Sequence record: NC_031103.1
Length of the DNA: 64,000 bases
Reading direction: 5' to 3' (one strand)
Origin: Escherichia phage vB_EcoM-UFV13
This document shows positions 1 through 64,000 of this stretch, piece by piece. The notes under the pieces are model-generated. The model was not told where the DNA came from. It did no database searches and saw only the letters and a list, made by a program, of their open reading frames with translations. Every line of letters begins with the position of its first letter. Within the stretch, counting starts at the first letter, position 1. Made by a program: the position numbers and the translations under genes.

Positions 1-692
1 TCGAAGCTACCGTCAAGCAGCACGCCGTTAAATTAGCTGAATCTCATATCGCTAAAATTGCTGAAAAAGCAGAAGAAGAAGTAGAAAAAAATAAAGAAGA
101 AGCAGAAGAAAAAGCTGAGAAGAAAATCGCTGAGCAAGCTTCTAAATTCATTGACCATCTTGCGAAAGAATGGCTCGCTGAAAATAAATTAGCAGTTGAT
201 AAAGGCATCAAAGCCGAACTGTTTGAATCCATGCTTGGTGGATTAAAAGAGCTCTTTGTTGAACACAACGTTGTTGTTCCAGAAGAATCAGTTGATGTTG
301 TAGCTGAAATGGAAGAAGAGCTGCAAGAACATAAAGAAGAATCAGCTCGTCTGTTCGAAGAACTCAATATGCGCGACGCATATATCAATTATGTGCAGCG
401 TGAAGTGGCATTGAGCGAAAGTACTAAAGATCTGACTGAGTCTCAAAAAGAAAAAGTCTCTGCTCTGGTCGAAGGTATGGATTATTCAGATGAATTCTCA
501 AGTAAATTGAGTGCCATCGTAGAAATGGTGAAGAAGTCTAATAAAGATGAAAGCACTATTACTGAGGGTATAAATACTCCTGATACTGAAGCAGCCGGAC
601 TGAATTTCGTCACTGAAGCTGTAGAAGATAAATCTGCATCTGGTGCAGAAGATATTGTAAGTGTATATGCGAAAGTCGCATCTCGTTTCTAA
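1..692 (+). CDS. 22: prohead core scaffold protein gp22, 5' end outside window
   Basis: Frame beginning at nt 3 translates EATVKQHAVKLAESHIAKIAEKAEEE... and runs into the 231..692 ORF; acidic coiled-coil scaffold sequence directly upstream of gene 23 as in T4. Confidence 0.85.
   Translation, partial: EATVKQHAVKLAESHIAKIAEKAEEEVEKNKEEAEEKAEKKIAEQASKFIDHLAKEWLAENKLAVDKGIKAELFESMLGGLKELFVEHNVVVPEESVDVVAEMEEELQEHKEESARLFEELNMRDAYINYVQREVALSESTKDLTESQKEKVSALVEGMDYSDEFSSKLSAIVEMVKKSNKDESTITEGINTPDTEAAGLNFVTEAVEDKSASGAEDIVSVYAKVASRF
569..576 (+). promoter_or_regulatory. late promoter motif TATAAATA for gene 23, inside gene 22
   Basis: Exact TATAAATA about 135 nt upstream of the gene 23 start. Confidence 0.7.
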
Positions 693-710
693 TTTTAAAG
701 GTTAACACAA

Positions 711-2276
711 ATGACTATCAAAACTAAAGCTGAACTTTTGAACAAATGGAAGCCATTACTGGAAGGTGAAGGTTTACCGGAAATTGCTAATAGCAAACAA
801 GCGATTATCGCTAAAATCTTTGAAAACCAGGAAAAAGATTTCCAGACAGCTCCGGAATATAAAGACGAAAAAATTGCTCAGGCATTCGGTTCTTTCTTAA
901 CAGAAGCTGAAATCGGTGGTGACCACGGTTACAATGCTACCAACATCGCTGCAGGTCAGACTTCTGGCGCAGTAACTCAGATTGGCCCAGCTGTTATGGG
1001 TATGGTACGTCGTGCTATTCCTAACCTGATTGCTTTCGATATTTGCGGTGTTCAGCCGATGAACAGCCCGACTGGCCAGGTATTCGCACTGCGCGCAGTA
1101 TATGGTAAAGACCCAATCGCTTCCGGTGCTAAAGAAGCATTCCACCCAATGTATGGTCCAGATGCAATGTTCTCTGGTCAGGGTGCTGCTAAGAAATTCG
1201 CTGCTTTGGCTGCTAGCACACAAACTACAGTAGGTGATATCTATACTCACTTCTTCCAGGACACTGGTACTGTGTATCTGCAAGCTTCTGTTCAAGTAAC
1301 AATCGATGCTGGTGCGACTGATGCTGCTAAATTAGATGCTGAAATTAAGAAACAAATGGAAGCTGGTGCACTGGTAGAAATCGCTGAAGGTATGGCTACT
1401 TCTATCGCTGAACTCCAGGAAAGTTTCAACGGTTCTACCGATAACCCATGGAATGAAATGGGCTTCCGTATCGATAAACAAGTTATCGAAGCTAAATCTC
1501 GCCAACTGAAAGCTGCTTACTCTATCGAATTAGCACAAGACCTCCGTGCTGTTCACGGTATGGATGCTGATGCTGAACTGTCTGGTATTCTGGCTACAGA
1601 AATCATGCTGGAAATCAACCGTGAAGTTGTTGATTGGATTAACTACTCAGCTCAGGTTGGTAAATCTGGTATGACCCTGACTCCGGGTTCTAAAGCTGGT
1701 GTATTTGACTTCCAGGACCCAATCGATATTCGTGGTGCTCGCTGGGCAGGTGAATCCTTTAAAGCTCTGTTGTTCCAGATTGACAAAGAAGCAGTTGAAA
1801 TTGCTCGTCAGACCGGTCGTGGTGAAGGTAACTTCATTATCGCTTCCCGTAACGTAGTTAACGTTCTGGCTTCAGTTGATACCGGCATTTCTTATGCTGC
1901 ACAAGGTCTGGCTACCGGCTTTAACACTGATACTACCAAGTCAGTATTTGCTGGTGTTCTGGGTGGTAAATACCGTGTATATATCGACCAGTATGCTAAA
2001 CAGGATTATTTCACTGTAGGTTATAAAGGTCCGAACGAAATGGATGCTGGTATTTACTACGCTCCATATGTAGCTCTGACTCCGCTGCGTGGTTCCGATC
2101 CGAAGAACTTCCAACCAGTAATGGGATTCAAAACTCGTTACGGTATCGGTATCAACCCATTTGCAGAATCCGCTGCTCAGGCTCCGGCTTCTCGCATCCA
2201 GAGCGGTATGCCTTCTATTCTGAATAGCCTTGGTAAAAACGCTTACTTCCGCCGTGTATATGTTAAAGGTATCTAA
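711..2276 (+). CDS. 23: major capsid protein gp23
   Basis: 521 aa, same length as T4 gp23, sequence recognised; position between 22 and 24. Confidence 0.97.
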   Translation: MTIKTKAELLNKWKPLLEGEGLPEIANSKQAIIAKIFENQEKDFQTAPEYKDEKIAQAFGSFLTEAEIGGDHGYNATNIAAGQTSGAVTQIGPAVMGMVRRAIPNLIAFDICGVQPMNSPTGQVFALRAVYGKDPIASGAKEAFHPMYGPDAMFSGQGAAKKFAALAASTQTTVGDIYTHFFQDTGTVYLQASVQVTIDAGATDAAKLDAEIKKQMEAGALVEIAEGMATSIAELQESFNGSTDNPWNEMGFRIDKQVIEAKSRQLKAAYSIELAQDLRAVHGMDADAELSGILATEIMLEINREVVDWINYSAQVGKSGMTLTPGSKAGVFDFQDPIDIRGARWAGESFKALLFQIDKEAVEIARQTGRGEGNFIIASRNVVNVLASVDTGISYAAQGLATGFNTDTTKSVFAGVLGGKYRVYIDQYAKQDYFTVGYKGPNEMDAGIYYAPYVALTPLRGSDPKNFQPVMGFKTRYGIGINPFAESAAQAPASRIQSGMPSILNSLGKNAYFRRVYVKGI

Positions 2277-2290
2277 TCTTTGACGATTTA

Positions 2291-2320
2291 AGGGACCTTC
2301 GGGTCCCTTTAGTTGTTTTT
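2291..2320 (+). terminator. hairpin GGGACC-UUCG-GGUCCC plus U-run after gene 23
   Basis: 6-bp GC stem, UUCG tetraloop, followed by TTTAGTTGTTTTT. Confidence 0.75.
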
Positions 2321-2324
2321 ATGG

Positions 2325-2332
2325 TATAAATA
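2325..2332 (+). promoter_or_regulatory. late promoter motif TATAAATA for gene 24
   Basis: Exact motif 28 nt upstream of the gene 24 ATG. Confidence 0.75.
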
Positions 2333-2359
2333 AATCATATAAACCAAAAGGAAAGCGCA

Positions 2360-3643
2360 ATGGCTAAAATCAACGAACTTCTGCGCGAATCAACCACAAC
2401 GAATAGCAACTCAATCGGTCGCCCAAATCTCGTTGCTTTGACTCGCGCTACCACTAAATTAATATATTCTGACATTGTAGCAACGCAAAGAACTAATCAA
2501 CCTGTTGCTGCTTTTTACGGTATCAAATACCTTAACCCAGATAACGAATTTACGTTTAAAACTGGTGCTACTTACGCTGGCGAAGCTGGATATGTAGACC
2601 GAGAACAAATCACAGAATTAACAGAAGAGTCTAAATTAACACTCAATAAAGGCGATTTATTCAAATATAATAATATCGTTTATAAAGTATTAGAAGATAC
2701 TCCATTTGCTGATATTGAAGAAAGCGACTTAGAGTTAGCTCTTCAGATTGCAATCGTTCTTTTAAAGGTTCGTCTATTTTCTGACGCAGCGTCAACAAGC
2801 AAATTTGAAAGCTCTGATAGCGAAATTGCGGATGCTAGATTCCAGATTAATAAATGGCAAACCGCCGTTAAATCTCGTAAACTTAAAACTGGTATCACAG
2901 TTGAATTAGCACAAGATTTAGAAGCAAACGGATTCGACGCTCCTAATTTCCTGGAAGATTTGCTTGCAACTGAAATGGCAGATGAAATCAATAAAGATAT
3001 TCTACAGTCTTTGATTACAGTATCAAAACGTTATAAAGTTACAGGAATTACTGATACTGGATTCATTGATTTGAGTTATGCATCTGCTCCTGAAGCAGGT
3101 CGTTCATTATACCGAATGGTATGTGAAATGGTTTCACATATCCAAAAAGAATCAACTTATACAGCAACGTTCTGTGTTGCTTCAGCTCGTGCCGCTGCGA
3201 TTCTTGCTGCATCAGGTTGGTTAAAACATAAACCAGAAGATGACAAATATCTTTCACAAAATGCCTACGGGTTCTTAGCTAATGGTTTACCGCTTTATTG
3301 CGATACTAACAGCCCATTAGATTATGTAATCGTTGGTGTAGTAGAAAATATCGGTGAAAAAGAAATTGTTGGATCAATTTTCTATGCTCCGTATACAGAA
3401 GGTCTCGACTTAGATGACCCTGAACATGTAGGTGCATTTAAAGTTGTGGTTGATCCAGAAAGCTTACAACCGTCTATCGGTTTATTAGTTAGATATGCTT
3501 TATCAGCAAATCCTTATACCGTAGCAAAAGATGAAAAAGAAGCAAGAATAATTGACGGTGGAGACATGGATAAAATGGCAGGTCGTTCAGATTTGTCTGT
3601 TTTATTAGGTGTTAAGCTACCAAAAATTATTGTTGATGAATAA
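2360..3643 (+). CDS. 24: capsid vertex protein gp24
   Basis: 427 aa, gp23 paralogue, recognised T4 gp24; late promoter motif upstream. Confidence 0.95.
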   Translation: MAKINELLRESTTTNSNSIGRPNLVALTRATTKLIYSDIVATQRTNQPVAAFYGIKYLNPDNEFTFKTGATYAGEAGYVDREQITELTEESKLTLNKGDLFKYNNIVYKVLEDTPFADIEESDLELALQIAIVLLKVRLFSDAASTSKFESSDSEIADARFQINKWQTAVKSRKLKTGITVELAQDLEANGFDAPNFLEDLLATEMADEINKDILQSLITVSKRYKVTGITDTGFIDLSYASAPEAGRSLYRMVCEMVSHIQKESTYTATFCVASARAAAILAASGWLKHKPEDDKYLSQNAYGFLANGLPLYCDTNSPLDYVIVGVVENIGEKEIVGSIFYAPYTEGLDLDDPEHVGAFKVVVDPESLQPSIGLLVRYALSANPYTVAKDEKEARIIDGGDMDKMAGRSDLSVLLGVKLPKIIVDE

Positions 3644-3647
3644 AACA

Positions 3648-3672
3648 AAGGGACCTTTCGGTCCCTTTTTAT
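3648..3672. terminator. bidirectional hairpin terminator between gene 24 (+) and rnlB (-)
   Basis: GGGACC-TTTC-GGTCCC flanked by T-runs on both strands. Confidence 0.7.
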
Positions 3673-4677
3673 TTAACTTACCAATTCAATCCAAGCCGGA
3701 CGAAGTACATCTTGTACCATTTTAACTAATTCCTTTTTAATCAAAGAAGGATTATCCGCTTGAGTTAGAGTAATACCTTCACGAGAAGTTTCTTCCAAAA
3801 TATCTTGAACAGTTAGTCCCATCACCTTTCCAAAATCTTTAGGACCAATTTCGCCAATTTTAGAAATAACGTTATTTACTCGGTTCAGTGTAACGTAACA
3901 AGCTAAAATTCCCACCAATTTGTTATCAGCTTCTGATAGTTCAACTTTAGCTTTAATAGGCTTATCAGACTTTTTCTTTTCACTAAATTTGGAATTCTTG
4001 CATTTAATAGCTACACGATTGCGATTAGGCAGCCAAGAAGGATAACAAGGTTTCAATACATATCCTTCAGCGGTAAATACTTCGCCTTTAGCTTCGGCAT
4101 TCCAAACGCATTTATTTGCATCAACTAATCCAGCATGGTCTACTGTAAAATTATAATCTTGGACAACAGAATCTAAATCATTTGGCAATTTAATAAGCTC
4201 TTCAAATTTACCGCGGCCTAAAAGTGGAGCCATTTTAAATTTAAATGTATTACAGAATGATTCCATCATATAATCGTCGACATAAGTCACATCACCACTT
4301 TCTGTAGTGACAATAATGTCAAATACATAAAAATCTTTATCACCATAATCAACATTCTTCTGAATGCCAGGTCCAGCGAATTCGCCAAAGACTTGATAAG
4401 ATACAACCGCTGAGGTTTCCATAATATCTTGTACTGCTTTAATGGAATCAGCGTAATTCTTTAAAATAATTTCATACCCAAAGAAATCTTCAGCAGGAAG
4501 AATCGGTCCAGTACGTTTAGCGCAAGTTACTTTATCACGCTCAATAATCAATGAGAAATTTGTACCATGAATCTTTTCACGAGCTACCCACTCCCCACCA
4601 GTCAATCCCAAGCTGTAAAGTTTTTCAATAAATTTAGAGTTGTAATGATTTTCAAGACTGCTATACTTTTTAAACAT
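3673..4677 (-). CDS. rnlB: RNA ligase 2
   Basis: 334 aa; nucleotidyltransferase lysine motif KIHGTN near N-terminus; T4 Rnl2 length and position after gene 24. Confidence 0.93.
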
Positions 4678-4686
4678 AATTAATCC

Positions 4687-4965
4687 TCAAAATGTAATTT
4701 CTAACCAATCACCATCACGCTGATCACTATTGACTTTAAAGCTGAATCCTTCTTTTCTCAGCCAATCACCAATTTCTTCAGTAATCAATTTATCGCGAGC
4801 AGTACAATAATAACTAAAATATGTTTTACCTTGTTCAGCTGCTTTATTAGCAAGTTCTGAAAAATCTTTAATAAAACACTCTAGCTTAAACTGTTTACTT
4901 TTTAATGCTTTTTCACGTAATTGATTAGCAAAAGATTCATTTTCATAAAGATCATACTGTTCCAT
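4687..4965 (-). CDS. hypothetical protein, T4 24.2 position
   Basis: 92 aa ORF in early-gene orientation between rnlB and hoc. Confidence 0.6.
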   Translation of the reverse strand: MEQYDLYENESFANQLREKALKSKQFKLECFIKDFSELANKAAEQGKTYFSYYCTARDKLITEEIGDWLRKEGFSFKVNSDQRDGDWLEITF

Positions 4966-5167
4966 TTTTCACCTTTTTATTGATATGTCTTTTTCTATAG
5001 ACAACTTTTTCTCGAGTTTCAAATTTATTCTTAGCAGTCATAGCTCGAGCCCATAATACAGCCACTTCTTTTGCCTGTAAGTTCAATTCACGAGCAATTT
5101 CAATGAATGACTTTCCAGACTCATGAAGAGTAAACACCACAACCTCAGTTCTCATAATCAATCTCAT
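4952..5167 (-). CDS. hypothetical small protein with helix-turn-helix-like segment, T4 24.3 position
   Basis: 71 aa ORF; segment GKSFIEIARELNLQAKEV resembles an HTH. Confidence 0.55.
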   Translation of the reverse strand: MRLIMRTEVVVFTLHESGKSFIEIARELNLQAKEVAVLWARAMTAKNKFETREKVVYRKRHINKKVKNGTV

Positions 5168-5232
5168 GTTATCGAGTTAGTGCCATTATATACATCATTT
5201 TCTGATTGTGTTTTGTGTGCTTTCAAAATGAA

Positions 5233-5252
5233 GAAAGGGGCCGAAGCCCCTT
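5233..5252 (-). terminator. UUCG hairpin downstream of hoc
   Basis: Minus strand GGGGC-UUCG-GCCCC followed by TTTCTTCATTTTG. Confidence 0.6.
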
Positions 5253-5256
5253 ATGA

Positions 5257-6387
5257 TTATGGATAGGTATAGATGATACCAGTTTCTAAAGCAGTTTTAT
5301 GAATGATGTATCCATTACGTGATTCTTGAACATCAACTTCTGGATAGTCTTTCATCATCTTCTGAAGAGTGTAACGATGCAGGTAATATTTACTATCTGG
5401 ATCGTCAGTTTTCCAATCTTTACCTTCTTCAGTCATTTTTTGGATTTCATCCATAACCCACCAACCGCACCAGATGTAAGCTGAAGTACGATGTGGAAGA
5501 GGATGAACATAAGGTAATTCACCTTCTGGTTCTGGAGCAACTTTATCAGTTACCTGAACTTGACCTTCTGCTGTAATAGTTTTACTATCATAATCAGTAG
5601 CAGTAACAGTTGCAGTAACTTCAATAGTTTGACTTCCAATAGATGAGGTATCAACGGTATATACATTAGTTGACCCTTCTACAGGAGAAGAATCTTTCTT
5701 CCATGAATATTCAATTTGCGCTTCTTCTGGAGCATCCGTAACATTAGCCGTAAATGTAGCCGAAGCATCTTGCTGAACGTTAATAGAAGGAGGAGTCAAT
5801 GTAACCTGTGGATTCATTGTCTTCTTATTAACAGTCAGTGATACTTCATTAGAAGTAACTTCCTTTGCATCATAATCTGCCGCGGTTACTTGAGCTACAC
5901 ACTTGATTTTTTTAACTCCGCTTGTAGTAGGAGTGTAATTGAATGTAGCAGAAGTTGCTTCGCCCACAGGAGAACCGTCAACGTGCCATTGATACGTAGC
6001 AGATGCACCTGATGGCTGCGAAGCTAAAGCAGCAGTAAATTCAACTGGGGTTCCGATTACTCCAGCGGCGGGGCTATCAGGAGTTACAGCCAATGTAGTC
6101 GTCTGTGTCTTATTTTGAACTGTGATAGTTGTAGTAGCTTCTGCTGTTTCAGGTTCAGATTCTGCAACTTGATTGGTTGCAACTACTTTAATAGTCTTTT
6201 GACCGGCAGGTCCTTTTAGTACATAACTAAAAGTTGCTGACGTTTCTTCCTGTGGAGCATCGTCTACAGTCCAAGCATATGTAATAGGTCCATCTCCAGT
6301 TTGACCACTGGGTGTAGCAGTAAACTGCTTAGTTTCATCAATAACCCCTGTCGGTGTTTTAGGAGTTATATCAACTGTAAAAGCCAT
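5257..6387 (-). CDS. hoc: highly immunogenic outer capsid protein Hoc
   Basis: 376 aa, same as T4 Hoc; repeated Ig-like T/V-rich beta modules; UUCG hairpin downstream. Confidence 0.93.
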   Translation of the reverse strand: MAFTVDITPKTPTGVIDETKQFTATPSGQTGDGPITYAWTVDDAPQEETSATFSYVLKGPAGQKTIKVVATNQVAESEPETAEATTTITVQNKTQTTTLAVTPDSPAAGVIGTPVEFTAALASQPSGASATYQWHVDGSPVGEATSATFNYTPTTSGVKKIKCVAQVTAADYDAKEVTSNEVSLTVNKKTMNPQVTLTPPSINVQQDASATFTANVTDAPEEAQIEYSWKKDSSPVEGSTNVYTVDTSSIGSQTIEVTATVTATDYDSKTITAEGQVQVTDKVAPEPEGELPYVHPLPHRTSAYIWCGWWVMDEIQKMTEEGKDWKTDDPDSKYYLHRYTLQKMMKDYPEVDVQESRNGYIIHKTALETGIIYTYP

Positions 6388-6396
6388 AAGTTATCC

Positions 6397-7077
6397 TTAT
6401 TTTAATGTTACGAAAGAAGAATTGCGTGTTTCACGAATTAAAACTGATCCGTCACGGTTAATGTAATAAATTAAGCTAAATAAAGTTTGGTGTGCTGACG
6501 CATGCTCAAAACTTGTTGGGTGAGATTTCCAATCAGGAGTTTCAGCTATCCATTGATAAATCCACCAAGGAACAGTGCAGAATCCTGGATTTTTTCCAAT
6601 CAGCTGAAGATTCGGACTAAAGTTTTCCGGAAGAGTAAATACAGACGGCTTTTCAGATTCAATAATCTCAGCTACAGCCTGTTCGAATTTTTCTTCAACA
6701 AAAGGAGTATCTTCAATCAAAACATCGGTATTTTCAGGAATTTTATCCGTTTCTACTACTTCAATTTTAATGTCAGATTTAACTGGAGAATCAATCAAAA
6801 GTGCTGCTTCTGGATTGACTTCTTCATCGTCATATTTTAATCCCTCTGCAGCATCAGCAGCATCAATTAAGTCTTTAATAGATAACCCATCAGTCTCTGG
6901 CATAGGTTCACTAGCGAGCTTCTGGAGGGCTTCTTCAATATCAACAACGATATTATCAAAAGATTTATTCTTTTTGACCTTTATACCAAACTGTTCAGCA
7001 TATTCAGCTAATTTAGCTTTAGCTTCTTTATTATCATCAAGAGCCTTCAGCTCTGCAATATAATCTTTATCTATCAT
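6397..7077 (-). CDS. inh: inhibitor of prohead protease Inh
   Basis: 226 aa, acidic, T4 inh length and position between hoc and uvsW. Confidence 0.85.
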   Translation of the reverse strand: MIDKDYIAELKALDDNKEAKAKLAEYAEQFGIKVKKNKSFDNIVVDIEEALQKLASEPMPETDGLSIKDLIDAADAAEGLKYDDEEVNPEAALLIDSPVKSDIKIEVVETDKIPENTDVLIEDTPFVEEKFEQAVAEIIESEKPSVFTLPENFSPNLQLIGKNPGFCTVPWWIYQWIAETPDWKSHPTSFEHASAHQTLFSLIYYINRDGSVLIRETRNSSFVTLK

Positions 7078-7090
7078 AATATTTCCTCAG

Positions 7091-7098
7091 TATAAATA
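7091..7098 (+). promoter_or_regulatory. late promoter motif TATAAATA for uvsW
   Basis: Exact motif 30 nt upstream of the uvsW ATG. Confidence 0.7.
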
Positions 7099-7127
7099 TA
7101 GATATATTTATTACATGGTATTTAGAC

Positions 7128-8639
7128 ATGACTGACATTAAAGTACATTTTTATGATTTTAGTCACGTGAGAATTGATTGTGAAGAAAGTACATTTCATG
7201 AACTCCGTGATTTCTTTAGCTTTGAAGCTGATGGGTATCGTTTTAATCCGAAGTACAGATATGGCCACTGGGATGGACGAATCCGTCTTTTAGATTATAA
7301 TCGTCTTCTTCCATTCGGCTTAGTCGGGCAAATTAAAAAGTTCTGTGATAACTTTGGCTATAAAGCCTGGATTGACCCACAAATTAACGAAAAAGAAGAA
7401 TTATCAAGAAAAGATTTTGATGAATGGCTTTCTAAATTAGAAATCTATTCAGGAAATAAAAGAATTGAACCACACTGGTATCAAAAAGATGCAGTGTTCG
7501 AAGGATTAGTTAATCGTCGTAGAATTCTTAATCTTCCAACATCCGCTGGTAAATCTTTAATTCAAGCTTTGCTTGCGCGATATTATTTGGAAAATTATGA
7601 AGGTAAAATTCTTATCATTGTTCCAACAACTGCTCTGACAACTCAGATGGCTGATGACTTCGTTGACTATCGTTTATTCAGTCATGCAATGATAAAGAAA
7701 ATTGGCGGCGGAGCATCAAAAGATGATAAATATAAAAATGATGCACCAGTCGTTGTTGGTACATGGCAAACTGTAGTTAAACAACCAAAAGAATGGTTCT
7801 CACAGTTTGGAATGATGATGAATGATGAATGCCATCTTGCTACAGGAAAAAGTATTTCATCTATCATATCAGGTTTAAATAACTGTATGTTTAAATTTGG
7901 TCTATCAGGTTCATTACGTGATGGCAAAGCCAATATCATGCAGTATGTTGGAATGTTTGGTGAAATATTTAAGCCAGTAACGACTTCTAAATTAATGGAA
8001 GATGGGCAAGTAACTGAGCTAAAAATTAATAGTATTTTTCTTCGCTATCCCGATGAGTTCACTACTAAATTAAAGGGGAAAACTTATCAAGAAGAAATAA
8101 AAATTATTACTGGGCTCAGTAAAAGAAATAAATGGATCGCTAAATTAGCTATTAAGCTTGCGCAAAAAGATGAAAACGCTTTTGTCATGTTTAAACATGT
8201 ATCACATGGTAAAGCTATTTTTGATTTAATTAAAAATGAATACGATAAAGTTTATTACGTATCAGGGGAAGTTGATACCGAAACCCGCAATATAATGAAA
8301 ACCTTAGCTGAAAACGGTAAAGGAATAATTATAGTAGCTAGTTATGGTGTATTTTCTACTGGTATTTCAGTTAAAAATCTACATCACGTTGTTTTAGCGC
8401 ACGGTGTTAAATCAAAAATCATTGTATTACAAACAATCGGTCGTGTATTACGTAAGCACGGTTCTAAGACAATAGCAACAGTCTGGGACCTCATAGATGA
8501 TTGTGGTGTTAAGCCAAAATCTGCTAATACGAAAAAGAAATATGTTCATTTGAACTATCTTTTAAAACACGGCATTGATCGTATTCAGCGCTACGCAGAT
8601 GAAAAATTTAATTACGTAATGAAAACAGTTAATTTATAA
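7128..8639 (+). CDS. uvsW: UvsW DNA/RNA helicase
   Basis: 503 aa; SF2 helicase Walker A (LPTSAGKS) and DECH box (NDECH); late promoter TATAAATA upstream. Confidence 0.95.
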   Translation: MTDIKVHFYDFSHVRIDCEESTFHELRDFFSFEADGYRFNPKYRYGHWDGRIRLLDYNRLLPFGLVGQIKKFCDNFGYKAWIDPQINEKEELSRKDFDEWLSKLEIYSGNKRIEPHWYQKDAVFEGLVNRRRILNLPTSAGKSLIQALLARYYLENYEGKILIIVPTTALTTQMADDFVDYRLFSHAMIKKIGGGASKDDKYKNDAPVVVGTWQTVVKQPKEWFSQFGMMMNDECHLATGKSISSIISGLNNCMFKFGLSGSLRDGKANIMQYVGMFGEIFKPVTTSKLMEDGQVTELKINSIFLRYPDEFTTKLKGKTYQEEIKIITGLSKRNKWIAKLAIKLAQKDENAFVMFKHVSHGKAIFDLIKNEYDKVYYVSGEVDTETRNIMKTLAENGKGIIIVASYGVFSTGISVKNLHHVVLAHGVKSKIIVLQTIGRVLRKHGSKTIATVWDLIDDCGVKPKSANTKKKYVHLNYLLKHGIDRIQRYADEKFNYVMKTVNL

Positions 8640-8652
8640 GGGCTTCGGCCCT

Positions 8653-8895
8653 TTGGAGAAAAAGATGTTACTAGAATTTAAACAATTTCTTTATGAAGCT
8701 TCTATTGATGAATTTATGGGTAAAATTGCCTCTTGTCAAACATTAGAAGGTTTAGAAGAACTTGAAGCTTATTATAAGAAAAGAGTTAAAGAAACTGAAT
8801 TAAAAGATACTGATGACATCTCTGTGAGAGATGCTTTGGCAGGAAAAAGAGCTGAATTAGAAGATTCAGACGATGAAGTAGAAGAAAGCTTTTAA
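8653..8895 (+). CDS. uvsW.1: UvsW.1 helicase accessory protein
   Basis: 80 aa acidic ORF immediately downstream of uvsW. Confidence 0.8.
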   Translation: MEKKMLLEFKQFLYEASIDEFMGKIASCQTLEGLEELEAYYKKRVKETELKDTDDISVRDALAGKRAELEDSDDEVEESF

Positions 8896-8950
8896 ATTAA
8901 AAAAGGCCCAACCGAAAAGGAAGGGCCAAAACTATAGACTAAAGGTCACA

Positions 8951-9118
8951 CTATAGCAAAAGTTGTGTTTCATTTAATTGTTCTTCCGAACTTTCTGAAA
9001 CTGGTAGTTCTTTAATGTAATTATAGCAAGGCCCAGGATGTACAGGACCTTTGTCTGTTTCAACAACCAATGCAGAATCGATTGGAGTTTTACAGACAAC
9101 ACAAATCTTATCTGACAT
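8951..9118 (-). CDS. small Cys-rich protein, T4 uvsY.-2 position (not in ORF track)
   Basis: Hand-translated 55 aa ORF MSDKICVVCKTPIDSALVVETDKGPVHPGPCYNY... with ATG at 9118 and GAGGAG Shine-Dalgarno 6 nt upstream; CxxC and PxxC pairs. Confidence 0.6.
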   Translation of the reverse strand: MSDKICVVCKTPIDSALVVETDKGPVHPGPCYNYIKELPVSESSEEQLNETQLLL

Positions 9119-9146
9119 GATTGTCTCCTCTGAATTATATATCTAT

Positions 9147-9371
9147 TTATACAACTCTCATATGCATATCAATGCCCATATCTTTAGAATAAAAATATTC
9201 ATCAAGATATCCGGCAAATTTTCCTTTAATATAAAGGACATCTTCACCACATGGATGATCAGCCAGGATACGAATATCCTGACGCTTAAGATTATGCTTT
9301 TTCATTAAGAATTGAATTTCCGTTTCAAATTCTTCTTCATAATTAAAAGCATCATCAATGTTATATCTCAT
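9147..9371 (-). CDS. hypothetical protein, T4 uvsY.-1 position
   Basis: 74 aa ORF directly downstream of uvsY in the same orientation. Confidence 0.7.
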   Translation of the reverse strand: MRYNIDDAFNYEEEFETEIQFLMKKHNLKRQDIRILADHPCGEDVLYIKGKFAGYLDEYFYSKDMGIDMHMRVV

Positions 9372-9784
9372 TATTTTCCAGCCTCAAATGCTCGCATGTC
9401 TTGAATATGCTTAATAGCAAATCCACGTGATTTGATAGCATCAAGAGCTCCGCTACAGAAATCTAATAAAATTCCCCAATATTGTAATGAAGTATCAACC
9501 TTTAAAACATCCTTATCAGCTGATAGAACTGTCTTCATTTCTGATTTCTCGTAACGATCCATACTAAATTCATCACCATCTCCTCGTCCCGAGTAGTAGT
9601 CTAATTTAGCTTTAAGAGCAACTTTTTTCTGTGCATCAATTCTAAGCATTTCCTTTTTAATACTTGAATGCTTATTAAGCCATTTACTATATAACATCAC
9701 ATTATTAGCTGCTTCATACTGCAATTTAGTCGAATCTATAAACACATCTTTCTTCAATTCTTCTTGAAGATCTTCTAATCTCAT
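9371..9784 (-). CDS. uvsY: recombination mediator UvsY
   Basis: 137 aa, same as T4 UvsY; MotA-box middle promoter upstream. Confidence 0.93.
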   Translation of the reverse strand: MRLEDLQEELKKDVFIDSTKLQYEAANNVMLYSKWLNKHSSIKKEMLRIDAQKKVALKAKLDYYSGRGDGDEFSMDRYEKSEMKTVLSADKDVLKVDTSLQYWGILLDFCSGALDAIKSRGFAIKHIQDMRAFEAGK

Positions 9785-9821
9785 ATTGTTCTCTATTCAA
9801 TTGTTATTGGATGGACTTAGA

Positions 9822-9852
9822 TTCATTATACCACGTTTATACGTGAAGCATT
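9822..9852 (-). promoter_or_regulatory. MotA-dependent middle promoter of uvsY
   Basis: Minus strand ATGCTTCA (MotA box) then 13 nt then TATAAT, about 40 nt upstream of uvsY. Confidence 0.7.
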
Positions 9853-10249
9853 ATACTCTATTACTGGAAGCCAGTTGCAGTTTTATCTGCTCAATATCAT
9901 CAGGATTATCGATGACCGAAAAGCGTATTTCTACTATCAGAGTATAATCATCATAAACCGGTATCACATTAACTGATAATTTATCAATACGTGGCTCATA
10001 GTTTCTTACCGCGCTTTCGATGTTACGCTCAACTGTGTCAGCAGTAAGAGGAGTCATATTTTCAAAAAGCTGGTCTGATAAATCACATCCAAATTCAGGG
10101 TCAAACGGTCTTGAACCTTTTCTTGTTGTAATAATTCCCAAAAGACTGTTTTTAATTGACCTTAATCCAAGAGATCTAGAAACGTCTTTGTCCCAGTCCA
10201 TTTTCATTTCTGGGTCAATGTCAGAATAAAGCTTATTAATATTTGCCAT
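9851..10249 (-). CDS. 25: baseplate wedge protein gp25
   Basis: 132 aa, T4 gp25 length; 1-nt TAATG overlap with gene 26; split Shine-Dalgarno with hairpin upstream. Confidence 0.93.
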   Translation of the reverse strand: MANINKLYSDIDPEMKMDWDKDVSRSLGLRSIKNSLLGIITTRKGSRPFDPEFGCDLSDQLFENMTPLTADTVERNIESAVRNYEPRIDKLSVNVIPVYDDYTLIVEIRFSVIDNPDDIEQIKLQLASSNRV

Positions 10250-10875
10250 TACAATAGCTCAAAGAATTCTTTGAGTCCTCTTATTACATGAGCGTGAGTT
10301 TTTCCACACTCTGGACACTTAATTGGAACAGCCAAATAAACAGTAGGCTTTAAAAGCATATCTTTTATAGCTACAATATCTGACTCTGTGATGATAGAAT
10401 ATAAATCTTCCAGTTCTTTTTCATTTAAGTCTTCAACTGGAATGCTTTCCCCGTTAGCATGAATCGTTTCTATACATGATACTATCATGTGGGCTATATT
10501 TTTATCATCAAAAATTTTAGGGTAATGGAACTTAATTTTAATGTCACCCAGTGTATACCAGAGGTCTTCTGGTGCATCTATTTGTGTATGTAATAGATTT
10601 ATATGGGTTGGTATTTCAGTTCCACAGGTGCACTTCCAGGAGTTTTCGTGATTAACTTCACCAAGAGAATGTGCCCATAAATGAATCAACAATAGTTCTG
10701 ATTCTTGGCGGTTTAAATCTTTTGCATTTGTGCAGTCTTTGATTAGCTTTTTAACAATTACTTCTACGGAACCATTATTTTTGGCAGTAATAAGTTCTAG
10801 ATATTCTTTAAGCGTGAATGCGCGACAATTGATTATTTTAGAACCAACTCTCACGTCAAATTTGTATTCATACAT
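10249..10875 (-). CDS. 26: baseplate hub protein gp26
   Basis: 208 aa; divergent from gene 51 with shared late-promoter region. Confidence 0.9.
10250..10280 (-). promoter_or_regulatory. split ribosome-binding site of gene 25 with intervening hairpin
   Basis: Minus strand GAGGA-CTCAAAG-AATT-CTTTGAG-CTATTGTA-ATG; Shine-Dalgarno lies 26 nt from the ATG unless the hairpin forms. Confidence 0.75.
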
Positions 10876-10896
10876 ATTTAGCTCCTTTATTTATCA

Positions 10897-10908
10897 TATT
10901 TATAAATA
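10897..10908. promoter_or_regulatory. overlapping divergent late promoters for genes 26 (-) and 51 (+)
   Basis: TATTTATAAATA contains TATAAATA on both strands, each followed by AAGGAG and the respective ATG. Confidence 0.7.
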
Positions 10909-10925
10909 GAATAAAAGGAGCATCT

Positions 10926-11675
10926 ATGGCAAACATTATTCGTTGTAAATTACCAGATGGTGTTCATCGTTTTAAACCATTTACGGTAGAAGATTATCGA
11001 GATTTTTTGTTAGTTCGAAACGATATAGAACATCGGTCACCACAAGAACAAAAAGAAGTAATTGCTGATTTAATTGCTGATTATTTTGGAGACTATCCAA
11101 AGACTTGGCAACCATTTATATTTTTGCAGGTATTTGTAGGGTCAATAGGTAAAACTAAAGTACCAGTCACATTTGTGTGTCCAAAATGTAAAAAAGAAAA
11201 GACGGTTCCATTTGAAATATATCAAAAAGAATTAAAGGAACCTGTTTTTGATGTAGCTAATGTTAAAATTAAATTAAAGTTTCCTTCTGAGTTTTATGAA
11301 AATAAAGCAAAGATGATTACTGAAAATATTCATTCTGTTCAAGTAGATGAAATATGGTATGATTGGAAGGAAATTAGCGAGTCCAGTCAAATAGAACTAG
11401 TTGACGCCATCGAGATAGAAACATTAGAAAAAATTCTCGATGCAATGAATCCTATTAATTTAACATTGCACATGTCGTGTTGTAATAAGTATGTAAAAAA
11501 ATACACTGATATAGTAGATGTGTTTAAGCTATTAGTTAACCCAGATGAAATATTTACTTTTTATCAAATTAATCACACACTCGTAAAAAGTAATTATAGC
11601 TTAAATTCAATAATGAAAATGATTCCTGCCGAGCGCGGATTCGTATTAAAACTGATTGAGAAGGATAAACAATAA
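10926..11675 (+). CDS. 51: baseplate hub assembly protein gp51
   Basis: 249 aa; late promoter TATAAATA plus AAGGAG upstream. Confidence 0.9.
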
Positions 11676-12850
11676 TGAGTATGTTGCAACGCCCCGGATA
11701 TCCAAATCTCAGCGTTAAATTATTTGATAGCTACGACGCTTGGAGTAATAATAGATTTGTTGAATTAGCTGCTACTATTACCACATTAACTATGCGGGAT
11801 TCTCTTTATGGCCGAAATGAAGGAATGCTGCAGTTTTATGATTCTAAAAATATCCACACAAAAATGGATGGGAATGAAATAATTCAGATTTCTGTAGCTA
11901 ATGCAAATGATATTAATAATGTTAAAACACGAATTTATGGATGTAAGCATTTTTCCGTGTCAGTAGATTCAAAAGGTGATAACATCATTGCTATTGAATT
12001 GGGAACTATTCATTCTATAGAAAATCTTAAATTTGGTAGACCATTTTTCCCTGATGCAGGTGAATCTATAAAAGAAATGCTTGGCGTCATTTATCAGGAT
12101 CGCACATTATTAACTCCAGCAATAAATGCCATAAATGCCTATGTTCCTGATATTCCATGGACTAGCACATTTGAAAACTATTTGTCATATGTAAGAGAAG
12201 TTGGTCTAGCTGTAGGAAGCGACAAATTTGTATTTGTGTGGCAAGACATCATGGGAGTTAACATGATGGACTATGATATGATGATAAATCAAGAACCATA
12301 TCCAATGATTGTCGGTGAGCCATCTTTAATAGGTCAATTCATCCAAGAATTAAAATACCCATTAGCATATGATTTCGTTTGGTTAACTAAATCGAATCCT
12401 CACAAACGTGACCCAATGAAAAATGCTACTATCTATGCGCATTCATTTTTAGATTCTTCATTGCCAATGATTACTACGGGAAAGGGCGAAAACTCTATTG
12501 TAGTGTCAAGGTCAGGTGCTTATTCTGAAATGACTTATAGGAACGGATATGAAGAAGCTATTCGTCTTCAAACTATGGCACAATATGACGGATATGCTAA
12601 ATGTTCTACTGTCGGCAATTTTAACTTGACTCCTGGTGTTAAAATTATTTTTAATGATAGTAAAAACCAATTTAAAACAGAATTTTACGTTGATGAAGTT
12701 ATCCATGAATTATCCAATAATAATTCAGTAACTCATCTATATATGTTCACTAATGCAACGAAACTGGAAACAATAGACCCAGTTAAGGTTAAAAATGAAT
12801 TTAAATCTGATACTACCACTGAAGAAAGTAGTTCTTCCAATAAGCAATAA
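11675..12850 (+). CDS. 27: baseplate hub protein gp27
   Basis: 391 aa, T4 gp27 length and order. Confidence 0.93.
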
Positions 12851-13328
12851 AGAAGTTTCTATTCCTAAAATGGGTCTTAAACATTATAACATTTTAAAAG
12901 ATGTTAAAGGCCCCGATGAAAATTTAAAACTTCTTATTGATTCTATTTGTCCGAATTTGTCACCGGCAGAAGTTGATTTCGTTTCTATTCATTTATTGGA
13001 ATTTAATGGAAAGATTAAATCTCGTAAAGAAATAGATGGCTATACTTATGACATTAATGATGTTTATGTGTGCCAAAGATTAGAATTTCAATACCAAGGA
13101 AATACATTTTATTTTAGACCTCCTGGAAAATTTGAACAATTTTTAACGGTGAGCGATATGTTATCTAAATGCTTGCTTAAGGTCAACGATGAAGTTAAAG
13201 AAATTAATTTTCTTGAGATGCCAGCATTCGTTTTAAAATGGGCAAATGATATTTTTACAACTTTAGCAATTCCTGGCCCTAATGGTCCAATAACCGGAAT
13301 TGGCAATATTATTGGATTATTTGAATGA
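12795..13328 (+). CDS. 28: baseplate hub distal subunit gp28
   Basis: 177 aa, overlaps gene 27 3' end as in T4. Confidence 0.9.
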
Positions 13329-15097
13329 AAAAGCCACAAGAAATGCAAACGATGCGTAGAAAAGTTATTTCAGATAATAAACCAACACAGGAAGCGGCTA
13401 AATCCGCTTCCAACACTTTATCTGGACTTAACGATATATCTACGAAATTGGATGATGCTCAAGCTGCCTCTGAATTAATAGCTCAAACTGTCGAAGAAAA
13501 ATCGAATGAAATAGTTGGAGCAATTGACAACGTTGAAAGCGCAGTGAGTGATACTACCGCAGGTTCTGAGTTAATTGCCGAGACTGTTGAAATTGGCAAT
13601 AATATCAATAAAGAAATCGGTGAATCACTCGGGAGCAAATTAGATAAATTAACGAGTTTATTAGAACAAAAAATTCAGACAGCTGGAATTCAACAGACGG
13701 GAACGAGTTTAGCCACGGTTGAAAGCGCTATTCCTGTTAAAGTCGTTGAGGATGATACTGCTGAATCTGTAGGTCCTTTATTACCGGCTCCTGAAGCAGT
13801 TAATAATGATCCTGACGCTGATTTTTTCCCTACCCCTCAGCCAGTTGAACCCAAACAAGAATCACCAGAAGAAAAACAGAAAAAAGAAGCATTTAACTTA
13901 AAATTATCTCAAGCTTTAGATAAATTAACAAAGACAGTTGATTTTGGATTTAAGAAATCTATTTCAATTACTGATAAAATATCAAGCATGCTATTTAAGT
14001 ACACCGTCAGTGCTGCTATTGAAGCTGCTAAAATGACTGCAATGATACTGGCTGTTGTTGTTGGAATAGACCTTTTGATGGTTCACTTTAAATACTGGTC
14101 AGGTAAATTTTCACAAGCCTGGGACTTGTTTAGTGCAAACTTTACTAAATTCTCTAGCGAAACCGGAACATGGGGTCCTTTATTACAGAGCATCTTTGGT
14201 TCTATTGATAAAATTCAACAATTTTGGGAAAATGGAGATTGGGGCGGATTGACGGCAGCTATCATAGAAGGACTCGGAAGTGTTCTTTTTAATTTAGGAG
14301 AGCTTATTCAATTAGGCATGGCTAAATTATCTGCTGCAATTCTTCGAGTCATTCCTGGCATGAAGGATACTGCTGATGAAGTAGAAGGAAGAGCACTGGA
14401 AAATTTCCAAAATACTACTGGAGCATCTCTCAATAAAGAAGACCAGGAAAAAGTTGCAAATTATCAGTACAAAAGAATGAATGGAGACCTTGGTCCAATA
14501 GCAAAAGGATTAGACAAAATTGCGAACTGGAAAACTCGTGCATCTAACTGGATTCGTGGTGTAGATAATAAAGAAGCACTAACATCTGATGAAGAGAGAG
14601 CAGAGGAAGAAGAAAAATTAAAGCAGCTTTCTCCAGAGGAAGCTAAAATTGCTTTAATGAAAGCTAATGAAGCTCGTGCTGCTATGAATCGTTTTGAAAA
14701 ATATGCTGATTCAGCTGATATGAGTAAAGACTCAACGGTTAAATCAGTTGAATCTGCCTATGAAGACCTTAAAAAACGGATGGATGACCCGGATTTAAAT
14801 AATTCAACGGCAGTTAAAAAGGAACTTGCTGCTAGATTTTCTAAAATTGATGCTACTTATCAAGAGCTCAAGAAAAATCAGCCTAATGCCAAACCTGAAA
14901 CTTCTGCTAAATCGCCAGAAGCGAAACAGGTCCAGGTTATTGAAAAGAACAAAGCACAGCAAGCTCCTGTTCAGCAAGCATCTCCTTCAATCAATAATAC
15001 TAATAATGTTATTAAGAAAAATACTGTCGTTCATAATATGACACCTGTCACAAGCACAACTGCTCCTGGTGTATTTGATGCGACTGGAGTTAATTAA
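13325..15097 (+). CDS. 29: baseplate hub / tail length determinator gp29
   Basis: 590 aa, T4 gp29 length; coiled-coil-rich tape-measure-like sequence. Confidence 0.93.
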   Translation: MKKPQEMQTMRRKVISDNKPTQEAAKSASNTLSGLNDISTKLDDAQAASELIAQTVEEKSNEIVGAIDNVESAVSDTTAGSELIAETVEIGNNINKEIGESLGSKLDKLTSLLEQKIQTAGIQQTGTSLATVESAIPVKVVEDDTAESVGPLLPAPEAVNNDPDADFFPTPQPVEPKQESPEEKQKKEAFNLKLSQALDKLTKTVDFGFKKSISITDKISSMLFKYTVSAAIEAAKMTAMILAVVVGIDLLMVHFKYWSGKFSQAWDLFSANFTKFSSETGTWGPLLQSIFGSIDKIQQFWENGDWGGLTAAIIEGLGSVLFNLGELIQLGMAKLSAAILRVIPGMKDTADEVEGRALENFQNTTGASLNKEDQEKVANYQYKRMNGDLGPIAKGLDKIANWKTRASNWIRGVDNKEALTSDEERAEEEEKLKQLSPEEAKIALMKANEARAAMNRFEKYADSADMSKDSTVKSVESAYEDLKKRMDDPDLNNSTAVKKELAARFSKIDATYQELKKNQPNAKPETSAKSPEAKQVQVIEKNKAQQAPVQQASPSINNTNNVIKKNTVVHNMTPVTSTTAPGVFDATGVN

Positions 15098-15105
15098 GGA
15101 ATAAT

Positions 15106-16200
15106 ATGGCAATTGTTAAAGAAATAACTACTGATTTAATTAAAAAGTCCGGTGAGAAAATTTCAGCCGGACAGAGCACTAAATCAGAAGTAGTAACTAA
15201 AACATACACTGCCCAGTTTCCAACTGGGCGTGCTAGTGGTAATGACACTACAGGGGACTTCCAGGTAACAGATCTATATAAGAATGGATTATTATTTACT
15301 GCATACAATATGTCATCTAGGGATTCTGGAAGTCTTAGATCGATGAGATCTAACTACTCTTCTTCATCTTCGAGTATTTTAAGTACAGCTAGAAACACTA
15401 TTAGTAGTACAGTATCAAAACTATCAAATGGATTAATATCAAACAATAATTCAGGAACAATAAGTAAAGCTCCTGTGGCAAATATTCTTTTGCCGAGATC
15501 TAAATCTGATGTTGATACATCATCACACCGATTTAATGATGTTCAAGAAAGTCTTATCAGCAGAGGCGGAGGTACTGCTACTGGTGTGCTAAGTAATATT
15601 GCTTCAACTGCAGTATTTGGAGCACTGGAAAGTATAACACAAGGTATAATGGCTGATAATAATGAACAGATTTATACGACAGCCAGAAGTATGTATGGCG
15701 GGGCTGAAAATAGAACTAAAGTGTTCACTTGGGATTTGACTCCACGTTCAACAGAAGATTTAATGGCTATTATTAATATCTATCAGTATTTTAACTATTT
15801 TTCTTATGGTGAAACAGGTAAATCTCAATATGCTGCTGAAATAAAGGGGTATTTAGATGATTGGTATCGTTCTACGTTAATTGAACCTTTATCTCCGGAA
15901 GACGCAGCTAAAAATAAAACACTATTTGAGAAAATGACAGCAAGTTTAACGAACGTTCTTGTAGTTTCAAACCCGACAATTTGGATGGTGAAAAACTTTG
16001 GTGCAACATCTAAGTTTGATGGAAAAACGGAAATATTTGGTCCATGCCAAATACAGAGCATTAGATTTGATAAAACGCCTAATGGTAACTTTAACGGATT
16101 AGCTATTGCTCCAAACCTCCCTAGTACATTTACTCTCGAGATTACTATGAGAGAAATTATCACGTTAAACCGTGCTTCTTTATATGCGGGGACTTTTTAA
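15106..16200 (+). CDS. 48: baseplate tail tube cap gp48
   Basis: 364 aa, T4 gp48 length and order. Confidence 0.93.
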   Translation: MAIVKEITTDLIKKSGEKISAGQSTKSEVVTKTYTAQFPTGRASGNDTTGDFQVTDLYKNGLLFTAYNMSSRDSGSLRSMRSNYSSSSSSILSTARNTISSTVSKLSNGLISNNNSGTISKAPVANILLPRSKSDVDTSSHRFNDVQESLISRGGGTATGVLSNIASTAVFGALESITQGIMADNNEQIYTTARSMYGGAENRTKVFTWDLTPRSTEDLMAIINIYQYFNYFSYGETGKSQYAAEIKGYLDDWYRSTLIEPLSPEDAAKNKTLFEKMTASLTNVLVVSNPTIWMVKNFGATSKFDGKTEIFGPCQIQSIRFDKTPNGNFNGLAIAPNLPSTFTLEITMREIITLNRASLYAGTF

Positions 16201-17165
16201 TGTATTCTTTAGAGGAATTTAATAATCAAGCAATAAACGCAGATTTCCAACGTAATAATATGTTTAGCTGCGTTTTTGCGACAACTCCATCAACTAAAAG
16301 CTCTTCGTTGATAAGTTCAATTAGCAACTTTTCTTATAATAACTTGGGCCTAAATTCAGATTGGTTAGGATTAACTCAAGGCGATATTAATCAGGGAATT
16401 ACCACGCTAATTACTGCTGGTACACAAAAACTAATAAGAAAATCAGGAGTCAGTAAATATCTTATTGGTGCCATGAGTCAACGTACTGTCCAGAGTTTAT
16501 TAGGCTCATTTACAGTCGGTACATATTTAATCGATTTCTTTAATATGGCGTATAATTCATCTGGATTGATGATATATTCTGTAAAAATGCCAGAGAATAG
16601 ATTATCCTATGAAACTGACTGGAACTATAATTCTCCTAATATTCGTATAACTGGGAGAGAATTAGACCCTTTGGTTATTTCATTTAGAATGGATTCAGAA
16701 GCTTGTAACTATCGTGCAATGCAAGACTGGGTTAACGCTGTTCAAGACCCAGTAACTGGATTACGTGCTTTGCCACAAGATGTCGAGGCAGATATTCAGG
16801 TTAATCTTCATGCTCGTAATGGATTACCTCATACTGCGGTGATGTTCACCGGATGCATTCCAATATCAGTGAGCGCTCCTGAGTTATCATATGATGGAGA
16901 TAACCAAATAACTACATTTGACGTTACTTTTGCGTATAGAGTGATGCAGGCTGGAGCAGTTGATAGGCAAGCTGCGCTTGAATGGCTTGAATCTGCTGCT
17001 ATAAATGGTATTCAAAGCGTTCTCGGAAATAGTGGAGGTGTTACTGGACTATCTAATTCGCTTTCACGACTTAGTAGATTAGGAGGAACTGCAGGAAGCA
17101 TTTCAAACATTAATACTATGACAGGGATTGTCAATTCGCAAAGTAAAATATTAGGAGCAATATAA
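16200..17165 (+). CDS. 54: baseplate tail tube initiator gp54
   Basis: 321 aa, follows gp48 with ATGA-type junction; terminator hairpin downstream. Confidence 0.93.
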   Translation: MYSLEEFNNQAINADFQRNNMFSCVFATTPSTKSSSLISSISNFSYNNLGLNSDWLGLTQGDINQGITTLITAGTQKLIRKSGVSKYLIGAMSQRTVQSLLGSFTVGTYLIDFFNMAYNSSGLMIYSVKMPENRLSYETDWNYNSPNIRITGRELDPLVISFRMDSEACNYRAMQDWVNAVQDPVTGLRALPQDVEADIQVNLHARNGLPHTAVMFTGCIPISVSAPELSYDGDNQITTFDVTFAYRVMQAGAVDRQAALEWLESAAINGIQSVLGNSGGVTGLSNSLSRLSRLGGTAGSISNINTMTGIVNSQSKILGAI

Positions 17166-17167
17166 CA

Positions 17168-17200
17168 ATGGGGACCGAAAGGTCCCCATATTTTTATTTA
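17168..17200 (+). terminator. hairpin terminator after gene 54
   Basis: GGGGACC-GAAA-GGTCCCC followed by ATATTTTTATTT. Confidence 0.75.
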
Positions 17201-17484
17201 CGGAATGAAATAAAAGCAGCAACTGAAGCAACTAAACTGTCTTCAATATAAACTTCAATTTTTACCGGAGCTTCTGACTCAAATTTACCTGTTACTACAC
17301 CTTGAAAAATACTTTCAGTCTGTTCTGGCTTTGAAAAATTTTCAGAAGGAAAAATTCCGAACTTTTTATCCGTTCCAAAAATTTTGATAAATTCATCGTA
17401 AACTGCTTCATTAAAAGCATTATCAGCAGGAATAACGCCTTCAACTACAAGTTCTTGACCTAAAAAGCGCAAAGAAGATTTCAT
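17194..17484 (-). CDS. hypothetical protein downstream of the alt genes
   Basis: 96 aa ORF preceded by early promoter-like element and GAGGA Shine-Dalgarno. Confidence 0.65.
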   Translation of the reverse strand: MKSSLRFLGQELVVEGVIPADNAFNEAVYDEFIKIFGTDKKFGIFPSENFSKPEQTESIFQGVVTGKFESEAPVKIEVYIEDSLVASVAAFISFRK

Positions 17485-17495
17485 TTTGTGTTCCT

Positions 17496-17550
17496 CATGT
17501 TATGTCAGTAAGACTACTATAACACAACATAAGGAACTTGTAAACTACAT
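17496..17550 (-). promoter_or_regulatory. early promoter-like element plus leader (copy 1 of a duplicated element)
   Basis: Minus strand GTTTAC, 17-nt spacer, TATAGT-like -10, then GAGGA; near-identical to 32486..32541. Confidence 0.6.
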
Positions 17551-19602
17551 TTTGAACTTTTTAGACATTCCGTTGATGTTAACCAAAGAAGCTAAGATTT
17601 GAGAAACTTCGTTTTCCTCTTCTTTTGATTCTTCTACAAGGAATTGATTAAATCCAGTCATTGGACGAACTTCACCAGTTTCCATCAGATGGTCGCCATC
17701 ATATACTGATTCTTCTAATTGTTCAGAAGGAGGAACGATTGTACCTTCGATTAGATACTTGTTATAAGCAGTTTCTTTCATAAAGTAAGTACTTACTTTA
17801 TTAATCTTCAGTAAAATTCCACGCGGTAGAATAACTTCAGCTTCTGATGGAAATCCTGATAAATGACCTGGAACGATAACTTTGATTCGCTCAGCTCCTT
17901 TAATTACCATACCCACGCTAGTTTCAGCATCTTCATTAGCATATGTAGAATGACTACCCATATGCATTAAATCTTCGGCATCAACGGAACCTTCTCCTTC
18001 ACCAGAAAATACTGCGCCGGAATCATCTAGAGCCATATAGTTTTTACCATGCTCACCGAAGATATTTGGTTTAAGCGATGTGGATACGAAGTTCTTGAAA
18101 TAGAACATTTTATTTTCAATGTTATGACGCAAAGTTTTAAAGGTAACTTCTTGTCCACGGTAAAGTGTAGTTCCTGGAGGAAGAACTGATCCTTTGGCAA
18201 AGGCAGAATCCAACGTCTCGATGTGCTTAATAGCTCGTTCCATGTATTCTTCACGGGTAGAATCTGGTTTACCCAAAAGGAACGAGTTCATTTCAACATA
18301 TGAATCTGCACAATAATCTTCAATTACATCAGATTCAGCTTGGGTTAGTCCTTTTGGAGTTACTTCGGTGCTTGCGTATTCATATGCCTGAGCAGCAGAT
18401 TCATTAATCAATTTATAAATGCCATTCATTACAAATTGAATAATAGCTGTCTTTTCATCTGGTGTAGCTTTAGAACCTTTAACTAAATCATTGATAATTT
18501 TCTTAATAACATCAAAGCTATTAGAAATATTAATGTCAGCAAGATCACTTAAAATTTTATCAGTTTTATAATCAAAGAATTCTTTATTCTTTAAATATTC
18601 TTGAGAACCTTGATATGTTATATCGCTCTGCAGCTTGATAGATGGATCGCGTAAACGTGCATGGGCCAATGCAATATGATTTCGGAAGCTTTCTAGTTCA
18701 TAATCGTTAGATTTAAAACGAGAAGCACTTCTCATACCACCGATAGCTCCTTTGCTGAAGTTTGAACCAATCTGAATAACGCCAGAGTTCATTGGTCCTT
18801 CTGCTTTATATACCGGAACCTTAGATTCAAACTCTTGATATTTCTTAGCAGCGAAGCTATCACCCTGAAGTGAAGCGTCAACAGTAGAATATTGAGCTTG
18901 TGCTGCTAATCGACGACTAATTTTAGTTTTCTGAATAACAGCTTGGTCAGTACGTTTATCATTTTCTAAAGCAATAGAAGCAGCAACAGCGACAGCTTTA
19001 GGAACAGCATTACCTGTTTTAACGTCTACATAAACATCACCAACCTTTGATTCAACTTTTGTGAATAACTCAGTTGAAATAGGAGGTACACCTGGAATGT
19101 CTTCTAAATTGGCATTTTTACGGTAAACCATAATATATGCATATTTCTTATCATAGTCCCAGATTTCCTTTAAGAGAACATATCGACCTGCTCCTTTAGT
19201 ACGTACTAAACGGTCAGCAATAACTTGCATTTGACGAGCAGCGCCATTTGTTTTACTTTTTAGTACGCGGAATAGGCATGCATCAATTTTATACTGCTTC
19301 ATTGTTTGAAGAGCAGTATCAAAAACAGCATTAATGACACCAATTGGATTTCCACCCAAGTTTCTAAGCTTAACCAGCGATAATTTCTCGTTGACACCTA
19401 TCATTACGATATGCATCATTTTATCGCCTGGCTTAACGTTTTTATTTGTATCACCGCCAGAGGTGTATGTACAAAATCTAAATCCAGGAAGCACACTTTC
19501 TTCACCGGCTTGAATAGCAAAAATTTGAGGTATTTTATGCTTAGGATTTAAGTTAACAACCGGCGCCGAAGCGCCGTCAAATAATTCTGTAATAAGTTCC
19601 AT
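17545..19602 (-). CDS. Alt-family ADP-ribosyltransferase paralogue (second copy)
   Basis: 685 aa; N-terminus MELITELFD and blocks LCTYTSGGDTN, KQYKIDAC, GRYVLLKEIWDYDKKYAY shared with the adjacent Alt; ART R-S-E motifs (LYRGQ, FVSTSL, EAEVILPRG). Confidence 0.85.
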   Translation of the reverse strand: MELITELFDGASAPVVNLNPKHKIPQIFAIQAGEESVLPGFRFCTYTSGGDTNKNVKPGDKMMHIVMIGVNEKLSLVKLRNLGGNPIGVINAVFDTALQTMKQYKIDACLFRVLKSKTNGAARQMQVIADRLVRTKGAGRYVLLKEIWDYDKKYAYIMVYRKNANLEDIPGVPPISTELFTKVESKVGDVYVDVKTGNAVPKAVAVAASIALENDKRTDQAVIQKTKISRRLAAQAQYSTVDASLQGDSFAAKKYQEFESKVPVYKAEGPMNSGVIQIGSNFSKGAIGGMRSASRFKSNDYELESFRNHIALAHARLRDPSIKLQSDITYQGSQEYLKNKEFFDYKTDKILSDLADINISNSFDVIKKIINDLVKGSKATPDEKTAIIQFVMNGIYKLINESAAQAYEYASTEVTPKGLTQAESDVIEDYCADSYVEMNSFLLGKPDSTREEYMERAIKHIETLDSAFAKGSVLPPGTTLYRGQEVTFKTLRHNIENKMFYFKNFVSTSLKPNIFGEHGKNYMALDDSGAVFSGEGEGSVDAEDLMHMGSHSTYANEDAETSVGMVIKGAERIKVIVPGHLSGFPSEAEVILPRGILLKINKVSTYFMKETAYNKYLIEGTIVPPSEQLEESVYDGDHLMETGEVRPMTGFNQFLVEESKEEENEVSQILASLVNINGMSKKFKM

Positions 19603-19605
19603 GAT

Positions 19606-21702
19606 TTATCCTTGAACGAACTTGTAAGGCATGTTTGTAATATCTATGCAAGACGCAATAATTCCAAGAGATGATTCTACTTTCTGTTTAACATTTGATG
19701 AAACAAATGATGCAAAGTCAACTCTGTCTTCTACTTCAATATCACCTGTCATTGCAACTACTTCACCGGTTTCCATTAAATGGTCTCCGTCATAGATTAC
19801 CGATTCGGTGAGCTCTTCCGTAGTCATAACTTCAGCTTGAATGAGTTTTGTATTATTAGATGTTGTTCCGTCATTATTAGAAGCATCAGTTATTTTATTA
19901 ACTTTGACCATCAATCCGCGCGGTAGAATAACTTCAGCTTCTGTTGCTATTCCGAGACTTCCTGGATATACAACATTAACTTTATGAGCTCCATCAATTG
20001 CCCATCCTATTTGAACTTTAACGTATTCAGGATTTTCTTTATACGCTCTTATTTCGTTTGGATTAATAGTTATTCCTTCTTCATTTTTATCAACTGTTAA
20101 TTCATTGCGAGCTTCTGGTTCTAAAAGACCAATACCAGCATGTGTAATTCCAAAACGTCCAAAAATGATAGGAGTTAAAGAAGTAGATACAAAATTTCTG
20201 AAATAGAACACTTTATTTTTAACTAGTGCTTCGTATATAGGAGCAGTCATACTTTGAGCACGATAAACTGTAATGCCTTCCGGTATGCGGTCACCATTTT
20301 CAAAAGCTGAATCTAAATTATTTATAGCAGATTCAATTTCTTTTTCACTCATTACATCATATCGTTCTGGATTGTAACGACCTAAAAGAAGATTATTAAT
20401 GTCTGTATATCCTGAACCACAATATTCTCTAATACCTCGCTTTTGTGATGGAGTATATTTAGAACCATCACGGGCGATAGTAATATCAATCATTGGACCA
20501 GCGCCAATTCCGGAAAAGCTATAAATCATTCGTTTGAGGAATTTAGTTTTTGCCGCATTCCAGGCATTTTTAGTTATTTCTCCCCAGACTTCATCTGACT
20601 GCCCTTTACGAGTTTTATTATGTTTATCAAGCCAATTATCTTTGTATTCTTCAAAGAATTTATTAACAGCTGCTGCGTATTTCTCTAAACATTTTATTGA
20701 AGTAGTTGGTTCATTTTTGATTGCGTTAAAAATTACATCTTTAATTTTTTCTGAAACTTCATCAACCTCACTTTTTGAAAAGAATTTATAGTCATAGTGA
20801 AGTTCATTCGCAGTTCCTTCGGCAATAATTTTTGCTGCCTTAGTTTTAGAAGCTAATGAATTAATTCCAAGCTTCATTTCTTCTGCTTCGGGAATTAAAG
20901 GAGCGGTAGCAGGTTTATTGAAATTAGCTGCGGTAGATTCATACTTCTGGAATAATTCACTTTCAAATCTAGAAGATTCCAATGATTGACTTTGCGCAAT
21001 TGCTCTACGGGAAATTTTAACTTTAACGATTACAGCTTGGTCAGAACGCTTATCATTTTCTTGCGCAATAGATGCTGCAATTGCCTCATTTTTAGTTACT
21101 TGGGCTCCAGTATCTTTATTGATATAAACATCACCGACCTTCGATTCAACTTTAGTAAAGAGCTCGGTACTAATTTCCGGAACTCCTGGAATGTCTTCTA
21201 GCGATACATTTTTGCGATGTATAAGAATATATGCATACTTTTTATCGTAATCCCAGAGTTCCTTAAGAAGGACGTATCTGCCACCTGAACGACTACGGAT
21301 AAGTCTATCAGCAATAACTTGAATTTGTCGAGCTTGACCAGCAGTTTTAGACTTAAGAATACGAAGCATACAAGCATCAATTTTATATTGACGCATAGTT
21401 TGCATTGCAACAGTAAAAACTGAATTGATATAATTAATTGGGCTTGGACCAAGACCTTTTAATTTAGCAATTGAACCTTTAGCAGTTAATGTAAAAGGAA
21501 CAATATGCATCATTTTATCGCCCATCTTTAAATCGCGATTAGTATCACCTCCAGATGTATAGGTACATAAACGAAAGCCTGGTTGTTCAATTGCATCATC
21601 AACATGAACTGAAAAAATTTGTGGTATTTTCTTCTTTGGATTTAAGTTTGTAATCGGAAGAGTAGTATCTTCGTCAAATAATTCTGTAATAAGTTCCATC
21701 AT
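19606..21702 (-). CDS. alt: Alt ADP-ribosyltransferase (packaged, modifies host RNA polymerase)
   Basis: 698 aa matching recalled T4 Alt sequence; ART motifs VYRAQ, FVSTSL, EAEVILPRG; late promoter motif upstream. Confidence 0.9.
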   Translation of the reverse strand: MMELITELFDEDTTLPITNLNPKKKIPQIFSVHVDDAIEQPGFRLCTYTSGGDTNRDLKMGDKMMHIVPFTLTAKGSIAKLKGLGPSPINYINSVFTVAMQTMRQYKIDACMLRILKSKTAGQARQIQVIADRLIRSRSGGRYVLLKELWDYDKKYAYILIHRKNVSLEDIPGVPEISTELFTKVESKVGDVYINKDTGAQVTKNEAIAASIAQENDKRSDQAVIVKVKISRRAIAQSQSLESSRFESELFQKYESTAANFNKPATAPLIPEAEEMKLGINSLASKTKAAKIIAEGTANELHYDYKFFSKSEVDEVSEKIKDVIFNAIKNEPTTSIKCLEKYAAAVNKFFEEYKDNWLDKHNKTRKGQSDEVWGEITKNAWNAAKTKFLKRMIYSFSGIGAGPMIDITIARDGSKYTPSQKRGIREYCGSGYTDINNLLLGRYNPERYDVMSEKEIESAINNLDSAFENGDRIPEGITVYRAQSMTAPIYEALVKNKVFYFRNFVSTSLTPIIFGRFGITHAGIGLLEPEARNELTVDKNEEGITINPNEIRAYKENPEYVKVQIGWAIDGAHKVNVVYPGSLGIATEAEVILPRGLMVKVNKITDASNNDGTTSNNTKLIQAEVMTTEELTESVIYDGDHLMETGEVVAMTGDIEVEDRVDFASFVSSNVKQKVESSLGIIASCIDITNMPYKFVQG

Positions 21703-21722
21703 AGCCTCTCTAGTGTTTATTC

Positions 21723-21730
21723 TATTTATA
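21723..21730 (-). promoter_or_regulatory. late promoter motif TATAAATA upstream of alt
   Basis: Minus strand TATAAATA about 20 nt upstream of the alt ATG. Confidence 0.6.
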
Positions 21731-21735
21731 AAATT

Positions 21736-21753
21736 AAAGGCCCGAAGGCCTTT
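21736..21753 (-). other. UUCG hairpin at the 3' end of the 62-aa ORF
   Basis: Minus strand AAAGGCC-UUCG-GGCCUUU. Confidence 0.55.
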
Positions 21754-21940
21754 AGTAATCTAGTGGTAAGAGAGTACGATATATTTCAAACTTTGGTCCT
21801 TTTTCATAGGCATCAAATGTTTCTGTAAATTTATTATAAGCGTATGCATCTACAAATTCGAGAATGACTTGTGATACAGAAGTAGAAACATCTCCACCTT
21901 CTTTTTGAGCAATGACAATTGTTTCTAAGTAAGCTTTCAT
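21752..21940 (-). CDS. hypothetical small protein between gene 30 and alt
   Basis: 62 aa ORF overlapping the 3' end of gene 30 by 4 nt. Confidence 0.6.
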   Translation of the reverse strand: MKAYLETIVIAQKEGGDVSTSVSQVILEFVDAYAYNKFTETFDAYEKGPKFEIYRTLLPLDY

Positions 21941-23400
21941 AGACCAGTTACCTCATGAAAATCGCCAAATACATCTTCGAACGTATTAGCTTTAGTTTTA
22001 TCTTCGCGTAAACGAATCGCAATTGGAAGAAATAATTTAACGTAATCAGTGCGGCCATCAGATTTTAACCAACCGTTGCATTCGCACTCTAGAATTTTTC
22101 CAATATAATAATTTTGGTTTTCCATAATGCGAGTACGGTCAAGTTCATGCGATTTTACGCCGGCTTTATCTTTTAAGCCTGAACCAGCATTTACTTTAAT
22201 TTTTCCACACTCTGACTCAAGAATAAATCCACCTGCTTTAGTAGGGTCTTTACGGTGAGGATAAATTCCTACAATTTTTAAATCAACATCAATTACTTCT
22301 TTAAATTTATAAAGATTTTTTGAACGAGCATTTTCCCATAATCCATCGATATTTTTGAGAATAATACCTTCAAGACCTTGGTCAATATACTTTTTATAAA
22401 TTACCTTAGCTTCATCTAGGTTATTTACTACCTGGTTTTCAATTAAAATTACTTTATCATAACCTGATGTCATTTGTTCTAGTTTAGAAAAACGTACATC
22501 ATATTTCAAACGAAATGCAGGAAGACCGTATATTTCTACCAACGGGACATAATCCCAGACCTGAAACTTCATGCATTGAGCTTCTTTTTCAGAAATGGTT
22601 CCCTTTAAAGATTTATTAGCGATTCCATTAGAAGCAGTACGTGATTCAGCTACTTCGGCGAATTCTTTAGCTTTACTAATTTCAGGATAAGCATCAAAAA
22701 GAAAATCTAGGCCTTCTGGCTCCTTTTTAACTTGCTCATGGTATACCAATTCGCCATCAATTAACACACCTTCTGGATGAATCTGGCGGGCTTCAGCGGT
22801 CATTTTGATTAACTCTTCTTTGAGAAGGTCTAATCCTAGATATTCATTACCAGCTCGTGATAAAAGACGAACATCATCTAATTCATCACCTCTGACTTCA
22901 GCAAAGCACCGAGCCCCATCAGCTTTTAACTGGGCAAAGGCTGGAAATTTGATATTCTTATTAATGCCTTTTTCATCATAAGAACTTGCCAGCATTTGAG
23001 GTTGTTCAGGAATTAAACCTGGCCAAACTTTGTTTGCAATAGATACTGAAGCACCGCATTCAAGGTCTCGCATCATCACCCGACGCAAAACTTCAACATC
23101 ATCTTTTTTACCGTCAGTAATATATCCAGTTAATTCCTCAATTGCCGCATTTCCAGTCAATTTCCGAGTAGCTAACGTGAATTCAATGAAGTCGAGCATA
23201 TCGGTAAGAGTCAACATTCCAAAACTCTGGGTAGCAATACCCGGTTTAGGCCATTTCTTGATATAATACTGTAACCCACGAGAATAAGTCAGACGATATA
23301 CTCGTTTAAGCAATTCATTATCTTTATTCTTTTCAAGAATTGCTTGCTTCTGCTTAGTTGAACCAATAGATGCTATTTCGTTCAGAATTTTAAGAATCAT
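21937..23400 (-). CDS. 30: ATP-dependent DNA ligase gp30
   Basis: 487 aa, same as T4 DNA ligase; adenylation motif KADGARC present. Confidence 0.97.
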   Translation of the reverse strand: MILKILNEIASIGSTKQKQAILEKNKDNELLKRVYRLTYSRGLQYYIKKWPKPGIATQSFGMLTLTDMLDFIEFTLATRKLTGNAAIEELTGYITDGKKDDVEVLRRVMMRDLECGASVSIANKVWPGLIPEQPQMLASSYDEKGINKNIKFPAFAQLKADGARCFAEVRGDELDDVRLLSRAGNEYLGLDLLKEELIKMTAEARQIHPEGVLIDGELVYHEQVKKEPEGLDFLFDAYPEISKAKEFAEVAESRTASNGIANKSLKGTISEKEAQCMKFQVWDYVPLVEIYGLPAFRLKYDVRFSKLEQMTSGYDKVILIENQVVNNLDEAKVIYKKYIDQGLEGIILKNIDGLWENARSKNLYKFKEVIDVDLKIVGIYPHRKDPTKAGGFILESECGKIKVNAGSGLKDKAGVKSHELDRTRIMENQNYYIGKILECECNGWLKSDGRTDYVKLFLPIAIRLREDKTKANTFEDVFGDFHEVTGL

Positions 23401-23666
23401 TGTTCATCCTTTAGAGTTTGGTTTACAGCTCTATTATAAATCAATTCATCATTAAGCTCAGTCAAAGACCTGTGGTATGTGGTTCTAACTTTATTTCCTT
23501 GCATCCAGTGCTTGACGTAAATGAAACCTTGCTCTACACATTTTTTAAAAATTCGTTCGTCTTTTTGAGCTCGGAATTCTGGATTGCATCTAAAAAATTG
23601 ATTTACGTGACCGTAATCACGTGTAGTATTACCTTCATTTTCATAAATAGTGTGAACGACAAACAT
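23397..23666 (-). CDS. hypothetical protein, T4 30.1 position
   Basis: 89 aa ORF, translationally coupled to neighbours. Confidence 0.7.
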   Translation of the reverse strand: MFVVHTIYENEGNTTRDYGHVNQFFRCNPEFRAQKDERIFKKCVEQGFIYVKHWMQGNKVRTTYHRSLTELNDELIYNRAVNQTLKDEQ

Positions 23667-24505
23667 TAGAATGCTCCTTGGAAAATATTATCACCACTAG
23701 TAGGTCTATTATACAAATACTCTATGCCACCAGGTTTAATATAGTTCCATGTCTGAAACGGATGTGTCTGATATGGATGATATAGATGATTATAAGGATT
23801 AAATCCAGGAGTTCTCCAGGTAGTGTTCCAAGGAAAAGAATCGTTTTTGATCATCTTCTCAATTACATCTTTTATAACTTTTTCACTATCAAAACTTTCT
23901 TTATTTTCCTTCGATGGAAAAAGCTTATTCTCTACATCATTCCATGTATAAACTCGCTGTGCAGTTTTTGGAATACTGTCACGCTCTCCTCGAGCCATCC
24001 AATAAACAGGAACACTTAATATTTCACTCGCATGATCGCAGTGGTGAGCGAGATCGTCAATATAACAAATTACGTTATATTTCTCTTTTGCCTTTTTGAA
24101 CAACTCTTCTTTTGAAGAATCATGACCACACATCAATACTTCTGAGAAGGCACCAGGAAAAAGAGCATTCAAATTAAATTGACGATTCAGCAGAGCGTCA
24201 ATAGAATCACCCAGTGCTGTAACAGCTACAAAATTATAATCTTCTTTTAATTTGTTAATTACACACAGGGCATCTTTATATGGCGACAAGTAACGAATAA
24301 AATCTGAACGATTGTATTTTTCAATTAGCTTAACGCCAAGTTCTTCATCACAATTAAAAAGTTTACCAGGAGAAATAAATTTCTCATCCTGGATCATTTT
24401 TAAAATATGTTCTAACGGAAGATTATATTTCTGAGCAAAATAAGGAAGGCCTGATTGCCAGCTTAAACATACACCATCAATATCAGTCAAAATAGTAGGC
24501 TTCAT
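23666..24505 (-). CDS. hypothetical protein with HAD/5'-nucleotidase-like N-terminal motif, T4 30.2 position
   Basis: 279 aa; N-terminal LTDIDGV resembles HAD-superfamily motif I (DxDG). Confidence 0.7.
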   Translation of the reverse strand: MKPTILTDIDGVCLSWQSGLPYFAQKYNLPLEHILKMIQDEKFISPGKLFNCDEELGVKLIEKYNRSDFIRYLSPYKDALCVINKLKEDYNFVAVTALGDSIDALLNRQFNLNALFPGAFSEVLMCGHDSSKEELFKKAKEKYNVICYIDDLAHHCDHASEILSVPVYWMARGERDSIPKTAQRVYTWNDVENKLFPSKENKESFDSEKVIKDVIEKMIKNDSFPWNTTWRTPGFNPYNHLYHPYQTHPFQTWNYIKPGGIEYLYNRPTSGDNIFQGAF

Positions 24506-24960
24506 AGAGAGTCTCTTAATAGGTTTAACACATCAATAAATTCAGCTTCGGTTAGTATTGTATCATCTTTTGTTAGACCACTAGCCATGCTGTGCTTCAA
24601 AACTTTTCCTTTCGAGGCTAGTAATGCATCACGAAAGCCCTTGTTTTGGATCGCTGCTTCAAAATATGCATTTGTGTATAATTCTTTCCACGCTGGGGAG
24701 TATCTTGAAAACGGAACTCCCAGCCAGAAGAGGGTCCCACGGTCCTGAGCTCTTGCATAAGACCTTCCAGCTTGTTGGGCGGCCAATCCGGAGAGCCTAA
24801 ATATACGTTTTTGTTGTTCAACATTTTTCACCTTGCATCCTTGGAGGAATCCTTCAAGACCTCCAAATTGGATACCATCCATAACAAAAGGCCATTGGGC
24901 GAAATTACTTAATGCGCATGATGGCCATCTAAAATTACTTCTTATCTCTAACTCAGACAT
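24502..24960 (-). CDS. NADAR (YbiA-like) domain candidate, T4 30.3 position
   Basis: 152 aa; N-terminal block SNFAQWPFVMDGIQFGGLEGFLQGCK matches the YbiA/NADAR signature SNFA-WP---DG--F---E-F-Q--K as recalled. Confidence 0.6.
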   Translation of the reverse strand: MSELEIRSNFRWPSCALSNFAQWPFVMDGIQFGGLEGFLQGCKVKNVEQQKRIFRLSGLAAQQAGRSYARAQDRGTLFWLGVPFSRYSPAWKELYTNAYFEAAIQNKGFRDALLASKGKVLKHSMASGLTKDDTILTEAEFIDVLNLLRDSL

Positions 24961-25168
24961 CTTTAATACTTATAATTTCAACATCAGCCCAATGACCATA
25001 ACTTGGCAGACGGTCTTCAATAGATAATCCGCCATCATATTTAAGCATTTTAATTGTCATAATATATGGCTCTAAATGGTCTTCTGTGAGCGGAGAAACG
25101 TCAGTCACACGATAAGTAACTTCAACCATTTCCGTACCTAATAATTTCTGAATTAATTTCTTAAACAT
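24953..25168 (-). CDS. hypothetical protein
   Basis: 71 aa ORF in 30.x early cluster. Confidence 0.6.
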   Translation of the reverse strand: MFKKLIQKLLGTEMVEVTYRVTDVSPLTEDHLEPYIMTIKMLKYDGGLSIEDRLPSYGHWADVEIISIKDV

Positions 25169-25172
25169 ATTA

Positions 25173-25460
25173 TCAGAACCTCATCTGAAAACCGTGTGAT
25201 TTAACATTACCGCCACCAATATCAGAGATATTAATTTCGCGCGCAATTGAAGGGTCAATGTCAATTTCATGATTAAGTTTAGTGATAGCTAAAGTATCAC
25301 GCCCATTTACTGTACGGAATTCTAAAGGACAAACCACATCAACGTAATTTTTAATCGATTCACTTGTAGGTTGCAAATGTACAGGAAGGTCTTTGGGCGC
25401 CTTTGAGAAAACAACTTCACAGAAATTTTTGCGGGTGTCAAAATAAGTAGTCATAAACAT
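25173..25460 (-). CDS. hypothetical protein
   Basis: 95 aa ORF; UUCG hairpin and GAGGAAAA Shine-Dalgarno immediately upstream. Confidence 0.65.
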   Translation of the reverse strand: MFMTTYFDTRKNFCEVVFSKAPKDLPVHLQPTSESIKNYVDVVCPLEFRTVNGRDTLAITKLNHEIDIDPSIAREINISDIGGGNVKSHGFQMRF

Positions 25461-25477
25461 AATGTTTTCCTCAGTAA

Positions 25478-25491
25478 GGGGCCGAAGCCCC
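25478..25491 (-). other. intercistronic UUCG hairpin preceding a Shine-Dalgarno
   Basis: Minus strand GGGGC-UUCG-GCCCC immediately 5' of GAGGAAAA and the ATG at 25460. Confidence 0.6.
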
Positions 25492-25501
25492 TCATTTTAT
25501 T

Positions 25502-25879
25502 TTAAATATCAAATTCGTTAAGAACTACATCAAAGATTGCTTCAAGATGCTCAGGTTTAGCTCTGTTACTCAGAATATGACGAATCCAAGTTTTAACAAG
25601 AAGCTTGCGATTAACGCCATTCCAGCAAGGATGAGTACCTAAATCACGTTGACGAAAATCATCATCCAGAGCGATTTTAAAGTTGGAACCTTCCATCGTG
25701 ATTGAAACCGTGATACCGTTTTCAAATCGCATATAAACGTAGTTAGGAGTCATATACTGCTCAATTTCGCATACTGATCCATTTTGATGTTTCCAAAGGC
25801 AAATAGTATCAATAGAACCTGCAATACCATTAGAAACATATTTACGTTCAAAGTTAATGTAGTTCATTTTATTCTCCAA
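25502..25879 (-). CDS. hypothetical protein
   Basis: 125 aa ORF preceded by early promoter-like sequence and GGAGAA. Confidence 0.65.
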   Translation of the reverse strand: MENKMNYINFERKYVSNGIAGSIDTICLWKHQNGSVCEIEQYMTPNYVYMRFENGITVSITMEGSNFKIALDDDFRQRDLGTHPCWNGVNRKLLVKTWIRHILSNRAKPEHLEAIFDVVLNEFDI

Positions 25880-25892
25880 GATGTTTAATTGT

Positions 25893-25932
25893 GGTACAGG
25901 TGTATAATATCATATCCTGTACCAAAGTAAAC
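25893..25932 (-). promoter_or_regulatory. early promoter-like sequence
   Basis: Minus strand GTTTAC then TATTAT -10; inverted repeat GGTACAGG/CCTGTACC flanks the -10. Confidence 0.55.
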
Positions 25933-25934
25933 AA

Positions 25935-26267
25935 TTATTTTACTACTTTCCAATGCTTCATGTCAAGTTTACCAACTTTTTTCATCTTCTCAATTAAGCG
26001 TTCGGCACGTTGGCGAGCTGTAACATAATACCATTCACCTAATTCATTTTGTTCAATTTTTCCAACGATTACTGTATTCAATTCATAAATCCAACCAGTA
26101 AAGAAATTATGAACTTGAATTGTAAAGGTGAAATCTGTTCCCATACCTTCTGTTGTTTCTACTTCAATAATATCACCTTCAACTGCCATTAAGAACCACA
26201 TAGTTTCATCATATGCACCGTTGAAGCATTTAGTTTTAACAGCAGCGTTCAGATTAATCGTTTTCAT
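25935..26267 (-). CDS. hypothetical protein
   Basis: 110 aa ORF preceded by early promoter-like sequence and AAGGAG. Confidence 0.65.
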   Translation of the reverse strand: MKTINLNAAVKTKCFNGAYDETMWFLMAVEGDIIEVETTEGMGTDFTFTIQVHNFFTGWIYELNTVIVGKIEQNELGEWYYVTARQRAERLIEKMKKVGKLDMKHWKVVK

Positions 26268-26287
26268 TTTATTCTCCTTTGTTTGTG

Positions 26288-26324
26288 TAAGATAATACTA
26301 TCACAAAGGAACCATACTGTAAAC
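26288..26324 (-). promoter_or_regulatory. early promoter-like sequence
   Basis: Minus strand GTTTAC, 17 nt, TAGTATTAT. Confidence 0.55.
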
Positions 26325-26354
26325 AACTTTATGCAATCTTTGGAAAATAAAAAA

Positions 26355-26372
26355 GGACTCCCGAAGGAGTCC
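26355..26372 (-). terminator. rho-independent terminator
   Basis: Minus strand GGACUCC-UUCG-GGAGUCC followed by TTTTTTATTTT. Confidence 0.75.
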
Positions 26373-26377
26373 TCAAC

Positions 26378-26554
26378 TTATGCTTTCTGCTTACCAAAAC
26401 GAGAAGCATCATCTCGAAGAACCGCACGTGCTCGGCGCATGATCTTCTCAACAGTTTGATTGATACGAGAGTTCGACCCACGCTTGTAGCCAGCGCGTTT
26501 AGAATCACCAACTTTCTTTTCAACTGCTTTCTTTGCTTTAACTTGTTTTGCCAT
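26378..26554 (-). CDS. small basic protein (start trimmed to internal ATG)
   Basis: Lys/Arg-rich MAKQVKAKKAVEKK...; ORF-track start at 26596 appears to be a non-ATG extension; rho-independent terminator downstream. Confidence 0.5.
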   Translation of the reverse strand: MAKQVKAKKAVEKKVGDSKRAGYKRGSNSRINQTVEKIMRRARAVLRDDASRFGKQKA

Positions 26555-26674
26555 TATAAATTCTCTTTTAAATGAAAATGCAGGACTTATTGGCATTGCC
26601 TGCGCAAGCCCTCAAAGGGGTACTTAGGTTTTGAATATTTACCGACAGGATAACCATAAACCTCGTCAACATAA

Positions 26675-26923
26675 TTACTTCAATGTTACCACAAAGTGAC
26701 GAACTGCTTTTCGTGCAGCAGAAGCCAGAGGCTTAGCATATTTAAGTTCATCTTTTTCCTGAAGCTCAGCAGCTAATGCAGTTTGAGCAGGATTTAGATG
26801 TTTGAAATAACGCAGGATTTCAAGAGCTTCGGCTTCAACATCAATAGATGCGCCATAGTTTTCGTGACCATTATTCCATGCGTTTCGTTGCAGTTCAAGA
26901 GCGTGTTGTAATTGTTTAATCAT
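26675..26923 (-). CDS. rIII: lysis inhibition accessory protein rIII
   Basis: 82 aa, T4 rIII length, position between the 30.x cluster and gene 31. Confidence 0.85.
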   Translation of the reverse strand: MIKQLQHALELQRNAWNNGHENYGASIDVEAEALEILRYFKHLNPAQTALAAELQEKDELKYAKPLASAARKAVRHFVVTLK

Positions 26924-27070
26924 TTAAAAATTCTCGTTAGAGATTAAAACTCGGTAGTCACGTTCTTCTGAATTTCATCTTCTTTCGACAGATCTCTCAG
27001 TTGTAGACTACCACATAGAATTGTTCGGTTAACTTATTATTCCGACACCCAATTCATATTATTATTTATA

Positions 27071-27406
27071 TCACTTATAAAGACACGGAATAGCTTTATA
27101 GTGACAAGTAACGAATTTTTGTTTAATTTCTTTTGGTTGCTTAAGACCCAGAGCTACAAAAGGATGCGGAACATTTCGAATTTGACCAACTGGAAGAGAA
27201 GTCAAATCACCAACTTCGCAGAAACCTTCAGGAACATCAGGACCAACAGAGTGAACTACACACAGTTCAGGAACTTCACCTTGAACACGTTTACCGATAA
27301 TAAGTCCTGATTCTGTAACTTCTTCATCACCGGCTTGTGCAGGTTCAGAAACTAAAATAACATATTCACCGACAGCACGAATTGGTAGCTGTTGTACTTC
27401 AGACAT
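27071..27406 (-). CDS. 31: co-chaperonin gp31 (GroES analogue)
   Basis: 111 aa, recognised T4 gp31 sequence. Confidence 0.95.
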
Positions 27407-27462
27407 CGTTTTTCCTTTTTGTTAACAGATGAATTAATAATAACAAATAATTCTTAAAGCAT

Positions 27463-27771
27463 TTATTTACCAATAAATTGGAGTAAATGCTCAACTTTCA
27501 TACCATTAACAGAAATCAATTTGTCAATAGAAAAACCTCGCCACGCACCAAGTTCAACATCAAATACTGGAATCATGTCAGTAGATTCTTTCCGAGTAGA
27601 TTCAGTCAATTTACCGGTTTGCATAGTTGGCATAAAGTCTGCATCACGAGTACCTTTCATGGTACGAATAGTACCATCAGACTTTTCAAAAACTACGTTT
27701 GAAACACCCATGGACAATTTAGTTTTCAAAATTTCACGAATTGCTACTTTCTGCTCAGTTGTCAGTTTCAT
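27463..27771 (-). CDS. hypothetical protein, T4 31.1 position
   Basis: 102 aa ORF upstream of gene 31. Confidence 0.7.
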   Translation of the reverse strand: MKLTTEQKVAIREILKTKLSMGVSNVVFEKSDGTIRTMKGTRDADFMPTMQTGKLTESTRKESTDMIPVFDVELGAWRGFSIDKLISVNGMKVEHLLQFIGK

Positions 27772-28008
27772 TTATTTACCTATCACAGTTTTAATATGAG
27801 TTGTTCCACGTTCTTTAAGGGTGGAAAGTAATTTTTGGCATTTTTCTAAATCAGATTTCCAACTATATGGTCTATCAATACTAGTCCAATCAGTTTTATA
27901 ATACTGTTTCCATTTAGAGAAAAAATATTTCTTATACTCTACAGCAAATGAGATGTTCTCGTTAGAATAAGAACTAATTGCTGTGAGCTTTACCAAACGA
28001 AATTTCAT
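27772..28008 (-). CDS. hypothetical protein, T4 31.2 position
   Basis: 78 aa ORF. Confidence 0.65.
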   Translation of the reverse strand: MKFRLVKLTAISSYSNENISFAVEYKKYFFSKWKQYYKTDWTSIDRPYSWKSDLEKCQKLLSTLKERGTTHIKTVIGK

Positions 28009-28589
28009 TATTCACCACAGAATTCGTTGATATTTTCCCAGTTTAACTTATTCAAGTTTTTCTTAGGAACATTAAACACTTCAATACCTGCATTTCGCAG
28101 AATATCATCCCAACCAGGTTTATTTTTGTCGTATGTTTCACAATAAACCAGCTTTTTAATACCAGATTGAGCTATTGCTTTTGCACAATCTGGACAGGGA
28201 GAAAGTGTTACATACATAGTAGCACCTTCAATAGAAGAACCATTTCGTGCAGCAAACAAAATTGCATTTAGTTCAGCATGAATTTCATTTTTAGACGACC
28301 ATTCAGAGTGAGCGCTGCGGTGTTCTTTCGCCAAGACAAAACGATCAGTTGAACCAAATGATACGCATTCAGGCTTATGACCTTGAATGATAGTATGTTT
28401 AGGCTTATTCAACAACCAACCTTGCTCAGCAGCATAATCACAGCAGTTCACACCCCCTGCGGGTGAACCATTATACCCAGTAGAAATAATACGTCCATTC
28501 TTTTCAATTACTGCTCCTACCTTCCAGGAGCAACATTTTGATTCTTGTGATACTAAATATGCAATTTGAAGTACTGTACTCGCTTTCAT
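28008..28589 (-). CDS. cd: dCMP deaminase
   Basis: 193 aa, T4 Cd length; zinc-binding deaminase motifs HAELNA and CPDC. Confidence 0.95.
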   Translation of the reverse strand: MKASTVLQIAYLVSQESKCCSWKVGAVIEKNGRIISTGYNGSPAGGVNCCDYAAEQGWLLNKPKHTIIQGHKPECVSFGSTDRFVLAKEHRSAHSEWSSKNEIHAELNAILFAARNGSSIEGATMYVTLSPCPDCAKAIAQSGIKKLVYCETYDKNKPGWDDILRNAGIEVFNVPKKNLNKLNWENINEFCGE

Positions 28590-28924
28590 TTCATAATCAC
28601 CAGATAAGCAGATTTAGCAGTTTCAACACGATAAATTTCGTGACGAAGTTTAGTTATACTTTTAATAACAGAACTAATTATATTCTGCCCATCTTTAAAG
28701 CGGTTTTTCTTATCAATAAAAACTGCGCCAACCATCTTTTTGTGAAGCTCAACTGGATACTTCGTCACAATAATAGCATCATACACAGAAGGATGAATAC
28801 TATTCACTAGAGTATCATTCATTAAAGTTATTCTAATGAACTGTGCTGTTTCAGAGTCAAGCGCTCTATGATCGCCAGTATCATTTTCAAGACAATTATC
28901 AATTATATCAGTTAAATTCATCAT
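28586..28924 (-). CDS. hypothetical protein, cd.1 position
   Basis: 112 aa ORF, 4-nt overlap coupling. Confidence 0.65.
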   Translation of the reverse strand: MMNLTDIIDNCLENDTGDHRALDSETAQFIRITLMNDTLVNSIHPSVYDAIIVTKYPVELHKKMVGAVFIDKKNRFKDGQNIISSVIKSITKLRHEIYRVETAKSAYLVIMK

Positions 28925-29160
28925 AGTACGCCATACACCCTTTGTGCTTCAACTAATCCATCAAAATCTAATTTAAGATGCGATATTTGGTCACCATCAC
29001 CTGGATTCACAATTACTAATACTGAACGAGGAGTTTCGGTAATAACACGAACCGATGTTTCAGGAAATCGTTCAGAAACCTTATTTACCAATTCCTGAGC
29101 AAATAGTTTAACTTTTTCTTGGAATTCTTTAACAGTAATTGGTTTTTCACTTAGCAGCAT
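28921..29160 (-). CDS. hypothetical protein, cd.2 position
   Basis: 79 aa ORF preceded by early promoter-like element. Confidence 0.65.
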   Translation of the reverse strand: MLLSEKPITVKEFQEKVKLFAQELVNKVSERFPETSVRVITETPRSVLVIVNPGDGDQISHLKLDFDGLVEAQRVYGVL

Positions 29161-29181
29161 TTTGTTTTCCTCATTTGTTTG

Positions 29182-29219
29182 GTAGAGCTATAATATCACA
29201 ACTCTACCGTAAAGTAAAC
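29182..29219 (-). promoter_or_regulatory. early promoter-like sequence
   Basis: Minus strand GTTTAC, spacer, TATTAT; inverted repeat GGTAGAG/CTCTACC flanks the -10. Confidence 0.55.
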
Positions 29220-29221
29220 TA

Positions 29222-29497
29222 TTAAATCGCTTTGAATTCCGCAGTTTGAGATTCAAAGCGAATGTCGCCTTTGATGACTAGCTCAGCATCAAGACCGAAT
29301 ACAACAATGATATGCGCGGAACCTGGATACAGCGTAATGGCAACAGAATCCACCTGGTCTGGAAGCAAAGTGTTCAATACATGAGTCACTTGAGCATGGA
29401 TTCGAAGTTCAGCTGCATTATCAAGCTTTTCAAACATATTATTAGCGATAATTTGACTAAACACTACTTCTACGATTTTAGAATAAGTCGGAAACAT
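29222..29497 (-). CDS. hypothetical protein, cd.3 position
   Basis: 91 aa ORF. Confidence 0.6.
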   Translation of the reverse strand: MFPTYSKIVEVVFSQIIANNMFEKLDNAAELRIHAQVTHVLNTLLPDQVDSVAITLYPGSAHIIVVFGLDAELVIKGDIRFESQTAEFKAI

Positions 29498-29499
29498 AT

Positions 29500-29692
29500 T
29501 TACCTCACATAATTTTCTTCAAGCCAATCAATAACATCCAAAGCGTTATCAAAAATTGAACCATCTACTTTGTCTTCTGTTTCATAATCAAGAACATCTA
29601 AGCCTACTCTTCCGTCAACAATAGGCCATAGACAAAATAGATATTTCTTTTCTTTTTCAATTTTATCACAAAGACGATAAATCTTTTCTAGA

Positions 29693-29700
<8 letters not shown>
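29500..29700 (-). CDS. hypothetical protein, cd.4 position
   Basis: 66 aa ORF. Confidence 0.6.
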
Positions 29701-31111
<1,411 letters not shown>

Positions 31112-31115
<4 letters not shown>

Positions 31116-31348
31116 TTATTTTTCTCAACTAATGATTGAATATAATCATGCAGCTCTTTAGATGCTTTACCCCACTTATTTTGATATTCATTTTTAAGAT
31201 TAGCACGTGATTGAGCTAATAAAACATCATTAGTTGGAGGTAAAGATTCTAACCGTTGAATCTGGCGTCCATAAATCATTGCAGCCATCTCGGATTCATA
31301 AATCAATCCTTTGAGATGTTCAAATTGATGCCATGAAATCATTTGCAT
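31112..31348 (-). CDS. hypothetical protein, pseT.2 position
   Basis: 78 aa ORF. Confidence 0.6.
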
Positions 31349-31638
31349 TTATCCTCTTTTAACTCTTGACGATAATAACATATCATAGTTTTCTGATCAT
31401 GTACATATCGTTTTACATCATTAAGCCAAATGCGAAATTCCTGGGAATCTTCAAATGGCATACCGACCCAAGCTTTACCATCAATAACTTTAACTTGCCA
31501 AGATAGTTTAGCTTCATCATATGACTTTATTTGTACAGGCCAATTAGGATGAACTGTTTCTTTCTTTACTTCTAGAGGCTTTGTCGAACAACCAACTAGA
31601 AGACCAATAGATAATATTACTGCTGATAGTTTAATCAT
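31339..31638 (-). CDS. putative lipoprotein
   Basis: 99 aa; N-terminal signal peptide with lipobox LLVGC. Confidence 0.65.
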   Translation of the reverse strand: MIKLSAVILSIGLLVGCSTKPLEVKKETVHPNWPVQIKSYDEAKLSWQVKVIDGKAWVGMPFEDSQEFRIWLNDVKRYVHDQKTMICYYRQELKEDKCK

Positions 31639-31988
31639 TTAGAAAGGTCCTGGATGTCTTCTGCGAACTTGTTGAAGGAGTTGTTGATTTGTTTTTCAAC
31701 CAATCCTGGCTTATGAGCCACCACATCCGCCTTCTTTGCGTCTTTGCGCAGTTTTTCATTTTCACGCTCAATAGCAGCAATTGCCTCACGATTTTTATTA
31801 TTCATCGCATCAATATAATTATACTGAATTCGCAAATTATTTAATGCTAAAGCGTTTTCATTGGCCGTTTTTGTAATTTCTACAACAGACGTTTCTAATC
31901 TTTCAATTTTATTTTTTAAAATTAAAGAAGTTCCGCCCAATGCAATTACAATTAATAGCAAGCCTGCTGTCGTATTACTTAATTGCAT
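31635..31988 (-). CDS. putative membrane-anchored coiled-coil protein
   Basis: 117 aa; N-terminal hydrophobic helix LLLIVIALGGTSLIL followed by charged coiled-coil-like region. Confidence 0.6.
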   Translation of the reverse strand: MQLSNTTAGLLLIVIALGGTSLILKNKIERLETSVVEITKTANENALALNNLRIQYNYIDAMNNKNREAIAAIERENEKLRKDAKKADVVAHKPGLVEKQINNSFNKFAEDIQDLSK

Positions 31989-32485
31989 AAAGTTTTAATA
32001 ACCTCTATAATATCGTCTTGAGAAAGACCGTTAATTAAAATATGATGTTCAGCAGGAGATTTAGAAATTTTAAAGCATGCCTCAACATCTTCTGCCATAT
32101 CTGATGCGCTACGATTTGGATTACTAATTCCAAGACGATGTTTTCCCGTCAAAGGATTAACGATGATATAGCATTTACAGTTGTTAATATGAACATTAGG
32201 TTGAGTCTGATTAATGAACACATCACAATCATATTTCGCAAGCTGATTTTCTAAAAAGACTTTCATCTCCTCAACTGCATCAGGAAGCATATCACGGGCT
32301 TGCTCAAGACGACGATTTCGATATTCTTTAATGGTCGTTTTCCGCTTGACTTGCTTAGCTAAATCTTTCTTAAGATCGGTGATATATCCAACTCGACGAT
32401 TTCCTTTAAATACAGAAATCCCATCTGTAGTATCACCGTATGCTTCAACGACCATTTCAGTAGTAATAAGCTGTAAATCCATCAT
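31979..32485 (-). CDS. alc: probable Alc (host transcription unfolding/termination protein)
   Basis: 168 aa ORF immediately downstream of rnlA, as for T4 alc (167 aa); assignment by position and size only. Confidence 0.6.
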   Translation of the reverse strand: MMDLQLITTEMVVEAYGDTTDGISVFKGNRRVGYITDLKKDLAKQVKRKTTIKEYRNRRLEQARDMLPDAVEEMKVFLENQLAKYDCDVFINQTQPNVHINNCKCYIIVNPLTGKHRLGISNPNRSASDMAEDVEACFKISKSPAEHHILINGLSQDDIIEVIKTLCN

Positions 32486-32541
32486 AAAGTCCTCATGTTA
32501 TGTCAGTAAGACTACTGTAACACAACACGAGGGACTTGTAA
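32486..32541 (-). promoter_or_regulatory. early promoter-like element plus leader upstream of alc (copy 2 of a duplicated element)
   Basis: Near-identical to 17496..17550, including GTTTAC, the -10 region and the GAGGA leader. Confidence 0.6.
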
Positions 32542-32546
32542 ACAGC

Positions 32547-34134
<1,588 letters not shown>

Positions 34135-34166
34135 AATAAAATGGGCCTTGCGGCCCACTCCTTAAA
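34135..34166 (-). promoter_or_regulatory. structured ribosome-binding site of denA
   Basis: Minus strand UAAGGAG-U-GGGCC-GCAA-GGCCC-AUUUUAUU-AUG; Shine-Dalgarno overlaps the nrdB stop and is 23 nt from the AUG unless the GNRA hairpin forms. Confidence 0.6.
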
Positions 34167-35331
34167 AATATTTTTTAAAACTCATCATAACTTTATCATC
34201 AACATCATTATCAATCTGCGCAACAAGGTAAGATGACAGTTCTACTTCTTGCGGTGCAGATTGAACATTATCAGAATTAAGATATTCACGAATCCAAGGA
34301 TACGGATGTTTAACCGGAGCATCAGTAATTGGGCATGGAAGACCGCACTGTTTCATACGAGATACAGTTAAGTAATCAATAAAGCTCCACATGCTATTTG
34401 TATTTAATCCAGGAACATCGCCATCTTTAAATAAATGAACTGCCCAGTCTTTTTCTTGACGGTTAACTTCCATGAAAATATCAACTGCTTCTTGTTCACA
34501 TTCTTGGGCAATTTTAACCCATTCATCACCATCAGTGCCAAGTTGAAGTTGACGAATAATATATTGGGTGCCTTTAAGGTGAAGCTGCTCATCACGTGCA
34601 ATGAACTTCATAATCTTGGCATTACCTTCCATAATTTCCATGTTCTTATGGAAGTTAAAGGTACATGCGAAAGATACATAAAAACGAATAGCTTCCAATG
34701 CGTTGATTACGTGCAGGCAGAGGTAAAGAGATTTCATTAGTGCTCGTTTAGTACATTCAACAACTTTGCCTAACTCTTCTTTACGAAATCCTTCTGATAA
34801 AATTCCTTCATAATCTTCAACCGCATTCTGATATTCACGAGTCTTAACTAGAACATCATCGTAATAGCGACCAATGGACTCGGCACGTTTCATAATAGCT
34901 TTATCTAATACAATCTCGTCAAATACTTTTGACGGATCAGTATAAAGATTTCGCATAATATGAGTATATGAACGGCTGTGAATAGTTTCGCTAAAAGTCC
35001 ATGTAGCAACCCATGTATCAAGACTTGGGTCTGAAATTAACGACATAAGTACAGCAGACGGCGCACGACCCTGAATGCTATCCAAAAGTGATTGATACTT
35101 CAGGTTATTAGTAAAAATATCTTGCTGATATTGAGGAAGCTTGTTAAATTGTGCAGCATCCATCATCAAGTTTACTTCTTCAGGACGCCAGAAAAATGAT
35201 AATTGCTTTTCGGTTAAATCTTCAAAAACTTTATGACGTTGAATATCGTAACGCGCAATACCGAGACCTGAACCGAAGAACATAGGTTCTTTTAAAACAT
35301 CAACTGGATTTGTATTAAAAACTGTGCTCAT
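34162..35331 (-). CDS. nrdB: ribonucleotide reductase small subunit, uninterrupted
   Basis: 389 aa continuous ORF, class I RNR beta subunit. Confidence 0.95.
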   Translation of the reverse strand: MSTVFNTNPVDVLKEPMFFGSGLGIARYDIQRHKVFEDLTEKQLSFFWRPEEVNLMMDAAQFNKLPQYQQDIFTNNLKYQSLLDSIQGRAPSAVLMSLISDPSLDTWVATWTFSETIHSRSYTHIMRNLYTDPSKVFDEIVLDKAIMKRAESIGRYYDDVLVKTREYQNAVEDYEGILSEGFRKEELGKVVECTKRALMKSLYLCLHVINALEAIRFYVSFACTFNFHKNMEIMEGNAKIMKFIARDEQLHLKGTQYIIRQLQLGTDGDEWVKIAQECEQEAVDIFMEVNRQEKDWAVHLFKDGDVPGLNTNSMWSFIDYLTVSRMKQCGLPCPITDAPVKHPYPWIREYLNSDNVQSAPQEVELSSYLVAQIDNDVDDKVMMSFKKYF

Positions 35332-35382
35332 AAATTTTCCGCTTAGTTAATAGATAGTGACTCGTCCGTGAGTCAAATTATA

Positions 35383-37647
35383 TCATAATTTACAGGATGA
35401 ACAATCTTCAGCTTTTGGAGTTTCTATTTCATAATCATCAGTACCAGAACCATCGCGGGTATTATGATAATAGAAATTTTTTCCGCCAAAATACCAAAAA
35501 TACAAAAGGTCATCAATCATTATTGACATTGGAACCTTTCCTTTTGGAAAAATCTGCGGGTCATAATATGTATTTGCTGAAGCTGATTGACATACCCATT
35601 TAAGCATAATAGCTACCTGCGTAAGATAAGGTTTATTACCTTTCTTAGCTAATTTCCACGTATAATCATAGAGGTCTATGTTATGCTCAATATTGGGCAC
35701 GACTTGATTAAAGGAACCCTCTTTTGATTCTTTAACAGAGACTGGTCCACGTGGAGGCTCGATACCGTTTGTACTGTTAGAAACTTGGGAAGATGACTCA
35801 CATGGCATAAGTGCTGATAATGTGCTATTACGGATGCCAAAGAGCTTAAGGTCTTCCCGCAGCGACGACCAGTCACAAACGTATTTTGGAGCTGCGATTT
35901 GGTCAATCTTTTTATTGTACCAGTCGATAGGTAATTCGCCTCGAGACCAACGAGTGTCTGAATAATATTCGCAAGGTCCTTTTTCTTTGGCGAGCTTAAT
36001 GGATGCTTTAATGAGTCCATACTGTAATCTCTCAAATAGCTCATGTGTTAAATCGTTAGCGTCTTCATAAGAAGCAAAATTACTTGCCAGCCAAGCTGCA
36101 TAGTTAGTAACACCTACACCGAGATTTCGACGCTTTTTAGCTTTTTCTGCTTCAGGAACTGGATATCCTTGGTAGTCCAAAAGATTATCAAGAGCACGAA
36201 CTTGAACTTCTGCCAATTCATTAATTTTATCTTGGTCTTGCCAATCAAAGTTATCTAACACAAATGCAGATAACGTACACAATCCAATTTCAGCATCAGG
36301 ACTATTCACGTCATTTGTTGGAATAGCAATTTCACAACACAAGTTGCTCTGACGAATAGGTGCCTTTTCACGAATAAATGGAGTATAGTTATTCGTATTA
36401 TCAATGAACTGTACATAAATCCTTGCTGTTCCTGAGCGTTCAGTCATTAGCAATTCAAACAGTTCACGGGCTTTAATACGCTTTTTACGAATATTAGGGT
36501 CTTTTTCTGCGGCTTCATATAATTCACGGAAACGGTCTTGGTCTTTAAAATAAGAATAATAAAGCTCACCACCCATTTCATGTGGACTGAACAAAGTAAT
36601 GTAGTCGTTCTTTCCAAAACGTTCCATCATTAGGTCATTCAGTTGAACGCCATAATCCATATGACGAATACGGTTTTCTTCTACGCCTTTGTTATTTTTC
36701 AAAACGAGAAGATTTTCAACTTCCAAATGCCAAATAGGATAATAAGCAGTAGCAGCGCCGCCACGAATTCCACCCTGTGAGCATGATTTAACAGCAGTCT
36801 GAAAATGTTTCCAAAAAGGAATAACACCAGTATGACGTACTTCACCTGTACCAATCTTAGAACCTTCGGCACGAATCATACCAACGTTAATACCAATTCC
36901 AGCGCGTTTGGAGATATATTCAACAATTGAAGCAGAAGCTTTGTTAATAGACTTCAGCGAATCACCTGCTTCAATAACAACGCATGAACTAAACTGCCGA
37001 GTTGGAGTACGACAACCAGCCATAATAGGAGTTGGTAATGAAATCTGTCGAGTAGATACCGCTTCATAAAAACGAATAACGTGTTTTAATCTATCAACAG
37101 GTTCATCTTGATGCAATGCCATTCCAATAGTCATAAATGCAAACTGTGGAGTTTCATAAATTTGACCAGTGGTTTTATCTTTAACGAGATATTTTTCTTT
37201 TAATTGCATCGCCCCGGAATAAGTAAATTCCATATCCCGCTCGTGCTTAATTTTTGATTCTAAAAATGTAATTTCTTCTGCTGAATATTTTGACAGCAGT
37301 TCAGGGTCATATTTACCTTCATTTACACAGTAAGAAATATGGTCAATAAATGAACGTGGTTCATATTGTCCGTAAACATGCTTACGAAGAGCAAACATTA
37401 AACAGCGAGCGGCTACGTATTGATAATCAGGCTCTTCAACTGAAATAGAATTCGCAGCAGCCTTAATTACAATGGTTTGAATGTCATCAGTGGTCATTCC
37501 ATCACGGAGATATGATTTAATATTTTCATATAATTCATAAGGATCTACAGATGTTCCTTCGGCTGCCCAAGATAAAACTTTAATAATTTTTTGCGGGTCA
37601 AAGCTCTGAGAAACACCACTACTTTTGATAACATTAATTAATTGCAT
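35383..37647 (-). CDS. nrdA: ribonucleotide reductase large subunit
   Basis: 754 aa, same as T4 NrdA. Confidence 0.97.
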   Translation of the reverse strand: MQLINVIKSSGVSQSFDPQKIIKVLSWAAEGTSVDPYELYENIKSYLRDGMTTDDIQTIVIKAAANSISVEEPDYQYVAARCLMFALRKHVYGQYEPRSFIDHISYCVNEGKYDPELLSKYSAEEITFLESKIKHERDMEFTYSGAMQLKEKYLVKDKTTGQIYETPQFAFMTIGMALHQDEPVDRLKHVIRFYEAVSTRQISLPTPIMAGCRTPTRQFSSCVVIEAGDSLKSINKASASIVEYISKRAGIGINVGMIRAEGSKIGTGEVRHTGVIPFWKHFQTAVKSCSQGGIRGGAATAYYPIWHLEVENLLVLKNNKGVEENRIRHMDYGVQLNDLMMERFGKNDYITLFSPHEMGGELYYSYFKDQDRFRELYEAAEKDPNIRKKRIKARELFELLMTERSGTARIYVQFIDNTNNYTPFIREKAPIRQSNLCCEIAIPTNDVNSPDAEIGLCTLSAFVLDNFDWQDQDKINELAEVQVRALDNLLDYQGYPVPEAEKAKKRRNLGVGVTNYAAWLASNFASYEDANDLTHELFERLQYGLIKASIKLAKEKGPCEYYSDTRWSRGELPIDWYNKKIDQIAAPKYVCDWSSLREDLKLFGIRNSTLSALMPCESSSQVSNSTNGIEPPRGPVSVKESKEGSFNQVVPNIEHNIDLYDYTWKLAKKGNKPYLTQVAIMLKWVCQSASANTYYDPQIFPKGKVPMSIMIDDLLYFWYFGGKNFYYHNTRDGSGTDDYEIETPKAEDCSSCKL

Positions 37648-37964
37648 AAGTCCTCAACTTGAAAATCGTCTTTAAACAATCGGTTAACTATATGAGCTAT
37701 TATATCACCATGACACGGCTTTGGTTTACATGTGCATCCTAGCCTCATTCCACGTAAAGGCTCTAAATGTGCTTTAGTTATTTCTCCGGATTTAATTCGA
37801 CGTATAAAATCTTTTTTGAATAATTCAATGGCAGCCTCCCGGCTGCCAGCATCTTTACCGACGTAATTTCCCCAAAATGTACCACGGTGAATATTAACAT
37901 CAAAGTCGGATTTATATTTATTCACTACCTGGCATAGACGGCCCGCGCGGTGATAATTCGTCAT
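37638..37964 (-). CDS. hypothetical protein, nrdA.1 position
   Basis: 108 aa ORF. Confidence 0.65.
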
Positions 37965-38193
37965 ATTGTTTTTCCGTTAAAACAGTAATATCATAGTAAC
38001 AATCTGAAGAAGTTTTAACTGTAGAAATTTTATTATCAAAATACTCACGAGTCATTTTATGAGTATAGTATTTTTTACCATAAATGGTAATAGGCTGTTC
38101 TGGTCCTGGAACTTCTAACTCGCTTGGGTTAGGAAGTGTAAAAAGAACGGCGCCAGAAGTATCTTTAAATCGTAAAATCATATATCCTCGCAA
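37918..38193 (-). CDS. hypothetical protein, nrdA.2 position
   Basis: 91 aa ORF. Confidence 0.6.
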
Positions 38194-38204
38194 TTAAATT
38201 AAAA

Positions 38205-39065
38205 TTATACCGCCATTTTTCCTTTCAAGACGCCGTGGGACTGATAATCTTTGAGAACGAAATCTTTAGGCCTGAGTTTAAGAATGTATTCCAATTGTTC
38301 TTTAGTAGAAAGATATCGGAATTTATAAGGCAATCCGCCTATTATCAGTTCACAAAGCTCTTTAGGTTCACGACACAAAATTTCTTTACATTGTTCTACG
38401 TGATTCATATAGATATGAGTATTACCGCCAGAAAATATCAAATCTCCAGGAATAAGATTACACATCTTAGCTACAATATGAACTAACGCAGCATATGATG
38501 CAATGTTGAATGGCAAGCCCAAGAACACGTCAACACTTCTTTGATACCACTGCAAATCTAAATAGCCATTACGCACATTAAACTGATAGAACATATGACA
38601 AGGTGGTAATGCCATATATTTAAGTTCAGCTGGATTCCACGCAGAAACAATTTGACGCCTATCACTTGGTAGTTTTTTAATACGATCAATAACTTTTACA
38701 ATTTGGTCTACACCGCCAAAATCACGCCATTGTTTTCCATAAATTGGACCAAGTTCACCGCTATGGTATCCTAAATCTTTTGCTTGATTTTCGTAATTTT
38801 CATCCCAGACTGTTTTGCCTTGAATTAATGAATCATGCTGAATTAATCGTAAATCATTGACATTTGTGCTTCCTGATAAAAACCAAAGCAGCTCAGCAAT
38901 GCAAGCTTTCCAGGCGAGCTTCTTGGTTGTTACCGCAGGAAAACCTTTAGTTAAATCCCAACGTAATTTAGTACCGAACAAAGCAATTGTTCCTGTGCCT
39001 GTTCGATCATCGGTTTCATAGCCATTTTCAAAAATATCTTTAATTAAATCTTGGTATTGTTTCAT
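38205..39065 (-). CDS. td: thymidylate synthase, uninterrupted
   Basis: 286 aa continuous ORF matching recalled T4 Td sequence. Confidence 0.97.
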   Translation of the reverse strand: MKQYQDLIKDIFENGYETDDRTGTGTIALFGTKLRWDLTKGFPAVTTKKLAWKACIAELLWFLSGSTNVNDLRLIQHDSLIQGKTVWDENYENQAKDLGYHSGELGPIYGKQWRDFGGVDQIVKVIDRIKKLPSDRRQIVSAWNPAELKYMALPPCHMFYQFNVRNGYLDLQWYQRSVDVFLGLPFNIASYAALVHIVAKMCNLIPGDLIFSGGNTHIYMNHVEQCKEILCREPKELCELIIGGLPYKFRYLSTKEQLEYILKLRPKDFVLKDYQSHGVLKGKMAV

Positions 39066-39110
39066 TTAGTACCTTATATAAATTATAATACATTTTATGA
39101 AGCTAAATAA

Positions 39111-39458
39111 TCAATACGGTTTAGCATCAAATTTTCTCTCAATTTCAGGTGTGAAATATAATTCTTTACCACGTTTGGAAAAGCGACCAATAATATGATA
39201 ATTATTCTCATCAAACGTGATATTACCAATATCCATAGCTTTCAACCAAATATCGATATTTCTATCCAGCTTTATGTCAAAATTCCAATACAGAGAACTA
39301 TTACCGAAAATACTGCAAGCGGATTCAGTGAAACAACTGCTATAAATCTTGTCTTTAGGAACTACTAATTGATAGACACCTTTAATAAACTGAGGACCCT
39401 GCCACTTTGGCTGTTTCTCATCTTTTTCTAATAGAATAGGGTAATAATTAAAATTCAT
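39111..39458 (-). CDS. hypothetical protein inserted between frd and td
   Basis: 115 aa ORF; no recognisable motif. Confidence 0.6.
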   Translation of the reverse strand: MNFNYYPILLEKDEKQPKWQGPQFIKGVYQLVVPKDKIYSSCFTESACSIFGNSSLYWNFDIKLDRNIDIWLKAMDIGNITFDENNYHIIGRFSKRGKELYFTPEIERKFDAKPY

Positions 39459-39477
39459 ATTTCCGCCACGCGTTATT

Positions 39478-40304
<827 letters not shown>

Positions 40305-40314
40305 ATTATTTTCC

Positions 40315-40557
40315 TTAAACAGACTTTTTCACAATTTTCCAATCAGCTTTAAACTGATTGACGTCAGAATGGTAAATCCAGAATCCTGCGCTTTCTCCAT
40401 CCTCATAAAGAGGGCATCCATCGCATTCATCTTCCCATCCCATATCACGTAAAAGTTGTTCAGCTTTTTCAACAAGTTCAGAATCTTTACCGATGATATT
40501 AAAATACCATTTACCTCTAACTTCCGAATCTTTGATGCTCTGGCGTTGTAATCTCAT
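40315..40557 (-). CDS. hypothetical protein, frd.2 position
   Basis: 80 aa ORF preceded by early promoter-like element. Confidence 0.65.
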   Translation of the reverse strand: MRLQRQSIKDSEVRGKWYFNIIGKDSELVEKAEQLLRDMGWEDECDGCPLYEDGESAGFWIYHSDVNQFKADWKIVKKSV

Positions 40558-40570
40558 TTTATTCTCCTTA

Positions 40571-40612
40571 GTTGATAGGGTAATAGTATCACACTACTAC
40601 CCTACTGTAAAC
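40571..40612 (-). promoter_or_regulatory. early promoter-like sequence
   Basis: Minus strand GTTTAC then TACTATTAC; inverted repeat TAGGGTA/TACCCTA. Confidence 0.55.
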
Positions 40613-40977
40613 TACTTTTTGAAAGTTTTTCGCAAAAGTTCAATGATTTCGTCTACATTGTTTTCATCTACAATGCAGTGAATTTTTGTTACGCCAGAAA
40701 CCTTGTCTTCGACTTCATCTTCTTCAAAAGTCGGTTCTTTATACTCACGAAAACAATGAAATTCGTCTTCGCAAACGTTAAAATAAAAATGCTTTCCATT
40801 TGTGCATTCAATGTGTTTTATTACTCTAAATCCATCAACAAAGAAAGCTTCTTTAACTTCAAACCATCCGCCATTTTCTTGAATAATTTTAACTATTGCT
40901 GAATTAGAACGTGGACGATAATTAATAAATGTATCAATAAGTCTTGGAACAAGTTCATACTTTTTACCGATATACAT
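40612..40977 (-). CDS. hypothetical protein, frd.3 position
   Basis: 121 aa ORF; hairpin plus GAGGAAAA upstream. Confidence 0.65.
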   Translation of the reverse strand: MYIGKKYELVPRLIDTFINYRPRSNSAIVKIIQENGGWFEVKEAFFVDGFRVIKHIECTNGKHFYFNVCEDEFHCFREYKEPTFEEDEVEDKVSGVTKIHCIVDENNVDEIIELLRKTFKK

Positions 40978-41021
40978 TTTCTTTTCCTCATTTTAATAGG
41001 GGCTTGATAGCCCCTTGATAA

Positions 41022-41249
41022 TTACTGTTCAATAAATCCTGTGTAAAATTCTACATCTTCAGCATCCATACCGTCGCAGTATTCATTAACCATAAACTGT
41101 TTAAGACGATCTAAAGGACCTTCAATAACAACTGAAACATTACAATTAGGATCATCTAATGCGCTTATGATACTAAGTTCAGGATAACGATTACGAATAA
41201 TTTCTTCAATATATTCAAAATCAACAACATCAATATCAATTTTAGCCAT
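41022..41249 (-). CDS. hypothetical protein
   Basis: 75 aa acidic ORF preceded by early promoter-like element. Confidence 0.6.
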
Positions 41250-41284
41250 ATTATTTTCCTCTTTAATTATCAGCAGTATTGCCG

Positions 41285-41322
41285 ATAGTTGTATAGTACT
41301 ATAAAGCTTTGTGCTTGTAAAC
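41285..41322 (-). promoter_or_regulatory. early promoter-like sequence
   Basis: Minus strand GTTTAC, 17 nt, GTACTATAC. Confidence 0.55.
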
Positions 41323-41344
41323 CACTTTGTGAAAAATTTTTGAA

Positions 41345-41372
41345 ATAAAAAAGGGGACCCTAGAGGTCCCCA
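41345..41372 (-). terminator. rho-independent terminator after gene 32
   Basis: Minus strand GGGGACC-UCUAG-GGUCCCC followed by TTTTTTATTT. Confidence 0.8.
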
Positions 41373-41393
41373 ATTAATTAATAATATAATCTA

Positions 41394-42302
41394 TTAAAGG
41401 TCATTCAAAAGGTCATCCAGGTCCGTGTCATCAGCACTAGATGAACTGCCAGAGCTTGAGCTCATAAAATCATCTTCAGTTTTTGTTTTGAAGTCATCAA
41501 CATTGAATGCATCCAAATCATCAGCAACTTTATCAGCTTTCTTAGCAGCAATTGCAGCGGCACCACCCATCACAGCAGTTCCCATGACTTGACTGAACTT
41601 AGTGCTCAGTTCTTCAAATGATTTGAATTTATCTTTAGAAGTCATTTCAGAAAGGTCAACCATTTGTTCGAACAGTTCTTTCTGGAAAGATTCATCATCA
41701 ATGTTTGGAATCGCAGATTGATTCAGGAATTTAGATTCATCGTAGTTACTAAATCCAGAAACTTGTTTAACTTTCAGTACAAAGTTAGCACCTTCCCACG
41801 GACAAGTTACATCAACCGGAGTTTCACCCATTTCAACATCAACTGCAATCATTGCGTTGATTTTATCCCAGATTTTCTTACCGAAACGGTATTTAAATAC
41901 TTTACCTTCATTTTCTGGAGCAGCCGGGTCTTTTACAACAAGAATGTTAGCCCAGTAAGAAGTTTTACGTTTAACAAGACTGTACTCTTTATTGTCAGTG
42001 TTGTACAAATCATTTTTACTGATGTACTGACATACTGGGCAAGAATCGTAATCACCGTGGGTAGATGAGCAATTTTCGATATACCATTTACCGTTTTTCT
42101 TGAAACCGTGATTTACAAGAATTGCGAATGGTGCTTGTTCATCATTTTTAGACGGAAGAAAACGAATTACTGCTTGACCGTTACCCGCATTGTCGAGTTT
42201 CAGTTTCCACTCGCCTTTATCTTCAGAAGAAAAACCACCTTTATTTCCAGCCAGTTTAGCCATTTGTGCAGCGAGTTCAGCAGTAGATTTACGTTTAAAC
42301 AT
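41394..42302 (-). CDS. 32: single-stranded DNA-binding protein gp32
   Basis: 302 aa, recognised gp32 sequence with Ser/Asp-rich acidic C-terminus; pseudoknot operator in leader. Confidence 0.97.
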
Positions 42303-42368
42303 TTTTATTTCCTTTTTAATTTAATTAACAGTTGGTGCTATGACGATGTATGACCTCATAGCTGGTCA
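42303..42368 (-). promoter_or_regulatory. gene 32 autoregulatory translational operator (pseudoknot plus unstructured AU-rich leader)
   Basis: Minus strand UGACC-A-GCUAUGA-GGUCA-UACAUCG-UCAUAGC (interleaved stems) followed by UUAAUUAAAUUAAAAAGGAAAUAAAA-AUG. Confidence 0.8.
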
Positions 42369-42385
42369 GTGAGATAATTATAATC

Positions 42386-42393
42386 TATTTATA
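42386..42393 (-). promoter_or_regulatory. late promoter motif TATAAATA upstream of gene 32
   Basis: Minus strand exact motif about 85 nt upstream of the gene 32 ATG. Confidence 0.6.
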
Positions 42394-42401
42394 ATAAGCA
42401 A

Positions 42402-43055
42402 TTAATACTTACAAGATTTCACAGTTTCAATGAAAACATTTTTAGCTTTCTGTGAATCAATATTTAAAATTTTTCTATAAGCCTTTAACTTTATAGAATA
42501 ATTATTCCAGACTAAATTATCAGTCTGTTCATCATGTTTATCAATTATATTTAAAAATGAATCAAGCAAGATAAACGTCTCAAACGAAATTATGTTCGAC
42601 TGAAGCAGTTTAAAAATATAACTCGATTGAACCTTTGGATTATATTCAAAGATTTCTTTAAAAGCAGAAACTTCAACTTTTTTACTAAAATAATAAATGT
42701 TGCGAATATCTTCTTCAAACTTAAATTTAATTTGCTTTAAGCGTCCGATATATTCACGATAAAACACAAGTGCATCAGCGTCAGAGATGTCACCAATCCA
42801 AGCATCTTGGTTAGCAACCAGATTGCTTATAAAGATTAAAGCAAGTTCCTTTAATTTATATTTTTCTGATAACTTCTGGAAAAAATACTTATCCCTTCGC
42901 TTTTGATAAGCGGCATCAGACACCCGCATGCACCAATTATACTTAATTACATCATACTTTCCGTTCATATGTTGTTTTATCATTAAGTATAATTTATAAA
43001 CTGATTTACCATCAATGTATCTTTCACCACAAGCAGGCATGCGGAGTTTAATCAT
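42402..43055 (-). CDS. 59: helicase loader gp59
   Basis: 217 aa, T4 gp59 length and position. Confidence 0.93.
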   Translation of the reverse strand: MIKLRMPACGERYIDGKSVYKLYLMIKQHMNGKYDVIKYNWCMRVSDAAYQKRRDKYFFQKLSEKYKLKELALIFISNLVANQDAWIGDISDADALVFYREYIGRLKQIKFKFEEDIRNIYYFSKKVEVSAFKEIFEYNPKVQSSYIFKLLQSNIISFETFILLDSFLNIIDKHDEQTDNLVWNNYSIKLKAYRKILNIDSQKAKNVFIETVKSCKY

Positions 43056-43390
43056 AGCAGAAAATCTAATGTATTAGTTTTTTCACAACGAACAACAGAA
43101 GGACGTAAAAGATTTTCGTCAATGGCTTCTGACTGAATTTTTTCAATTATACCCGAAGGAATAAATTTAGCAAATTGAGTTTCAGGAATAGAATTTTCTT
43201 CTAAGAATGCTGTTGTAGCTTCAAGATAACTCATTCCAAACTCTTCTACCATTTTTTCAATAATAAATCCATTTTCTTGACGATCAAGAAGCTTTGCGAT
43301 TTCATCTTTTTCCTTTTTAAGGGAAAGTTCTTTTTCTGAAAGCCCGGCCTCATCGACCGGGCGAATATCATTTAGAGAAAACTGTGTCAT
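43052..43390 (-). CDS. 33: late transcription co-activator gp33
   Basis: 112 aa from ATG at 43390 (MTQFSLNDIRPV...). Confidence 0.9.
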   Translation of the reverse strand: MTQFSLNDIRPVDEAGLSEKELSLKKEKDEIAKLLDRQENGFIIEKMVEEFGMSYLEATTAFLEENSIPETQFAKFIPSGIIEKIQSEAIDENLLRPSVVRCEKTNTLDFLL

Positions 43391-43637
43391 AAAGTTCAAC
43401 TACCTCTTCAGTTTCAGCTTCAAACACATCACGATTATCTTTATGATACAAAGCTAATAGACGATTAAACATCTTACCATCAACGCCAAGTTCATCTTTA
43501 GCACGAATTCGAATATCTTTAATCAGTTCATTATAACCGGAAATTTTCAGTTTATGATCAGATGCTTCTTTAATAAATTTAGCCAAGTCTTCGCCGTGGA
43601 TAGCTTCATCAAATTCAACCATTTCTTTTTTAGCCAT
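43368..43637 (-). CDS. dsbA: double-stranded DNA-binding protein DsbA
   Basis: 89 aa, T4 DsbA length. Confidence 0.9.
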   Translation of the reverse strand: MAKKEMVEFDEAIHGEDLAKFIKEASDHKLKISGYNELIKDIRIRAKDELGVDGKMFNRLLALYHKDNRDVFEAETEEVVELYDTVFSK

Positions 43638-43645
43638 TATTCACC

Positions 43646-44563
43646 TCAAAATTCATTAATGCTATTAGTTAATTTAGAAAGACCCGCTTTTACAAAATAT
43701 GAATAAATTTTGCCACGCGGTGGTAATTTATATGAATTATAGTAATTCACAATGTTTGAAGCAATATTATCAGGAATATAATCAAAATCAATTAGAACTA
43801 AATTTTCTTTATAACGATTATATTCAGATTCTGTGAGAAGCACCTTAGCTTGCTCACGGTCATTAGCAATAGCTTCAACGATTGAAGTTTTCATTGAAGG
43901 AGTTCGTTCACCTTCAACTTTGGTAAACCAAAAGTCAGATCGTACTTTAACTGAAGCAACGTTATCCTTTTTGTCACCTTTAAGGATTTTAGTCATACAG
44001 TCAATTTCAGCAGAACCGCTTTTAATTTTAACCCATTTCTTATGCATCGGTGACCATTGCTTAACATTTGGGTATTTGTGAAGCTGTGTAAAGTCACCAT
44101 CCGACGAAATGATTAAAATCTTATGTCCTTCTAAAGAGAACTTTTTAACAAGAACAGCAATGTGGTCATCTGCTTCATACTTATCAATATCCATAACAAT
44201 GTATGGCATATAAGCTTTCAATTCATCTATAACTTTATGGCTGGATTCAAAATAACCTTCCCAGTCCCAAGTAGATTCTTCTCGTGCTTTTCCACGGTTT
44301 TTCTTATAATAATAAGCGAAATCACGACGCCAGTATCCAGATTTCGCGTTATCAATACACAGTACAATTTTAGTGTATCCAAGCGTTTTTGCTTTTTTGA
44401 CATTAAACTTAATTGAGTTCAATATCAAATGACGAACCATTGATAAATTAATTTTTTCTTTATCTGGGAAGTTTACTAAAGCAGTTGAAAGCGCAATTTG
44501 ACTAAAGTCAATTAAGCAAATTCCTTCTTTGTAATCTTCATCCAGCATCATTTCTAAATCCAT
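43646..44563 (-). CDS. rnh: RNase H / 5'-3' exonuclease
   Basis: 305 aa from ATG at 44563 (MDLEMMLDEDYKEG...) with GAGG Shine-Dalgarno; ORF-track start is a TTG extension. Confidence 0.93.
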   Translation of the reverse strand: MDLEMMLDEDYKEGICLIDFSQIALSTALVNFPDKEKINLSMVRHLILNSIKFNVKKAKTLGYTKIVLCIDNAKSGYWRRDFAYYYKKNRGKAREESTWDWEGYFESSHKVIDELKAYMPYIVMDIDKYEADDHIAVLVKKFSLEGHKILIISSDGDFTQLHKYPNVKQWSPMHKKWVKIKSGSAEIDCMTKILKGDKKDNVASVKVRSDFWFTKVEGERTPSMKTSIVEAIANDREQAKVLLTESEYNRYKENLVLIDFDYIPDNIASNIVNYYNSYKLPPRGKIYSYFVKAGLSKLTNSINEF

Positions 44564-44589
44564 ATGAACCTCGTTCAATTAGTGAGATT

Positions 44590-44622
44590 TCTATTATATA
44601 CTATCCAAATCTTAAAGTAAAC
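44590..44622 (-). promoter_or_regulatory. early promoter-like sequence for rnh
   Basis: Minus strand GTTTAC, spacer, TATATAAT. Confidence 0.55.
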
Positions 44623-44625
44623 AAG

Positions 44626-44633
44626 TATAAATA
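44626..44633 (+). promoter_or_regulatory. late promoter motif TATAAATA for gene 34
   Basis: Exact motif 35 nt upstream of the gene 34 ATG. Confidence 0.75.
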
Positions 44634-44667
44634 CTTATTATTGAAAACACAATAGGAGCCCGGGAGA

Positions 44668-47600
44668 ATGGCCGAGATTAAAAGAAAGTTCAGAGCAGAA
44701 GATGGTCTGGACGCAGGTGGTGATAAAATAATCAACGTAGCTTTAGCTGATCGTACCGTAGGAACTGACGGTGTTAACGTTGATTATCTAATTCAAGAAA
44801 ACACAGTTCAACAATATGATCCAACTCGTGGATATTTAAAAGATTTTGTAATCATTTATGATAACCGCTTTTGGGCTGCTATAAATGATATTCCAAAACC
44901 AGCAGGAGCTTTTAATAGCGGACGCTGGAGAGCATTACGTACCGATGCTAACTGGATTACGGTTTCATCTGGTTCATATCAATTAAAATCCGGTGAAGCA
45001 ATTTCGGTTAACACTGCAGCTGGTAATGATATTACATTTACTTTACCATCTACCCCAATTGATGGTGATACTATCGTTCTCCAAGATATTGGAGGAAAAC
45101 CTGGAGTTAACCAAGTTTTAATTGTAGCTCCGGTGCAAAGTATTGTAAACTTCAGAGGTCAACAAGTACGTTCAGTACTAATGACTCATCCAAAGTCACA
45201 GCTAGTTTTAATTTTTAGTAATCGTCTGTGGCAAATGTATGTTGCTGATTATAGTAGAGAAGCTGTAGTTGTAACACCAGCGAATACTTATCAAGCACAG
45301 TCTAACGATTTTATCGTACGTAGATTTACTTCTGCTGCACCAATTAATATTAAACTTCCGAGATTTGCTAATCACGGAGATATTATTAATTTCGTTGATT
45401 TGGATAAATTAAATCCACTTTATCATACAATTGTTACTACATACGATGAAACTACTTCAATACAAGAAGATGGAACTCATTCTATTGAAGGCCGTACATC
45501 GATTGACGGTTTCTTGATGTTTGATGATAATGAGAAATTGTGGAGATTGTTTGACGGAGACAGTAAAGCACGTTTACGTATCATAACGACTAATTCAAAC
45601 ATTCGTCCAAATGAAGAAGTTATGGTATTTGGTGCGAATAACGGAACAACTCAAACAATTGAGCTTCAGCTTCCAACTAATATTTCTGTTGGTGATACTG
45701 TTAAAATTTCCATGAATTACATGAGAAAAGGACAAACAGTTAAAATCAAAGCTGCCGGTGAAGATAAAATTGCTTCTTCAGTTCAATTGCTGCAATTCCC
45801 AAAACGCTCAGAATATCCGCCTGAAGCTGAATGGGTTACAGTTCAAGAATTAGTTTTTAATGGTGAAACTAATTATGTTCCAGTTTTAGAGCTTGCTTAT
45901 ATAGAAGATTCTGATGGAAAATACTGGGTTGTACAGCAAAACGTTCCAACTGTAGAAAGAGTTGATTCTTTAAATGATTCTACTAGAGCAAGATTAGGCG
46001 TAATTGCTTTAGCTACACAAGCTCAAGCTAATGTCGATTTAGAAAATTCTCCACAAAAAGAATTAGCAATTACTCCAGAAACGTTAGCTAATCGTACTGC
46101 TACAGAAACTCGTAGAGGTATCGCAAGAATAGCAACTACTGCTCAAGTGAATCAGAACTCCACATTCTCTTTTGCTGATGATATTATCATCACTCCTAAA
46201 AAGCTGAATGAAAGAACTGCTACAGAAACTCGTAGAGGCGTTGCTGAAATTGCTACGCAACAGGAAACTAATGCAGGTACTGATGACACTACAATCATCA
46301 CTCCTAAAAAGCTTCAAGCTCGTCAAGGTTCTGAATCATTATCTGGTATTGTAACTTTTGTATCTACTGCAGGTGCTACTCCAGCTTCTAGCCGTGAATT
46401 AAATGGTACCAACGTTTATAATAAAAACACTAATAATTTAGTTGTTTCACCTAAAGCTTTGGATCAGTATAAAGCTACGCCTACTCAACAGGGTGCAGTA
46501 ATTTTAGCAGTTGAAAGTGAAGTAATTGCTGGACAAAGTCAGCAAGGATGGGCAAATGCTGTTGTAACTCCAGAAACGTTACACAAAAAGACATCAACTG
46601 ATGGAAGAATTGGTTTAATTGAAATTGCTACGCAAAGTGAAGTTAATACAGGAACTGATTATACTCGTGCAGTCACTCCTAAAACTTTAAATGACCGTAG
46701 AGCAACTGAAAGTTTAAGTGGTATAGCTGAAATTGCTACACAAGTTGAATTCGACGCAGGCGTCGACGATACTCGTATCTCTACACCATTAAAAATTAAA
46801 ACCAGATTTAATAGTACTGATCGTACTTCTGTTGTTGCTCTATCTGGATTAGTTGAATCAGGAACTCTCTGGGACCATTATACCCTTAATATTCTTGAAG
46901 CAAATGAGACACAGCGTGGTACACTTCGTGTAGCTACACAAGTTGAAGCTGCTGCAGGAAAATTAGATAATGTTTTAATAACTCCTAAAAAGCTTTTAGG
47001 TACTAAATCTACCGAATCGCAAGAAGGTGTTATTAAAGTTGCAACTCAGTCTGAAACTGTGGCTGGAACGTCAGCAAATACTGCTGTATCTCCAAAAAAT
47101 TTAAAATGGATTGTGCAGAGTGAACCTACCTGGGCAGCTACTACTGCGATAAGAGGTTTTGTTAAAACTTCATCTGGTTCAATTACATTCGTTGGTAATG
47201 ATACAGTCGGTTCTACCCAAGATTTAGAACTGTATGAGAAAAATAGCTATGCGGTATCACCATATGAATTAAACCGTGTATTAGCAAATTATTTGCCGTT
47301 AAAAGCAAAAGCTGCTGATACAAATTTATTAGATGGTCTAGATTCATCTCAGTTCATTCGTAGGGATATTGCACAGACGGTTAATGGTTCACTAACCTTA
47401 GCCCAACAAACGAATCTGAGTGCCCCTCTTGTATCATCTAGTACTGCTACGTTTGGTGGTTCAGTTTCGGCAAATAGTACATTAACTATTTCTAATACTG
47501 GAACGGCAACTCGTCTGATTTTTGAGAAAGGACCTCAGACTGGAACTAACCCAGCACAGACGATGACTATCAGAGTTTGGGGAAATCAGTTTGGCGGCGG

Positions 47601-48537
47601 ATCAGATACAACGCGTTCTACTGTATTTGAAGTTGGTGATGAAACATCTAATCACTTTTATTCTCAACGTAATAAAGCTGGGAATATAACGTTTAGTATC
47701 AATGGTACTGTGATGCCAATAAATGTTAACGCTTCAGGCACGTTAAATGCGAATGGCGTTGCAACATTTGGTCGTTCAGTTACAGCCAATGGTGAATTCA
47801 TTAGCAAGTCTGCAAATGCTTTCAGAGCAATTAGTGGTGATTACGGATTCTTTATTCGTAATGATGGCGGCAGCACATATTTTATGCTCACTGCATCCGG
47901 TGATCAGACTGGCGGATTTAATGGATTACGTCCTTTGGCTATTAATAATGCATCTGGCCAAGTAACGATTGGTGAAGGCTTAATCATTGCCAAAGGTGCT
48001 ACTATAAATTCAGGTGGTTTGACTGTTAACTCGAGAATTCGTTCTCAGGGCAATAAAACATCTGATTTATATACTCGTGCTCCTACTGCTGATACAGTCG
48101 GATTCTGGTCAATTGATATTAATGATTCAGCCACTTATAACCAGTTCCCGGGTTATTTTAAAATGGTTGAAAAAACTAATGAAGTGACTGGGCTTCCATA
48201 CTTAGAACGTGGCGAAGAAGTTAAATCTCCTGGTACACTGACACAGTTTGGTAACACACTTGATTCGCTTTACCAAGATTGGATTACTTATCCAACAACT
48301 CCAGAAGCGCGTACCACTCGTTGGACCCGCACATGGCAGAAAACCAAAAACTCTTGGTCAAGTTTTGTTCAGGTATTTGACGGAGGTAACCCTCCTCAGC
48401 CGTCTGATATCGGTGCTTTACCATCTGATAATGCTACAATGGGGAATCTTACTATTCGTGATTTCTTACGAATTGGTAATGTTCGCATTATTCCTGACCC
48501 AGTGAATAAAACGGTTAAATTTGAATGGGTTGAATAA
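44668..48537 (+). CDS. 34: long tail fibre proximal subunit gp34
   Basis: 1289 aa, same as T4 gp34; internal fibre repeat motifs. Confidence 0.95.
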   Translation: MAEIKRKFRAEDGLDAGGDKIINVALADRTVGTDGVNVDYLIQENTVQQYDPTRGYLKDFVIIYDNRFWAAINDIPKPAGAFNSGRWRALRTDANWITVSSGSYQLKSGEAISVNTAAGNDITFTLPSTPIDGDTIVLQDIGGKPGVNQVLIVAPVQSIVNFRGQQVRSVLMTHPKSQLVLIFSNRLWQMYVADYSREAVVVTPANTYQAQSNDFIVRRFTSAAPINIKLPRFANHGDIINFVDLDKLNPLYHTIVTTYDETTSIQEDGTHSIEGRTSIDGFLMFDDNEKLWRLFDGDSKARLRIITTNSNIRPNEEVMVFGANNGTTQTIELQLPTNISVGDTVKISMNYMRKGQTVKIKAAGEDKIASSVQLLQFPKRSEYPPEAEWVTVQELVFNGETNYVPVLELAYIEDSDGKYWVVQQNVPTVERVDSLNDSTRARLGVIALATQAQANVDLENSPQKELAITPETLANRTATETRRGIARIATTAQVNQNSTFSFADDIIITPKKLNERTATETRRGVAEIATQQETNAGTDDTTIITPKKLQARQGSESLSGIVTFVSTAGATPASSRELNGTNVYNKNTNNLVVSPKALDQYKATPTQQGAVILAVESEVIAGQSQQGWANAVVTPETLHKKTSTDGRIGLIEIATQSEVNTGTDYTRAVTPKTLNDRRATESLSGIAEIATQVEFDAGVDDTRISTPLKIKTRFNSTDRTSVVALSGLVESGTLWDHYTLNILEANETQRGTLRVATQVEAAAGKLDNVLITPKKLLGTKSTESQEGVIKVATQSETVAGTSANTAVSPKNLKWIVQSEPTWAATTAIRGFVKTSSGSITFVGNDTVGSTQDLELYEKNSYAVSPYELNRVLANYLPLKAKAADTNLLDGLDSSQFIRRDIAQTVNGSLTLAQQTNLSAPLVSSSTATFGGSVSANSTLTISNTGTATRLIFEKGPQTGTNPAQTMTIRVWGNQFGGGSDTTRSTVFEVGDETSNHFYSQRNKAGNITFSINGTVMPINVNASGTLNANGVATFGRSVTANGEFISKSANAFRAISGDYGFFIRNDGGSTYFMLTASGDQTGGFNGLRPLAINNASGQVTIGEGLIIAKGATINSGGLTVNSRIRSQGNKTSDLYTRAPTADTVGFWSIDINDSATYNQFPGYFKMVEKTNEVTGLPYLERGEEVKSPGTLTQFGNTLDSLYQDWITYPTTPEARTTRWTRTWQKTKNSWSSFVQVFDGGNPPQPSDIGALPSDNATMGNLTIRDFLRIGNVRIIPDPVNKTVKFEWVE
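45970..47040 (+). repeat. degenerate in-frame repeat units inside gene 34
   Basis: Protein motif T-E-x-x-G-x-x-x-I-A-T-Q-x-E-x-x-x-G-T-D-x-T-x-x-x-T-P-K-x-L recurs about seven times. Confidence 0.7.
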
Positions 48538-48545
48538 GAGGTATT

Positions 48546-49661
48546 ATGGAAAAATTTATGGCAGAGTTTGGACAAGGATATGTCCAAACGCCATTTTTAT
48601 CGGAAAGCAATTCAGTAAGATATAAAATAAGCATAGCGGGTTCTTGCCAGCTTTCTACAGCAGGACCATACGTTAAATTTCAGGATAATCCTATCGGAAA
48701 TCAAACATTTAGCGCAGGCCTTCATTTAAGAGTTTTTGACCCTTCCACCGGAGCATTAGTTGATAGTAAGTCATATGCTTTTTCTACTTCAAATGATACT
48801 ACATCAGCTGCTTTTGTTAGTTTCATGAATTCTTTGGCGAATAATAGACTTGTTGCTATATTAACTAACGGAAAGGTTAATTTTCCTCCTGAAGTAGTAT
48901 CTTGGTTAAGAACCGCAGGAACGTCTGCTTTTCCATCTGATTCTATATTGTCAAGATTCGACGTATCATATGCTGCTTTTTATACTTCTTCTAAAAGAGC
49001 TATTGCATTAGAGCATGTTAAACTGAGTAATAGAAAAAGCACAGATGATTATCAAACTATTTTAGATGTAGTATTTGACAGTTTAGAAGATGTAGGAGCT
49101 ACCGGGTTTCCAAGAAGAACGTATGAAAGCGTTGAGCAATTCATGTCAGCGGTTGGTGGAACTAATAATGAAATTGCGAGATTGCCAACTTCAGCTGCTA
49201 TAAGTAAACTCTCTGATTATAATTTAATTCCTGGTGATGTTCTTTATCTTAAAGCTCAGTTATATGCTGATGCTGATTTACTTGCGCTTGGAACTACAAA
49301 TATATCTATCCGTTTTTATAATGCATCAAATGGATATATTTCTTCAACACAAGCTGAGTTCACCGGACAAGCTGGGTCTTGGGAATTAAAGGAAGACTAT
49401 GTAGTTGTTCCAGAAAACGCTGTCGGATTTACGATATATGCACAAAGAACTGCACAAGCCGGTCAAGGCGGCATGAGAAATTTAAGCTTTTCTGAAGTGT
49501 CAAGAAATGGAGGTATTTCGAAACCTGCTGAATTTGGCGTCAACGGCATTCGTGTTAATTATATCTGTGAATCTGCTTCACCTCCGGATATAATGGTACT
49601 TCCTACGCAAGCATCGTCTAAAACTGGTAAAGTGTTTGGGCAAGAATTTAGAGAAGTATAA
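48546..49661 (+). CDS. 35: long tail fibre hinge protein gp35
   Basis: 371 aa. Confidence 0.9.
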   Translation: MEKFMAEFGQGYVQTPFLSESNSVRYKISIAGSCQLSTAGPYVKFQDNPIGNQTFSAGLHLRVFDPSTGALVDSKSYAFSTSNDTTSAAFVSFMNSLANNRLVAILTNGKVNFPPEVVSWLRTAGTSAFPSDSILSRFDVSYAAFYTSSKRAIALEHVKLSNRKSTDDYQTILDVVFDSLEDVGATGFPRRTYESVEQFMSAVGGTNNEIARLPTSAAISKLSDYNLIPGDVLYLKAQLYADADLLALGTTNISIRFYNASNGYISSTQAEFTGQAGSWELKEDYVVVPENAVGFTIYAQRTAQAGQGGMRNLSFSEVSRNGGISKPAEFGVNGIRVNYICESASPPDIMVLPTQASSKTGKVFGQEFREV

Positions 49662-49666
49662 ATTGA

Positions 49667-49690
49667 GGGAGCCTTCGGGTTCCCTTTTTC
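49667..49690 (+). terminator. hairpin terminator after gene 35
   Basis: GGGAGCC-UUCG-GGUUCCC followed by TTTTTCTTT. Confidence 0.7.
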
Positions 49691-49692
49691 TT

Positions 49693-49700
49693 TATAAATA
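49693..49700 (+). promoter_or_regulatory. late promoter motif TATAAATA for gene 36
   Basis: Exact motif 24 nt upstream of the gene 36 ATG. Confidence 0.75.
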
Positions 49701-49723
49701 CTATTAAAATAAAGGGGCATACA

Positions 49724-50386
49724 ATGGCTGATTTAAAAGTAGGTTCAACAACTGGAGGCTCTGTCATTTGGCATCAAGGAAATTTTCCATTGAATCCAGC
49801 CGGTGACGATGTACTCTATAAATCATTTAAAATATATTCAGAATACAATAAACCACAAGCTGCTGATAACGATTTCGTTTCTAAAGCTAATGGTGGTACT
49901 TACGCCGCGACTGTTCGATTTAATGGAGGAGTACATGTTCCTACTATAGGTAGTAGTCAACAGTGTGGTGTTTATCCAGGTAACGGTGATGCAGCTACTT
50001 TTGCTATGGCAAATATTGACATCGTTTCGTGGAATGGTATTGGTTTTAAATCATCACAAGGTTCAGCAGACCGAACTGTTGTAATTAATGCACGTAATGG
50101 TGATATTAGTACAAAAGGCGTTGTGACAGCAGTAGGTCAAATAAGAAGTAATGCAGTTACTCCTATAGCAGCGAATGACCTTACTAGAAAGGACTATGTT
50201 GATGGAGCAATAAATACTGTTACAGCAAATGCGAACTCTAGAGTGTTGCGTTCTGGCGATACTATGACAGGGAACTTAACCGCACCAAACTTTTTTTCGC
50301 AGAATCCTGCATCTCAACCTTCACATGTTCCACGATTTGACCAAATCGTAATTAAGGATTCTGTTCAAGATTTCGGCTATTATTAA
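49724..50386 (+). CDS. 36: long tail fibre distal subunit (small) gp36
   Basis: 220 aa; late promoter upstream. Confidence 0.9.
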   Translation: MADLKVGSTTGGSVIWHQGNFPLNPAGDDVLYKSFKIYSEYNKPQAADNDFVSKANGGTYAATVRFNGGVHVPTIGSSQQCGVYPGNGDAATFAMANIDIVSWNGIGFKSSQGSADRTVVINARNGDISTKGVVTAVGQIRSNAVTPIAANDLTRKDYVDGAINTVTANANSRVLRSGDTMTGNLTAPNFFSQNPASQPSHVPRFDQIVIKDSVQDFGYY

Positions 50387-50394
50387 GAGGACTT

Positions 50395-53300
50395 ATGGCT
50401 ACTTTAAAACAGATACAATTTAAAAGAAGCAAAACCGCAGGTGCACGTCCTGCTGCTTCAGTATTAGCCGAAGGTGAATTGGCTATAAACTTAAAAGATA
50501 GAACAATTTTTACTAAAGATGATTCGGGAAATATCATTGATCTAGGTATTGCTAAAGGCGGTCAAATTGATGGAAATGTGACTATCAATGGTCTTTTAAG
50601 ATTAAATGGGGATTATACACAAACTGGTGGAATGACCGTAAATGGACCTATTGGTTCTACTGAAGGCGTATCCGCCTTAGTTTTTAGATCTATGCGAGGG
50701 TCATTTTACGCAAGAGCAACAAATGATACTTCCAATGCCCATCTTTGGTTTGAAAATACAAATGGATCAGAGAGAGGTGTTTTATATTCAAAACCGCAGT
50801 CTGAAAATGAAGGCGTAATTACAATGCGCGTTCGTCAAGGAACCGCAGCAGGGGCTCAAAATTCAGAATTTCATTTCATTTCTACTGATGGCGGTATCTT
50901 CCAGGCACGCAAATTAACTGCTTTAACTTCTATTAGTACACCAACTATTAGTGTTAATTTAATTAATCACGATTCTAAAGCCTTTGGACAATATGATTCA
51001 CAGTCATTAGTTCAGTATGTTTATCCTGGAACAGGTGAAACAAATGGCGTAAACTATCTTCGTAAAGTTCGTGCTAAATCAGGTGGTACAATTTATCATG
51101 AAATTTGTACAGCTCAGACTGGGCTGGCAGATGAAATGTCATGGTGGACTGGTAATACACCGTTATTTAAACTATACGGTATTCGTAACGACGGTAGAAT
51201 GATTATCCGCAATAGCTTGGCCATTGGTACTGTGACTGAAGGATACCCGTCAAGCGATTATGGAAATACCGGGGTAATGGGAGATAGGTATTTAGCTCTT
51301 GGCGATAATGCTTCTGGACTTAAATGGGTTCGTACTGGCGTTATTGACTTAATGGCTAACGGTATTTCTGCGGCGACTATTATTAATAATGGTATTAATA
51401 GTACTAAAAAATTGATGGTCGGTTATAGCCGCGATTCTGGTACTACATGGGATTTTCCAAATAACAACCAAGCAATGTTTACTGCGCGTACCGATATTGA
51501 TGGTAATAATAACGGTGATGGGCAAACTCATATCGGTTATAACAGTAATTCTAAAATGTATCACTATTTCCGTGGTACAGGTCGTATGGCTGTTGGTATG
51601 TCCCAAGGTCTCCTTGTTGAACCAGGAATTTTAGATATTAACACTGGTTCTAACAGAGTTGCTATTAGAGCAGATGGTACATTTGACTCAACCCAACGTA
51701 TTTCTATGCGTACGGGCTTGTTTTTAAGCGGTGATGATAATACTAATGCTTTATTGTTTAAAGCGCCTTCCGGCGTAGATGGTACTAAACCCATTAGCTG
51801 GGCCGCAGGTACTCGTAACGGTCAGAATAAAAATGACATTTCAATTAAAGTATGGGGTAATGCCTTTAACTCAGTTCCGGGTATTAGAGAAACTGTATTT
51901 GAAGTATATGATTCACAAGGTTATTATTTTTATTCACAACGCCAGCGCCCAGAAGGTTCTGAAACTGTTGGGCCTGTTGTAACTCAGTTCAGTGGTCAAG
52001 TTAATGCTAACGGCTCTATTAGCACTGCAGGAAATCTTAAAGTTGATGGTTTGAGTACTTTAAACGGTAATGTTACAATGAAGAACGGTTTGTTTGTTCA
52101 AGGTGGTTCTTCTATTACTGGACAAGTTAAAATCGGCGGAACAGCTGACGCATTAAGAATTTGGAATGCTGAATATGGTGCTATTTTCCGCCGTTCGGAA
52201 AGTAATCTTTATATTATCCCGACTCCTAAAGGTGCCGGAGAATCGGGCGGTATAAGTAATCTTAGACCATTGATAATAGAACTGAACACTGGTACAGTTA
52301 AAATGTCGCATGATGTTCATTTAGGAGATTCTGGATCTGGTACAGGATTATTACAAGTAAGTAATAGTCTTAAAACTATTAAAATGATATGTCCAGTAAC
52401 TATTAATGAACGCAATGCAGCGCTTACTTTAGATTCTCCTTCATCTTCTTCTGCTAATTATTTACAGGGTTCTAAAGCTGGAACTAGATCATGGTATGTT
52501 GGTCTTGGTGGCGCTGGAAATGATTTATCGCTTTATAGCCAATCTTATGGACATGGTCTTGTTATAAGCGATAATTTCGTGTCAATCAGTAAACCTCTTA
52601 AAGTCGGAAATGCCCAATTAGGAACTGACGGTAATATTACCAATGGTTCAGGAAACTTTGCCAACTTAAACACCACGTTAAATCGTAAAGTTAATTCTGG
52701 ATTTATTACTTATGGAGCAACTGCTGGCTGGTATAAGTTTGCAACAGTAACAATGCCACAATCCACTTCTACGGTCTTCTTTAAAATAGCCGGTGGTTCT
52801 GGATTTAATAGCGGATTATTCACACAATGCAATATTGCTGAAATTGTTTTACGTACTAGTAATGAAAGACCTGCTGACTTAAATGCTGTATTATATACAA
52901 GAACATCTGGACTGTATAGCGCAGCATTTAGAAATATTGCAGTTAACAATGTCTCTGGAAATACATATGACATTTATGTTTATGCCGGAACATATTGTAA
53001 TCAACTAGCGTGTGAATGGTCATGTACCGAAAATGCTACTGTTAGCGTTATTGGTATTAACTCATCTACACAATCACCTGTAGATGCTCTTCCAGATACA
53101 GCAGTTAACGGTCAAGTTGCTAATGTTCTTAATAACTTGGTTGATCGTGGTAAAGCAAAACGTTATGTAGCAGAGTCGGAAATTGCTATTAATAACCAAA
53201 CTGGTATTCGTATTACGAGTAATTCTGATAGATCAGGTTCTAATTCCGTTTTATTTCGAAATGACGGTGGAAACTTCTATATTTTACTGACCGACAAAAA

Positions 53301-54255
53301 CTCTTCGGACGGCGATAATAAAGCGACTGAAGGCGATTGGAATGGAAAACGACCGTTTTCCATTGATATGACTGCTGGTACTGTTCGTCTTGGCGAAAAT
53401 ACTTCTTTTGATAAAGATATTACTATTAATGGAAACATTAATTCACGAGTTAAAGCTGCCGGACAATGGAGTGTTAGCTTTTCTGCTATTTCAGATGTGA
53501 CTCGCGACAATTCTGCATTCTTAGCGAATACGGGTGGCATTTCCAAGACAAGTCAAGCTTATTACCCGCTATTTTCTGGATACAGTTTTTTAACTGACGC
53601 GGGTTATCGACAATCGTTTGAATTTGGATGGTTAGGTGTTTCTGGTACTTGGCGCCAAGGCATTATTCGCATGCGTGGTGACAACGCATCGGGGCAACAG
53701 GCTCGTTGGACTTTTGATATGGATGGAACATTTTATGCTCCTATACTATCATGCGGATCTGCGAGAGCATTCGGTGTCAATACATCAAATGGTCTCGGTG
53801 GAAACAGTATAACATTTGGTGATAGCGATACCGGTATTAAGCAAAATGGTGATGGATTATTAGACATATATGCGAACAACGCACAAGTATTCCGTTTCCA
53901 AAACGGCGATTTGTACTCATACAAAAATATAAATGCTCCAAACGTTTATATTCGTTCTGATATTCGTTTAAAATCCAACTTCAAACCTATCGAAAATGCA
54001 CTTGATAAAGTTGAAAAACTTAACGGTGTCATTTACGATAAAGCTGAATACATCGGTGGAGAGGCAATTGAAACTGAAGCGGGTATTGTGGCTCAAACGT
54101 TGCAAGACGTTTTACCAGAAGCTGTCCGTGAAACAGAAGACAGTAAGGGTAATAAAATACTCACTGTTTCTTCTCAAGCCCAGATTGCTCTTCTAGTTGA
54201 AGCTGTGAAAACACTTTCTTCTCGTGTAAAAGAACTTGAATCTAAACTTATGTAA
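50395..54255 (+). CDS. 37: long tail fibre distal subunit gp37, T2-type with C-terminal chaperone-like domain
   Basis: 1286 aa; C-terminal about 110 aa (…NGVIYDKAEYIGGEAIETEAGIVAQTLQDVLPEAV…LESKLM) resembles a cleaved intramolecular chaperone domain. Confidence 0.9.
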   Translation: MATLKQIQFKRSKTAGARPAASVLAEGELAINLKDRTIFTKDDSGNIIDLGIAKGGQIDGNVTINGLLRLNGDYTQTGGMTVNGPIGSTEGVSALVFRSMRGSFYARATNDTSNAHLWFENTNGSERGVLYSKPQSENEGVITMRVRQGTAAGAQNSEFHFISTDGGIFQARKLTALTSISTPTISVNLINHDSKAFGQYDSQSLVQYVYPGTGETNGVNYLRKVRAKSGGTIYHEICTAQTGLADEMSWWTGNTPLFKLYGIRNDGRMIIRNSLAIGTVTEGYPSSDYGNTGVMGDRYLALGDNASGLKWVRTGVIDLMANGISAATIINNGINSTKKLMVGYSRDSGTTWDFPNNNQAMFTARTDIDGNNNGDGQTHIGYNSNSKMYHYFRGTGRMAVGMSQGLLVEPGILDINTGSNRVAIRADGTFDSTQRISMRTGLFLSGDDNTNALLFKAPSGVDGTKPISWAAGTRNGQNKNDISIKVWGNAFNSVPGIRETVFEVYDSQGYYFYSQRQRPEGSETVGPVVTQFSGQVNANGSISTAGNLKVDGLSTLNGNVTMKNGLFVQGGSSITGQVKIGGTADALRIWNAEYGAIFRRSESNLYIIPTPKGAGESGGISNLRPLIIELNTGTVKMSHDVHLGDSGSGTGLLQVSNSLKTIKMICPVTINERNAALTLDSPSSSSANYLQGSKAGTRSWYVGLGGAGNDLSLYSQSYGHGLVISDNFVSISKPLKVGNAQLGTDGNITNGSGNFANLNTTLNRKVNSGFITYGATAGWYKFATVTMPQSTSTVFFKIAGGSGFNSGLFTQCNIAEIVLRTSNERPADLNAVLYTRTSGLYSAAFRNIAVNNVSGNTYDIYVYAGTYCNQLACEWSCTENATVSVIGINSSTQSPVDALPDTAVNGQVANVLNNLVDRGKAKRYVAESEIAINNQTGIRITSNSDRSGSNSVLFRNDGGNFYILLTDKNSSDGDNKATEGDWNGKRPFSIDMTAGTVRLGENTSFDKDITINGNINSRVKAAGQWSVSFSAISDVTRDNSAFLANTGGISKTSQAYYPLFSGYSFLTDAGYRQSFEFGWLGVSGTWRQGIIRMRGDNASGQQARWTFDMDGTFYAPILSCGSARAFGVNTSNGLGGNSITFGDSDTGIKQNGDGLLDIYANNAQVFRFQNGDLYSYKNINAPNVYIRSDIRLKSNFKPIENALDKVEKLNGVIYDKAEYIGGEAIETEAGIVAQTLQDVLPEAVRETEDSKGNKILTVSSQAQIALLVEAVKTLSSRVKELESKLM

Positions 54256-54257
54256 AA

Positions 54258-54273
54258 GAGGGCTTCGGCCCTC
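54258..54273 (+). other. UUCG hairpin between genes 37 and 38, preceding the gene 38 Shine-Dalgarno
   Basis: GAGGGC-UUCG-GCCCUC then UAAGGAUUUUUA-AUG. Confidence 0.6.
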
Positions 54274-54285
54274 TAAGGATTTTTA

Positions 54286-55077
54286 ATGGCAATTGTAGGT
54301 GTTCCTGGCTGGATTGGCGAATCTGCCGTGAATGAAACTGGACAACGTTGGATGGATGCTGCGATGAAAGCTGTTCGTGTTTCAGTTCCCGGTTGGATGA
54401 GTTCAATGGCTGGGCAATCTAAAGAAGTATATTATAGTGTTGGTGCTAGTAATTCTTATAATAAAGACACACTAATAAATTGGATAAAAGCTCAAGGAAG
54501 TACTCCTGTTGTTATTACTATTACAGGAAATATTGTTTCTCAATCTACTGGTGTTCCATGCTTAGATTTTCCTAGCTCATTAACTAATGCGTATGTTACC
54601 TTAAATATTAATAGCGGGGTTCATGTATTAGGTCGGGGAGGAAATGGCGGAAGTAACTCTGCTGGTGGAGCAGGAGGAACTGCAATAAATAACGGAATTG
54701 GAACTCGTTTAAGAATAAACAATAATGGTATTATTGGTGGCGGTGGCGGTGGCGGCGCAGGTGCTAGATACAATCCTTTCCCTCAAATGGATATGAAATT
54801 TGGCGGCGGAGGAGGTCGTCCATTTGGTGCTGCCGGTGCAGCCGGTGGCGGCGCAGCGGCTGCATCTGCCGGTACAATTTCTGCTCCTGGTAAAGGCACT
54901 GTTTCTGGGGTTCACCATGGAGGAGATGGTGGAGATTTGGGAGCTGCTGGCAAATCTTCATATATTCAAGGTGGTACTGGAGGAACTGTTCACTCGGGTG
55001 GTGCTGCGGGTAAAGCTGTTACTGGTAATGCTCCAACTTGGACTAAAGTTGGTACAATATATGGTGCAAGAGTATAA
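54286..55077 (+). CDS. 38: tail fibre tip adhesin gp38, T2-type with glycine-rich motifs
   Basis: 263 aa with several poly-Gly motifs (GGGGGGAGA, GGGGGRPFGAAGAAGGGAAAA); differs from the 183-aa T4 gp38. Confidence 0.88.
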   Translation: MAIVGVPGWIGESAVNETGQRWMDAAMKAVRVSVPGWMSSMAGQSKEVYYSVGASNSYNKDTLINWIKAQGSTPVVITITGNIVSQSTGVPCLDFPSSLTNAYVTLNINSGVHVLGRGGNGGSNSAGGAGGTAINNGIGTRLRINNNGIIGGGGGGGAGARYNPFPQMDMKFGGGGGRPFGAAGAAGGGAAAASAGTISAPGKGTVSGVHHGGDGGDLGAAGKSSYIQGGTGGTVHSGGAAGKAVTGNAPTWTKVGTIYGARV

Positions 55078-55108
55078 TTTTGAATAAATATCCTTAAAAG
55101 GAGGGTCT

Positions 55109-55765
55109 ATGGCAGCACCTAGAATATCATTTTCGCCCTCTGATATTCTGTTGGGTGTTCTAGATCGCTTGTTCAAAGATAACGCTACCGGGAAAGTTCT
55201 TGCTTCCCGGGTAGCTGTCGTAATTCTTTTGTTTATAATGGCGATTGTTTGGTATAGGGGAGATAGTTTCTTTGAGTACTATAAGCAATCAAAGTATGAA
55301 ACATACAGTGAAATTATTGAAAAGGAAAGAAATGCACGCTTTGAATCTGTCGCCCTGGAACAACTCCAGATAGTTCATATATCATCTGAGGCAGACTTTA
55401 GTGCGGTGTATTCTTTCCGCCCTAAAAACTTAAACTATTTTGTTGATATTATAGCATATGAAGGAAAATTACCTTCAACAATAAGTGAAAAATCACTTGG
55501 AGGATATCCTGTTGATAAAACTATGGATGAATATACAGTTCATTTAAATGGACGTCATTATTATTCCAACTCAAAATTTGCTTTTTTACCAACTAAAAAG
55601 CCTACTCCCGAAATAAACTACATGTACAGTTGTCCATATTTTAATTTGGATAATATCTATGCTGGAACGATAACCATGTACTGGTATAGAAATGATCATA
55701 TAAGTAATGACCGCCTTGAATCAATATGTGCTCAGGCGGCCAGAATATTAGGAAGGGCTAAATAA
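55109..55765 (+). CDS. t: holin T
   Basis: 218 aa, recognised T4 holin with single N-terminal TMD. Confidence 0.95.
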   Translation: MAAPRISFSPSDILLGVLDRLFKDNATGKVLASRVAVVILLFIMAIVWYRGDSFFEYYKQSKYETYSEIIEKERNARFESVALEQLQIVHISSEADFSAVYSFRPKNLNYFVDIIAYEGKLPSTISEKSLGGYPVDKTMDEYTVHLNGRHYYSNSKFAFLPTKKPTPEINYMYSCPYFNLDNIYAGTITMYWYRNDHISNDRLESICAQAARILGRAK

Positions 55766-56038
55766 TTATTTGTTCGTATACATCTCTAGATATCGATATA
55801 CACCCTCAAAACCCTCGTTGAATTCGTCGATGAGGGTTTTCTTATCTTCCTGGGTTAATTCAGAAACAATTTTACGGAATGAATTCTGATTTAATTTTCT
55901 ACCTTCATGCGTTACTCCAATCTCATTCAGAAATGCAATAAAATTAGCACGATTCTCAACAATATCTTCTCTGGAAAATTTAATCAAAATAGACGCAACA
56001 GTAATAATTTCACGAATTGTATCAATGTTTTTATTCAT
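55766..56038 (-). CDS. asiA: anti-sigma70 protein AsiA
   Basis: 90 aa, recognised AsiA sequence. Confidence 0.95.
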   Translation of the reverse strand: MNKNIDTIREIITVASILIKFSREDIVENRANFIAFLNEIGVTHEGRKLNQNSFRKIVSELTQEDKKTLIDEFNEGFEGVYRYLEMYTNK

Positions 56039-56050
56039 TAACTATACCAC

Positions 56051-56203
56051 TCAATTAGTTGACTTTATTATAATATCATCAGACGCTTGATTTGTAAACT
56101 GGTCTGTGTTATTTTCTTCAAAAATTTTTTCTACGAATTCCTTGAACGACTTACGTTCCTGAGCTACATTATGCTCGATTACTTTTTCAAGATTATGACT
56201 CAT
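56051..56203 (-). CDS. small acidic protein (not in ORF track)
   Basis: Hand-translated 50 aa ORF MSHNLEKVIEHNVAQERKSFKEF...; ATG overlaps arn stop (ATGA); 3' end contains the asiA promoter-like sequence. Confidence 0.5.
   Translation of the reverse strand: MSHNLEKVIEHNVAQERKSFKEFVEKIFEENNTDQFTNQASDDIIIKSTN
56064..56099 (-). promoter_or_regulatory. early promoter-like sequence for asiA
   Basis: Minus strand GTTTAC, 17 nt, ATATTATAAT. Confidence 0.6.
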
Positions 56204-56478
56204 TCGAAATAATCTTCAATTTCATAATCATGGACATAAATCATTATAGTTTTTAATACATCATCAATACTTTTTCCTGGAGCTGGAATTACGTAAAAAT
56301 ATCCTGCTTTTGAGAGGTCTTTATAAGTTCCAATCAAGAAATCATTATTCTCAAGATGTAGTTCTTCAACTAATTCATTAACAATTGAATGGTATAAATT
56401 TGGTAGAAACTTATATAGCTTTTCTAGAATATCAATTTTGATTGTGTATTGAACCACGGACTGAGAATCAATAATCAT
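56200..56478 (-). CDS. arn: anti-restriction nuclease Arn
   Basis: 92 aa, T4 Arn length and position next to asiA. Confidence 0.85.
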   Translation of the reverse strand: MIIDSQSVVQYTIKIDILEKLYKFLPNLYHSIVNELVEELHLENNDFLIGTYKDLSKAGYFYVIPAPGKSIDDVLKTIMIYVHDYEIEDYFE

Positions 56479-56561
56479 AGACCTTCCCCTTATGTTTCTG
56501 TTTGCGATTAGATTCTTTAAACGCTTTCTTCTTATCTTTATGGACAGAAGCTTTATTAAAA

Positions 56562-56780
56562 TTATGTTTTGCGACTAAATTGTTCATAGTGCTGAATTAC
56601 CTCTCTCAAACATTTGCATGTGAATGAAAACTTTTTAGCTACACCACATTCAAATATATGTTCTCTTAAATCGCGTGTATCGGTATATCCCATCTCAACA
56701 ATAAAATGCCGTATTAGATTTTTATCTTTATCATTGAGAGAATTAAAATAGTCAGATTTTGAATTAATTTCCCTGGCCAA
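56562..56780 (-). CDS. hypothetical protein, arn.1 position
   Basis: 72 aa ORF. Confidence 0.6.
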   Translation of the reverse strand: MAREINSKSDYFNSLNDKDKNLIRHFIVEMGYTDTRDLREHIFECGVAKKFSFTCKCLREVIQHYEQFSRKT

Positions 56781-57060
56781 ATTGAATCACCTTCAGTTGA
56801 CGTTTTAACTCTTTTATCATTTCTTCGTTCATCGCAATATAAAGATCACGTAAAGCAGGTTTTAGCATTCCATTTACTGGAGAACTAAATGGACATACAT
56901 AATCTTTTCCTACGAGCTTTTTAGTGAATTCAATATTACAGAACTGAAATGCCGGCTCATTGGTATAAATTCCCCAATTAGTTGACATCATTTTATTAGC
57001 ATATTCCAGTGCCTGGATTTGATTCATAATTCCATCAATTTGAAACTTTTTAATATTCAT
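56764..57060 (-). CDS. hypothetical protein
   Basis: 98 aa ORF. Confidence 0.6.
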   Translation of the reverse strand: MNIKKFQIDGIMNQIQALEYANKMMSTNWGIYTNEPAFQFCNIEFTKKLVGKDYVCPFSSPVNGMLKPALRDLYIAMNEEMIKELKRQLKVIQFGQGN

Positions 57061-57521
57061 TAGTAAAGGTCCTCAGAGTAAAGTTCTTTTTCACTACCAC
57101 CGCGTTCAATACGCACCTGCCCAGCGTAAGTTGCAATAATCATTGCTTCTTCACGTGTCCAATAATTACTATATTGGTCAATAAACCCTTGGTCATCATC
57201 ACAAACTTGTTGAGTAACTAATTGAGGTTTAACTACATCTAAAACTTCTGCCATATCTTTAGAATAATGACGAGCACCTGGAATAATAAGAGTTCGTCCA
57301 TCTTTTAATTTAAAACGGTTGGCTGCGCAGACAATTCGTCGTTGATACTTTTGGTTTTCATCCCAATACGCAGTCTGCCAACAGATTTCAGGAACTTCTT
57401 TCAGAATATCTTCTTCTGCGCATTTATAACCATGCGCTTTAAATTTTTCAACAAGACTTTCTGGAGTTTCACGAGATAAAGGAACATTTAACATTTTTAA
57501 ACGATTAATAAATGGGTTCAT
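57060..57521 (-). CDS. hypothetical protein
   Basis: 153 aa ORF. Confidence 0.65.
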
Positions 57522-57847
57522 TTAAACCATCCTTTAATACGTTGCCACAAAGTTTTCTGCTGAGCTTTGTTAACACCAATTGAACGAATAACTGGTTGAG
57601 ATTCCTGGAATTCTTTATAATCAGCAAGGTAAATTTCGTAAGCTGCATCCGTAAATGAACTTATCGCTGCCATAAAATTATTGCGAATACCTACTGGAGC
57701 ATCTTTACTTTCACGAATAATCATGTATTTACCAGTCTTAATCTTTACGATAGTTCCAAGATAAGCTCCATGATACCAGATGTCCCAACCCTCTTGAGTG
57801 GGTTCTGCGCAACGACGAAGTTCATTGATAATTTCTAACTTGTTCAT
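57518..57847 (-). CDS. hypothetical protein
   Basis: 109 aa ORF. Confidence 0.65.
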
Positions 57848-57857
57848 TATTTATTCC

Positions 57858-58493
57858 TCACAGTTCAGATGCTACAGTGATTACAGCTTCAATGTTTTCT
57901 ACCGAACGTTTAATGTCAAGATACACATTACCGTTTTTAGCGATTTTACATGACATTCCGATGTCAGTAAATTTCTGAATATGATGTTCCATCATTTTGT
58001 ATCCAAAAATTCGCATGTTTCCATTGTTGTTAATTTCAAAATTGCGAATTCCGTGAGTGCGTTTTTCTAAAATAGCGAGATAGTTACTGCGATAAGTTTC
58101 GACCTTTTTAAGAACAAATCCATTTTCATCTAAAAGTTTTAACATGAGGTCTTTATCTTCTTCCATATCAGAAGTAATCTCACGAGCTTTACGAGTTGCT
58201 CGTTTTTTCAGCAGTTCAGGAGCATTTTCCTGTGCATATAAAGTTGCTGCATTTGAAATAATATCCTGAGCTTCACCAGTAATTATTAATCCATCACCAG
58301 ATTTCTCCACCAGGCCTTTTTTAATCAATACCCCAATATTACTATTAACTACTGCGTTACCTAAATCTGGATGCACCTCACGAACTTCTGCAGCTGTAAT
58401 GAAATCTTTCTTAGCAATAGTAATTAAAATCGCAGCAGTTTTTTCATTCAGAACATCGTTAGAAGCTTTGATGATGTAAGTTACTTTAGACAT
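57858..58493 (-). CDS. motA: middle transcription activator MotA
   Basis: 211 aa, recognised MotA sequence. Confidence 0.95.
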   Translation of the reverse strand: MSKVTYIIKASNDVLNEKTAAILITIAKKDFITAAEVREVHPDLGNAVVNSNIGVLIKKGLVEKSGDGLIITGEAQDIISNAATLYAQENAPELLKKRATRKAREITSDMEEDKDLMLKLLDENGFVLKKVETYRSNYLAILEKRTHGIRNFEINNNGNMRIFGYKMMEHHIQKFTDIGMSCKIAKNGNVYLDIKRSVENIEAVITVASEL

Positions 58494-58519
58494 TTTCTAA
58501 TCTCCGTAATTCTGTATCA

Positions 58520-58564
58520 GTAGTTGATAGTTGTATAGTACCACAGTATGCTTTGGTTGTAAAC
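58520..58564 (-). promoter_or_regulatory. early promoter-like sequence upstream of motA
   Basis: Minus strand GTTTAC, 17 nt, GGTACTATAC, shared downstream block ACAACTATCAACT. Confidence 0.6.
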
Positions 58565-58585
58565 CGTTTTGTGAAAAAATTTTAA

Positions 58586-58616
58586 AATAAAAAAGGGAGA
58601 GCCGAAGCTCTCCCTA
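58586..58616 (-). terminator. rho-independent terminator
   Basis: Minus strand GGGAGAGC-UUCG-GCUCUCCC followed by TTTTTTATTTT. Confidence 0.8.
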
Positions 58617-58619
58617 AAA

Positions 58620-58769
58620 TTACTGCATGACTGTGATAACTGTCATGATAACACGTTGAATTCCGAACGCAAGAAGACCTCCTGCTACGGCTGGAACAAC
58701 GCCTAAACCCGCCAGTAAAATGCTACCAGATACTAATGCAGCGCTTGTAATACCTATAAATGGACTCAT
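58620..58769 (-). CDS. small hydrophobic membrane peptide (not in ORF track)
   Basis: Hand-translated 49 aa MSPFIGITSAALVSGSILLAGLGVVPAVAGGLLAFGIQRVIMTVITVMQ; ATG overlaps gene 52 stop; rho-independent terminator follows. Confidence 0.55.
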   Translation of the reverse strand: MSPFIGITSAALVSGSILLAGLGVVPAVAGGLLAFGIQRVIMTVITVMQ

Positions 58770-60094
58770 TTGATTTCCTCTAAATCTTTGGTGTATTCGG
58801 TAACTACATCAGTAGTTTTCCAATATTCGTTTTCTTCTTTCTTAGCTTTAGCTTCTTCAGCAAGTTTCTTTGCTTCATCGGAAGTCATATGAAAAATATT
58901 CATTCCGACTAGTTTATCAACATAAGAAGAATACATATCAATTTTAGAAAGTTCTTCGGTCAGTTCTTTGCGAGTTTTACCCTGCACAACGATTTCACCT
59001 GAAATTACTTTCTTAATGAAATGCGCCTTGGCAAAGGCTAAACGAAAAGCTGATTCAGTTTCTTTGATTTTGTTATCAATTCGTTTTTGGACATAAGTTT
59101 TACGAACTTCAACGAAGTCTTTAATTAAATCGACTACGTTATCGTAAACTTGTAGCTTTCCTTTCTCATTAATAACGGTAATATTTTGGGAACGACGCTC
59201 AATCAACCCGAAGTCTTTCATAATTTTCGCGTGACGTTCTTCTTCATTATCGCTCAAAGCGTATTCTTTGCGGAATTTAACTTTAAAGCCAAAACCATGC
59301 TCACCGCAAGCATCATCCCATGTAATGAAGCCTTTATCTTCAAGTGGGTCTAAGATTTTACTCACATAAGTTTCACGATCATACTTATACGGAATCTCAG
59401 TGATATTCATTTGAGTTCGTGAAGTAAACTTATATGTTCCACGAATTTCATATTGTCCATCAATTTCAACGACTTCACCACGAAATTCTGGGAATTCTAC
59501 CTTCGGTTTAGTTACTTTCTTTCCTTGAAGAGCTTGCAGTACAGCTTTCTTAACAGAAGAAACACTATGAGGAAGAATGTAAGTTGCATAACCAGTTGCA
59601 ATACCGGAAACACCATTAAGAAGAACAGTAGGAATAATAGGCAAATAGAAAGCAGGAGGAATGTGTTCTTTATCTTGATGTACCGGAGCATATTCAGTAT
59701 CTTTATATACGTTATAGAAATTTTTACTTACACGAGCAAAAATATAACGACTTGCTGCTGCTTTTTGGACAGTACGAGAACCAAAGTTTCCTTGACCATC
59801 TAACAGAGGAAAGTTATTATTCCAAGTATTAGCCATCAAAGCACCTGCATCTTGTGCAGAGTTTTCGCCATGGTGATATCCAAGGTCCGCTACACCACCT
59901 GCAATAGAAGCGAGTTTGTGAAACTTATCTTTATTTCCTCGTGCCAAATCAAGAGCTCGAGCAATAACAAATCGTTGAACTGGCTTAAATCCGTCAATCA
60001 TATTTGGGATAGCACGATTTTCAACCGTGTACATAGCATAAGCCAATGCTTCATTATCAATGATACTTTTTAAATCGCGATTATTCAGTTGCAT
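58766..60094 (-). CDS. 52: DNA topoisomerase II medium subunit gp52
   Basis: 442 aa, same as T4 gp52. Confidence 0.95.
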   Translation of the reverse strand: MQLNNRDLKSIIDNEALAYAMYTVENRAIPNMIDGFKPVQRFVIARALDLARGNKDKFHKLASIAGGVADLGYHHGENSAQDAGALMANTWNNNFPLLDGQGNFGSRTVQKAAASRYIFARVSKNFYNVYKDTEYAPVHQDKEHIPPAFYLPIIPTVLLNGVSGIATGYATYILPHSVSSVKKAVLQALQGKKVTKPKVEFPEFRGEVVEIDGQYEIRGTYKFTSRTQMNITEIPYKYDRETYVSKILDPLEDKGFITWDDACGEHGFGFKVKFRKEYALSDNEEERHAKIMKDFGLIERRSQNITVINEKGKLQVYDNVVDLIKDFVEVRKTYVQKRIDNKIKETESAFRLAFAKAHFIKKVISGEIVVQGKTRKELTEELSKIDMYSSYVDKLVGMNIFHMTSDEAKKLAEEAKAKKEENEYWKTTDVVTEYTKDLEEIK

Positions 60095-60098
60095 AAAT

Positions 60099-60239
60099 TT
60101 ACCATACTAGTGAATGTAGTGCCATAATAACATCAGAAATGAAAAGCACGACTTGAATTAATCCGAACATTACTCCATAATATAGTGCTACCAATAAAGT
60201 AGCAAGGGCTAGTGAATAGCCCAAAATTTTCTTAATCAT
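60099..60239 (-). CDS. small hydrophobic membrane peptide (not in ORF track)
   Basis: Hand-translated 46 aa MIKKILGYSLALATLLVALYYGVMFGLIQVVLF... Confidence 0.45.
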   Translation of the reverse strand: MIKKILGYSLALATLLVALYYGVMFGLIQVVLFISDVIMALHSLVW

Positions 60240-60390
60240 TAGTAGATAACAACACAAATGTTAAATATGCACACATACCCTGGGCTAAAGCTTGTGAAAA
60301 CACACTGCTAGCATCGATACAGATAGTTAAAACACATGCTACTATCCAACAAATAAATGAAATAACTCCTAATAATTTTGCGATATTCAT
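60232..60390 (-). CDS. ac: small membrane protein, probable Ac (acridine sensitivity)
   Basis: Hand-translated 52 aa MNIAKLLGVISFICWIVACVLTICIDASS...; position between stp and 52 as in T4. Confidence 0.55.
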   Translation of the reverse strand: MNIAKLLGVISFICWIVACVLTICIDASSVFSQALAQGMCAYLTFVLLSTND

Positions 60391-60397
60391 ATTTTCC

Positions 60398-60478
60398 TCA
60401 CTGGCGTCCGAAGACGCCTTTAATTTTAAGATTATTACGATAGAACTGCATCACATGTTCGTTATGGAAATTACTCAT
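60398..60478 (-). CDS. stp: Stp peptide (modulator of host EcoprrI/PrrC system)
   Basis: Hand-translated 26 aa [26 protein letters not shown], one residue different from recalled T4 Stp; directly downstream of ndd. Confidence 0.8.
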
Positions 60479-60936
60479 TAATACGCCTGTAAAACAAATT
60501 TAAAGTTATCAGCCAACATACGGTTCATTTCTTCAAGTGTTTGATACTCAGAATGATGATTACGAGTAAATGCTAAAGCTAACTGTCCTTTTCCAAATCC
60601 CGTCGTCAGAGGTTTCATCTTAGAAGCAGGCAGATAAAATACTGTGTATACCATATTGTTATTTGCAATAGTACGTGCAAGCTGAGACCGACGTTGACGA
60701 ATATGACTTAGAACTGCACTGAATCCTTGCTTAGAACGCTGATTACCTACATAAAATCGTGCAGACACACATGGATTACTAAATGGACGACCATCTAATT
60801 TACTTACTAAAAAGTAAAATCCAGGTTTAGATAAAATATCTTTATGCGGAGTTCCCAAAAACCACTCACCACCCTTGATTGTACCAATAACAGTTGCGCC
60901 TGCATTGTTCAGATCAGTAACAGTCATATATTTCAT
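60478..60936 (-). CDS. ndd: nucleoid disruption protein Ndd
   Basis: 152 aa from ATG at 60936 with GAGGAAA Shine-Dalgarno. Confidence 0.85.
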
Positions 60937-60996
60937 ATTAATTTCCTCTAAATTATTTTCTACTCCAAGGCCGCATGAATACACACGGCCATTAAA

Positions 60997-61212
60997 TTAA
61001 TCGTCGCAGTCGACGCTCAATTCCCAAAACTCTTCTACAGTATAAGTTTCAGTATCATTTTCAATACAGAAACGTTCATTACTGTTATTTGCTAAAGTAG
61101 CATTAACTGTCGGTTTCTCGCTAGTGCTCTTAAGAGGTGAAATACGAATTAACTGATCACCGTTATCTAAACAGAAAATTTCACCAACTTTTACATCTTT
61201 AAAGATTTTCAT
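60997..61212 (-). CDS. hypothetical protein, ndd.1 position
   Basis: 71 aa ORF. Confidence 0.6.
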   Translation of the reverse strand: MKIFKDVKVGEIFCLDNGDQLIRISPLKSTSEKPTVNATLANNSNERFCIENDTETYTVEEFWELSVDCDD

Positions 61213-61327
61213 AATTCACCTCAAGGAGTATAAAATCCGAATGCAGTTGTTGACCATCCCATCCAATATGGGAAATTTGCACCAATGTAAAACATGAGAA
61301 TATAAAACCAACCGCTCAGCAAATTCA

Positions 61328-61546
61328 TCATTTTACACCATTCCAAATTGTTTCAACTACAGATTTTAAACCATTTTGATGAATATCAATTCCGACTACT
61401 GTCATCAAATAGATTCCAACTACAACTGAACCTAAGGCAAAAATCAGCATGAAAATGAATAAAGCCGGAAAAATATTATCGAAAAACCATTCAATAAATG
61501 TAAAAGCACTGCGTTTACGCTTCATATTTTCCTCACATAAATCCAA
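61328..61546 (-). CDS. small membrane protein
   Basis: 72 aa with two hydrophobic helices. Confidence 0.6.
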   Translation of the reverse strand: MDLCEENMKRKRSAFTFIEWFFDNIFPALFIFMLIFALGSVVVGIYLMTVVGIDIHQNGLKSVVETIWNGVK

Positions 61547-61646
61547 AGTAAACGTTTAATACATCAATCATTAAAACGATTGGGAATATACTCAAAACTA
61601 TTAGTATTATAACTACATTCCATATAGCTTTAACAATCTTTTTCAT
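61533..61646 (-). CDS. small membrane peptide (trimmed start)
   Basis: 37 aa MKKIVKAIWNVVIILIVLSIFPIVLMIDVL... with GGAGG Shine-Dalgarno; the 69-aa ORF-track version reads through the promoter. Confidence 0.55.
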   Translation of the reverse strand: MKKIVKAIWNVVIILIVLSIFPIVLMIDVLNVYFGFM

Positions 61647-61659
61647 TTTCTGTTCCTCC

Positions 61660-61704
61660 GTAGTTGATAGAGTAATAATACCACAGAGGAACAGTCTTGT
61701 AAAC
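61660..61704 (-). promoter_or_regulatory. early promoter-like sequence
   Basis: Minus strand GTTTAC, spacer, GGTATTATTAC. Confidence 0.5.
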
Positions 61705-61920
61705 AACTTTTTAAAAATATTCGTAATAAATGTGAATACCAACTACTACCGCTGAAACCTGTGCAACCCACCACGCACAAGCAATAAGTACAGAATTAAA
61801 AATTTTCATAATAACCTCATCACAAAAGTAAATGTTAAACAAATTACTGGAATACTAATTAACCAAACAAAACACCACCATAATGAACTCATAGTTCAAT
61901 CTCAACGATTTTCATTTTAC

Positions 61921-62127
61921 TCAATAATCCGCTAAAAGATCAACGATTGCATCACGAAGACACTTATTCGCAATACGTTTAAGAGCAATTTCAGTTTCTG
62001 GAGCATTTTGAATAATCATTGAATTCAATTCAGCCTCAGCAAACTGAAGTTCTTTAACTAATTCAGCTTTATATTTTCCTTGCCCTTTCTTAGCTTTTGC
62101 TCGTTTTAGTTCAGCTGTAGTAAACAT
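61921..62127 (-). CDS. hypothetical protein (trimmed start)
   Basis: 68 aa from ATG at 62127 with GGAGAA Shine-Dalgarno; the ORF-track N-terminus covers a promoter-like element. Confidence 0.55.
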   Translation of the reverse strand: MFTTAELKRAKAKKGQGKYKAELVKELQFAEAELNSMIIQNAPETEIALKRIANKCLRDAIVDLLADY

Positions 62128-62149
62128 TTCATTCTCCAAATCCGTATCA

Positions 62150-62191
62150 GTTGATAGTTGTATAGTACCACGGTCCTTGTGGTATGTAAAC
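62150..62191 (-). promoter_or_regulatory. early promoter-like sequence
   Basis: Minus strand GTTTAC, spacer, GGTACTATAC, shared downstream block. Confidence 0.5.
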
Positions 62192-62207
62192 CGTTTTGTG
62201 AAAATTT

Positions 62208-62765
62208 TTAAATGGAAAGATACCATCCATTGTAGTTGCTTTTTCTTACAACCTTACGAAGGTCTTCTCTATCACCGATGAACTTCGGAGTGTACTGGAT
62301 GACACCTGGATGAATTTCTTTAGTGTTGAATATAATTATACAGTCAGCGACTTGATGATTTAGAATGGGCCCTAGATTTATTCCAGAACCATATGGATAC
62401 TCTCCGCTGCATCCCGTTGTTACCGAAATCCAACGCGAGTCAGTTTGATGTGTCTTAACTTCTACACGGAGCCCACAATATTTTGGATGTGCCAAAACAT
62501 CCCATGCATATGTGTACGGATCATCGACATCTTCTTGGCCTTTATTGACATATCCGCTTAGCCAATCTGCCACAAAAAACTCTGCGTACACAGCGATACG
62601 GCATCTTTCGATAACTTCTGCCTTATCCTGATTTGGATTTTGTTTTAAAGAGTATCTTGCAGTATCAGCAATTTTGGCCTTCATTTCACTAGTCAAGTCA
62701 CTGTTAGATAGGGTAAATGACGGAATCTGAAATAGTCTCTGCAAACCCGGATTCGTTTTCTGCAT
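62208..62765 (-). CDS. denB: endonuclease IV
   Basis: 185 aa, T4 DenB length and position between ndd region and rIIB. Confidence 0.8.
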   Translation of the reverse strand: MQKTNPGLQRLFQIPSFTLSNSDLTSEMKAKIADTARYSLKQNPNQDKAEVIERCRIAVYAEFFVADWLSGYVNKGQEDVDDPYTYAWDVLAHPKYCGLRVEVKTHQTDSRWISVTTGCSGEYPYGSGINLGPILNHQVADCIIIFNTKEIHPGVIQYTPKFIGDREDLRKVVRKSNYNGWYLSI

Positions 62766-62810
62766 TTAAACTTTCCTTTATGTCGGAATCATAATTTCTC
62801 TTAAAACAAA

Positions 62811-62826
62811 AGGGCCGAAGCCCTTA
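62811..62826 (-). terminator. UUCG hairpin with downstream U-run
   Basis: Minus strand AAGGGC-UUCG-GCCCUU followed by TTGTTTT. Confidence 0.55.
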
Positions 62827-62827
62827 T

Positions 62828-63022
62828 TTATTTGAATTGCGCAATTCTTTTCTCTAGACATTCGGCATAAGATTTCATTGAGATGAACTGTGAAAGCAGC
62901 AGTTCTTGCTCAACTTCATTAACCGTTAGAAACTTTGTGCTTTCTAAAAATTTGCTCAGTGCATTAATTTTAAGCATTAATTGATCGTATTCTTCTTTTA
63001 CTCGTGCTTGATAACCTAACAT
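62828..63022 (-). CDS. hypothetical protein, denB.1 position
   Basis: 64 aa ORF flanked by near-identical UUCG hairpins. Confidence 0.6.
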   Translation of the reverse strand: MLGYQARVKEEYDQLMLKINALSKFLESTKFLTVNEVEQELLLSQFISMKSYAECLEKRIAQFK

Positions 63023-63036
63023 AATTTTCCTTAGTT

Positions 63037-63052
63037 AAGGGCCGAAGCCCTT
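63037..63052 (-). other. UUCG hairpin overlapping the rIIB stop, preceding the next Shine-Dalgarno
   Basis: Identical AAGGGC-UUCG-GCCCUU to the hairpin at 62811..62826. Confidence 0.55.
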
Positions 63053-63989
63053 ATTTAAATTGCTCAGTAACGTCTTCAACTACTTCGTATTGGCAGGTAC
63101 GCATTTTAGCATCGTTGTAATCAATCGGAATTGATACTACATCACGAGGATGCACTTTAACTTTTACAACTCGGCTGGTTGAACTGCCAAAGTGACGAAT
63201 ATAAGATTTAGAACACACATGCAGACCACGAGAACAAGTTTGTGTATCATCGTCGTTCACACGAGTACGTGGCATTTTAACTACTTTACCAGGACTGTTA
63301 TCAAAGGTATTTGAGTGACAGTCAAAGTAATTACTACGAACTACTTTCCAAGCATAGAAGTAACCATCTTCTGTAATTTCAATATCATTTGCTACCAAGA
63401 AATCAAAGAGTCGAGATACCGCTTTTTGGCTTGGGTTTTCCAACAGATTTTCCAAGAACGGAAAATAAAATTCAAAGTTTTCGCCTTTTTCCATCGAATC
63501 AAGAATACGATCAACCAAACCAGACCGCAATTCAATATTTTGATAGAACAAGCTTCCACCTTCAATTCGAACATCGCCGGAAATATATTTTTCAACAGCA
63601 CGGCGAACATTAATTTTTTGTGCCGCTTCTTCCAACTTGTCCGCTACAAGCAGATTAAGAATTTCCTGGAAGTTTGAATGAGTATTAGGTGTTGCATTAT
63701 AAGTTACACCATCAACAGTAATCGAAATGAATTTTTTAGATGCATTCCAAATAATGTCAGATTTAGCAACTGGAGCAATAACTGCATCGCTATTAACTTT
63801 AACTGTAATATCACCGCTAATAGTAACTTTAGAGCGTTTAGCTTCTTCAGCATTTTTCAAAACACGACGGATTGTGTCAACCGATACATCCTTCCAATAA
63901 GCCAATTCCTGCTGGGTGTAATTACCACTTGAATACAATTTAACAATTTCAGCTTGTTCGTTTTTGGTCAGGCATTTAATATTGTACAT
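63051..63989 (-). CDS. rIIB: rIIB protein
   Basis: 312 aa, recognised rIIB sequence (MYNIKCLTKNEQAEIVKLYSSGNYTQQELA...). Confidence 0.95.
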   Translation of the reverse strand: MYNIKCLTKNEQAEIVKLYSSGNYTQQELAYWKDVSVDTIRRVLKNAEEAKRSKVTISGDITVKVNSDAVIAPVAKSDIIWNASKKFISITVDGVTYNATPNTHSNFQEILNLLVADKLEEAAQKINVRRAVEKYISGDVRIEGGSLFYQNIELRSGLVDRILDSMEKGENFEFYFPFLENLLENPSQKAVSRLFDFLVANDIEITEDGYFYAWKVVRSNYFDCHSNTFDNSPGKVVKMPRTRVNDDDTQTCSRGLHVCSKSYIRHFGSSTSRVVKVKVHPRDVVSIPIDYNDAKMRTCQYEVVEDVTEQFK

Positions 63990-64000
63990 AATTTTCCTTA

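Follow-up and report, generated by a model that had tools for sequence, protein, structure and literature searches.

In Escherichia phage vB_EcoM-UFV13 (NC_031103.1), a T6-like Tequatrovirus, the junction between genes 26 and 25 very probably carries a split ribosome-binding site that is orthologous to that of T4 gene 25 and works as has been published for T4. By analogy with that system, we place the probability of this reading at roughly 0.9. The gene 25 split site is already known, and this phage keeps the published arrangement. We observed the sequence of the site, its fold, its orthology, its conservation in relatives and the absence of a proximal Shine-Dalgarno (SD) sequence, each of which is described below. 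All coordinates refer to the window, the whole 64,000-nt stretch of vB_EcoM-UFV13 DNA that was analysed, and the gene 26-25 site lies on its minus strand.

Layout and fold of the gene 26-25 junction

The minus-strand mRNA at the junction reads ...CAU GUA AUA AGA GGA CUC AAA GAA UUC UUU GAG CUA UUG UAAUG GCA.... The distal SD of gene 25, GAGG (10277-10280, minus strand), has the same sequence in T4T and spans the gene 26 codons AGA-GGA (Arg199-Gly200); together with the A at 10276 it forms GAGGA (10276-10280, minus strand). This is followed by an 18-nt hairpin (10258-10275, minus strand), a perfect palindrome that RNAfold and RNAalifold both fold into a 7-bp stem and a 4-nt loop, with a 5′ arm CUCAAAG (10275-10269), a loop AAUU (10268-10265) and a 3′ arm CUUUGAG (10264-10258). 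The hairpin occupies codons 201-206 of gene 26 (L K E F F E), and both the SD and the hairpin fall within the final ten codons of that gene. An 8-nt single-stranded tail, CUAUUGUA (10250-10257, minus strand), holds the last gene 26 codons and leads from the hairpin to the gene 25 AUG (10249-10247), which the gene 26 stop codon UAA (10251-10249) overlaps by one base (UAAUG, 10251-10247). The distance from GAGG to the AUG is 27 nt, or 26 nt when counted from the last A of GAGGA. The preliminary description had placed GAGGA 26 nt upstream of the gene 25 ATG, with the 18-nt hairpin CUCAAAG-AAUU-CUUUGAG between the two and the whole element inside the 3′ end of gene 26. The distance is exact by base count, the sequence and RNAfold agree on the hairpin, and the open reading frame read-out puts the hairpin in the final codons of gene 26; the one correction is that the element sits on the minus strand of the window.

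Both flanking genes are open reading frames with annotated counterparts in T4T. Gene 25 (9851-10249, minus strand) encodes the 132-aa baseplate wedge protein gp25, and gene 26 (10249-10875, minus strand) encodes a 208-aa baseplate hub assembly protein, gp26, that is identical to T4T gp26 at 207 of 208 residues. A 1.1-kb region around the junction is ∼97% identical to T4T DNA; 498 phage records match it at 90-99% identity, and almost all of these come from T4-like coliphages (Tequatrovirus). Residues 1-132 of gp25 align to residues 1-132 of T4 gp25 (PDB 5iv5_T, E = 1.8e-83), with two substitutions and 130 of 132 residues identical (PDB 5iv5). Because the two proteins match from the first residue to the last, the alignment confirms, at the level of protein sequence, that gene 25 truly starts with the AUG at 10249, and it does so independently of any argument from the ribosome-binding site. 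The start call in the preliminary description was therefore right, and this alignment confirms it independently.

A box with the T4-type late promoter consensus TATAAATA lies upstream of gene 26 (10897-10904, minus strand) and is recognised by its consensus only. We looked for a TATAAATA late promoter inside gene 26 and found none, which makes a late transcript of gene 25 on its own improbable, and the box at 10904-10897 is presumed to be the source of a bicistronic 26-25 late mRNA. Two TATAAATA boxes overlap by 4 bp on opposite strands here (10897-10908), the minus-strand box at 10904-10897 for gene 26 and the plus-strand box at 10901-10908 for gene 51. Gene 26, unlike gene 25, has an ordinary ribosome-binding site, in which AAGGAG stands 6 nt from the AUG at 10875.

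RNAfold returns the hairpin in every context tried, from 65 to 250 nt, with stem pair probabilities of 0.86-1.0 that are at least 0.96 except at the outermost pair, and the isolated hairpin has a predicted energy of about -7.5 kcal/mol. The duplex of the distal GAGG with the anti-SD (-5.8 kcal/mol) is the best in the upstream region. A search for a proximal SD of gene 25 found no usable one, since the best anti-SD duplex reaches only -1.9 kcal/mol and its bases are tied up in the paired 3′ arm. In the partition-function fold, the GG of GAGG pairs for the most part with the CU immediately 3′ of the stem, with a bulged A between, and has a probability of ∼0.2 of being unpaired. In this model, the ribosome would have to displace the GG-CU pairing next to the stem.

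Hairpins of this kind are common in the window. It contains 21 perfect hairpins with a 7-bp stem and a 4-nt loop, compared to 7.9 ± 2.8 in dinucleotide shuffles, and the z-score of the 71-nt fold is only -1.7. A scan of the window for the composite motif (an SD-like tetramer, a hairpin, 4-10 nt and ATG) gave nine overlapping matches at four distinct sites, against a mean of 1.24 in shuffles. Within-window hairpin statistics were dropped as evidence, given the 21 such hairpins where ∼8 are expected and the modest z-score. A 7-bp hairpin being so common by chance, the weight of the argument rests on the comparison of relatives and on the literature, and the meaning of the site comes from its position, its conservation and the published T4 experiments. 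Searches of Rfam gave no matches for the whole window at the gathering score, and a permissive search around the site gave chance-level matches only (E of at least 0.4), with no model fitting the element.

On these features, initiation at gene 25 may be pictured as follows. The late 26-25 mRNA would offer a sole good SD for gene 25, the GAGG, which at 27 nt is too distant from the AUG on linear RNA. Folding of the hairpin would remove 18 nt (16 by the published count) from the path and leave a gap of ∼9-11 nt between GAGG and AUG (1 + 8 unpaired nucleotides plus the closing pair). The 30S subunit would then bind GAGG and AUG together, with the hairpin looped out, and reinitiation at UAAUG by ribosomes terminating gene 26 may add to this. 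From the published T4 work, we infer that gene 25 translation in vB_EcoM-UFV13 depends on the distal SD and the hairpin. For annotation, the site explains why gene 25 is missing an SD at the usual distance and supports the AUG at 10249. It also provides a textbook case of mRNA structure that aids, rather than blocks, translation initiation.

The T6-type version and its relatives

In an alignment with T4T, all 14 bases of the stem are unchanged, as are GAGG, the AUG and the distance between them, while five of the 27 spacer bases in the GAGG-AUG interval differ from T4, none of them in the stem and all of them silent in gp26. The differences turn GAGGC in T4 into GAGGA, the loop AGUU into AAUU and the tail UUACUAUA into CUAUUGUA. 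Counted over the silent sites of this interval, 0 of 5 changed in the stem and 5 of 6 outside it (Fisher one-sided p = 0.013). The preliminary description had stated that the region matches the known T4 gene 25 initiation region. Comparison with the T4 gene 25 leader upholds this, as the architecture is the same, although the five silent spacer differences have to be added to the description. The 61-nt junction is base-for-base the same as that of phage T6, and 267 phage records match it at 99% identity or more. By sequence, the window carries the T6-type version, the commonest among sequenced Tequatrovirus genomes.

The two versions also differ in their predicted folds. The ∼0.2 probability that the GG is unpaired compares with 0.26-0.65 in T4, and the core hairpin is predicted to be fuller here (0.96-0.99) than in T4 (0.65-0.88). 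Two silent changes flank the stem relative to T4, an A for C after GAGG and a C for U after the stem. These flanking changes could allow the GG-CU pairing across the bulged A, and the T6-type site might then be tuned differently from that of T4, a suggestion from folding models that we regard as doubtful. If it were true, gp25 output in the common T6-type phages would be set by the same device, but to a level other than that of T4.

For a wider comparison, we assembled 24 relative junctions (19 of them distinct) from IMG/VR loci and GenBank phages, with gp25 60-100% identical to that of the window. The 24 junctions align gap-free, and the GG of the distal SD is invariant in all of them. RNAalifold run on the relatives independently recovered exactly the same hairpin. 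Across the 19 distinct junctions, 95.5% of the stem cells form standard pairs, compared to 59-65% when the partners are slid by one column. Compensatory changes occur at two stem pairs, which lie in coding sequence. The main switch is at columns 22 and 35, from C-G to U-A, where GAG becomes AAG, a Glu-to-Lys change in gp26, and the partner codon changes silently from CUC to CUU. Protein coding alone does not readily account for an amino acid replacement matched by a silent change in its pairing partner. The covariation supports the structure in the aligned sequences, short of proof because the independent events are few. A role of the 18-bp palindrome at the DNA level (it contains GAATTC) was considered and is unsupported, the conservation tracking RNA pairing with G-U pairs included.

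Anti-SD duplex and hairpin energies, computed for each distinct sequence, separate the relatives by how they place the SD. A strong hairpin (-5 to -7.5 kcal/mol) is found in the T6-type window, T4, Mosigvirus and several IMG/VR lineages, and in this group the distal SD reaches -5 to -7.5 kcal/mol and the proximal SD only -0.6 to -3.2 kcal/mol; in the window itself, the hairpin stands at -7.5, the distal SD at -5.8 and the proximal site at -1.9 kcal/mol. Most of the aligned relatives that have a strong hairpin and a strong upstream SD have no SD adjoining the AUG. In the phages of Karamvirus, Marfavirus and Lazarusvirus, the hairpin has decayed, the distal SD is weak and a proximal SD of -5.5 to -9.3 kcal/mol is present. 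Distal and proximal SDs occur together in a Dhakavirus phage and at locus L022. No split arrangement is seen in the Slopekvirus, RB43, Krischvirus, Aeromonas and Vibrio relatives, where the proximal SD is of the ordinary kind. This fits the literature, which describes the split site for close T-even phages and its absence from distant relatives.

Several of these junctions are intermediate states of the gene 26-25 junction. Phage IME540 (Dhakavirus, locus L025) has an intact hairpin and distal SD together with a strong proximal AAGGUGAU. The Karamvirus phage (L035/L008) has a mismatched stem and a proximal AGGU, in the Marfavirus phage (L027) the stem contains a C-A mismatch and the distal SD is degenerate, and the Lazarusvirus phage (L026) and L022 have a proximal GAGGU arising from the region of the 3′ arm. 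The comparison illustrates how such a site evolves, with a hairpin and distal SD in some lineages and a decayed hairpin and proximal SD in others. In the IME540 record (MT150133.1, L025 398-787), the gp25 homologue bears the label "recombination repair and ssDNA binding protein (UvsY)", apparently a wrong annotation transferred from uvsY next to it.

Alternatives to a split ribosome-binding site

The overlap of the two genes raises the question of translational coupling as the main route to gp25, in which ribosomes terminating gene 26 would restart at UAAUG, melting the hairpin as they translate gene 26, and hairpin and GAGG would be incidental. The UAAUG overlap of the window is present in 22 of the 24 aligned relatives and the remaining two overlap as AUGA, the gene 26 stop and gene 25 start are still adjacent or overlapping in relatives that have no split site, and a single late promoter appears to serve both genes. 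Because the stop/start arrangement is kept even where the split site is absent, coupling may contribute. As the main route, however, it is improbable, since a review reports that initiation in T4 drops when the hairpin is destabilised by mutation and that the split site is backed by reporter and DMS work (PMC3014915). Coupling alone also leaves unexplained the conservation of silent sites that is limited to the stem, the compensatory pairs, and the trade-off between distal and proximal SD.

Those same observations bear on whether the palindrome could have arisen by chance, or from the codons needed for the gp26 C-terminus (Leu-Lys-Glu-Phe-Phe-Glu), and have no function at the RNA level. The hairpin does lie wholly within coding sequence, in a gene whose product is almost unchanged from T4 (207/208), and ∼8 perfect hairpins of this size are expected per 64 kb, with a local z-score that is modest (-1.7). 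Such an origin is nevertheless highly unlikely, since the silent sites of the stem are frozen where their neighbours have changed (p = 0.013), the stem survives the Glu-to-Lys replacement through a silent change on the opposite arm, and the phages with a decayed stem have gained a proximal SD; the published T4 experiments also speak against it (PMC3014915). There is next to no chance that gene 25 uses as its SD the weak GAG found 8 nt from the AUG in the 3′ arm, with the hairpin acting as a mild inhibitor rather than an enhancer. This GAG stands at a canonical distance, and Krischvirus, Lazarusvirus and L022 have a full GAGG(U) there that looks like a working SD, but in the window its duplex is worth -1.9 kcal/mol against -5.8 kcal/mol for the distal GAGG, and it is paired with a probability of ∼0.9 or more. 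Duplex energy and pairing together speak against it as the true SD, and the T4 structure is described as enhancing (PMC3014915).

Other junctions in the window and comparison with known systems

The same geometry is seen at the nrdB-denA junction (34164-34132, minus strand), upstream of denA, which encodes endonuclease II (34134-33724, minus strand). Here, the nrdB stop codon UAA (34164-34162) is followed by GGAG (34161-34158), a hairpin UGGGCC-GCAA-GGCCCA (34157-34142) with UUUUAUU after it, and the denA AUG (34134-34132), so that the distance from SD to AUG is 23 nt if the RNA is linear and 7 nt once the hairpin has formed. To judge by its sequence, the hairpin with its U-run looks like an intrinsic terminator as well, and it is labelled "terminator" in some phage records. 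The region is 95-100% conserved in 501 records. T4 nrdB contains a group I intron that encodes I-TevIII. In the window, nrdB is a single uninterrupted 389-aa open reading frame (34162-35331, minus strand) and, being unbroken, appears to be without the T4-type intron.

T4 gene 38 is the other T4 gene with a classical site of this kind, and we compared the corresponding junction in the window. A tblastn search of the window for a T4-type gp38 found none, and the open reading frame at this place is of the glycine-rich T2/T6 type (54286-55077, plus strand). The gene 37-38 junction (54253-54288) has a UUCG hairpin, AGAGGGC-UUCG-GCCCUCU (54257-54274, plus strand), and the gene 38 SD, AAGGA (54275-54279, plus strand), lies 3′ of it and 6 nt from the AUG, so the site is not split in the window. 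The order in T4T is UAAGGAG, hairpin, UCUAAAU-AUG. A T4-type gene 38 split site in the window was ruled out on these grounds, gene 38 here being of the unrelated T2/T6 type.

The T4 sites of gene 38 and gene 25 have been termed non-contiguous or split (PMC7297116). For gene 38, the hairpin is reported to reduce the SD-AUG spacing from 22 to 5 nt (Gold 1988, as cited in PMC7297116 and PMC3014915). The common principle with the gene 25 site is a stable hairpin that restores the spacing between SD and AUG, while the gene 38 site differs in belonging to another gene, in its GC-rich UUCG hairpin and in being intergenic. Coupling at overlapping stop and start codons (UAAUG, AUGA), as in phage and bacterial operons, shares with the present site the one-base overlap of genes 26 and 25. 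It needs neither an SD nor a hairpin, whereas a conserved distal SD and hairpin exist here, and both are reported as required in T4 (PMC3014915).

The closest known system is the T4 gene 25 site itself. There, the hairpin shortens the distance between SD and AUG from 27 to 11 nt, and structure-destabilising mutations lower initiation (review PMC3014915). As the review summarises the primary work, the site was also treated by Nivinskas et al. (1999, J Mol Biol 288:291), and Malys and Nivinskas (2009, Mol Microbiol 73:1115) confirmed it with lacZ fusions and DMS probing and found the split site in the close T-even phages among 38 T4-related phages (PMC3014915). By the same account, this 38-phage study had already proposed an evolutionary history along lines similar to those described above (PMC3014915). 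The site in vB_EcoM-UFV13 shares with the T4 site its genes, its position at the 3′ end of gene 26, the GAGG, the 27-nt spacing and the sequence of the 7-bp stem, as well as the 4-nt length of the loop, the 8-nt length of the tail and the UAAUG overlap. It differs in five silent spacer bases, which make it the T6-type version.

Follow-up and report, generated by a model that had tools for sequence, protein, structure and literature searches.

A tandem pair of Alt-type ADP-ribosyltransferase genes in Escherichia phage vB_EcoM-UFV13, and the remnant of the second gene in T4

The stretch of Escherichia phage vB_EcoM-UFV13 DNA that we analysed (64,000 nucleotides of NC_031103.1, hereafter the window) carries alt together with an intact second gene of the same family, alt.-2. 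With good confidence we propose that the product of this second gene, Alt2, is a late, packaged, gp21-trimmed and injected arginine ADP-ribosyltransferase with targets of its own. The tandem pair is ancestral to, and common among, the T-even phages, and T4 is the exception. The arrangement is already known, named and noted in print. Annotations of the second gene call it alt.-2 (RB32), altB (IME08) or "Alt2" (BASEL phages), and a paper from 2026 comments on a second Alt copy in the same way and offers the same speculation (PMC13600099).

The two adjacent minus-strand ORFs of 685 and 698 aa have the coordinates and lengths given in the initial annotation (Table 1). By sequence comparison they are clearly paralogues, with a similarity far above chance (BLASTP, 479 bits, E=5e-165, 42% identity over 718 columns). 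Both proteins belong to PHROG 802, which covers residues 1-685 of the 685-aa protein (1.9e-256); NCBIfam has no model for either one. For the 698-aa ORF the second ATG, at 21699, is the probable start, giving a protein of 697 aa beginning MELITE; this start is favoured because the RB32 annotation agrees with it and because it fits the six residues removed from T4 Alt. The 698-aa protein had been matched to T4 Alt. It is indeed an Alt homologue, but not the T4 allele: overall it is only 70% identical to T4 Alt (N-terminal domain 99%, central domain 30%, ART domain 62%), and it is of the T2 type instead.

Table 1. Features of the alt/alt.-2 locus, in window coordinates; residues of Alt are numbered on the 698-aa ORF.
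Feature	Position	Strand	Remarks
alt (T2-type allele)	19606..21702	minus	698-aa ORF from first ATG
alt.-2, intact (also Alt2/AltB)	17545..19602	minus	685 aa
T4 late-promoter consensus TATAAATA	21723..21730	minus	about 20 nt upstream of alt start; sequence match only
alt/alt.-2 junction	19603..19615	minus	alt TAA, 3 nt, then alt.-2 ATG
alt.-2 central domain, residues 241-415	18358..18882	minus	hypervariable, all-helical
alt.-2 C-terminal propeptide, residues 632-685	17548..17709	minus	predicted; holds YDGDHLMETGEV
9-bp direct repeat CTAAAAAGT, upstream copy	19255..19263	minus	codons 114-116 of alt.-2; 5' breakpoint in T4
9-bp direct repeat CTAAAAAGT, downstream copy	17556..17564	minus	codons 680-683, different frame; 3' breakpoint in T4
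alt.-2 catalytic residues			R482, S507-T-S509, E587-A-E589
alt catalytic residues			R481, S506-T-S508, E588-A-E590
alt.-2 gp21 motifs			I4-T-E6; L629-E630-E631; sequence match only
alt gp21 motifs			ITE, residues 5-7; L631-T-E633; sequence match only

As the initial annotation stated, this slot in T4 holds only the small ORFs alt.-1, alt.-2 and alt.-3. The T4 alt.-1 and alt.-2 ORFs (NP_049810 and NP_049809; PHROGs 23015 and 15247) match residues 1-56 and 62-116, respectively, of the window protein at 95-96% identity, and they are the wreck of a full-length second Alt gene. The two are split by the loss of one nucleotide from an A5 run, and codons 117 to about 680 went in a deletion of 1,699 bp between 9-bp direct repeats. 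The window keeps both copies of the repeat and lacks the T4 deletion junction, which is common to 91 records. Alt2 is absent from T4 and 90 other records and is therefore dispensable, on laboratory hosts at least. The rarity of a second copy that the initial annotation implied did not hold up: the intact 685-aa gene is present at 90% identity or more in about 400 phage records, including T2, T6, RB3, RB27 and RB32, and is already annotated. Thus the close relatives of T4 carry both full-length copies, and T4 itself does not. The alt.-2 of RB32 (YP_803136), the Alt2 of the BASEL phages (bas44_0032 and bas43_0032) and the second Alt of T2 and T6 are all the same gene. The window alt.-2 is merely another allele of it, equal in position and length and with 98-99.9% protein identity.

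Both genes encode Alt-family ADP-ribosyltransferases, as had been proposed. PF03496 (ADPrib_exo_Tox, with a gathering cut-off of 23.4 bits) matches the 685-aa protein with 71.9 bits (5.8e-20) and the 698-aa protein with 128.7 bits (2.2e-37), and the R-S-ExE residues are intact in both. This includes the 685-aa protein, whose R482, S507, E587 and E589 are invariant in a 67-sequence alignment of the family. In T4 Alt, the E577A mutant is inactive, which makes the ExE glutamate essential (PMC11404850). By analogy, the ExE motif predicts arginine specificity for Alt2. The four motifs quoted in the initial annotation are present in both proteins, but one of them, DGDHLMETGEV, is not catalytic. It sits in the C-terminal propeptide, which maturation would remove, past the C-terminal gp21 site (LTE-619 in T4 Alt; PMC5694885). 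Both proteins are full-length, collinear Alt homologues with a C3/VIP2-type fold. The AlphaFold2 model of Alt2 has a pLDDT of 83.6, and in Foldseek its ART domain matches Vis, C3bot, VIP2, CDTa and Certhrax with E-values from 4.5e-7 to 1e-4 and target-normalised TM-scores of about 0.6. The C3, VIP2, iota, CDTa and Vis toxins share with Alt2 the ART fold and the R-S-ExE arrangement, but these bacterial toxins are secreted, have different delivery domains and are less than 20% identical to Alt2. Searching the solved structures with the Alt2 sequence gave no match at E<=0.01.

T4 Alt (gpAlt, NP_049811), which T4 injects into its host, is a close point of comparison. Alt2 shares with it the length, the order of parts (N-terminal domain, helical central domain, ART domain, C-terminal propeptide), the R-S-ExE residues, the gp21 motifs at both ends, a putative late promoter, and the slot between gene 30/alt.1 and alt.-3/gene 54. 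The two are collinear over residues 1-683 with 41% identity, N-terminal domain included. Overall identity is 41-42%, against about 36% for the ART domain and 9-12% for the central domain. The comparison with the co-resident Alt is similar, with 12% in the central domain and 33-36% in the ART domain. Conservation between the paralogues extends to the N-terminal domain and C-terminal propeptide but not to the central and ART domains. The N-terminal third, described at the outset as near-identical, is similar, but at 66-68% over residues 1-240 it is not near-identical. The description of the 685-aa copy as a diverged paralogue stands, with a central region unrelated in sequence to that of Alt; we found no recognisable relative of this domain. 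Foldseek against predicted viral structures gives weak matches resembling the N-terminal domain in large proteins of unrelated phages, which are suggestive of a reusable module.

The Dhakavirus IME08 has the same tandem pair, altA and altB, in the same slot. IME08 AltB is 44%, 58% and 65% identical to Alt2 in the central domain, ART domain and propeptide; the corresponding values for IME08 AltA and the window Alt are 64%, 95% and 52%. The N-terminal domain behaves differently: orthologues from IME08 and the window are 46% identical, whereas the two copies within one phage are 67-68% identical. Across genera, the payload (central plus ART domains) clusters by paralogue type; the N-terminal domain clusters by phage genome. 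The alt locus shows at least three types of payload, one of which appears to have been exchanged between genera recently. The likeness of the N-terminal domains within a genome could come from old gene conversion rather than from a shared packaging constraint, two explanations that cannot be told apart because dS between the paralogues is saturated (1.5-3.2). For the same reason, recent gene conversion could not be shown.

The most likely role for Alt2 is that of a second packaged and injected enzyme with different targets. A different target, which the initial annotation had already suggested, is plausible, and the targets would be set by Alt2's own central helical domain and by its ARTT loop. 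That loop reads GFPSEAE in Alt2 and GIATEAE in Alt, with an aromatic residue in Alt2 where T4 Alt has an aliphatic one. Alternatively, Alt2 could be a redundant back-up that shares Alt's host substrates (RNA polymerase alpha and others) and adds dose instead of a new specificity. The architecture, catalytic motifs and arginine-type ExE motif common to the two proteins fit such redundancy, as does the loss of the gene from T4 with no known defect. Even so, we consider it unlikely, given the low identity of the central and ART domains, the different ARTT loops, and payload lineages that stay separate across Tequatrovirus and Dhakavirus, with AltB nearer to Alt2 and AltA nearer to Alt. Function varies even among alleles of Alt itself: T4 Alt counters Mokosh type I and Bas37 Alt does not (bioRxiv 10.1101/2025.11.20.689424).

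For expression, TATAAATA upstream of alt, immediately preceded by a terminator-like hairpin (21754-21735), probably drives transcription of both genes, as judged from its match to the consensus. At the alt/alt.-2 junction there is no terminator between the genes, and an AAGGA Shine-Dalgarno for alt.-2 is embedded in the 3' end of alt. A second TATAAATA within alt (20326-20319) is probably a chance occurrence and not a promoter; it falls in codons for AINNLDS, where T4 Alt reads AIDNLDS. Alt2 would be produced late, as T4 Alt is, and it would enter the prohead core by means of the N-terminal domain and propeptides that it shares with Alt. T4 Alt is cleaved by the gp21 prohead protease at ITE-6 and LTE-619 (PMC5694885), and the ITE-6 and LxE motifs of alt.-2 fall at the positions cleaved there. 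The sites read MELITE/LFD and SEQLEE/SVYDGD in alt.-2, and MELITE/LFD and EELTE/SVIYDGD in alt. Trimming by gp21 after E6 and E631 would leave a predicted mature form of residues 7-631 with a mass of 69.2 kDa; for T4 Alt, this rule yields 68.2 kDa, which agrees with its published mass after maturation. The predicted propeptide is acidic (pI 4.6), and the AlphaFold2 model is disordered at residues 630-659, with low confidence around the cleavage site. Alt2 would then be ejected with the DNA into the host and would ADP-ribosylate arginines on host proteins. In the literature we found no virion proteome mentioning a second Alt copy, and searches under the names of Alt2 returned no functional study and nothing on its virion presence, cleavage, injection or enzyme activity.

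An active Alt2 that is left unpackaged and acts late in the producing cell, not in the next host, would also suit late expression. We find this quite improbable for a protein whose ITE-6 propeptide and N-terminal domain are retained along with an LxE site and propeptide at the C-terminus, all matching packaged and processed T4 Alt (PMC5694885), and in which these segments are under purifying selection. Selection on alt.-2 is in fact strongly purifying in all its regions. Across five orthologues dN/dS is 0.019-0.057 (0.03-0.06 in each of four regions), with 42-99 synonymous and 3-19 non-synonymous differences per pair. That the 685-aa ORF is a decaying, functionless duplicate turning into a pseudogene is hardly credible: there is the deleted and frameshifted remnant in T4 and the 90 other records, and in ECML-134 the pair has collapsed into one hybrid gene, but the selection analysis (dN/dS 0.02-0.06) already contradicts decay, the catalytic residues are invariant, another genus has an orthologue, and about 400 records keep an unbroken ORF, as does the window with all 685 codons.

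As a discovery the tandem pair is minor, since it is annotated in hundreds of genomes. It is a reminder that T4 is atypical here, and that most T-even phages have another Alt-type enzyme, conserved and apparently functional. Alt2 may plausibly serve in counter-defence or host takeover. Because Alt variants differ in the host defences that they overcome, Alt2 is a reasonable candidate where T2, T4, T6 and therapeutic T-even phages differ in host range or in their sensitivity to defences. Our judgement is evenly divided on the broader reading, in which Alt2 is a second injected enzyme directed at other targets, possibly a defence system, and the alt locus is modular with a swappable payload. If that is true, an N-terminal domain and propeptide matched to the phage head would carry an exchangeable central-plus-ART payload, and the textbook set of T-even injected effectors would be short of one, since the model phage T4 has deleted Alt2.

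The window is a segment of a Tequatrovirus (T4-like) genome, with the features listed in the table. The 685-aa protein (Alt2, the product of alt.-2) and the 698-aa protein (Alt) align with a BLASTP score of 479 bits (E=5e-165, 42% identity), and their sequences identify them unambiguously as paralogues. Both match Pfam PF03496 well over threshold, both belong to PHROG 802 ("Alt-like RNA polymerase ADP-ribosyltransferase"), and both carry all four motifs quoted in the initial annotation, which rightly recognised a real feature, two adjacent Alt-family genes. The alt ORF opens with two successive ATG codons (21699-21702), of which the second is the likely start by homology to T4 and RB32, giving 697 aa instead of 698. 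The neighbouring alt.-3 has its own early-type promoter match, and T4 Alt.-3 C-terminal extension mutants evade the CmdTAC defence system (PMC11618068).

Features of the alt locus in the window
Feature	Coordinates	Strand	Remarks
genes 29, 48, 54		plus	
hairpin	17168-17189		perfect 9-bp stem, GC-rich, between convergent genes 54 and alt.-3; terminator score on both strands
alt.-3	17194-17484	minus	96 aa, Pfam DUF5498; just downstream of alt.-2
T4 early-type promoter match of alt.-3	17544-17516		GTTTAC, 17 nt, TATAGT
alt.-2 (685-aa ORF)	17545-19602	minus	
CTAAAAAGT copy 2	17564-17556	minus	codons 680-683, other frame
CTAAAAAGT copy 1	19263-19255	minus	codons 114-116
alt (698-aa ORF)	19606-21702	minus	
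T4 late-promoter consensus TATAAATA	21730-21723	minus	after hairpin, just upstream of alt
alt.1	21752-21940	minus	62 aa; Pfam PF24647 'Phage blade protein', 1.9e-29
gene 30, DNA ligase		minus	after alt.1

The tandem pair is known, annotated and ordinary for the genus, and T4 is the exception. T2, T6, RB3, RB27, RB32, RB33 and many others match the entire 4.9-kb region at 97-98% identity, and a second full-length copy is not the rarity that the initial annotation implied. At least 80% of the region is covered in 339 records, and about 400 phage records encode the 685-aa protein at 90% identity or more. The gene is annotated alt.-2 in RB32, with the note "similar to alt"; the BASEL phages have "Alt" and "Alt2", and in Dhakavirus IME08 altA and altB occupy the same slot. 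[quoted passage not shown] The Staphylococcus phage SAJK-IND record (MG010123.1) closes with 296 bp (31877-32172) sharing 94% identity with the 3' end of alt.-2, probably through contamination or chimeric assembly.

In line with the initial annotation, the T4 slot between alt and gene 54 holds small ORFs alone: alt.-1 (61 aa), alt.-2 (67 aa) and alt.-3. T4 alt.-1 is 95% identical to residues 1-56 of the 685-aa protein and T4 alt.-2 is 96% identical to residues 62-116, but their identity to Alt itself is only 58-62%; they are therefore remnants of the 685-aa gene and did not come from duplication of part of the T4 alt gene. The 9-bp CTAAAAAGT occurs twice in intact alt.-2, and T4 keeps a single copy exactly at the junction. 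On this sequence comparison, T4 has lost 1,699 bp by deletion between two short direct repeats, with a shift of reading frame. At codons 55-56 an A5 run is short of one A, and this second lesion cuts the remnant into the two T4 ORFs. With a junction-centred query, 91 of the 484 matching records have the T4-type deletion. Phage ECML-134 (NC_025449; locus L004, 2501-4561) carries just one alt gene, flanked by alt.-3 and alt.1. It is a hybrid, alt-like over its first ~455 nt and 97-100% identical to alt.-2 thereafter, which suggests that the pair collapsed into one gene by recombination. Tandem alt copies evidently recombine.

The intactness of alt.-2 in the window is clear, as is its identity. 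Pairwise dN/dS among five orthologues is 0.019-0.057 (each pair has 42-99 synonymous differences and 3-19 non-synonymous ones), and it is 0.03-0.06 in each of the four segments, N-terminal, central, ART and C-terminal. The 685-aa ORF keeps its catalytic residues: the R-S-ExE set (R482, S507, E587, E589) is among the invariant columns of a 67-sequence family alignment. In T4 Alt the ExE glutamate is needed, as E577A has no activity (PMC11404850); the numbering there appears offset by one, E577 being E576 of the 682-aa protein. In the AlphaFold2 model of Alt2 (pLDDT 83.6, pTM 0.75), the N-terminal domain (~1-195) is alpha/beta and is followed by linker helices, a central domain (~250-415) made up entirely of helices, and the ART domain (~421-622). 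The ART domain has structural matches to Vis, C3, VIP2, CDTa and Certhrax. A Foldseek search with model residues 1-415 (window 18358-19602) gives weak matches (E 1e-4 to 1e-2) of the N-terminal domain to large uncharacterised proteins that unrelated phages encode (Dickeya RC-2014, Erwinia phiEa2809, Vibrio VP-1 and Kuja, Agrobacterium Atu_ph07), and two more to proteins annotated with a zeta-toxin or deaminase domain. Judging from the model, this domain may be a reusable module that places proteins in the virion.

The two window proteins diverge by module, with identities of 66% (N-terminal), 12% (central), 33% (ART) and 45% (propeptide), bearing out the earlier remark that their central regions differ. 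The 698-aa copy had been taken as a match to T4 Alt, but identities to it are 99%, 30%, 62% and 93% in the same order; these figures make it a T2-type allele, which about 315 records share at 90% identity or more. In about 211 others the best match to window Alt is only 60-80% identical, a band that includes T4-type Alt. Many members of the wider family match in the N-terminal and ART stretches only, which makes the central segment the hypervariable one. The ARTT loop reads GFPSEAE in Alt2, GIATEAE in window Alt and APSNEME in T4 Alt. When IME08 is included, the block made up of central domain, ART domain and propeptide follows paralogue type (Alt2 to AltB, 44/58/65%; Alt to AltA, 64/95/52%), whereas the N-terminal domain follows the genome, with 67-68% identity within a phage and 46% between orthologues. 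Old gene conversion or a shared head-specific constraint would each produce this likeness, and the two are not separable because N-terminal dS is saturated in all these comparisons. The ART part of T2-type Alt (window 19800-20440) and of IME08 AltA (locus L008) has a dS of only 0.33 at 95% protein identity, against 46% and saturated dS for their N-terminal domains, and points to a relatively recent swap between genera.

Only 3 nt separate the alt stop from the alt.-2 start codon, which is preceded by AAGGA, and no terminator is found ahead of it at the junction; late co-transcription of the two genes is likely from this arrangement and the late-promoter consensus upstream of alt. Each T4 head packages about 40 copies of Alt, which the prohead protease gp21 cuts after ITE-6 and LTE-619, removing 63 C-terminal residues (PMC5694885, PMC9026906). 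Both window proteins have MELITE/LFD (slash, predicted cut), and the C-terminal motif is EELTE/SV in Alt and QLEE/SV in Alt2, at the same position. Applied to T4 Alt, the gp21 rule returns the published mature mass, 68.2 kDa; for Alt2 it predicts mature residues 7-631 (69.2 kDa), similar to Alt (70.1 kDa). Low model confidence at 630-659 of Alt2 is in keeping with an exposed cleavage site. From the position of that site, DGDHLMETGEV, previously listed as a catalytic motif, lies in the propeptide predicted to be removed, outside the catalytic core.

We found no functional study in the literature on alt.-2, altA/altB or Alt2, and the remaining value of the pair, which is modest, lies in the second enzyme. 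In the best-supported reading, we infer that Alt2 would be a further arginine ADP-ribosyltransferase that is made late, packaged in the head, processed by gp21 and injected, and that its targets would be unlike those of Alt. The Mokosh type I defence is countered by T4 Alt but not by the Alt of BASEL phage Bas37, in a paper that makes no mention of an Alt paralogue (bioRxiv 10.1101/2025.11.20.689424), and from this contrast variation in the Alt family has functional consequences.

Follow-up and report, generated by a model that had tools for sequence, protein, structure and literature searches.

Gene 30.3 of Escherichia phage vB_EcoM-UFV13 is an ortholog of the T4 anti-DarT factor adfN and encodes a predicted NADAR-fold protein

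We report that a 152-aa open reading frame (ORF) of Escherichia phage vB_EcoM-UFV13 is the ortholog of T4 gene 30.3, which Johannesman et al. renamed adfN for anti-DarT factor NADAR (Nat Commun 2025; PMC11825919); the gene has thus already been characterized, and the stretch studied here adds no new biology to it. The protein is very probably an AdfN, that is, a minimal, core-only ADP-ribosylglycohydrolase of the NADAR fold that would repair DarT1-modified guanine in phage DNA. Sequence comparison and a predicted structure establish for this ORF its orthology, the NADAR fold, the conserved catalytic residues, and an intact C-terminal helix. The window, by which we mean the whole 64,000-nucleotide stretch analyzed (sequence record NC_031103.1), comes from a Tequatrovirus about 96 to 97% identical to many T4-like phages. 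The features under discussion are collected in Table 1.

Table 1. Features of the window in and around gene 30.3
Feature	Position	Strand	Details
Alt-family ADP-ribosyltransferase ORF	17545..19602	minus	685 aa; PF03496, E = 5.8e-20
Alt-family ADP-ribosyltransferase ORF	19606..21702	minus	698 aa; PF03496, E = 2.2e-37
Gene 30, DNA ligase	21937..23400		
Gene 30.2	23666..24505	minus	279 aa; HAD-like
Gene 30.3 (adfN) CDS	24502..24960	minus	ATG-initiated, 152 aa plus TGA stop (24502..24504); from ORF list and PF08010
C-terminal helix, residues 138-152	24505..24549	minus	Intact; predicted helix H138-151, pLDDT >95
H123, phage-clade histidine, codon CAC	24592..24594	minus	Invariant in the family alignment (74 sequences)
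30.3', alternative-frame ORF inside 30.3 (as in T4)	24618..24824	minus	68 aa
K43, catalytic lysine (by homology), codon AAG	24832..24834	minus	At least 90% conserved in the family alignment; aligns to YbiA K55
NADAR signature block SNFAQWPFVMDGIQFGGLEGFLQGCK, residues 18-43	24832..24909	minus	Aligns to YbiA residues 30-55, SNFAAWPIKVDGKTWPTSEHYFQAQK
E36, catalytic glutamate (by homology), codon GAA	24853..24855	minus	Invariant in the family alignment; aligns to YbiA E48
Gene upstream of 30.3 (30.4 position)	24953..25168	minus	71 aa
Candidate sigma-70-type promoter	25966..25937	minus	Pattern match only
GC-rich hairpin plus T-run	26374..26353	minus	Pattern match only

Identity of the ORF and its superfamily

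The ORF is a genuine gene and not a chance reading frame, because its product matches the Pfam family PF08010 (Phage_30_3, "Bacteriophage protein GP30.3"; E = 3.6e-70, 234.6 bits, gathering score 36) over profile positions 1 to 138 of 138 and also phrog_652 (E = 1.2e-51), because tblastn finds a homolog of it in 1509 phage records, and because its codon differences from T4 30.3 are biased toward synonymous ones (16 synonymous and 4 nonsynonymous). The encoded protein is identical to T4 gp30.3 (NP_049816) at 148 of 152 positions (97%), in an alignment that runs gapless to residue 152. The four substitutions, with the window residue given first, are K51R, R55G, L114Q, and M125I; they lie off the catalytic positions, M125 being two residues from H123.

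The NADAR superfamily (de Souza & Aravind 2012) corresponds to Pfam PF08719. An initial annotation of the window had described a 152-aa ORF with a NADAR/YbiA-like block, and both the ORF and the block, SNFAQWPFVMDGIQFGGLEGFLQGCK at residues 18 to 43, are indeed present. It had also named a search against PF08719 as a check. That match is absent even at an E value of ≤10 in hmmscan, whose output for the ORF consists of PF08010 and a chance match to DUF724 only; the protein falls in PF08010 instead. A refutation based on the lack of a NADAR profile hit would, however, have been a false negative, as this clade has a Pfam model of its own, PF08010.

When the ORF product was compared as a single sequence with the PDB by phmmer, the YbiA chain 2b3w was recovered with an alignment lying exactly on the signature block, at an E value of 0.25 that is not significant for a single sequence. 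We then used a profile built from 74 full-length family members (35 to 97% identity), in which S18, N19, F20, F25, E36, G37, F38, and Q40 are invariant. Against the PDB sequence set this profile returned YbiA as its sole match (E = 0.0076), with no residue-level match to 8bau (PnNADAR with ADP-ribose) or 8bat at E ≤ 10, and its hhalign comparison with Escherichia coli YbiA gave a probability of 94.1% (E = 1.2e-7) over 91 columns. PF08719 itself is matched by 28 of the 74 family members, with a best E value of 1.5e-7. An AlphaFold2 model computed on the alignment (pLDDT 92.9, pTM 0.89) has the alpha-helical core flanked by small beta-hairpin sheets that characterizes the NADAR fold. The structural comparison with YbiA that the initial annotation had called for came out in its favor: the best three Foldseek matches of the model in the PDB are the three solved NADARs, namely YbiA (E = 2.1e-5), the Phytophthora NADAR with ADP-ribose, and the Geobacter lovleyi NADAR, and beyond these three no match falls below an E value of 3. 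Profile and fold tests therefore agree on the NADAR/YbiA-like identity first proposed, despite the weak single-sequence similarity. We place the protein in the NADAR superfamily on profile comparison and a predicted structure, the two levels at which the homology becomes visible, and within it the ORF belongs to the phage NADAR clade Phage_30_3 (PF08010), which is that of AdfN of T4.

Active site and C-terminal helix

In characterized NADARs, the catalytic Glu and Lys lie in the helix that follows the SNF motif, as E88 and K95 in the E. coli C7 NADAR and E43 in PnNADAR (PMC11543638, PMC11825919); the ORF product has both, as E36 and K43. A further catalytic position on the last strand is His in phage NADARs, Glu in the YbiA type, and Asp in the DarG1 type (PMC11543638, PMC11125620, PMC12945103). 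H123 lies on the last strand of our model (E120-123), one column beyond the end of the hhalign alignment, and stands opposite YbiA E125 when that alignment is extended. As the profile search of the PDB gave YbiA alone, the mapping of H123 draws on the YbiA alignment together with the literature. In T4 AdfN, the E36A variant, which served as the catalytically inactive control in the in vitro DNA assay, gave only partial rescue of RB69, as did K43A; both variants are thus impaired yet partly active in vivo (PMC11825919).

The importance of the C-terminal helix is known from RB69, a DarTG1-sensitive phage whose allele carries a frameshift that removes the last 15 residues, and T4 AdfN cut at the position of that frameshift has reduced activity (PMC11825919). 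Some Tequatrovirus alleles in our collection (records H30-H32, locus L013) align to the ORF product over residues 1 to 144 only. As their divergence falls in the helix on which full activity of AdfN depends, they may be naturally occurring alleles of low or no activity, comparable to that of RB69.

Function of AdfN and its relation to known systems

The function of the T4 protein is already established. DarTG1 resistance of T2 and T4 was mapped to 30.3 with recombinant phages, deletion of adfN from either phage abolishes plaquing on DarTG1 cells, expression of adfN rescues RB69, and purified T4 AdfN strips ADP-ribose from DarT1-modified DNA (PMC11825919). In vitro, Schuller and colleagues observed that T4 gp30.3 hydrolyzes guanosine-ADP-ribose and not thymidine-ADP-ribose (PMC11125620). 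Guanosine-ADP-ribose is also removed from RNA in vitro (PMC11833690), and cytidine-ADP-ribose is not a substrate of the T4 NADAR (PMC12945103). In a genome-wide transposon screen of T4, 30.3/adfN was dispensable on K-12 and completely depleted on DarTG1 hosts (bioRxiv 10.1101/2025.11.20.689424). As a side observation, Methods 4.2 of the 2024 Toxins paper (PMC11125620) give the T4 NADAR construct as "gp30.3; residues 1-208", and T4 30.3 (10308..10766 of our T4 locus, L001) encodes 152 aa; the larger number may be a misprint, count a tag, or belong to another protein.

Removal of ADP-ribose from guanine, as the initial annotation had suggested for the ORF, is accordingly on record for a protein that is 97% identical (PMC11825919, PMC11125620). 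By analogy with this T4 protein we ascribe to the window protein its enzymatic activity, its guanine specificity, and its necessity and sufficiency against DarTG1; the window allele, with its four substitutions off the catalytic positions, probably behaves as that of T4 does, and the gene is probably expressed early. The wider suggestion that the gene counters DarT-type toxins stands for DarT1, the toxin of DarTG1, and falls for DarT2, given that adfN deletions of T4 and T2 stay resistant to DarTG2 (PMC11125620, PMC11825919). Since DarT2 modifies thymidine and T4 gp30.3 acts on guanosine-ADP-ribose, DarT2 is the wrong subfamily for an assay of adfN. For T4, the reported anti-DarTG2 factor is the macrodomain protein Tk.4/AdfM (bioRxiv 10.1101/2025.11.20.689424), and it is this protein, not AdfN, that a plaque assay on DarT2 hosts would actually detect. 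Tk.4/AdfM shares with AdfN the strategy of a phage-encoded orphan copy of the hydrolase domain of an antitoxin, but has an unrelated macrodomain fold and is directed against DarTG2, the system with the thymidine-modifying toxin; its gene lies elsewhere in T4, by its name in the tk cluster, and apparently outside the ligase region covered by the window.

In the mechanism that we favor, a T-even phage entering a cell that has the DarTG1 toxin-antitoxin defense meets DarT1, which ADP-ribosylates guanine in its DNA and blocks its replication. AdfN, made from the early-region operon 30.9-30.1, would hydrolyze the guanine-ADP-ribose bond by means of E36, K43, and H123, after which the restored DNA could be replicated. 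AdfN would act in this as an orphan antitoxin, similar to DarG1 but without a toxin partner.

Comparison with the known NADARs bears on this picture at several points. With T4 AdfN, the window gene shares its length, its place between 30.2 and 30.4, the E36/K43/H123 triad, and the intact C-terminal helix; it differs in the four substitutions and in its surroundings, where the 30.4 neighbor is only about 51% identical and 30.5 is absent. The DarG1 antitoxins (DarT1-linked, BC4488-type, such as the G. lovleyi protein 8bat and the E. coli C7 NADAR) are encoded next to their toxins, whereas the window gene is an orphan; their third catalytic residue is an Asp (D171 in the E. coli C7 NADAR), where the window protein has H123; and DarG1, with 219 aa, has an additional N-terminal helix and sheets that form an electropositive channel, in contrast to the core-only window protein of 152 aa (PMC12945103). 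Nor can T4 AdfN replace DarG1 in uninfected cells. E. coli YbiA (PDB code 2b3w), which has a Glu at the H123 position, is encoded in the chromosome between rhlE and dinG, in an operon reportedly controlled by LexA (PMC11125620); it is a metabolic N-glycosidase with additional roles in swarming, and NADARs of its type also remove cytidine-ADP-ribose, which the T4 NADAR does not (PMC12945103). Functional parallels are AdfN-Bas32 and AdfN-Bas60 (from T5-like phages and Vequintavirinae), which are likewise orphan NADARs of phages, active against DarTG1 and specific for the guanine adduct. They were, however, independently acquired from other branches of NADARs. They can rescue unrelated phages and do not need an infection to neutralize DarT1; the T4 type works fully only in T-even infections.

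Genomic neighborhood and competing explanations

Gene order in the window is 30, 30.1, 30.2, 30.3, 30.4, 30.6, 30.7, which through 30.4 is that of T4 (NC_000866), with T4 30.5 missing. Four nucleotides (ATGA) are common to the 30.3 stop and the 30.2 start, and 8 nt to the 30.3 start and the end of 30.4, an arrangement that fits a cotranscribed and translationally coupled early cluster. The genes flanking 30.3 (30.2 and 30.4) encode no DarT or ADP-ribosyltransferase domain, so that 30.3 has no DarT1 partner there and is an orphan gene. A near-consensus sigma-70-type pattern (TTGACA, an 18-nt spacer, and TAAAAT; 11 of 12 matches) occurs upstream of 30.7, in the 3' end of 30.8, and is a candidate for the early promoter of a 30.7-30.1 transcript that would include adfN. 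Just downstream of the 30.9 ORF there is a GC-rich hairpin with a T-run behind it.

Two further observations concern the immediate surroundings of adfN. The gene at the 30.4 position is identical to T4 30.4 at 34 of 67 residues (about 51%), and its flanking genes are at least 97% identical to T4; T4 30.5 has no counterpart, 30.6 (25173..25460, identical at 92 of 95 residues) following directly after the 25168/25173 junction. Judging from these alignments, the gene and the junction form a small hypervariable spot beside the counterdefense gene. Within 30.3, the alternative-frame ORF 30.3' ends seven codons earlier than in T4 (68 versus 75 aa) and differs from it at 10 of 68 residues, compared with 4 of 152 in the overlapping 30.3 frame. 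Its changes are mostly synonymous for 30.3, so that selection does not seem to act on a 30.3' protein.

DarT1 in uninfected E. coli is not neutralized by T4 AdfN, and non-T-even phages are poorly rescued by it, so that a picture built on the enzyme alone is incomplete; a T-even-specific factor may be needed for its full action. We therefore looked at gp30.2 as a possible partner. It has all four HAD-phosphatase motifs (I to IV: D8xD10, T96, K132, and D150D151), which are invariant across four genera in an alignment that includes Tequatrovirus, Lazarusvirus, and Pseudotevenvirus, and it looks like a HAD-superfamily phosphatase. Its matches to the NT5C, HAD_PNKP (PNKP-phosphatase), and 5'(3')-deoxyribonucleotidase models are all subthreshold, and a four-sequence 30.2 profile recovered nothing meaningful from the PDB. 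The last ~80 residues are rich in P, W, Y, and N and are T-even specific. Of 86 related loci, only 21 have a 30.2 homolog no more than 4 kb from the NADAR gene, and nearly all of these have DNA ligase there as well. In the text of the transposon-screen preprint, the gene named for DarTG1 is 30.3/adfN, and 30.2 does not occur (bioRxiv 10.1101/2025.11.20.689424). We rejected gp30.2 as a T-even cofactor of AdfN as unsupported, the co-occurrence amounting to synteny with the ligase. In Vibrio phage phi-Grn1 (KT919972, Schizotequatrovirus; 4007..4958 of locus L007), the NADAR homolog lies away from the ligase, upstream of gp47/gp46, and overlaps a downstream 5'(3')-deoxyribonucleotidase of the NT5C family (PF06941; E = 3e-12). 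This HAD has no detectable relation to gp30.2 beyond the DxD motif, and phi-Grn1 presents a second, independent NADAR-HAD adjacency that is possibly coincidental.

That AdfN has a second physiological substrate or requires a phage-encoded partner is an idea that we regard as unlikely, though less so than the alternatives below. It is raised by the full activity of the T4 protein in T-even infection only and by the retention of the family in well over a thousand T4-like phages, whose hosts are many. The further targets might be guanine-ADP-ribose in RNA or the adducts of some toxin different from DarT1, and the dependence might be on another T-even protein; the linkage of 30.2 to the NADAR gene being only synteny, our tests argue against gp30.2 in that role.

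The initial annotation had noted two Alt-family genes about 3 kb from the ORF and proposed cooperation with them. Both genes are there, the nearer one ending 2.8 kb from the ORF; they are full-length tandem paralogs, while T4 has one alt plus alt.-1 and alt.-2, short remnants that go back to an old partial duplication according to its annotation, and several related phages are annotated with two copies. From such a setting one may suppose that the NADAR mainly edits or reverses ADP-ribosylation by the phage's own Alt, ModA, or ModB on proteins or RNA, with counterdefense as a side effect. The position of both paralogs on the same strand, 2.8 to 7 kb downstream of 30.3, would suit this supposition, the same remark on Alt had been made from context by Iyer et al. 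(2022; PMC9503650), and the T4 NADAR does act on RNA in vitro (PMC11833690). We nevertheless consider it very improbable. Only 15 of the 86 related loci have Alt at a distance of up to 4 kb from the NADAR gene, all inside the conserved ligase block, and this proximity within one syntenic block led us to reject a functional link and leaves the proposed cooperation unsupported. Moreover, Alt is annotated in T4 and in one related phage record as a mono-ADP-ribosyltransferase of proteins (RNA polymerase/NAD+-arginine), whereas the NADAR activities in the literature cited here are all on base-linked ADP-ribose (guanine, plus cytosine for some families), and 30.3 is essential only when DarTG1 is present (bioRxiv 10.1101/2025.11.20.689424).

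Two other roles seem to us more improbable still. A housekeeping function like that of E. coli YbiA and its plant counterparts, in which the protein would act as an N-glycosidase of reactive riboflavin biosynthesis intermediates and not in DNA repair or counterdefense, has in its favor that YbiA is the nearest solved sequence relative and that the ORF weakly matches the NCBIfam model TIGR02464 (riboflavin biosynthesis intermediates N-glycosidase; E = 0.065). However, that match, with 13.5 bits, is far below the model's cutoff of 73.7, the invariant H123 stands where the YbiA family has its defining glutamate, the published phylogeny places phage NADARs nearest the DarG1 antitoxins, and the T4 ortholog has a DarTG1-specific phenotype and removes ADP-ribose from DNA; we give this role next to no credence. 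Before 2023, phage NADARs in general were predicted to degrade soluble ADP-ribose-derived immune signals or toxins and not DNA adducts, a role proposed on contextual grounds (Iyer et al. 2022; PMC9503650) to which the core-only architecture of the ORF product, lacking the extra N-terminal elements of the electropositive channel of DarG1 (PMC12945103), would be congenial. Direct demonstration of DNA de-ADP-ribosylation by the T4 protein and its DarTG1-specific phenotype speak against this, and the literature cited here reports no soluble NADAR substrate, which makes this prediction, too, exceedingly unlikely for the ORF.

Repair of DarT1-modified guanine by an AdfN ortholog thus stays our reading of the gene. 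Its recognition illustrates that the split between PF08010 and PF08719 in Pfam can mask a well-characterized function in a routine domain scan, and it is useful for annotation because most database records still label the gene "hypothetical protein." For the biology of the phage, it means that this T4-like genome carries an intact gene for counterdefense against DarTG1, knowledge of which helps to predict host range on DarTG1-bearing E. coli.

Follow-up and report, generated by a model that had tools for sequence, protein, structure and literature searches.

Gene order at the locus

The window analysed here is a stretch of 64,000 nucleotides from Escherichia phage vB_EcoM-UFV13 (NC_031103.1). 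It is T4-type DNA which shows 99% identity to T4 and its relatives. On the minus strand, the genes cd, 31.2, 31.1 and 31 are followed by a gap of 147 nt and then by rIII. Gene 31 (27071..27406) codes for a GroES-like co-chaperonin of 111 aa and ends with the stop codon TGA at 27073..27071. The rIII coding sequence (26675..26923, 82 aa) starts with the ATG at 26923..26921, which is located 8 nt past the Shine-Dalgarno (SD) sequence. The spacer between the two genes (27070..26924, minus strand) is identical to positions 131034..131180 of T4 (NC_000866).

An earlier sequence-only reading had described this spacer as a 147-nt gap devoid of ORFs on the minus strand. Its coordinates are exact, and there is no ORF of at least 20 aa on either strand. 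The same reading had considered the spacer to be unlike most other junctions of the region. The neighbouring junctions are shorter, in that cd/31.2 and 31.2/31.1 abut and 31.1/31 comprises 56 nt, although the junction rIII/30.9 is also long (~120 nt).

Because gene 31 is the upstream cistron, the spacer is intercistronic in early and middle transcripts. The middle promoter P31 has been catalogued with a transcription start at T4 position 131540, which corresponds to ~27430 in the window (PMC2988021). A MotA box (aaTGCTTTA, 27463..27455) and a -10 hexamer (TATTAT, 27442..27437) are found on the minus strand upstream of gene 31 and match this catalogued promoter. Further downstream, gene 30.9 is followed by a strong intrinsic terminator (GAGGACUCCuucgGGAGUCCUUUUUUAUUUU; 26374..26353, minus strand), which also accounts for sub-threshold Rfam matches to Atu_C8 and Phe_leader. 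A terminator after 30.9 is annotated in Mineola.

The late promoter of rIII

An exact 8-bp late promoter box of the gp55 type, TATAAATA, is located at 27063..27070 on the minus strand, directly after the stop codon of gene 31. The sequence-only reading had noted a late-promoter motif at this place, adjoining the gene 31 stop. This position is confirmed, the octamer is invariant across genera, and a late promoter of rIII is on record in the literature, which reports early, middle and late promoters for this gene and an accumulation of the RIII protein from 5 to 35 min (PMC9409239). The rIII late promoter as such is already known.

The octamer occurs 13 times in the window as compared to 8.6 ± 3.0 expected copies, an enrichment which is not significant. 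It is not this count but conservation in relatives that raises the box above chance. Of 51 related loci, 50 have the octamer upstream of rIII and one reads AATAAATA instead. The box is unchanged in all 25 distinct spacers that were aligned, with a fixed distance to the first hairpin and variable flanks. The distance to the stop codon of gene 31 varies (overlapping, 0 or +9 nt), with the box overlapping the stop where that of the relatives is TAA.

The late TATA box of T4 is located about one helical turn upstream of the transcription start (PMC2988020). According to this rule, the late transcript is predicted to start with the A at 27057 ± 1-2 nt (27056..27058, minus strand). The sequence just downstream of the box, AAUAAUAU, is AT-rich. 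No T4 transcription start-site map was found in our literature search. A terminator scan detected no terminator-like site between the late promoter and rIII (26924..27070) and late transcripts should thus continue into rIII.

The predicted late 5' end starts with AUG and opens a mini-ORF of six codons (AUGAAUUGGGUGUCGGAAUAA; 27057..27037, minus strand) inside the first hairpin. Among 31 predicted late 5' ends, 19 begin with AUG. The mini-ORFs have 2-11 codons, and eight leaders start with GUA and have no mini-ORF.

Like other T4 late promoters (dependent on gp55, gp33 and gp45), the one of rIII has the exact 8-bp box and an AT-rich downstream sequence and precedes a gene whose expression continues into the late phase. 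It differs in its leader. The leaders of the other TATAAATA promoters in the window are short (typically 15-25 nt) and devoid of structure, whereas that of rIII has ~134 nt and three hairpins.

A conserved leader with three hairpins

We collected gene 31-rIII junctions from 40 IMG/VR loci and from 12 GenBank phages of named genera. The gene order is kept across these junctions, and the spacer length ranges from 37 to 160 nt. A common layout was found in 31 distinct spacers from at least 10 genera: TATAAATA, which is invariant in all of them, is followed after 5-7 nt by a first hairpin (SL1), a short linker, a second hairpin (SL2), an AU-rich strand of 9-10 nt and a third hairpin (SL3). The 3' arm of SL3 is the SD sequence, and the AUG follows after another 7-9 nt.

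When folded alone, the spacer of the window is ordinary (-27.1 kcal/mol, z = -0.49). The picture changes when relatives are considered, as each of the 31 leaders separately folds into the same architecture, with a mean z of -3.1 against dinucleotide shuffles and 24 of the 31 below -2. The leader of T4 and of the window is the least stable of them all (z = -0.5), and if only this one sequence had been folded, the element would have escaped notice in T4.

Covariation was tested on a structure-blind plain MAFFT alignment of 25 distinct spacers, with slid partners and 500 shuffles as controls. In this alignment, 87.1% of the cells are paired, as compared to 35-57% when partners are slid. Two-sided changes are found in 53 cells as compared to 14.6 in shuffles, and none of the 500 shuffles reaches 53. 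The base of SL2 is paired in 98.7% of the cells and five of its six pairs show compensatory changes. A CM-fitted alignment agrees with this picture. The presence of G-U pairs and the greater stability of sense over antisense folds (Wilcoxon p = 0.005) indicate that the structure resides in the RNA of the rIII strand.

The sequence-only reading had argued that the length of the spacer would allow a structured leader or a small RNA controlling rIII, and had named the lack of any conserved structure as an outcome that would speak against it. Folding and covariation analysis across relatives supports the structured leader, with abundant compensatory changes. A small RNA controlling rIII did not gain specific support. 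That reading is thus partly supported, with respect to late promoter and leader. It had not foreseen the modular structure, the autonomy of the middle hairpin and its occurrence outside rIII leaders, or the pairing of the SD sequence by the last hairpin.

The leader model (CM R1) matches in Tequatro-, Gapriver-, Dhaka-, Moon-, Karam-, Jiaoda-, Winkler-, Teguna- and Bragavirus. R1 found no match in Acinetobacter Lazarusvirus and four other distant loci, which have a canonical terminator, then TATAAATA and then a short leader. In loci L034, L036, L039 and L040 and in Abraxas, such a terminator is placed after gene 31 and ahead of the late promoter. A second copy of the leader was not detected by CM in the 64-kb window. 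No Rfam family (release 15) was found on the spacer at E <= 10 in the window and at E <= 1 in ten relatives. Our results demonstrate a conserved late promoter which is combined with a conserved, modular RNA structure of the sense strand.

The first hairpin and its exchangeable modules

SL1 (27018..27055, minus strand) has the basal stem GAAUUG/CAAUUC, which in T4 can be extended to 27059..27013. A hairpin is present at this place in all 31 distinct leaders, with at least nine different stem sequences, and in the plain MAFFT alignment four of six basal pairs show two-sided changes. Only 0-2 unpaired nucleotides separate SL1 from the predicted late start in 31 of 31 leaders. The spacing between TATAAATA and SL1 is fixed while the distance to the stop of gene 31 varies, which ties SL1 to the promoter and the 5' end of the RNA and not to the end of gene 31.

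The apical module of SL1, termed M1 (27025..27045, minus strand), consists of a 4-bp stem and a loop, in the window U-CGG aauaauaaguuaa CCG-A, and has the consensus YGGA[AC]N3-9UUA[AC]CCR. Among the loci, M1 is restricted to rIII leaders. It is found in SL1 for most genera and inside SL2 in Winklervirus X20 and in L029. M1 and a further apical module, M2 (GACCAUUAACAGGAU), are carried by SL1 in some phages and by SL2 in others. The hairpin "sockets" are conserved, and the apical cartridges of SL1 and SL2 can be interchanged.

Combinations of hairpins also differ between loci. In L014, an SL1 identical to that of T4 is joined to an SL2 variant which is common to L012. In L013, another SL1 (module M6, also found in Dhakavirus) is joined to the SL2 variant of L012 and L014. 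These combinations point to recombination at the linkers between the hairpins.

A further match to the M1 pattern (TGGAATACTAATTAACCA) is located at 61848..61865 on the plus strand of the window. As ~0.6 matches are expected per window, it is probably due to chance. A scan of viral contigs for the exact 15-mer of M2 returned more than 120 mostly random matches and was uninformative because the pattern is too short.

The second hairpin, a type A motif

SL2 (26953..27012, minus strand; ~60 nt) represents a motif which we refer to as "type A" and which is matched by its dedicated model, CM R2, at 26950..27015 with 85.6 bits. In the window, the stem P1 (GGUAGUC/GACUACC) is followed by the junction UACAA, the stem P2 (CUGAG/UUCAG) and an internal loop (AGA/UGAAA). 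The apical part is formed by P3 (AUCU.UC/GA.AGAU) with a GAAA loop, and the remaining junction reads AAGAACGUG. In its general form, type A has a variable P1, an invariant UACAA, P2, the internal loop AGA/UGAAM, a P3 which is mostly capped by GAAA, and an invariant A(A/C)GAACGUG. The internal loops are unchanged across very distant phages.

A weak R1 match downstream of rIII in Citrobacter phage CF1 provided the lead to this motif, which was then defined by pattern scans and by R2. The rIII-30.9 spacer of CF1 carries a clear homologue of the core of T4 SL2. In a plain MAFFT alignment of 15 distinct type A sequences, 93.7% of the cells are paired as compared to 30-42% when slid. Two-sided changes affect 12 of 18 pairs, a level reached by none of 500 shuffles.

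The string CUGAGAG...GAAA within SL2 is reminiscent of a hammerhead. This was rejected, as CUGAR pairs with YUCAG in P2 and covaries with it, and as there is no Rfam match. More generally, type A shows no likeness to Rfam families (release 15), and its hammerhead-like strings (CUGA...GAAA) are explained by the covarying P2.

Distribution of the type A motif

Each of 908 phage records has type A at a single place, and R2 finds it once in the window. Among 60 genome matches that were listed, most have no annotated feature at the motif. Type A is absent from bacteria and archaea (one genome each of 185,579 species), and R2 found no match in the tRNA/rnaC/rnaD region of T4.

In Tequatrovirus and its closest relatives, in Gaprivervirus and, as a shortened variant, in Dhakavirus, type A is SL2 of the rIII leader. 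In Moon-, Karam- and Jiaodavirus and in Klebsiella phages of the kv_tblp5 type, it is instead part of the 30.9 leader. No copy was located near rIII in Tegunavirus, Winklervirus and Bragavirus. The distance from its end to the downstream start is ~35 nt, irrespective of whether rIII or 30.9 follows.

Where Moon-, Karam- and Jiaodavirus have type A, the window has a plain hairpin, GCAGG-caaugccaauaagu-CCUGC (26603..26580), which is followed by AUUUUCAUUU and located in the rIII-30.9 spacer (26620..26555, minus strand). It is preceded by a small hairpin, CCCCUUUGAGGG. With a plain hairpin at the type A place and a small one before it, the 30.9 leader of the window seems to be built on the same socket plan. 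The window differs from T4 in this spacer, and the alignment to T4 extends only to the end of rIII.

Type A is also found among tRNA genes in L067, L074, L075 and L078, environmental contigs of phages that are not related to T4; in L067, L074 and L078, these tRNA genes are encoded on the same strand. In L078, the motif directly adjoins a tRNA-Thr gene on its 5' side and has no downstream ORF, and its role can thus not be purely translational. In L067, it precedes a DUF2828/TROVE-like gene, and in L074 and L075 its neighbours resemble those of Limnohabitans and Curvibacter phages. The neighbours of the L078 copy could not be assigned to a known phage by tblastn. Beside the tRNA cluster of L078, a gene of the TnpB/IS605 OrfB type with a Cas12f1-like TNB domain was observed (9780..11003, minus strand).

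The AU-rich linker, the third hairpin, and the translation start

SL2 is followed by the AU-rich linker GAGUUUUAA (26944..26952, minus strand), which has 9-10 nt in all relatives and is unpaired in every minimum-free-energy fold. SL3 (26932..26943, minus strand) reads UCUC-uaac-GAGA, and its 3' arm (26935..26932) is the SD sequence of rIII. In relatives, SL3 has the form CCUC(A)-nnn-(U)GAGG, which differs from the T4-like UCUC/GAGA by one compensatory change from C-G to U-A, with variable loops. The hairpin energy ranges from -1.4 to -4.0 kcal/mol (-2.2 in the window), and the SD sequence is predicted to be paired with p >= 0.94 in most relatives and with 0.66 in the window. A hairpin as weak as SL3 may barely affect initiation.

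A split TIR as known from the T4 genes 25 and 38 was rejected, as the gap between SD and AUG is 8 nt in the window and the spacing is thus not over-long. An additional hairpin between SD and AUG ("SL4") in Moon- and Karamvirus was rejected as well, because in the CM alignment and in RefSeq the gene starts at an in-frame ATG further upstream, for which the spacing is normal. In L048 and L049 (Karamvirus myPSH1140 and Moonvirus CF1), the annotated rIII has two additional codons at its start (ATG TCA ATG..., 645..650). Around this longer start, UGACAUAAUGUCA forms a perfect small palindrome, which would pair the start codon.

According to T4 omics data, rIII belongs to the class with early RNA and middle-phase protein (PMC9697503, supplement). 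This is compatible with restrained translation, but the class is common to many neighbouring genes and thus not specific to rIII.

Comparison with known RNA elements

The terminal hairpin in the 5' UTR of E. coli ompA was reportedly found by Emory, Bouvet and Belasco in 1992 to be stabilising. SL1 resembles such a hairpin in being 0-2 nt from the predicted 5' end in 31 of 31 leaders. It differs in that it is also contained in longer early transcripts, where it is not terminal.

For the T4 genes e, soc, 49 and I-TevI, the SD sequence is sequestered in a hairpin within which the late promoter is located, so that late transcripts escape the pairing (PMC3014915). The rIII leader shares with them the SD sequence as the 3' arm of a hairpin (SL3). 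However, the late promoter of rIII precedes SL3 by ~130 nt, and this hairpin is contained in both classes of transcript. A late promoter within or after the 5' arm is not found at rIII of the window and occurs only in the distant loci L040 and L054. In L054 (Acinetobacter phage Abraxas, ~611..644) and L040, the SD sequence of rIII (GAGA) pairs with a 5' arm which overlaps the TATAAATA box. This pairing would thus close read-through RNA but leave late RNA open, as in the classic design of e, soc and 49, which is absent from rIII of T4.

The PeSL cassettes of RB49-type phages are repeated copies of a promoter plus stem-loop, with many copies per genome (PMC2839356). They resemble type A in being stem-loop modules of intergenic regions which undergo shuffling between T4-type genomes. 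Type A, in contrast, is single-copy in the 908 records, and only one leader match was found in the window. A repeated cassette was thus rejected, given one type A copy per record and one CM match in the window. With rnaC, rnaD and other non-tRNA RNAs of phage tRNA clusters, type A shares its location among tRNA genes in L067, L074 and L078. It differs in that R2 does not match rnaC or rnaD and in being an mRNA-leader element in T4-type phages.

A search of literature text for the motif strings returned a cloning primer only. Neither rIII nor gene 31 is named in the main review of post-transcriptional control in T4. In the literature that was covered, the structured leader and in particular type A appear to be undescribed. 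The 1992 rIII paper, which was outside the comparison, may already describe some of the hairpins.

Interpretation and alternative explanations

We consider it probable that the spacer combines the rIII late promoter with a structured 5' leader of ~134 nt, which at the same time separates gene 31 from rIII on early and middle read-through mRNA, and that it exerts post-transcriptional control. The leader would act on mRNA stability, on processing or by tuning of translation. SL1, located at the 5' terminus of the late transcript, might shield the mRNA from 5'-end-dependent decay in a manner similar to ompA. SL2 would be a recognition, processing or stability element that is independent of the gene that follows. 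SL3 would pair the SD sequence, and the adjoining AU-rich strand might represent a standby site for the ribosome or S1. SL3 and this strand together could set a low, context-independent level of rIII translation in long early as well as short late mRNAs.

SL2 might instead be an autonomous RNA gene which is excised from mRNA or tRNA precursors as a small, stable, trans-acting RNA, for example as a decoy or partner of a host or phage protein or nuclease, and whose place in the rIII leader is incidental. This reading, which we regard as rather doubtful, would be consistent with the single copy per genome in 908 records, the flexible location (rIII leader, 30.9 leader, tRNA clusters of unrelated phage contigs), the internal loops that are invariant across very distant phages, and the absence from cellular genomes. 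Also, RNase P would free the 3' end of type A in L078, where it abuts the 5' end of the tRNA-Thr. However, the distance of ~35 nt to the downstream start codon is fixed in all T4-type genomes, which looks cis-acting, and the stable-RNA region of T4 (rnaC/rnaD) does not contain a type A copy. It is unlikely that the hairpins serve as endonuclease processing signals which uncouple the decay of gene 31 and rIII mRNA, with RNase III acting on the irregular SL2 helix of ~18 bp or RNase E in the AU-rich strands. RNase III sites of T7 comprise about two helical turns with internal loops, and SL2 resembles them in both respects. RNase E typically acts in AU-rich single strands with hairpins on either side, and the occurrence of type A in tRNA clusters would fit. 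Yet invariant loop sequences are not a normal requirement of RNase III, and processing overlaps with control by the leader, the explanation that we prefer, rather than excluding it.

It is quite improbable that SL2 and a U-rich linker form a leaky intrinsic terminator or attenuator, which would end gene 31 transcripts or give rise to a late RNA of ~110 nt and thus limit read-through into rIII. Minimal forms of SL2 look terminator-like (phiR1-RT, GGUGGAGuuuuauCUCCACC-UUAUUUUAA), the best 8-nt window after SL2 contains at least five T in 16 of 25 leaders, and in the distant relatives L034, L036, L039, L040 and Abraxas gene 31 is followed by a canonical terminator ahead of the late promoter. But the SL2 stem of T4 encloses an apical domain of 46 nt rather than a loop of 3-8 nt, most linkers start with A residues (AAAUUUUAA), type A in tRNA clusters has no U tract, and the scan of 26924..27070 was negative. 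Being placed after the promoter of rIII itself, a terminator would moreover defeat that promoter. SL2 was thus rejected as a terminator, as its features are inconsistent across relatives and as a compact hairpin with an immediate U tract is lacking. We regard it as highly improbable that type A is a put-like RNA which modifies RNA polymerase in cis for passage through the strong terminator after 30.9. Type A is located upstream of 30.9 and this terminator in every T4-type genome examined, whichever leader contains it, but this argument is purely positional, there is no likeness to known put RNAs, and the tRNA-cluster contexts would be unexplained. It is barely conceivable that the spacer is a neutral relic or just encodes a very short ORF (AUGAAUUGGGUGUCGGAAUAA) where the late transcript is predicted to begin. 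The T4 leader itself folds no better than shuffles, and AUG is found at 19 of 31 predicted late 5' ends. Both readings are disfavoured by the covariation, given the extensive compensatory changes; furthermore, the ORFs have just 2-11 codons, are missing in the eight leaders with a GUA start, and the spacer has no ORF of at least 20 aa.

Beyond the control of rIII by its leader, we tentatively propose that type A may be a new class of autonomous phage RNA, a possibility that we hold to be clearly short of likely. It would be present as one copy per genome, as a cartridge that moves between leader "sockets" and tRNA clusters, and would be recognised via its invariant loops (UACAA, AMGAACGUG and GAA) by a protein or nuclease of phage or host.

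Implications for T4-type phages

T4 is a reference system for phage gene regulation, yet the leader and its motif are missing from Rfam, from most of the annotations listed and from the main review. An RNA which is supported by covariation, has invariant loops, is single-copy in ~900 sequenced phages and is also present in unrelated environmental phages points to an RNA-protein or RNA-nuclease interaction that has gone unrecognised. If type A is indeed such an RNA class, the leaders in the gene 31-rIII-30.9 region would be a shuffling site for RNA cartridges, with M1 and M2 behaving alike. rIII is an accessory gene of lysis inhibition, and the RIII protein binds ribosomal protein S1. The leader provides a handle on how a controlled level of rIII expression is obtained from early, middle and late transcripts.

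Follow-up and report, generated by a model that had tools for sequence, protein, structure and literature searches.

In this T4-type phage a short, conserved RNA hairpin stands between the start codon of denA, the gene for endonuclease II, a nuclease of host DNA, and its putative ribosome-docking sequence. In the stretch of DNA analysed here (64,000 nucleotides of Escherichia phage vB_EcoM-UFV13, NC_031103.1; hereafter the window), the minus strand carries nrdB, denA and rnlA in that order, identities confirmed by the Pfam families Ribonuc_red_sm, GIY-YIG and T4 Rnl1, respectively. The window belongs to a Tequatrovirus, is 99.4% identical (over the query) to Shigella phage Shfl2, and carries an nrdB-denA junction identical to that of phage T4 (NC_000866). 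A motif search between the nrdB start and denA yielded no convincing early, middle or late promoter and, since no promoter of its own was found, denA would be read from transcripts that pass through nrdB. The curated Marfa record annotates ribosome-binding sites for nrdB, rnlA and alc and none for denA. The searchable literature yielded neither an experiment on denA translation nor a description of its initiation region or of an nrdB-denA terminator, an earlier mention being possible.

On the mRNA, the junction reads AAA UAU UUU UAA GGAG U GGGCC GCAA GGCCC AUUUUAUU AUG AAA GAA, and is made up of the following features.

34162..35331, minus strand: nrdB, ribonucleotide reductase small subunit, 389 aa, intronless (open reading frame; Pfam Ribonuc_red_sm, E 2.6e-37)
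34158..34164, minus strand: UAAGGAG, in which the nrdB stop UAA (34164-34162) is fused to GGAG (34161-34158); proposed denA Shine-Dalgarno sequence
34156..34158, minus strand: in-frame GUG within GGAGUG, the T4 RefSeq start (144 aa); probably not the real start
34157, minus strand: single U linking GGAG to the stem
34143..34156, minus strand: hairpin GGGCC-GCAA-GGCCC, 5-bp G/C stem with a GNRA tetraloop (RNAfold; covariation)
34156-34152, 34151-34148 and 34147-34143, minus strand: 5' arm, loop and 3' arm of the hairpin, respectively
U34157-A34142, minus strand: optional sixth pair
34135..34142, minus strand: AUUUUAUU, U-rich single-stranded tail that spaces the stem from the AUG and is a candidate terminator U-tract in the T4 clade
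34132..34134, minus strand: denA AUG (N-terminal conservation; the PDB 2WSH construct starts at the same Met)
33724..34134, minus strand: denA, endonuclease II, GIY-YIG, 136 aa (open reading frame; Pfam)

The original prediction, made from the letters of the window, described a Shine-Dalgarno (SD) sequence overlapping the nrdB stop, then a hairpin, then a short tail and the AUG. Every part was found where it had been placed, correct to the base, and a recount gave the same figures for the spacing: 23 nt from the last G of GGAG to the A of AUG, and 9 nt without the 14-nt hairpin, whose stem starts 5 nt past the nrdB stop.

Two in-frame codons compete as the start of denA. The T4 RefSeq record (NC_000866.4; denA 137517..137951) uses the GUG, which gives a protein of 144 aa, whereas the original prediction took the AUG. 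The conserved N-terminus, MK(E/D)IA.E(Y/F)SFIKY, begins exactly at the AUG, and the crystallised EndoII construct (PDB 2WSH) starts MKEIATEY. A GUG at the RefSeq position is present in only 3 of 24 variants (the window, L005 and L040), any upstream in-frame start (GUG, AUG or UUG) occurs in only five of the 24, and in three an in-frame stop falls between the GUG position and the AUG. The GUG was rejected on these comparative grounds, namely its lack of conservation and the intervening stops. Comparative evidence thus favours the AUG, in agreement with the prediction as far as sequence goes, and the RefSeq start of T4 denA (GUG, 144 aa) is probably wrong.

Upstream of this AUG, UAAGGAG would be the sole mRNA sequence able to pair with the 3' end of 16S rRNA. 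Its duplex with the 16S 3' end was calculated at -7.8 kcal/mol, and that of the entire 5' flank at -8.7 kcal/mol. Among relatives, the flank from stop to stem pairs with the anti-SD in all 20 scored variants, at -1.7 to -8.7 kcal/mol, and at -3.4 kcal/mol or stronger in 19 of them; the very weak SD of L031 and L032 (-1.7 kcal/mol) is a point against a split SD. GG is kept in this non-coding stretch while the stem sequence drifts, and the nrdB stop overlaps the SD in all variants. GGAG itself is not conserved, most relatives having GGAC, GGAU, GGAA, GGUA or GGCG. In the tail 3' of the hairpin no SD was detected in any of 20 variants (anti-SD score -0.1 kcal/mol or weaker). In the T4 clade an AAGG runs from the loop into the 3' arm (gcAAGGccc); it was considered as an SD and rejected, as it is base-paired and missing from relatives with a UUCG loop. 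Looping out the hairpin leaves an SD-AUG spacing of 9 nt in the window and, by hand count, about 5-10 nt in relatives. The junction therefore has the anatomy of a split SD site: an SD whose distance to the start exceeds about 15 nt, a stable hairpin in between, a looped-out spacing within the functional range of about 5-11 nt, and no SD at canonical distance.

The hairpin is present in both the minimum free energy (MFE) and the centroid structures computed with RNAfold, at -11.5 kcal/mol for the core and -12.2 kcal/mol with the U-A closing pair. RNA folding had been suggested as a check on the original prediction, and its outcome was mixed: the hairpin forms as expected, but the helix is extended by pairs between GGAGU and AUUUU, so that the SD is partly hidden and not exposed. 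Unfolding positions -30 to +15 would cost about 20 kcal/mol, so that a 30S subunit would have to bind with the hairpin left folded.

Junctions were compared in 36 IMG/VR loci together with loci from a DenA profile search and several GenBank phages; L042-L046, whose DenA is about 40% identical and which have a different context and no recognisable nrdB junction upstream, were left out. Approximately 25 distinct junction variants were found among T4-like phages, with DenA identity down to 57%. Wherever nrdB precedes denA, a common order prevails: the stop, (A)AGGA, a G/C tetraloop hairpin of 5-7 bp, 5-9 U-rich nucleotides and the AUG, with a stop-to-AUG distance of 27-35 nt in relatives. In an alignment of 22 distinct junctions, 95.1% of stem cells are paired and four of the six stem pairs show compensatory double changes (GC to AU, GC to CG); neither the pairing nor the covariation seen here was reached by any of 500 shuffles, and sliding the register made the signal collapse. 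RNAalifold independently gave a consensus consisting of this 5-bp helix alone. Of the 22 aligned variants, 17 have a UUCG loop, and the others have GUAA or one of UUUG, UUAG and CUUGA, which are one-step derivatives; in the T4 clade the loop is GCAA (as in the window) or GUAA. The loop is an extra-stable tetraloop (UUCG or GNRA) solely on the mRNA-sense strand, which indicates selection at the RNA level. Judged by the alignment, then, the hairpin is a selected RNA structure, and it is mainly its conservation that excludes a chance origin.

This conservation reaches at least Tequatrovirus, Mosigvirus, Gaprivervirus and Marfavirus, plus further lineages, and the hairpin is carried by the mar005P1 record. 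Rfam 15 gave no match at the gathering threshold, the best sub-threshold hit being a chance match to L20_leader (23 bits versus 58.7). The placement of the SD upstream of the hairpin, as originally predicted, held throughout: it lies 5' of the stem in each of the 20 variants scored, the stem covaries, and the AUG start is conserved. Compared with L008, the stem of L012 is 2 bp longer and the stop-to-AUG distance grows from 31 to 35 nt while the flanks are unchanged; the hairpin thus behaves like a module that can be inserted while the SD and AUG flanks stay fixed. Counting against a split SD, the near-constant total spacer (29-31 nt) may merely mean that indels did not occur. An exception to the common order is L026, an IMG/VR contig in which an AUGA overlap directly links a T4-like nrdB 3' end to a denA from a different lineage, and which has neither hairpin nor SD. 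The device would thus be dispensable if stop-start coupling replaces the hairpin and SD; Aeromonas phages likewise use overlaps.

Split SD sites have precedent in T4, where hairpins shorten the SD-AUG spacing from 27 to 11 nt at gene 25 and from 22 to 5 nt at gene 38 (PMC3014915, Uzan and Miller review). The gene 25 site was established experimentally, by mutagenesis and probing (PMC3014915; Malys and Nivinskas 2009 as summarised there). The window itself contains gene 25 and therefore an internal control, identified by its product (Pfam GPW_gp25, 132 aa, MANINKLY...).

10280-10247, minus strand: gene 25 split site, GAGGA, hairpin CUCAAAG-AAUU-CUUUGAG, CUAUUGUA, AUG

Both strands of the 64-kb window were scanned for a 4-nt SD core, a gap of 0-4 nt, a Watson-Crick hairpin (5 bp or more), another 3-12 nt lacking an SD, and ATG, in that order. 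Only two loci were returned, denA and gene 25 (10249, minus strand). They gave three hits, denA counting twice because its loop can be drawn at different sizes; shuffles gave 0.59 hits on average and 4 at most. Relaxing the scan with RNAfold to look for more split sites produced mostly internal ATGs and noise, such as 53368 (plus strand) inside gene 37, and this version was dropped.

The analogy with T4 genes 25 and 38 drawn in the original prediction proved accurate (PMC3014915), the gene 25 site of the window having nearly the same geometry as denA. Both have a distant SD, a hairpin (18 nt at gene 25) beginning 0-1 nt after it, and an 8-nt tail to the AUG, and the gene 25 site is conserved among close T-even phages. 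The two hairpins differ in composition and context. That of gene 25 is AU-rich (-6.4 kcal/mol), has no U-tract (terminator score d = -59), and is part of the coding sequence of gene 26, with the gene 26 stop overlapping the gene 25 AUG, whereas that of denA is non-coding, GC-rich, closed by a stable tetraloop and terminator-like in T4. T4 gene 38, compared by description, follows the same principle at the late-gene 37-38 junction, with a linear spacing of 22 nt versus 23 nt at denA. The gene 38 of the window is of the T2 type (263 aa) and has the opposite order: stop, UUCG hairpin, AAGGA, 6 nt, AUG.

The geometry, conservation, covariation, placement of the SD and internal gene 25 control make a third split (hairpin-accommodated) SD site the best single explanation of the nrdB-denA junction, and we hold this reading with moderate confidence. 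We infer the use of the upstream SD, and the need for the hairpin in denA translation, from sequence anatomy and conservation. These data suggest a model whereby a 30S subunit pairs with UAAGGAG, 23 nt upstream of the AUG; the 14-nt GC hairpin, too costly to melt, would be looped out, leaving the U and AUUUUAUU, 9 unpaired nucleotides, as a functional spacing between SD and AUG. Coupling of denA translation to termination at the nrdB stop is plausible. In the T4 clade, including the window, the hairpin and the UUUUAUU that follows it probably have a second role, as a leaky co-transcriptional terminator and a stabiliser of the nrdA-nrdB mRNA 3' end; leaky termination would keep the nuclease mRNA low or delayed.

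The explanation that survives best beside the split SD would make this second role the only one. The hairpin would then act solely at the transcript level, as a terminator or attenuator and a barrier to 3'-exonucleases that ends and stabilises the nrdA-nrdB mRNA. denA would be expressed from read-through, its start reached without an upstream SD, either by ribosomes that reinitiate after terminating at the nrdB stop, 27 nt upstream, or by ribosomes that bind the AU-rich tail with the aid of S1. We regard this as possible but doubtful. Terminator likeness was ranked with a d-score of the d'Aubenton-Carafa type, applied to the 5-6 bp core with modern energy parameters and therefore to be read as a relative ranking only. 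By this measure the T4 and window element scores d = +24.7 (a 6-bp stem with the U-A pair, then UUUUAUU), third among window hairpins behind two obvious terminators at +36 and +45. Several GenBank records annotate it as a terminator, and the tail is 65% U across 22 variants, compared with 28% U at positions -8 to -1 of 88 crudely called window genes. A general terminator scan of the window did not list the hairpin; our guess is that the stem was extended through G-U pairs, leaving a tail no longer U-rich.

Expression data also fit, indirectly, a transcript-level function. The T4 RNA-seq time-course of Wolfram-Schauerte et al. classes denA as "middle" and nrdA, nrdB.1, nrdB and rnlA as "early" (PMC9697503 Tables S2 and S4). 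The sole other "middle" gene of the block, mobE (PMC9697503), lies behind a validated leaky terminator (PMC2790892). That terminator (T4; Wilson and Edgell 2009, PMC2790892) is a hairpin with a short U-tract in the same nrd unit, ends 30-50% of transcripts and limits expression of a downstream nuclease gene; a nrdA/mobE northern band of about 4 kb was also reported (PMC2790892). The two elements differ in that the mobE terminator sits within coding sequence, has a stem of 9 bp and was mapped by 3'-RACE and RNase protection, whereas the denA hairpin has 5-6 bp, is intercistronic, stands between SD and AUG, and is known from sequence. In Krischvirus, where another gene lies upstream, denA is preceded by a GNRA hairpin and UUUGUUGU, which TransTerm predicted as a terminator in RB49, but there a canonical SD follows the hairpin. 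L026 further indicates that denA can be expressed by a stop-start overlap without any SD.

Hairpins with transcript-level roles would not be out of place in this genome. Tuerk et al. reportedly described, in 1988, extra-stable C(UUCG)G and GNRA tetraloop hairpins in T4 intercistronic regions. The denA hairpin matches this class, having a short G/C stem with UUCG or GNRA on the mRNA strand between cistrons, and those of relatives are C(UUCG)G. The window contains 22 GC-rich tetraloop hairpins, against 2.2 +/- 1.4 in dinucleotide shuffles, a tenfold excess, and 12 of the 22 have UUCG on the sense strand. Seven others besides denA stand in front of a start codon, each with its SD downstream of the hairpin.

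8638+, 54257+ (gene 37-38 junction), 63053-, 62825-, 60418-, 41015- and 25492- (plus or minus strand): hairpins with the SD on the 3' side

Six of these seven have no U-tract (d -27 to -57), and 62825- is followed by UUGUUUU (d = -5). Something other than SD bridging thus accounts for such hairpins, most likely mRNA-end protection or insulation, and together with Krischvirus these seven mean that the denA hairpin, too, may exist for transcript-level reasons alone. Among the GC-rich hairpins of the window, denA is the single member with its SD on the 5' side, and the conservation of this placement argues that it is not an accident of one genome. The hairpin may originally have been an ordinary intercistronic one that was later co-opted.

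What weighs against a purely transcript-level function is the comparison among lineages. Of 19 lineages, 10 have a negative d-score (-43 in L007, -38 in L031; tails such as ACUUUAUU and GUAAAGCU), the stem is followed directly by a U-tract in 9, and TransTerm makes no call at the RB69 junction. The hairpin and upstream SD are kept in all of these lineages despite this variable likeness to a terminator, which indicates that termination is not the feature all of them conserve. A pure terminator would leave unexplained why (A)AGGA is always kept just 5' of the stem and why no SD evolved in the tail, when other junctions of the same genome put the SD after the hairpin. A strong terminator would deprive denA of transcripts, no promoter having been found; with only 8 nt between stem and AUG, the element can be at most a leaky terminator or an attenuator. 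A second function as leaky terminator or 3' stabiliser is therefore likely in the T4 clade, the termination itself being something we infer from sequence.

A more elaborate view, which we consider improbable, joins both levels in a ribosome-gated attenuator that ties nrdB translation to the transcription and translation of denA. A ribosome close behind RNA polymerase would pause at the nrdB stop, cover the 5' arm and block the terminator, so that transcription enters denA; uncoupled transcripts would terminate. When the ribosome departs, the hairpin would refold and the split SD assemble, perhaps passing the same 30S subunit to the AUG. If true, synthesis of a nuclease directed at host DNA would be licensed by ongoing nrdB translation at the levels of both transcription and translation.

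The partial masking of the SD allows a different function, translational repression: the extended helix would sequester the SD until a ribosome terminating at the nrdB stop melts its base. In the T4 clade RNAfold prefers a helix of 9-10 bp, in which GGAGU pairs with AUUUU through three G-U pairs among others; the extension adds about 4-5 kcal/mol, and the SD is paired in the MFE and centroid structures, with an unpaired probability of 0.1-0.4. The SD is fully paired in L017 and L033, where UAAGGA pairs with the tail (CUUUAU), and the overlap of the nrdB stop with the SD in every variant fits unmasking. Hairpins sequestering the ribosome-binding site are known for the T4-family nuclease genes I-TevI, Aeh1 mobE and segB (PMC3014915). 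Like denA, these and gene e of T4 (PMC3014915) have local structure at the start of a potentially toxic nuclease, but in the sequestering hairpins the SD, the AUG or both lie inside the conserved helix, whereas the conserved denA helix excludes both. The flank pairing, moreover, neither is conserved nor covaries, and a conserved SD-tail pairing was rejected because RNAalifold retains the 5-bp core alone. Most of the SD is left unpaired in L019, L031 and L039, and the extension pairs are mainly G-U and A-U, as any purine-rich SD beside a U-rich tail would form. Opening the SD would cost 4.7 kcal/mol, less than the -7.8 kcal/mol gained from pairing with the anti-SD. A repressor thus has a slim chance of being the explanation, and the predicted masking is regarded as a lineage-specific damping effect rather than a conserved function.

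Less probable again, and in our view very unlikely, is a junction that serves chiefly in RNA processing, where a RegB cut in GGAG or an RNase E cut in the tail would split a stabilised nrdB mRNA from an inactivated denA mRNA. With a stem-loop at its side, a single-stranded AUUUUAUU looks like a possible RNase E site. GGAG in the SD of early genes is the RegB motif (PMC9409239; PMC2988021), but it is not conserved among relatives, the reviews examined do not list denA as a RegB target (PMC3014915, PMC9409239), and processing leaves the conserved SD-hairpin-AUG geometry unexplained. Lastly, a functionless chance inverted repeat, with which the pattern count alone (three hits versus 0.59 expected, shuffle maximum 4) could be squared, is effectively refuted by the covariation, the 95% pairing across 22 variants and the sense-strand identity of the tetraloop.

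Only T4 genes 25 and 38 have been established as split SDs, and as textbook evidence they show that a 30S subunit can fit a folded insert between SD and start codon. If true, the denA site would be the third case, and would broaden the class through its deeper conservation and its GC-rich tetraloop type of hairpin; the denA variants offer a natural compensatory series for experiments. A split SD would also explain how endonuclease II is expressed without a canonical ribosome-binding site or a promoter of its own. On this reading, the "terminator" labels given to the site in many phage records would be only a partial account of it, and the junction suggests that a single 14-nt element can serve both transcription, through attenuation and 3' stabilisation, and translation.

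The T4 RefSeq entry begins denA at an in-frame GUG within GGAGUG, giving a product of 144 aa (L038, the T4 locus, 4518-4952; NC_000866.4 137517..137951). PDB 2WSH and the majority of phage records, together with the comparative data, favor the AUG 24 nt 3' of this codon, which gives a 136-aa product. The RefSeq GUG start is likely a mis-annotation; it has been carried into omics tables, e.g. PMC9697503 Table S2. Its position in the window is:

34156-34158 (-), GUG within GGAGUG, the T4 RefSeq-type denA start

The 27-nt nrdB-denA spacer is wholly absent from an IMG/VR contig (L026, IMGVR_UViG_2974786931_000001, 1460-1510), where a T4-like nrdB 3' end (…SFKKYL*) overlaps, as AUGA, the start of a denA resembling that of another relative (L024). 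From its sequence this junction looks like a recombinant; it could be an assembly artefact. In Krischvirus phage Brandy (L047, 1245-1300), the gene 5' of denA is another one, not nrdB; between the two lies once more a hairpin resembling a terminator (GGCGGGA-GAAA-UCCCGCC with UUUGUUGU after it), and the canonical SD GAGGAAAGGA comes next. An equivalent RB49 terminator, “denA<--ORF225c”, was predicted by TransTerm (Nolan et al. 2006, supplement).

Two further junctions bear on split ribosome-binding sites:

10247-10280 (-), the already known gene 25 split site: GAGGA, CUCAAAG-AAUU-CUUUGAG, CUAUUGUA, AUG
54225-54290 (+), gene 37-38 junction: UAA-A-AGAGGGC-UUCG-GCCCUCU-AAGGAUUUUUA-AUG

The gene 25 hairpin lies inside the preceding reading frame, which is presumably that of gene 26 and whose UAA overlaps the gene 25 AUG as UAAUG. 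Gene 38 of the window phage is T2-type (263 aa) and has its SD 3' of the hairpin, unlike T4 gene 38, for which a split site has been reported. Seven GC-rich hairpins in the window, mostly UUCG, each lie 0-8 nt 5' of a canonical SD and AUG:

8638-8653 (+)
54257-54274 (+)
63053-63036 (-)
62825-62810 (-), followed by UUGUUUU
60418-60403 (-)
41015-40998 (-)
25492-25477 (-)

GC-rich hairpins of such type total 22 in the window versus ~2 expected. Six of the seven lack a following U-tract, the exception being 62825-; judged by sequence, this recurrent intercistronic module, in the order hairpin-SD-AUG, does not look like a terminator.

In T4 RNA-seq (PMC9697503 Tables S2 and S4), denA and mobE are “middle” RNAs and their neighbors nrdA, nrdB.1, nrdB and rnlA are “early” (block compared, T4 137517-140416). 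T4 denA and mobE each lie directly 3' of a hairpin and short U-tract. Unlike T4, the window phage lacks mobE, nrdB.1 and I-TevIII in its nrdA-nrdB region (34162-35400, -); its nrdB has no intron, and the nrdA-nrdB spacer is only 51 nt. This spacer and the segment directly after the denA stop contain:

35375-35358 (-), small hairpin, nrdA-nrdB spacer
~35382 (-), TATGATATAAT motif, nrdA-nrdB spacer
33672-33723 (-), MotA-box-like TGCTTCCA, then TACTAT at roughly correct spacing, after denA
33672-33723 (-), small hairpin CCACA-UGGAG-UGUGG, after denA

TGCTTCCA with TACTAT may be a middle promoter for rnlA. If rnlA has its own middle promoter, denA would be the sole gene relying on read-through of the nrdB-denA hairpin.
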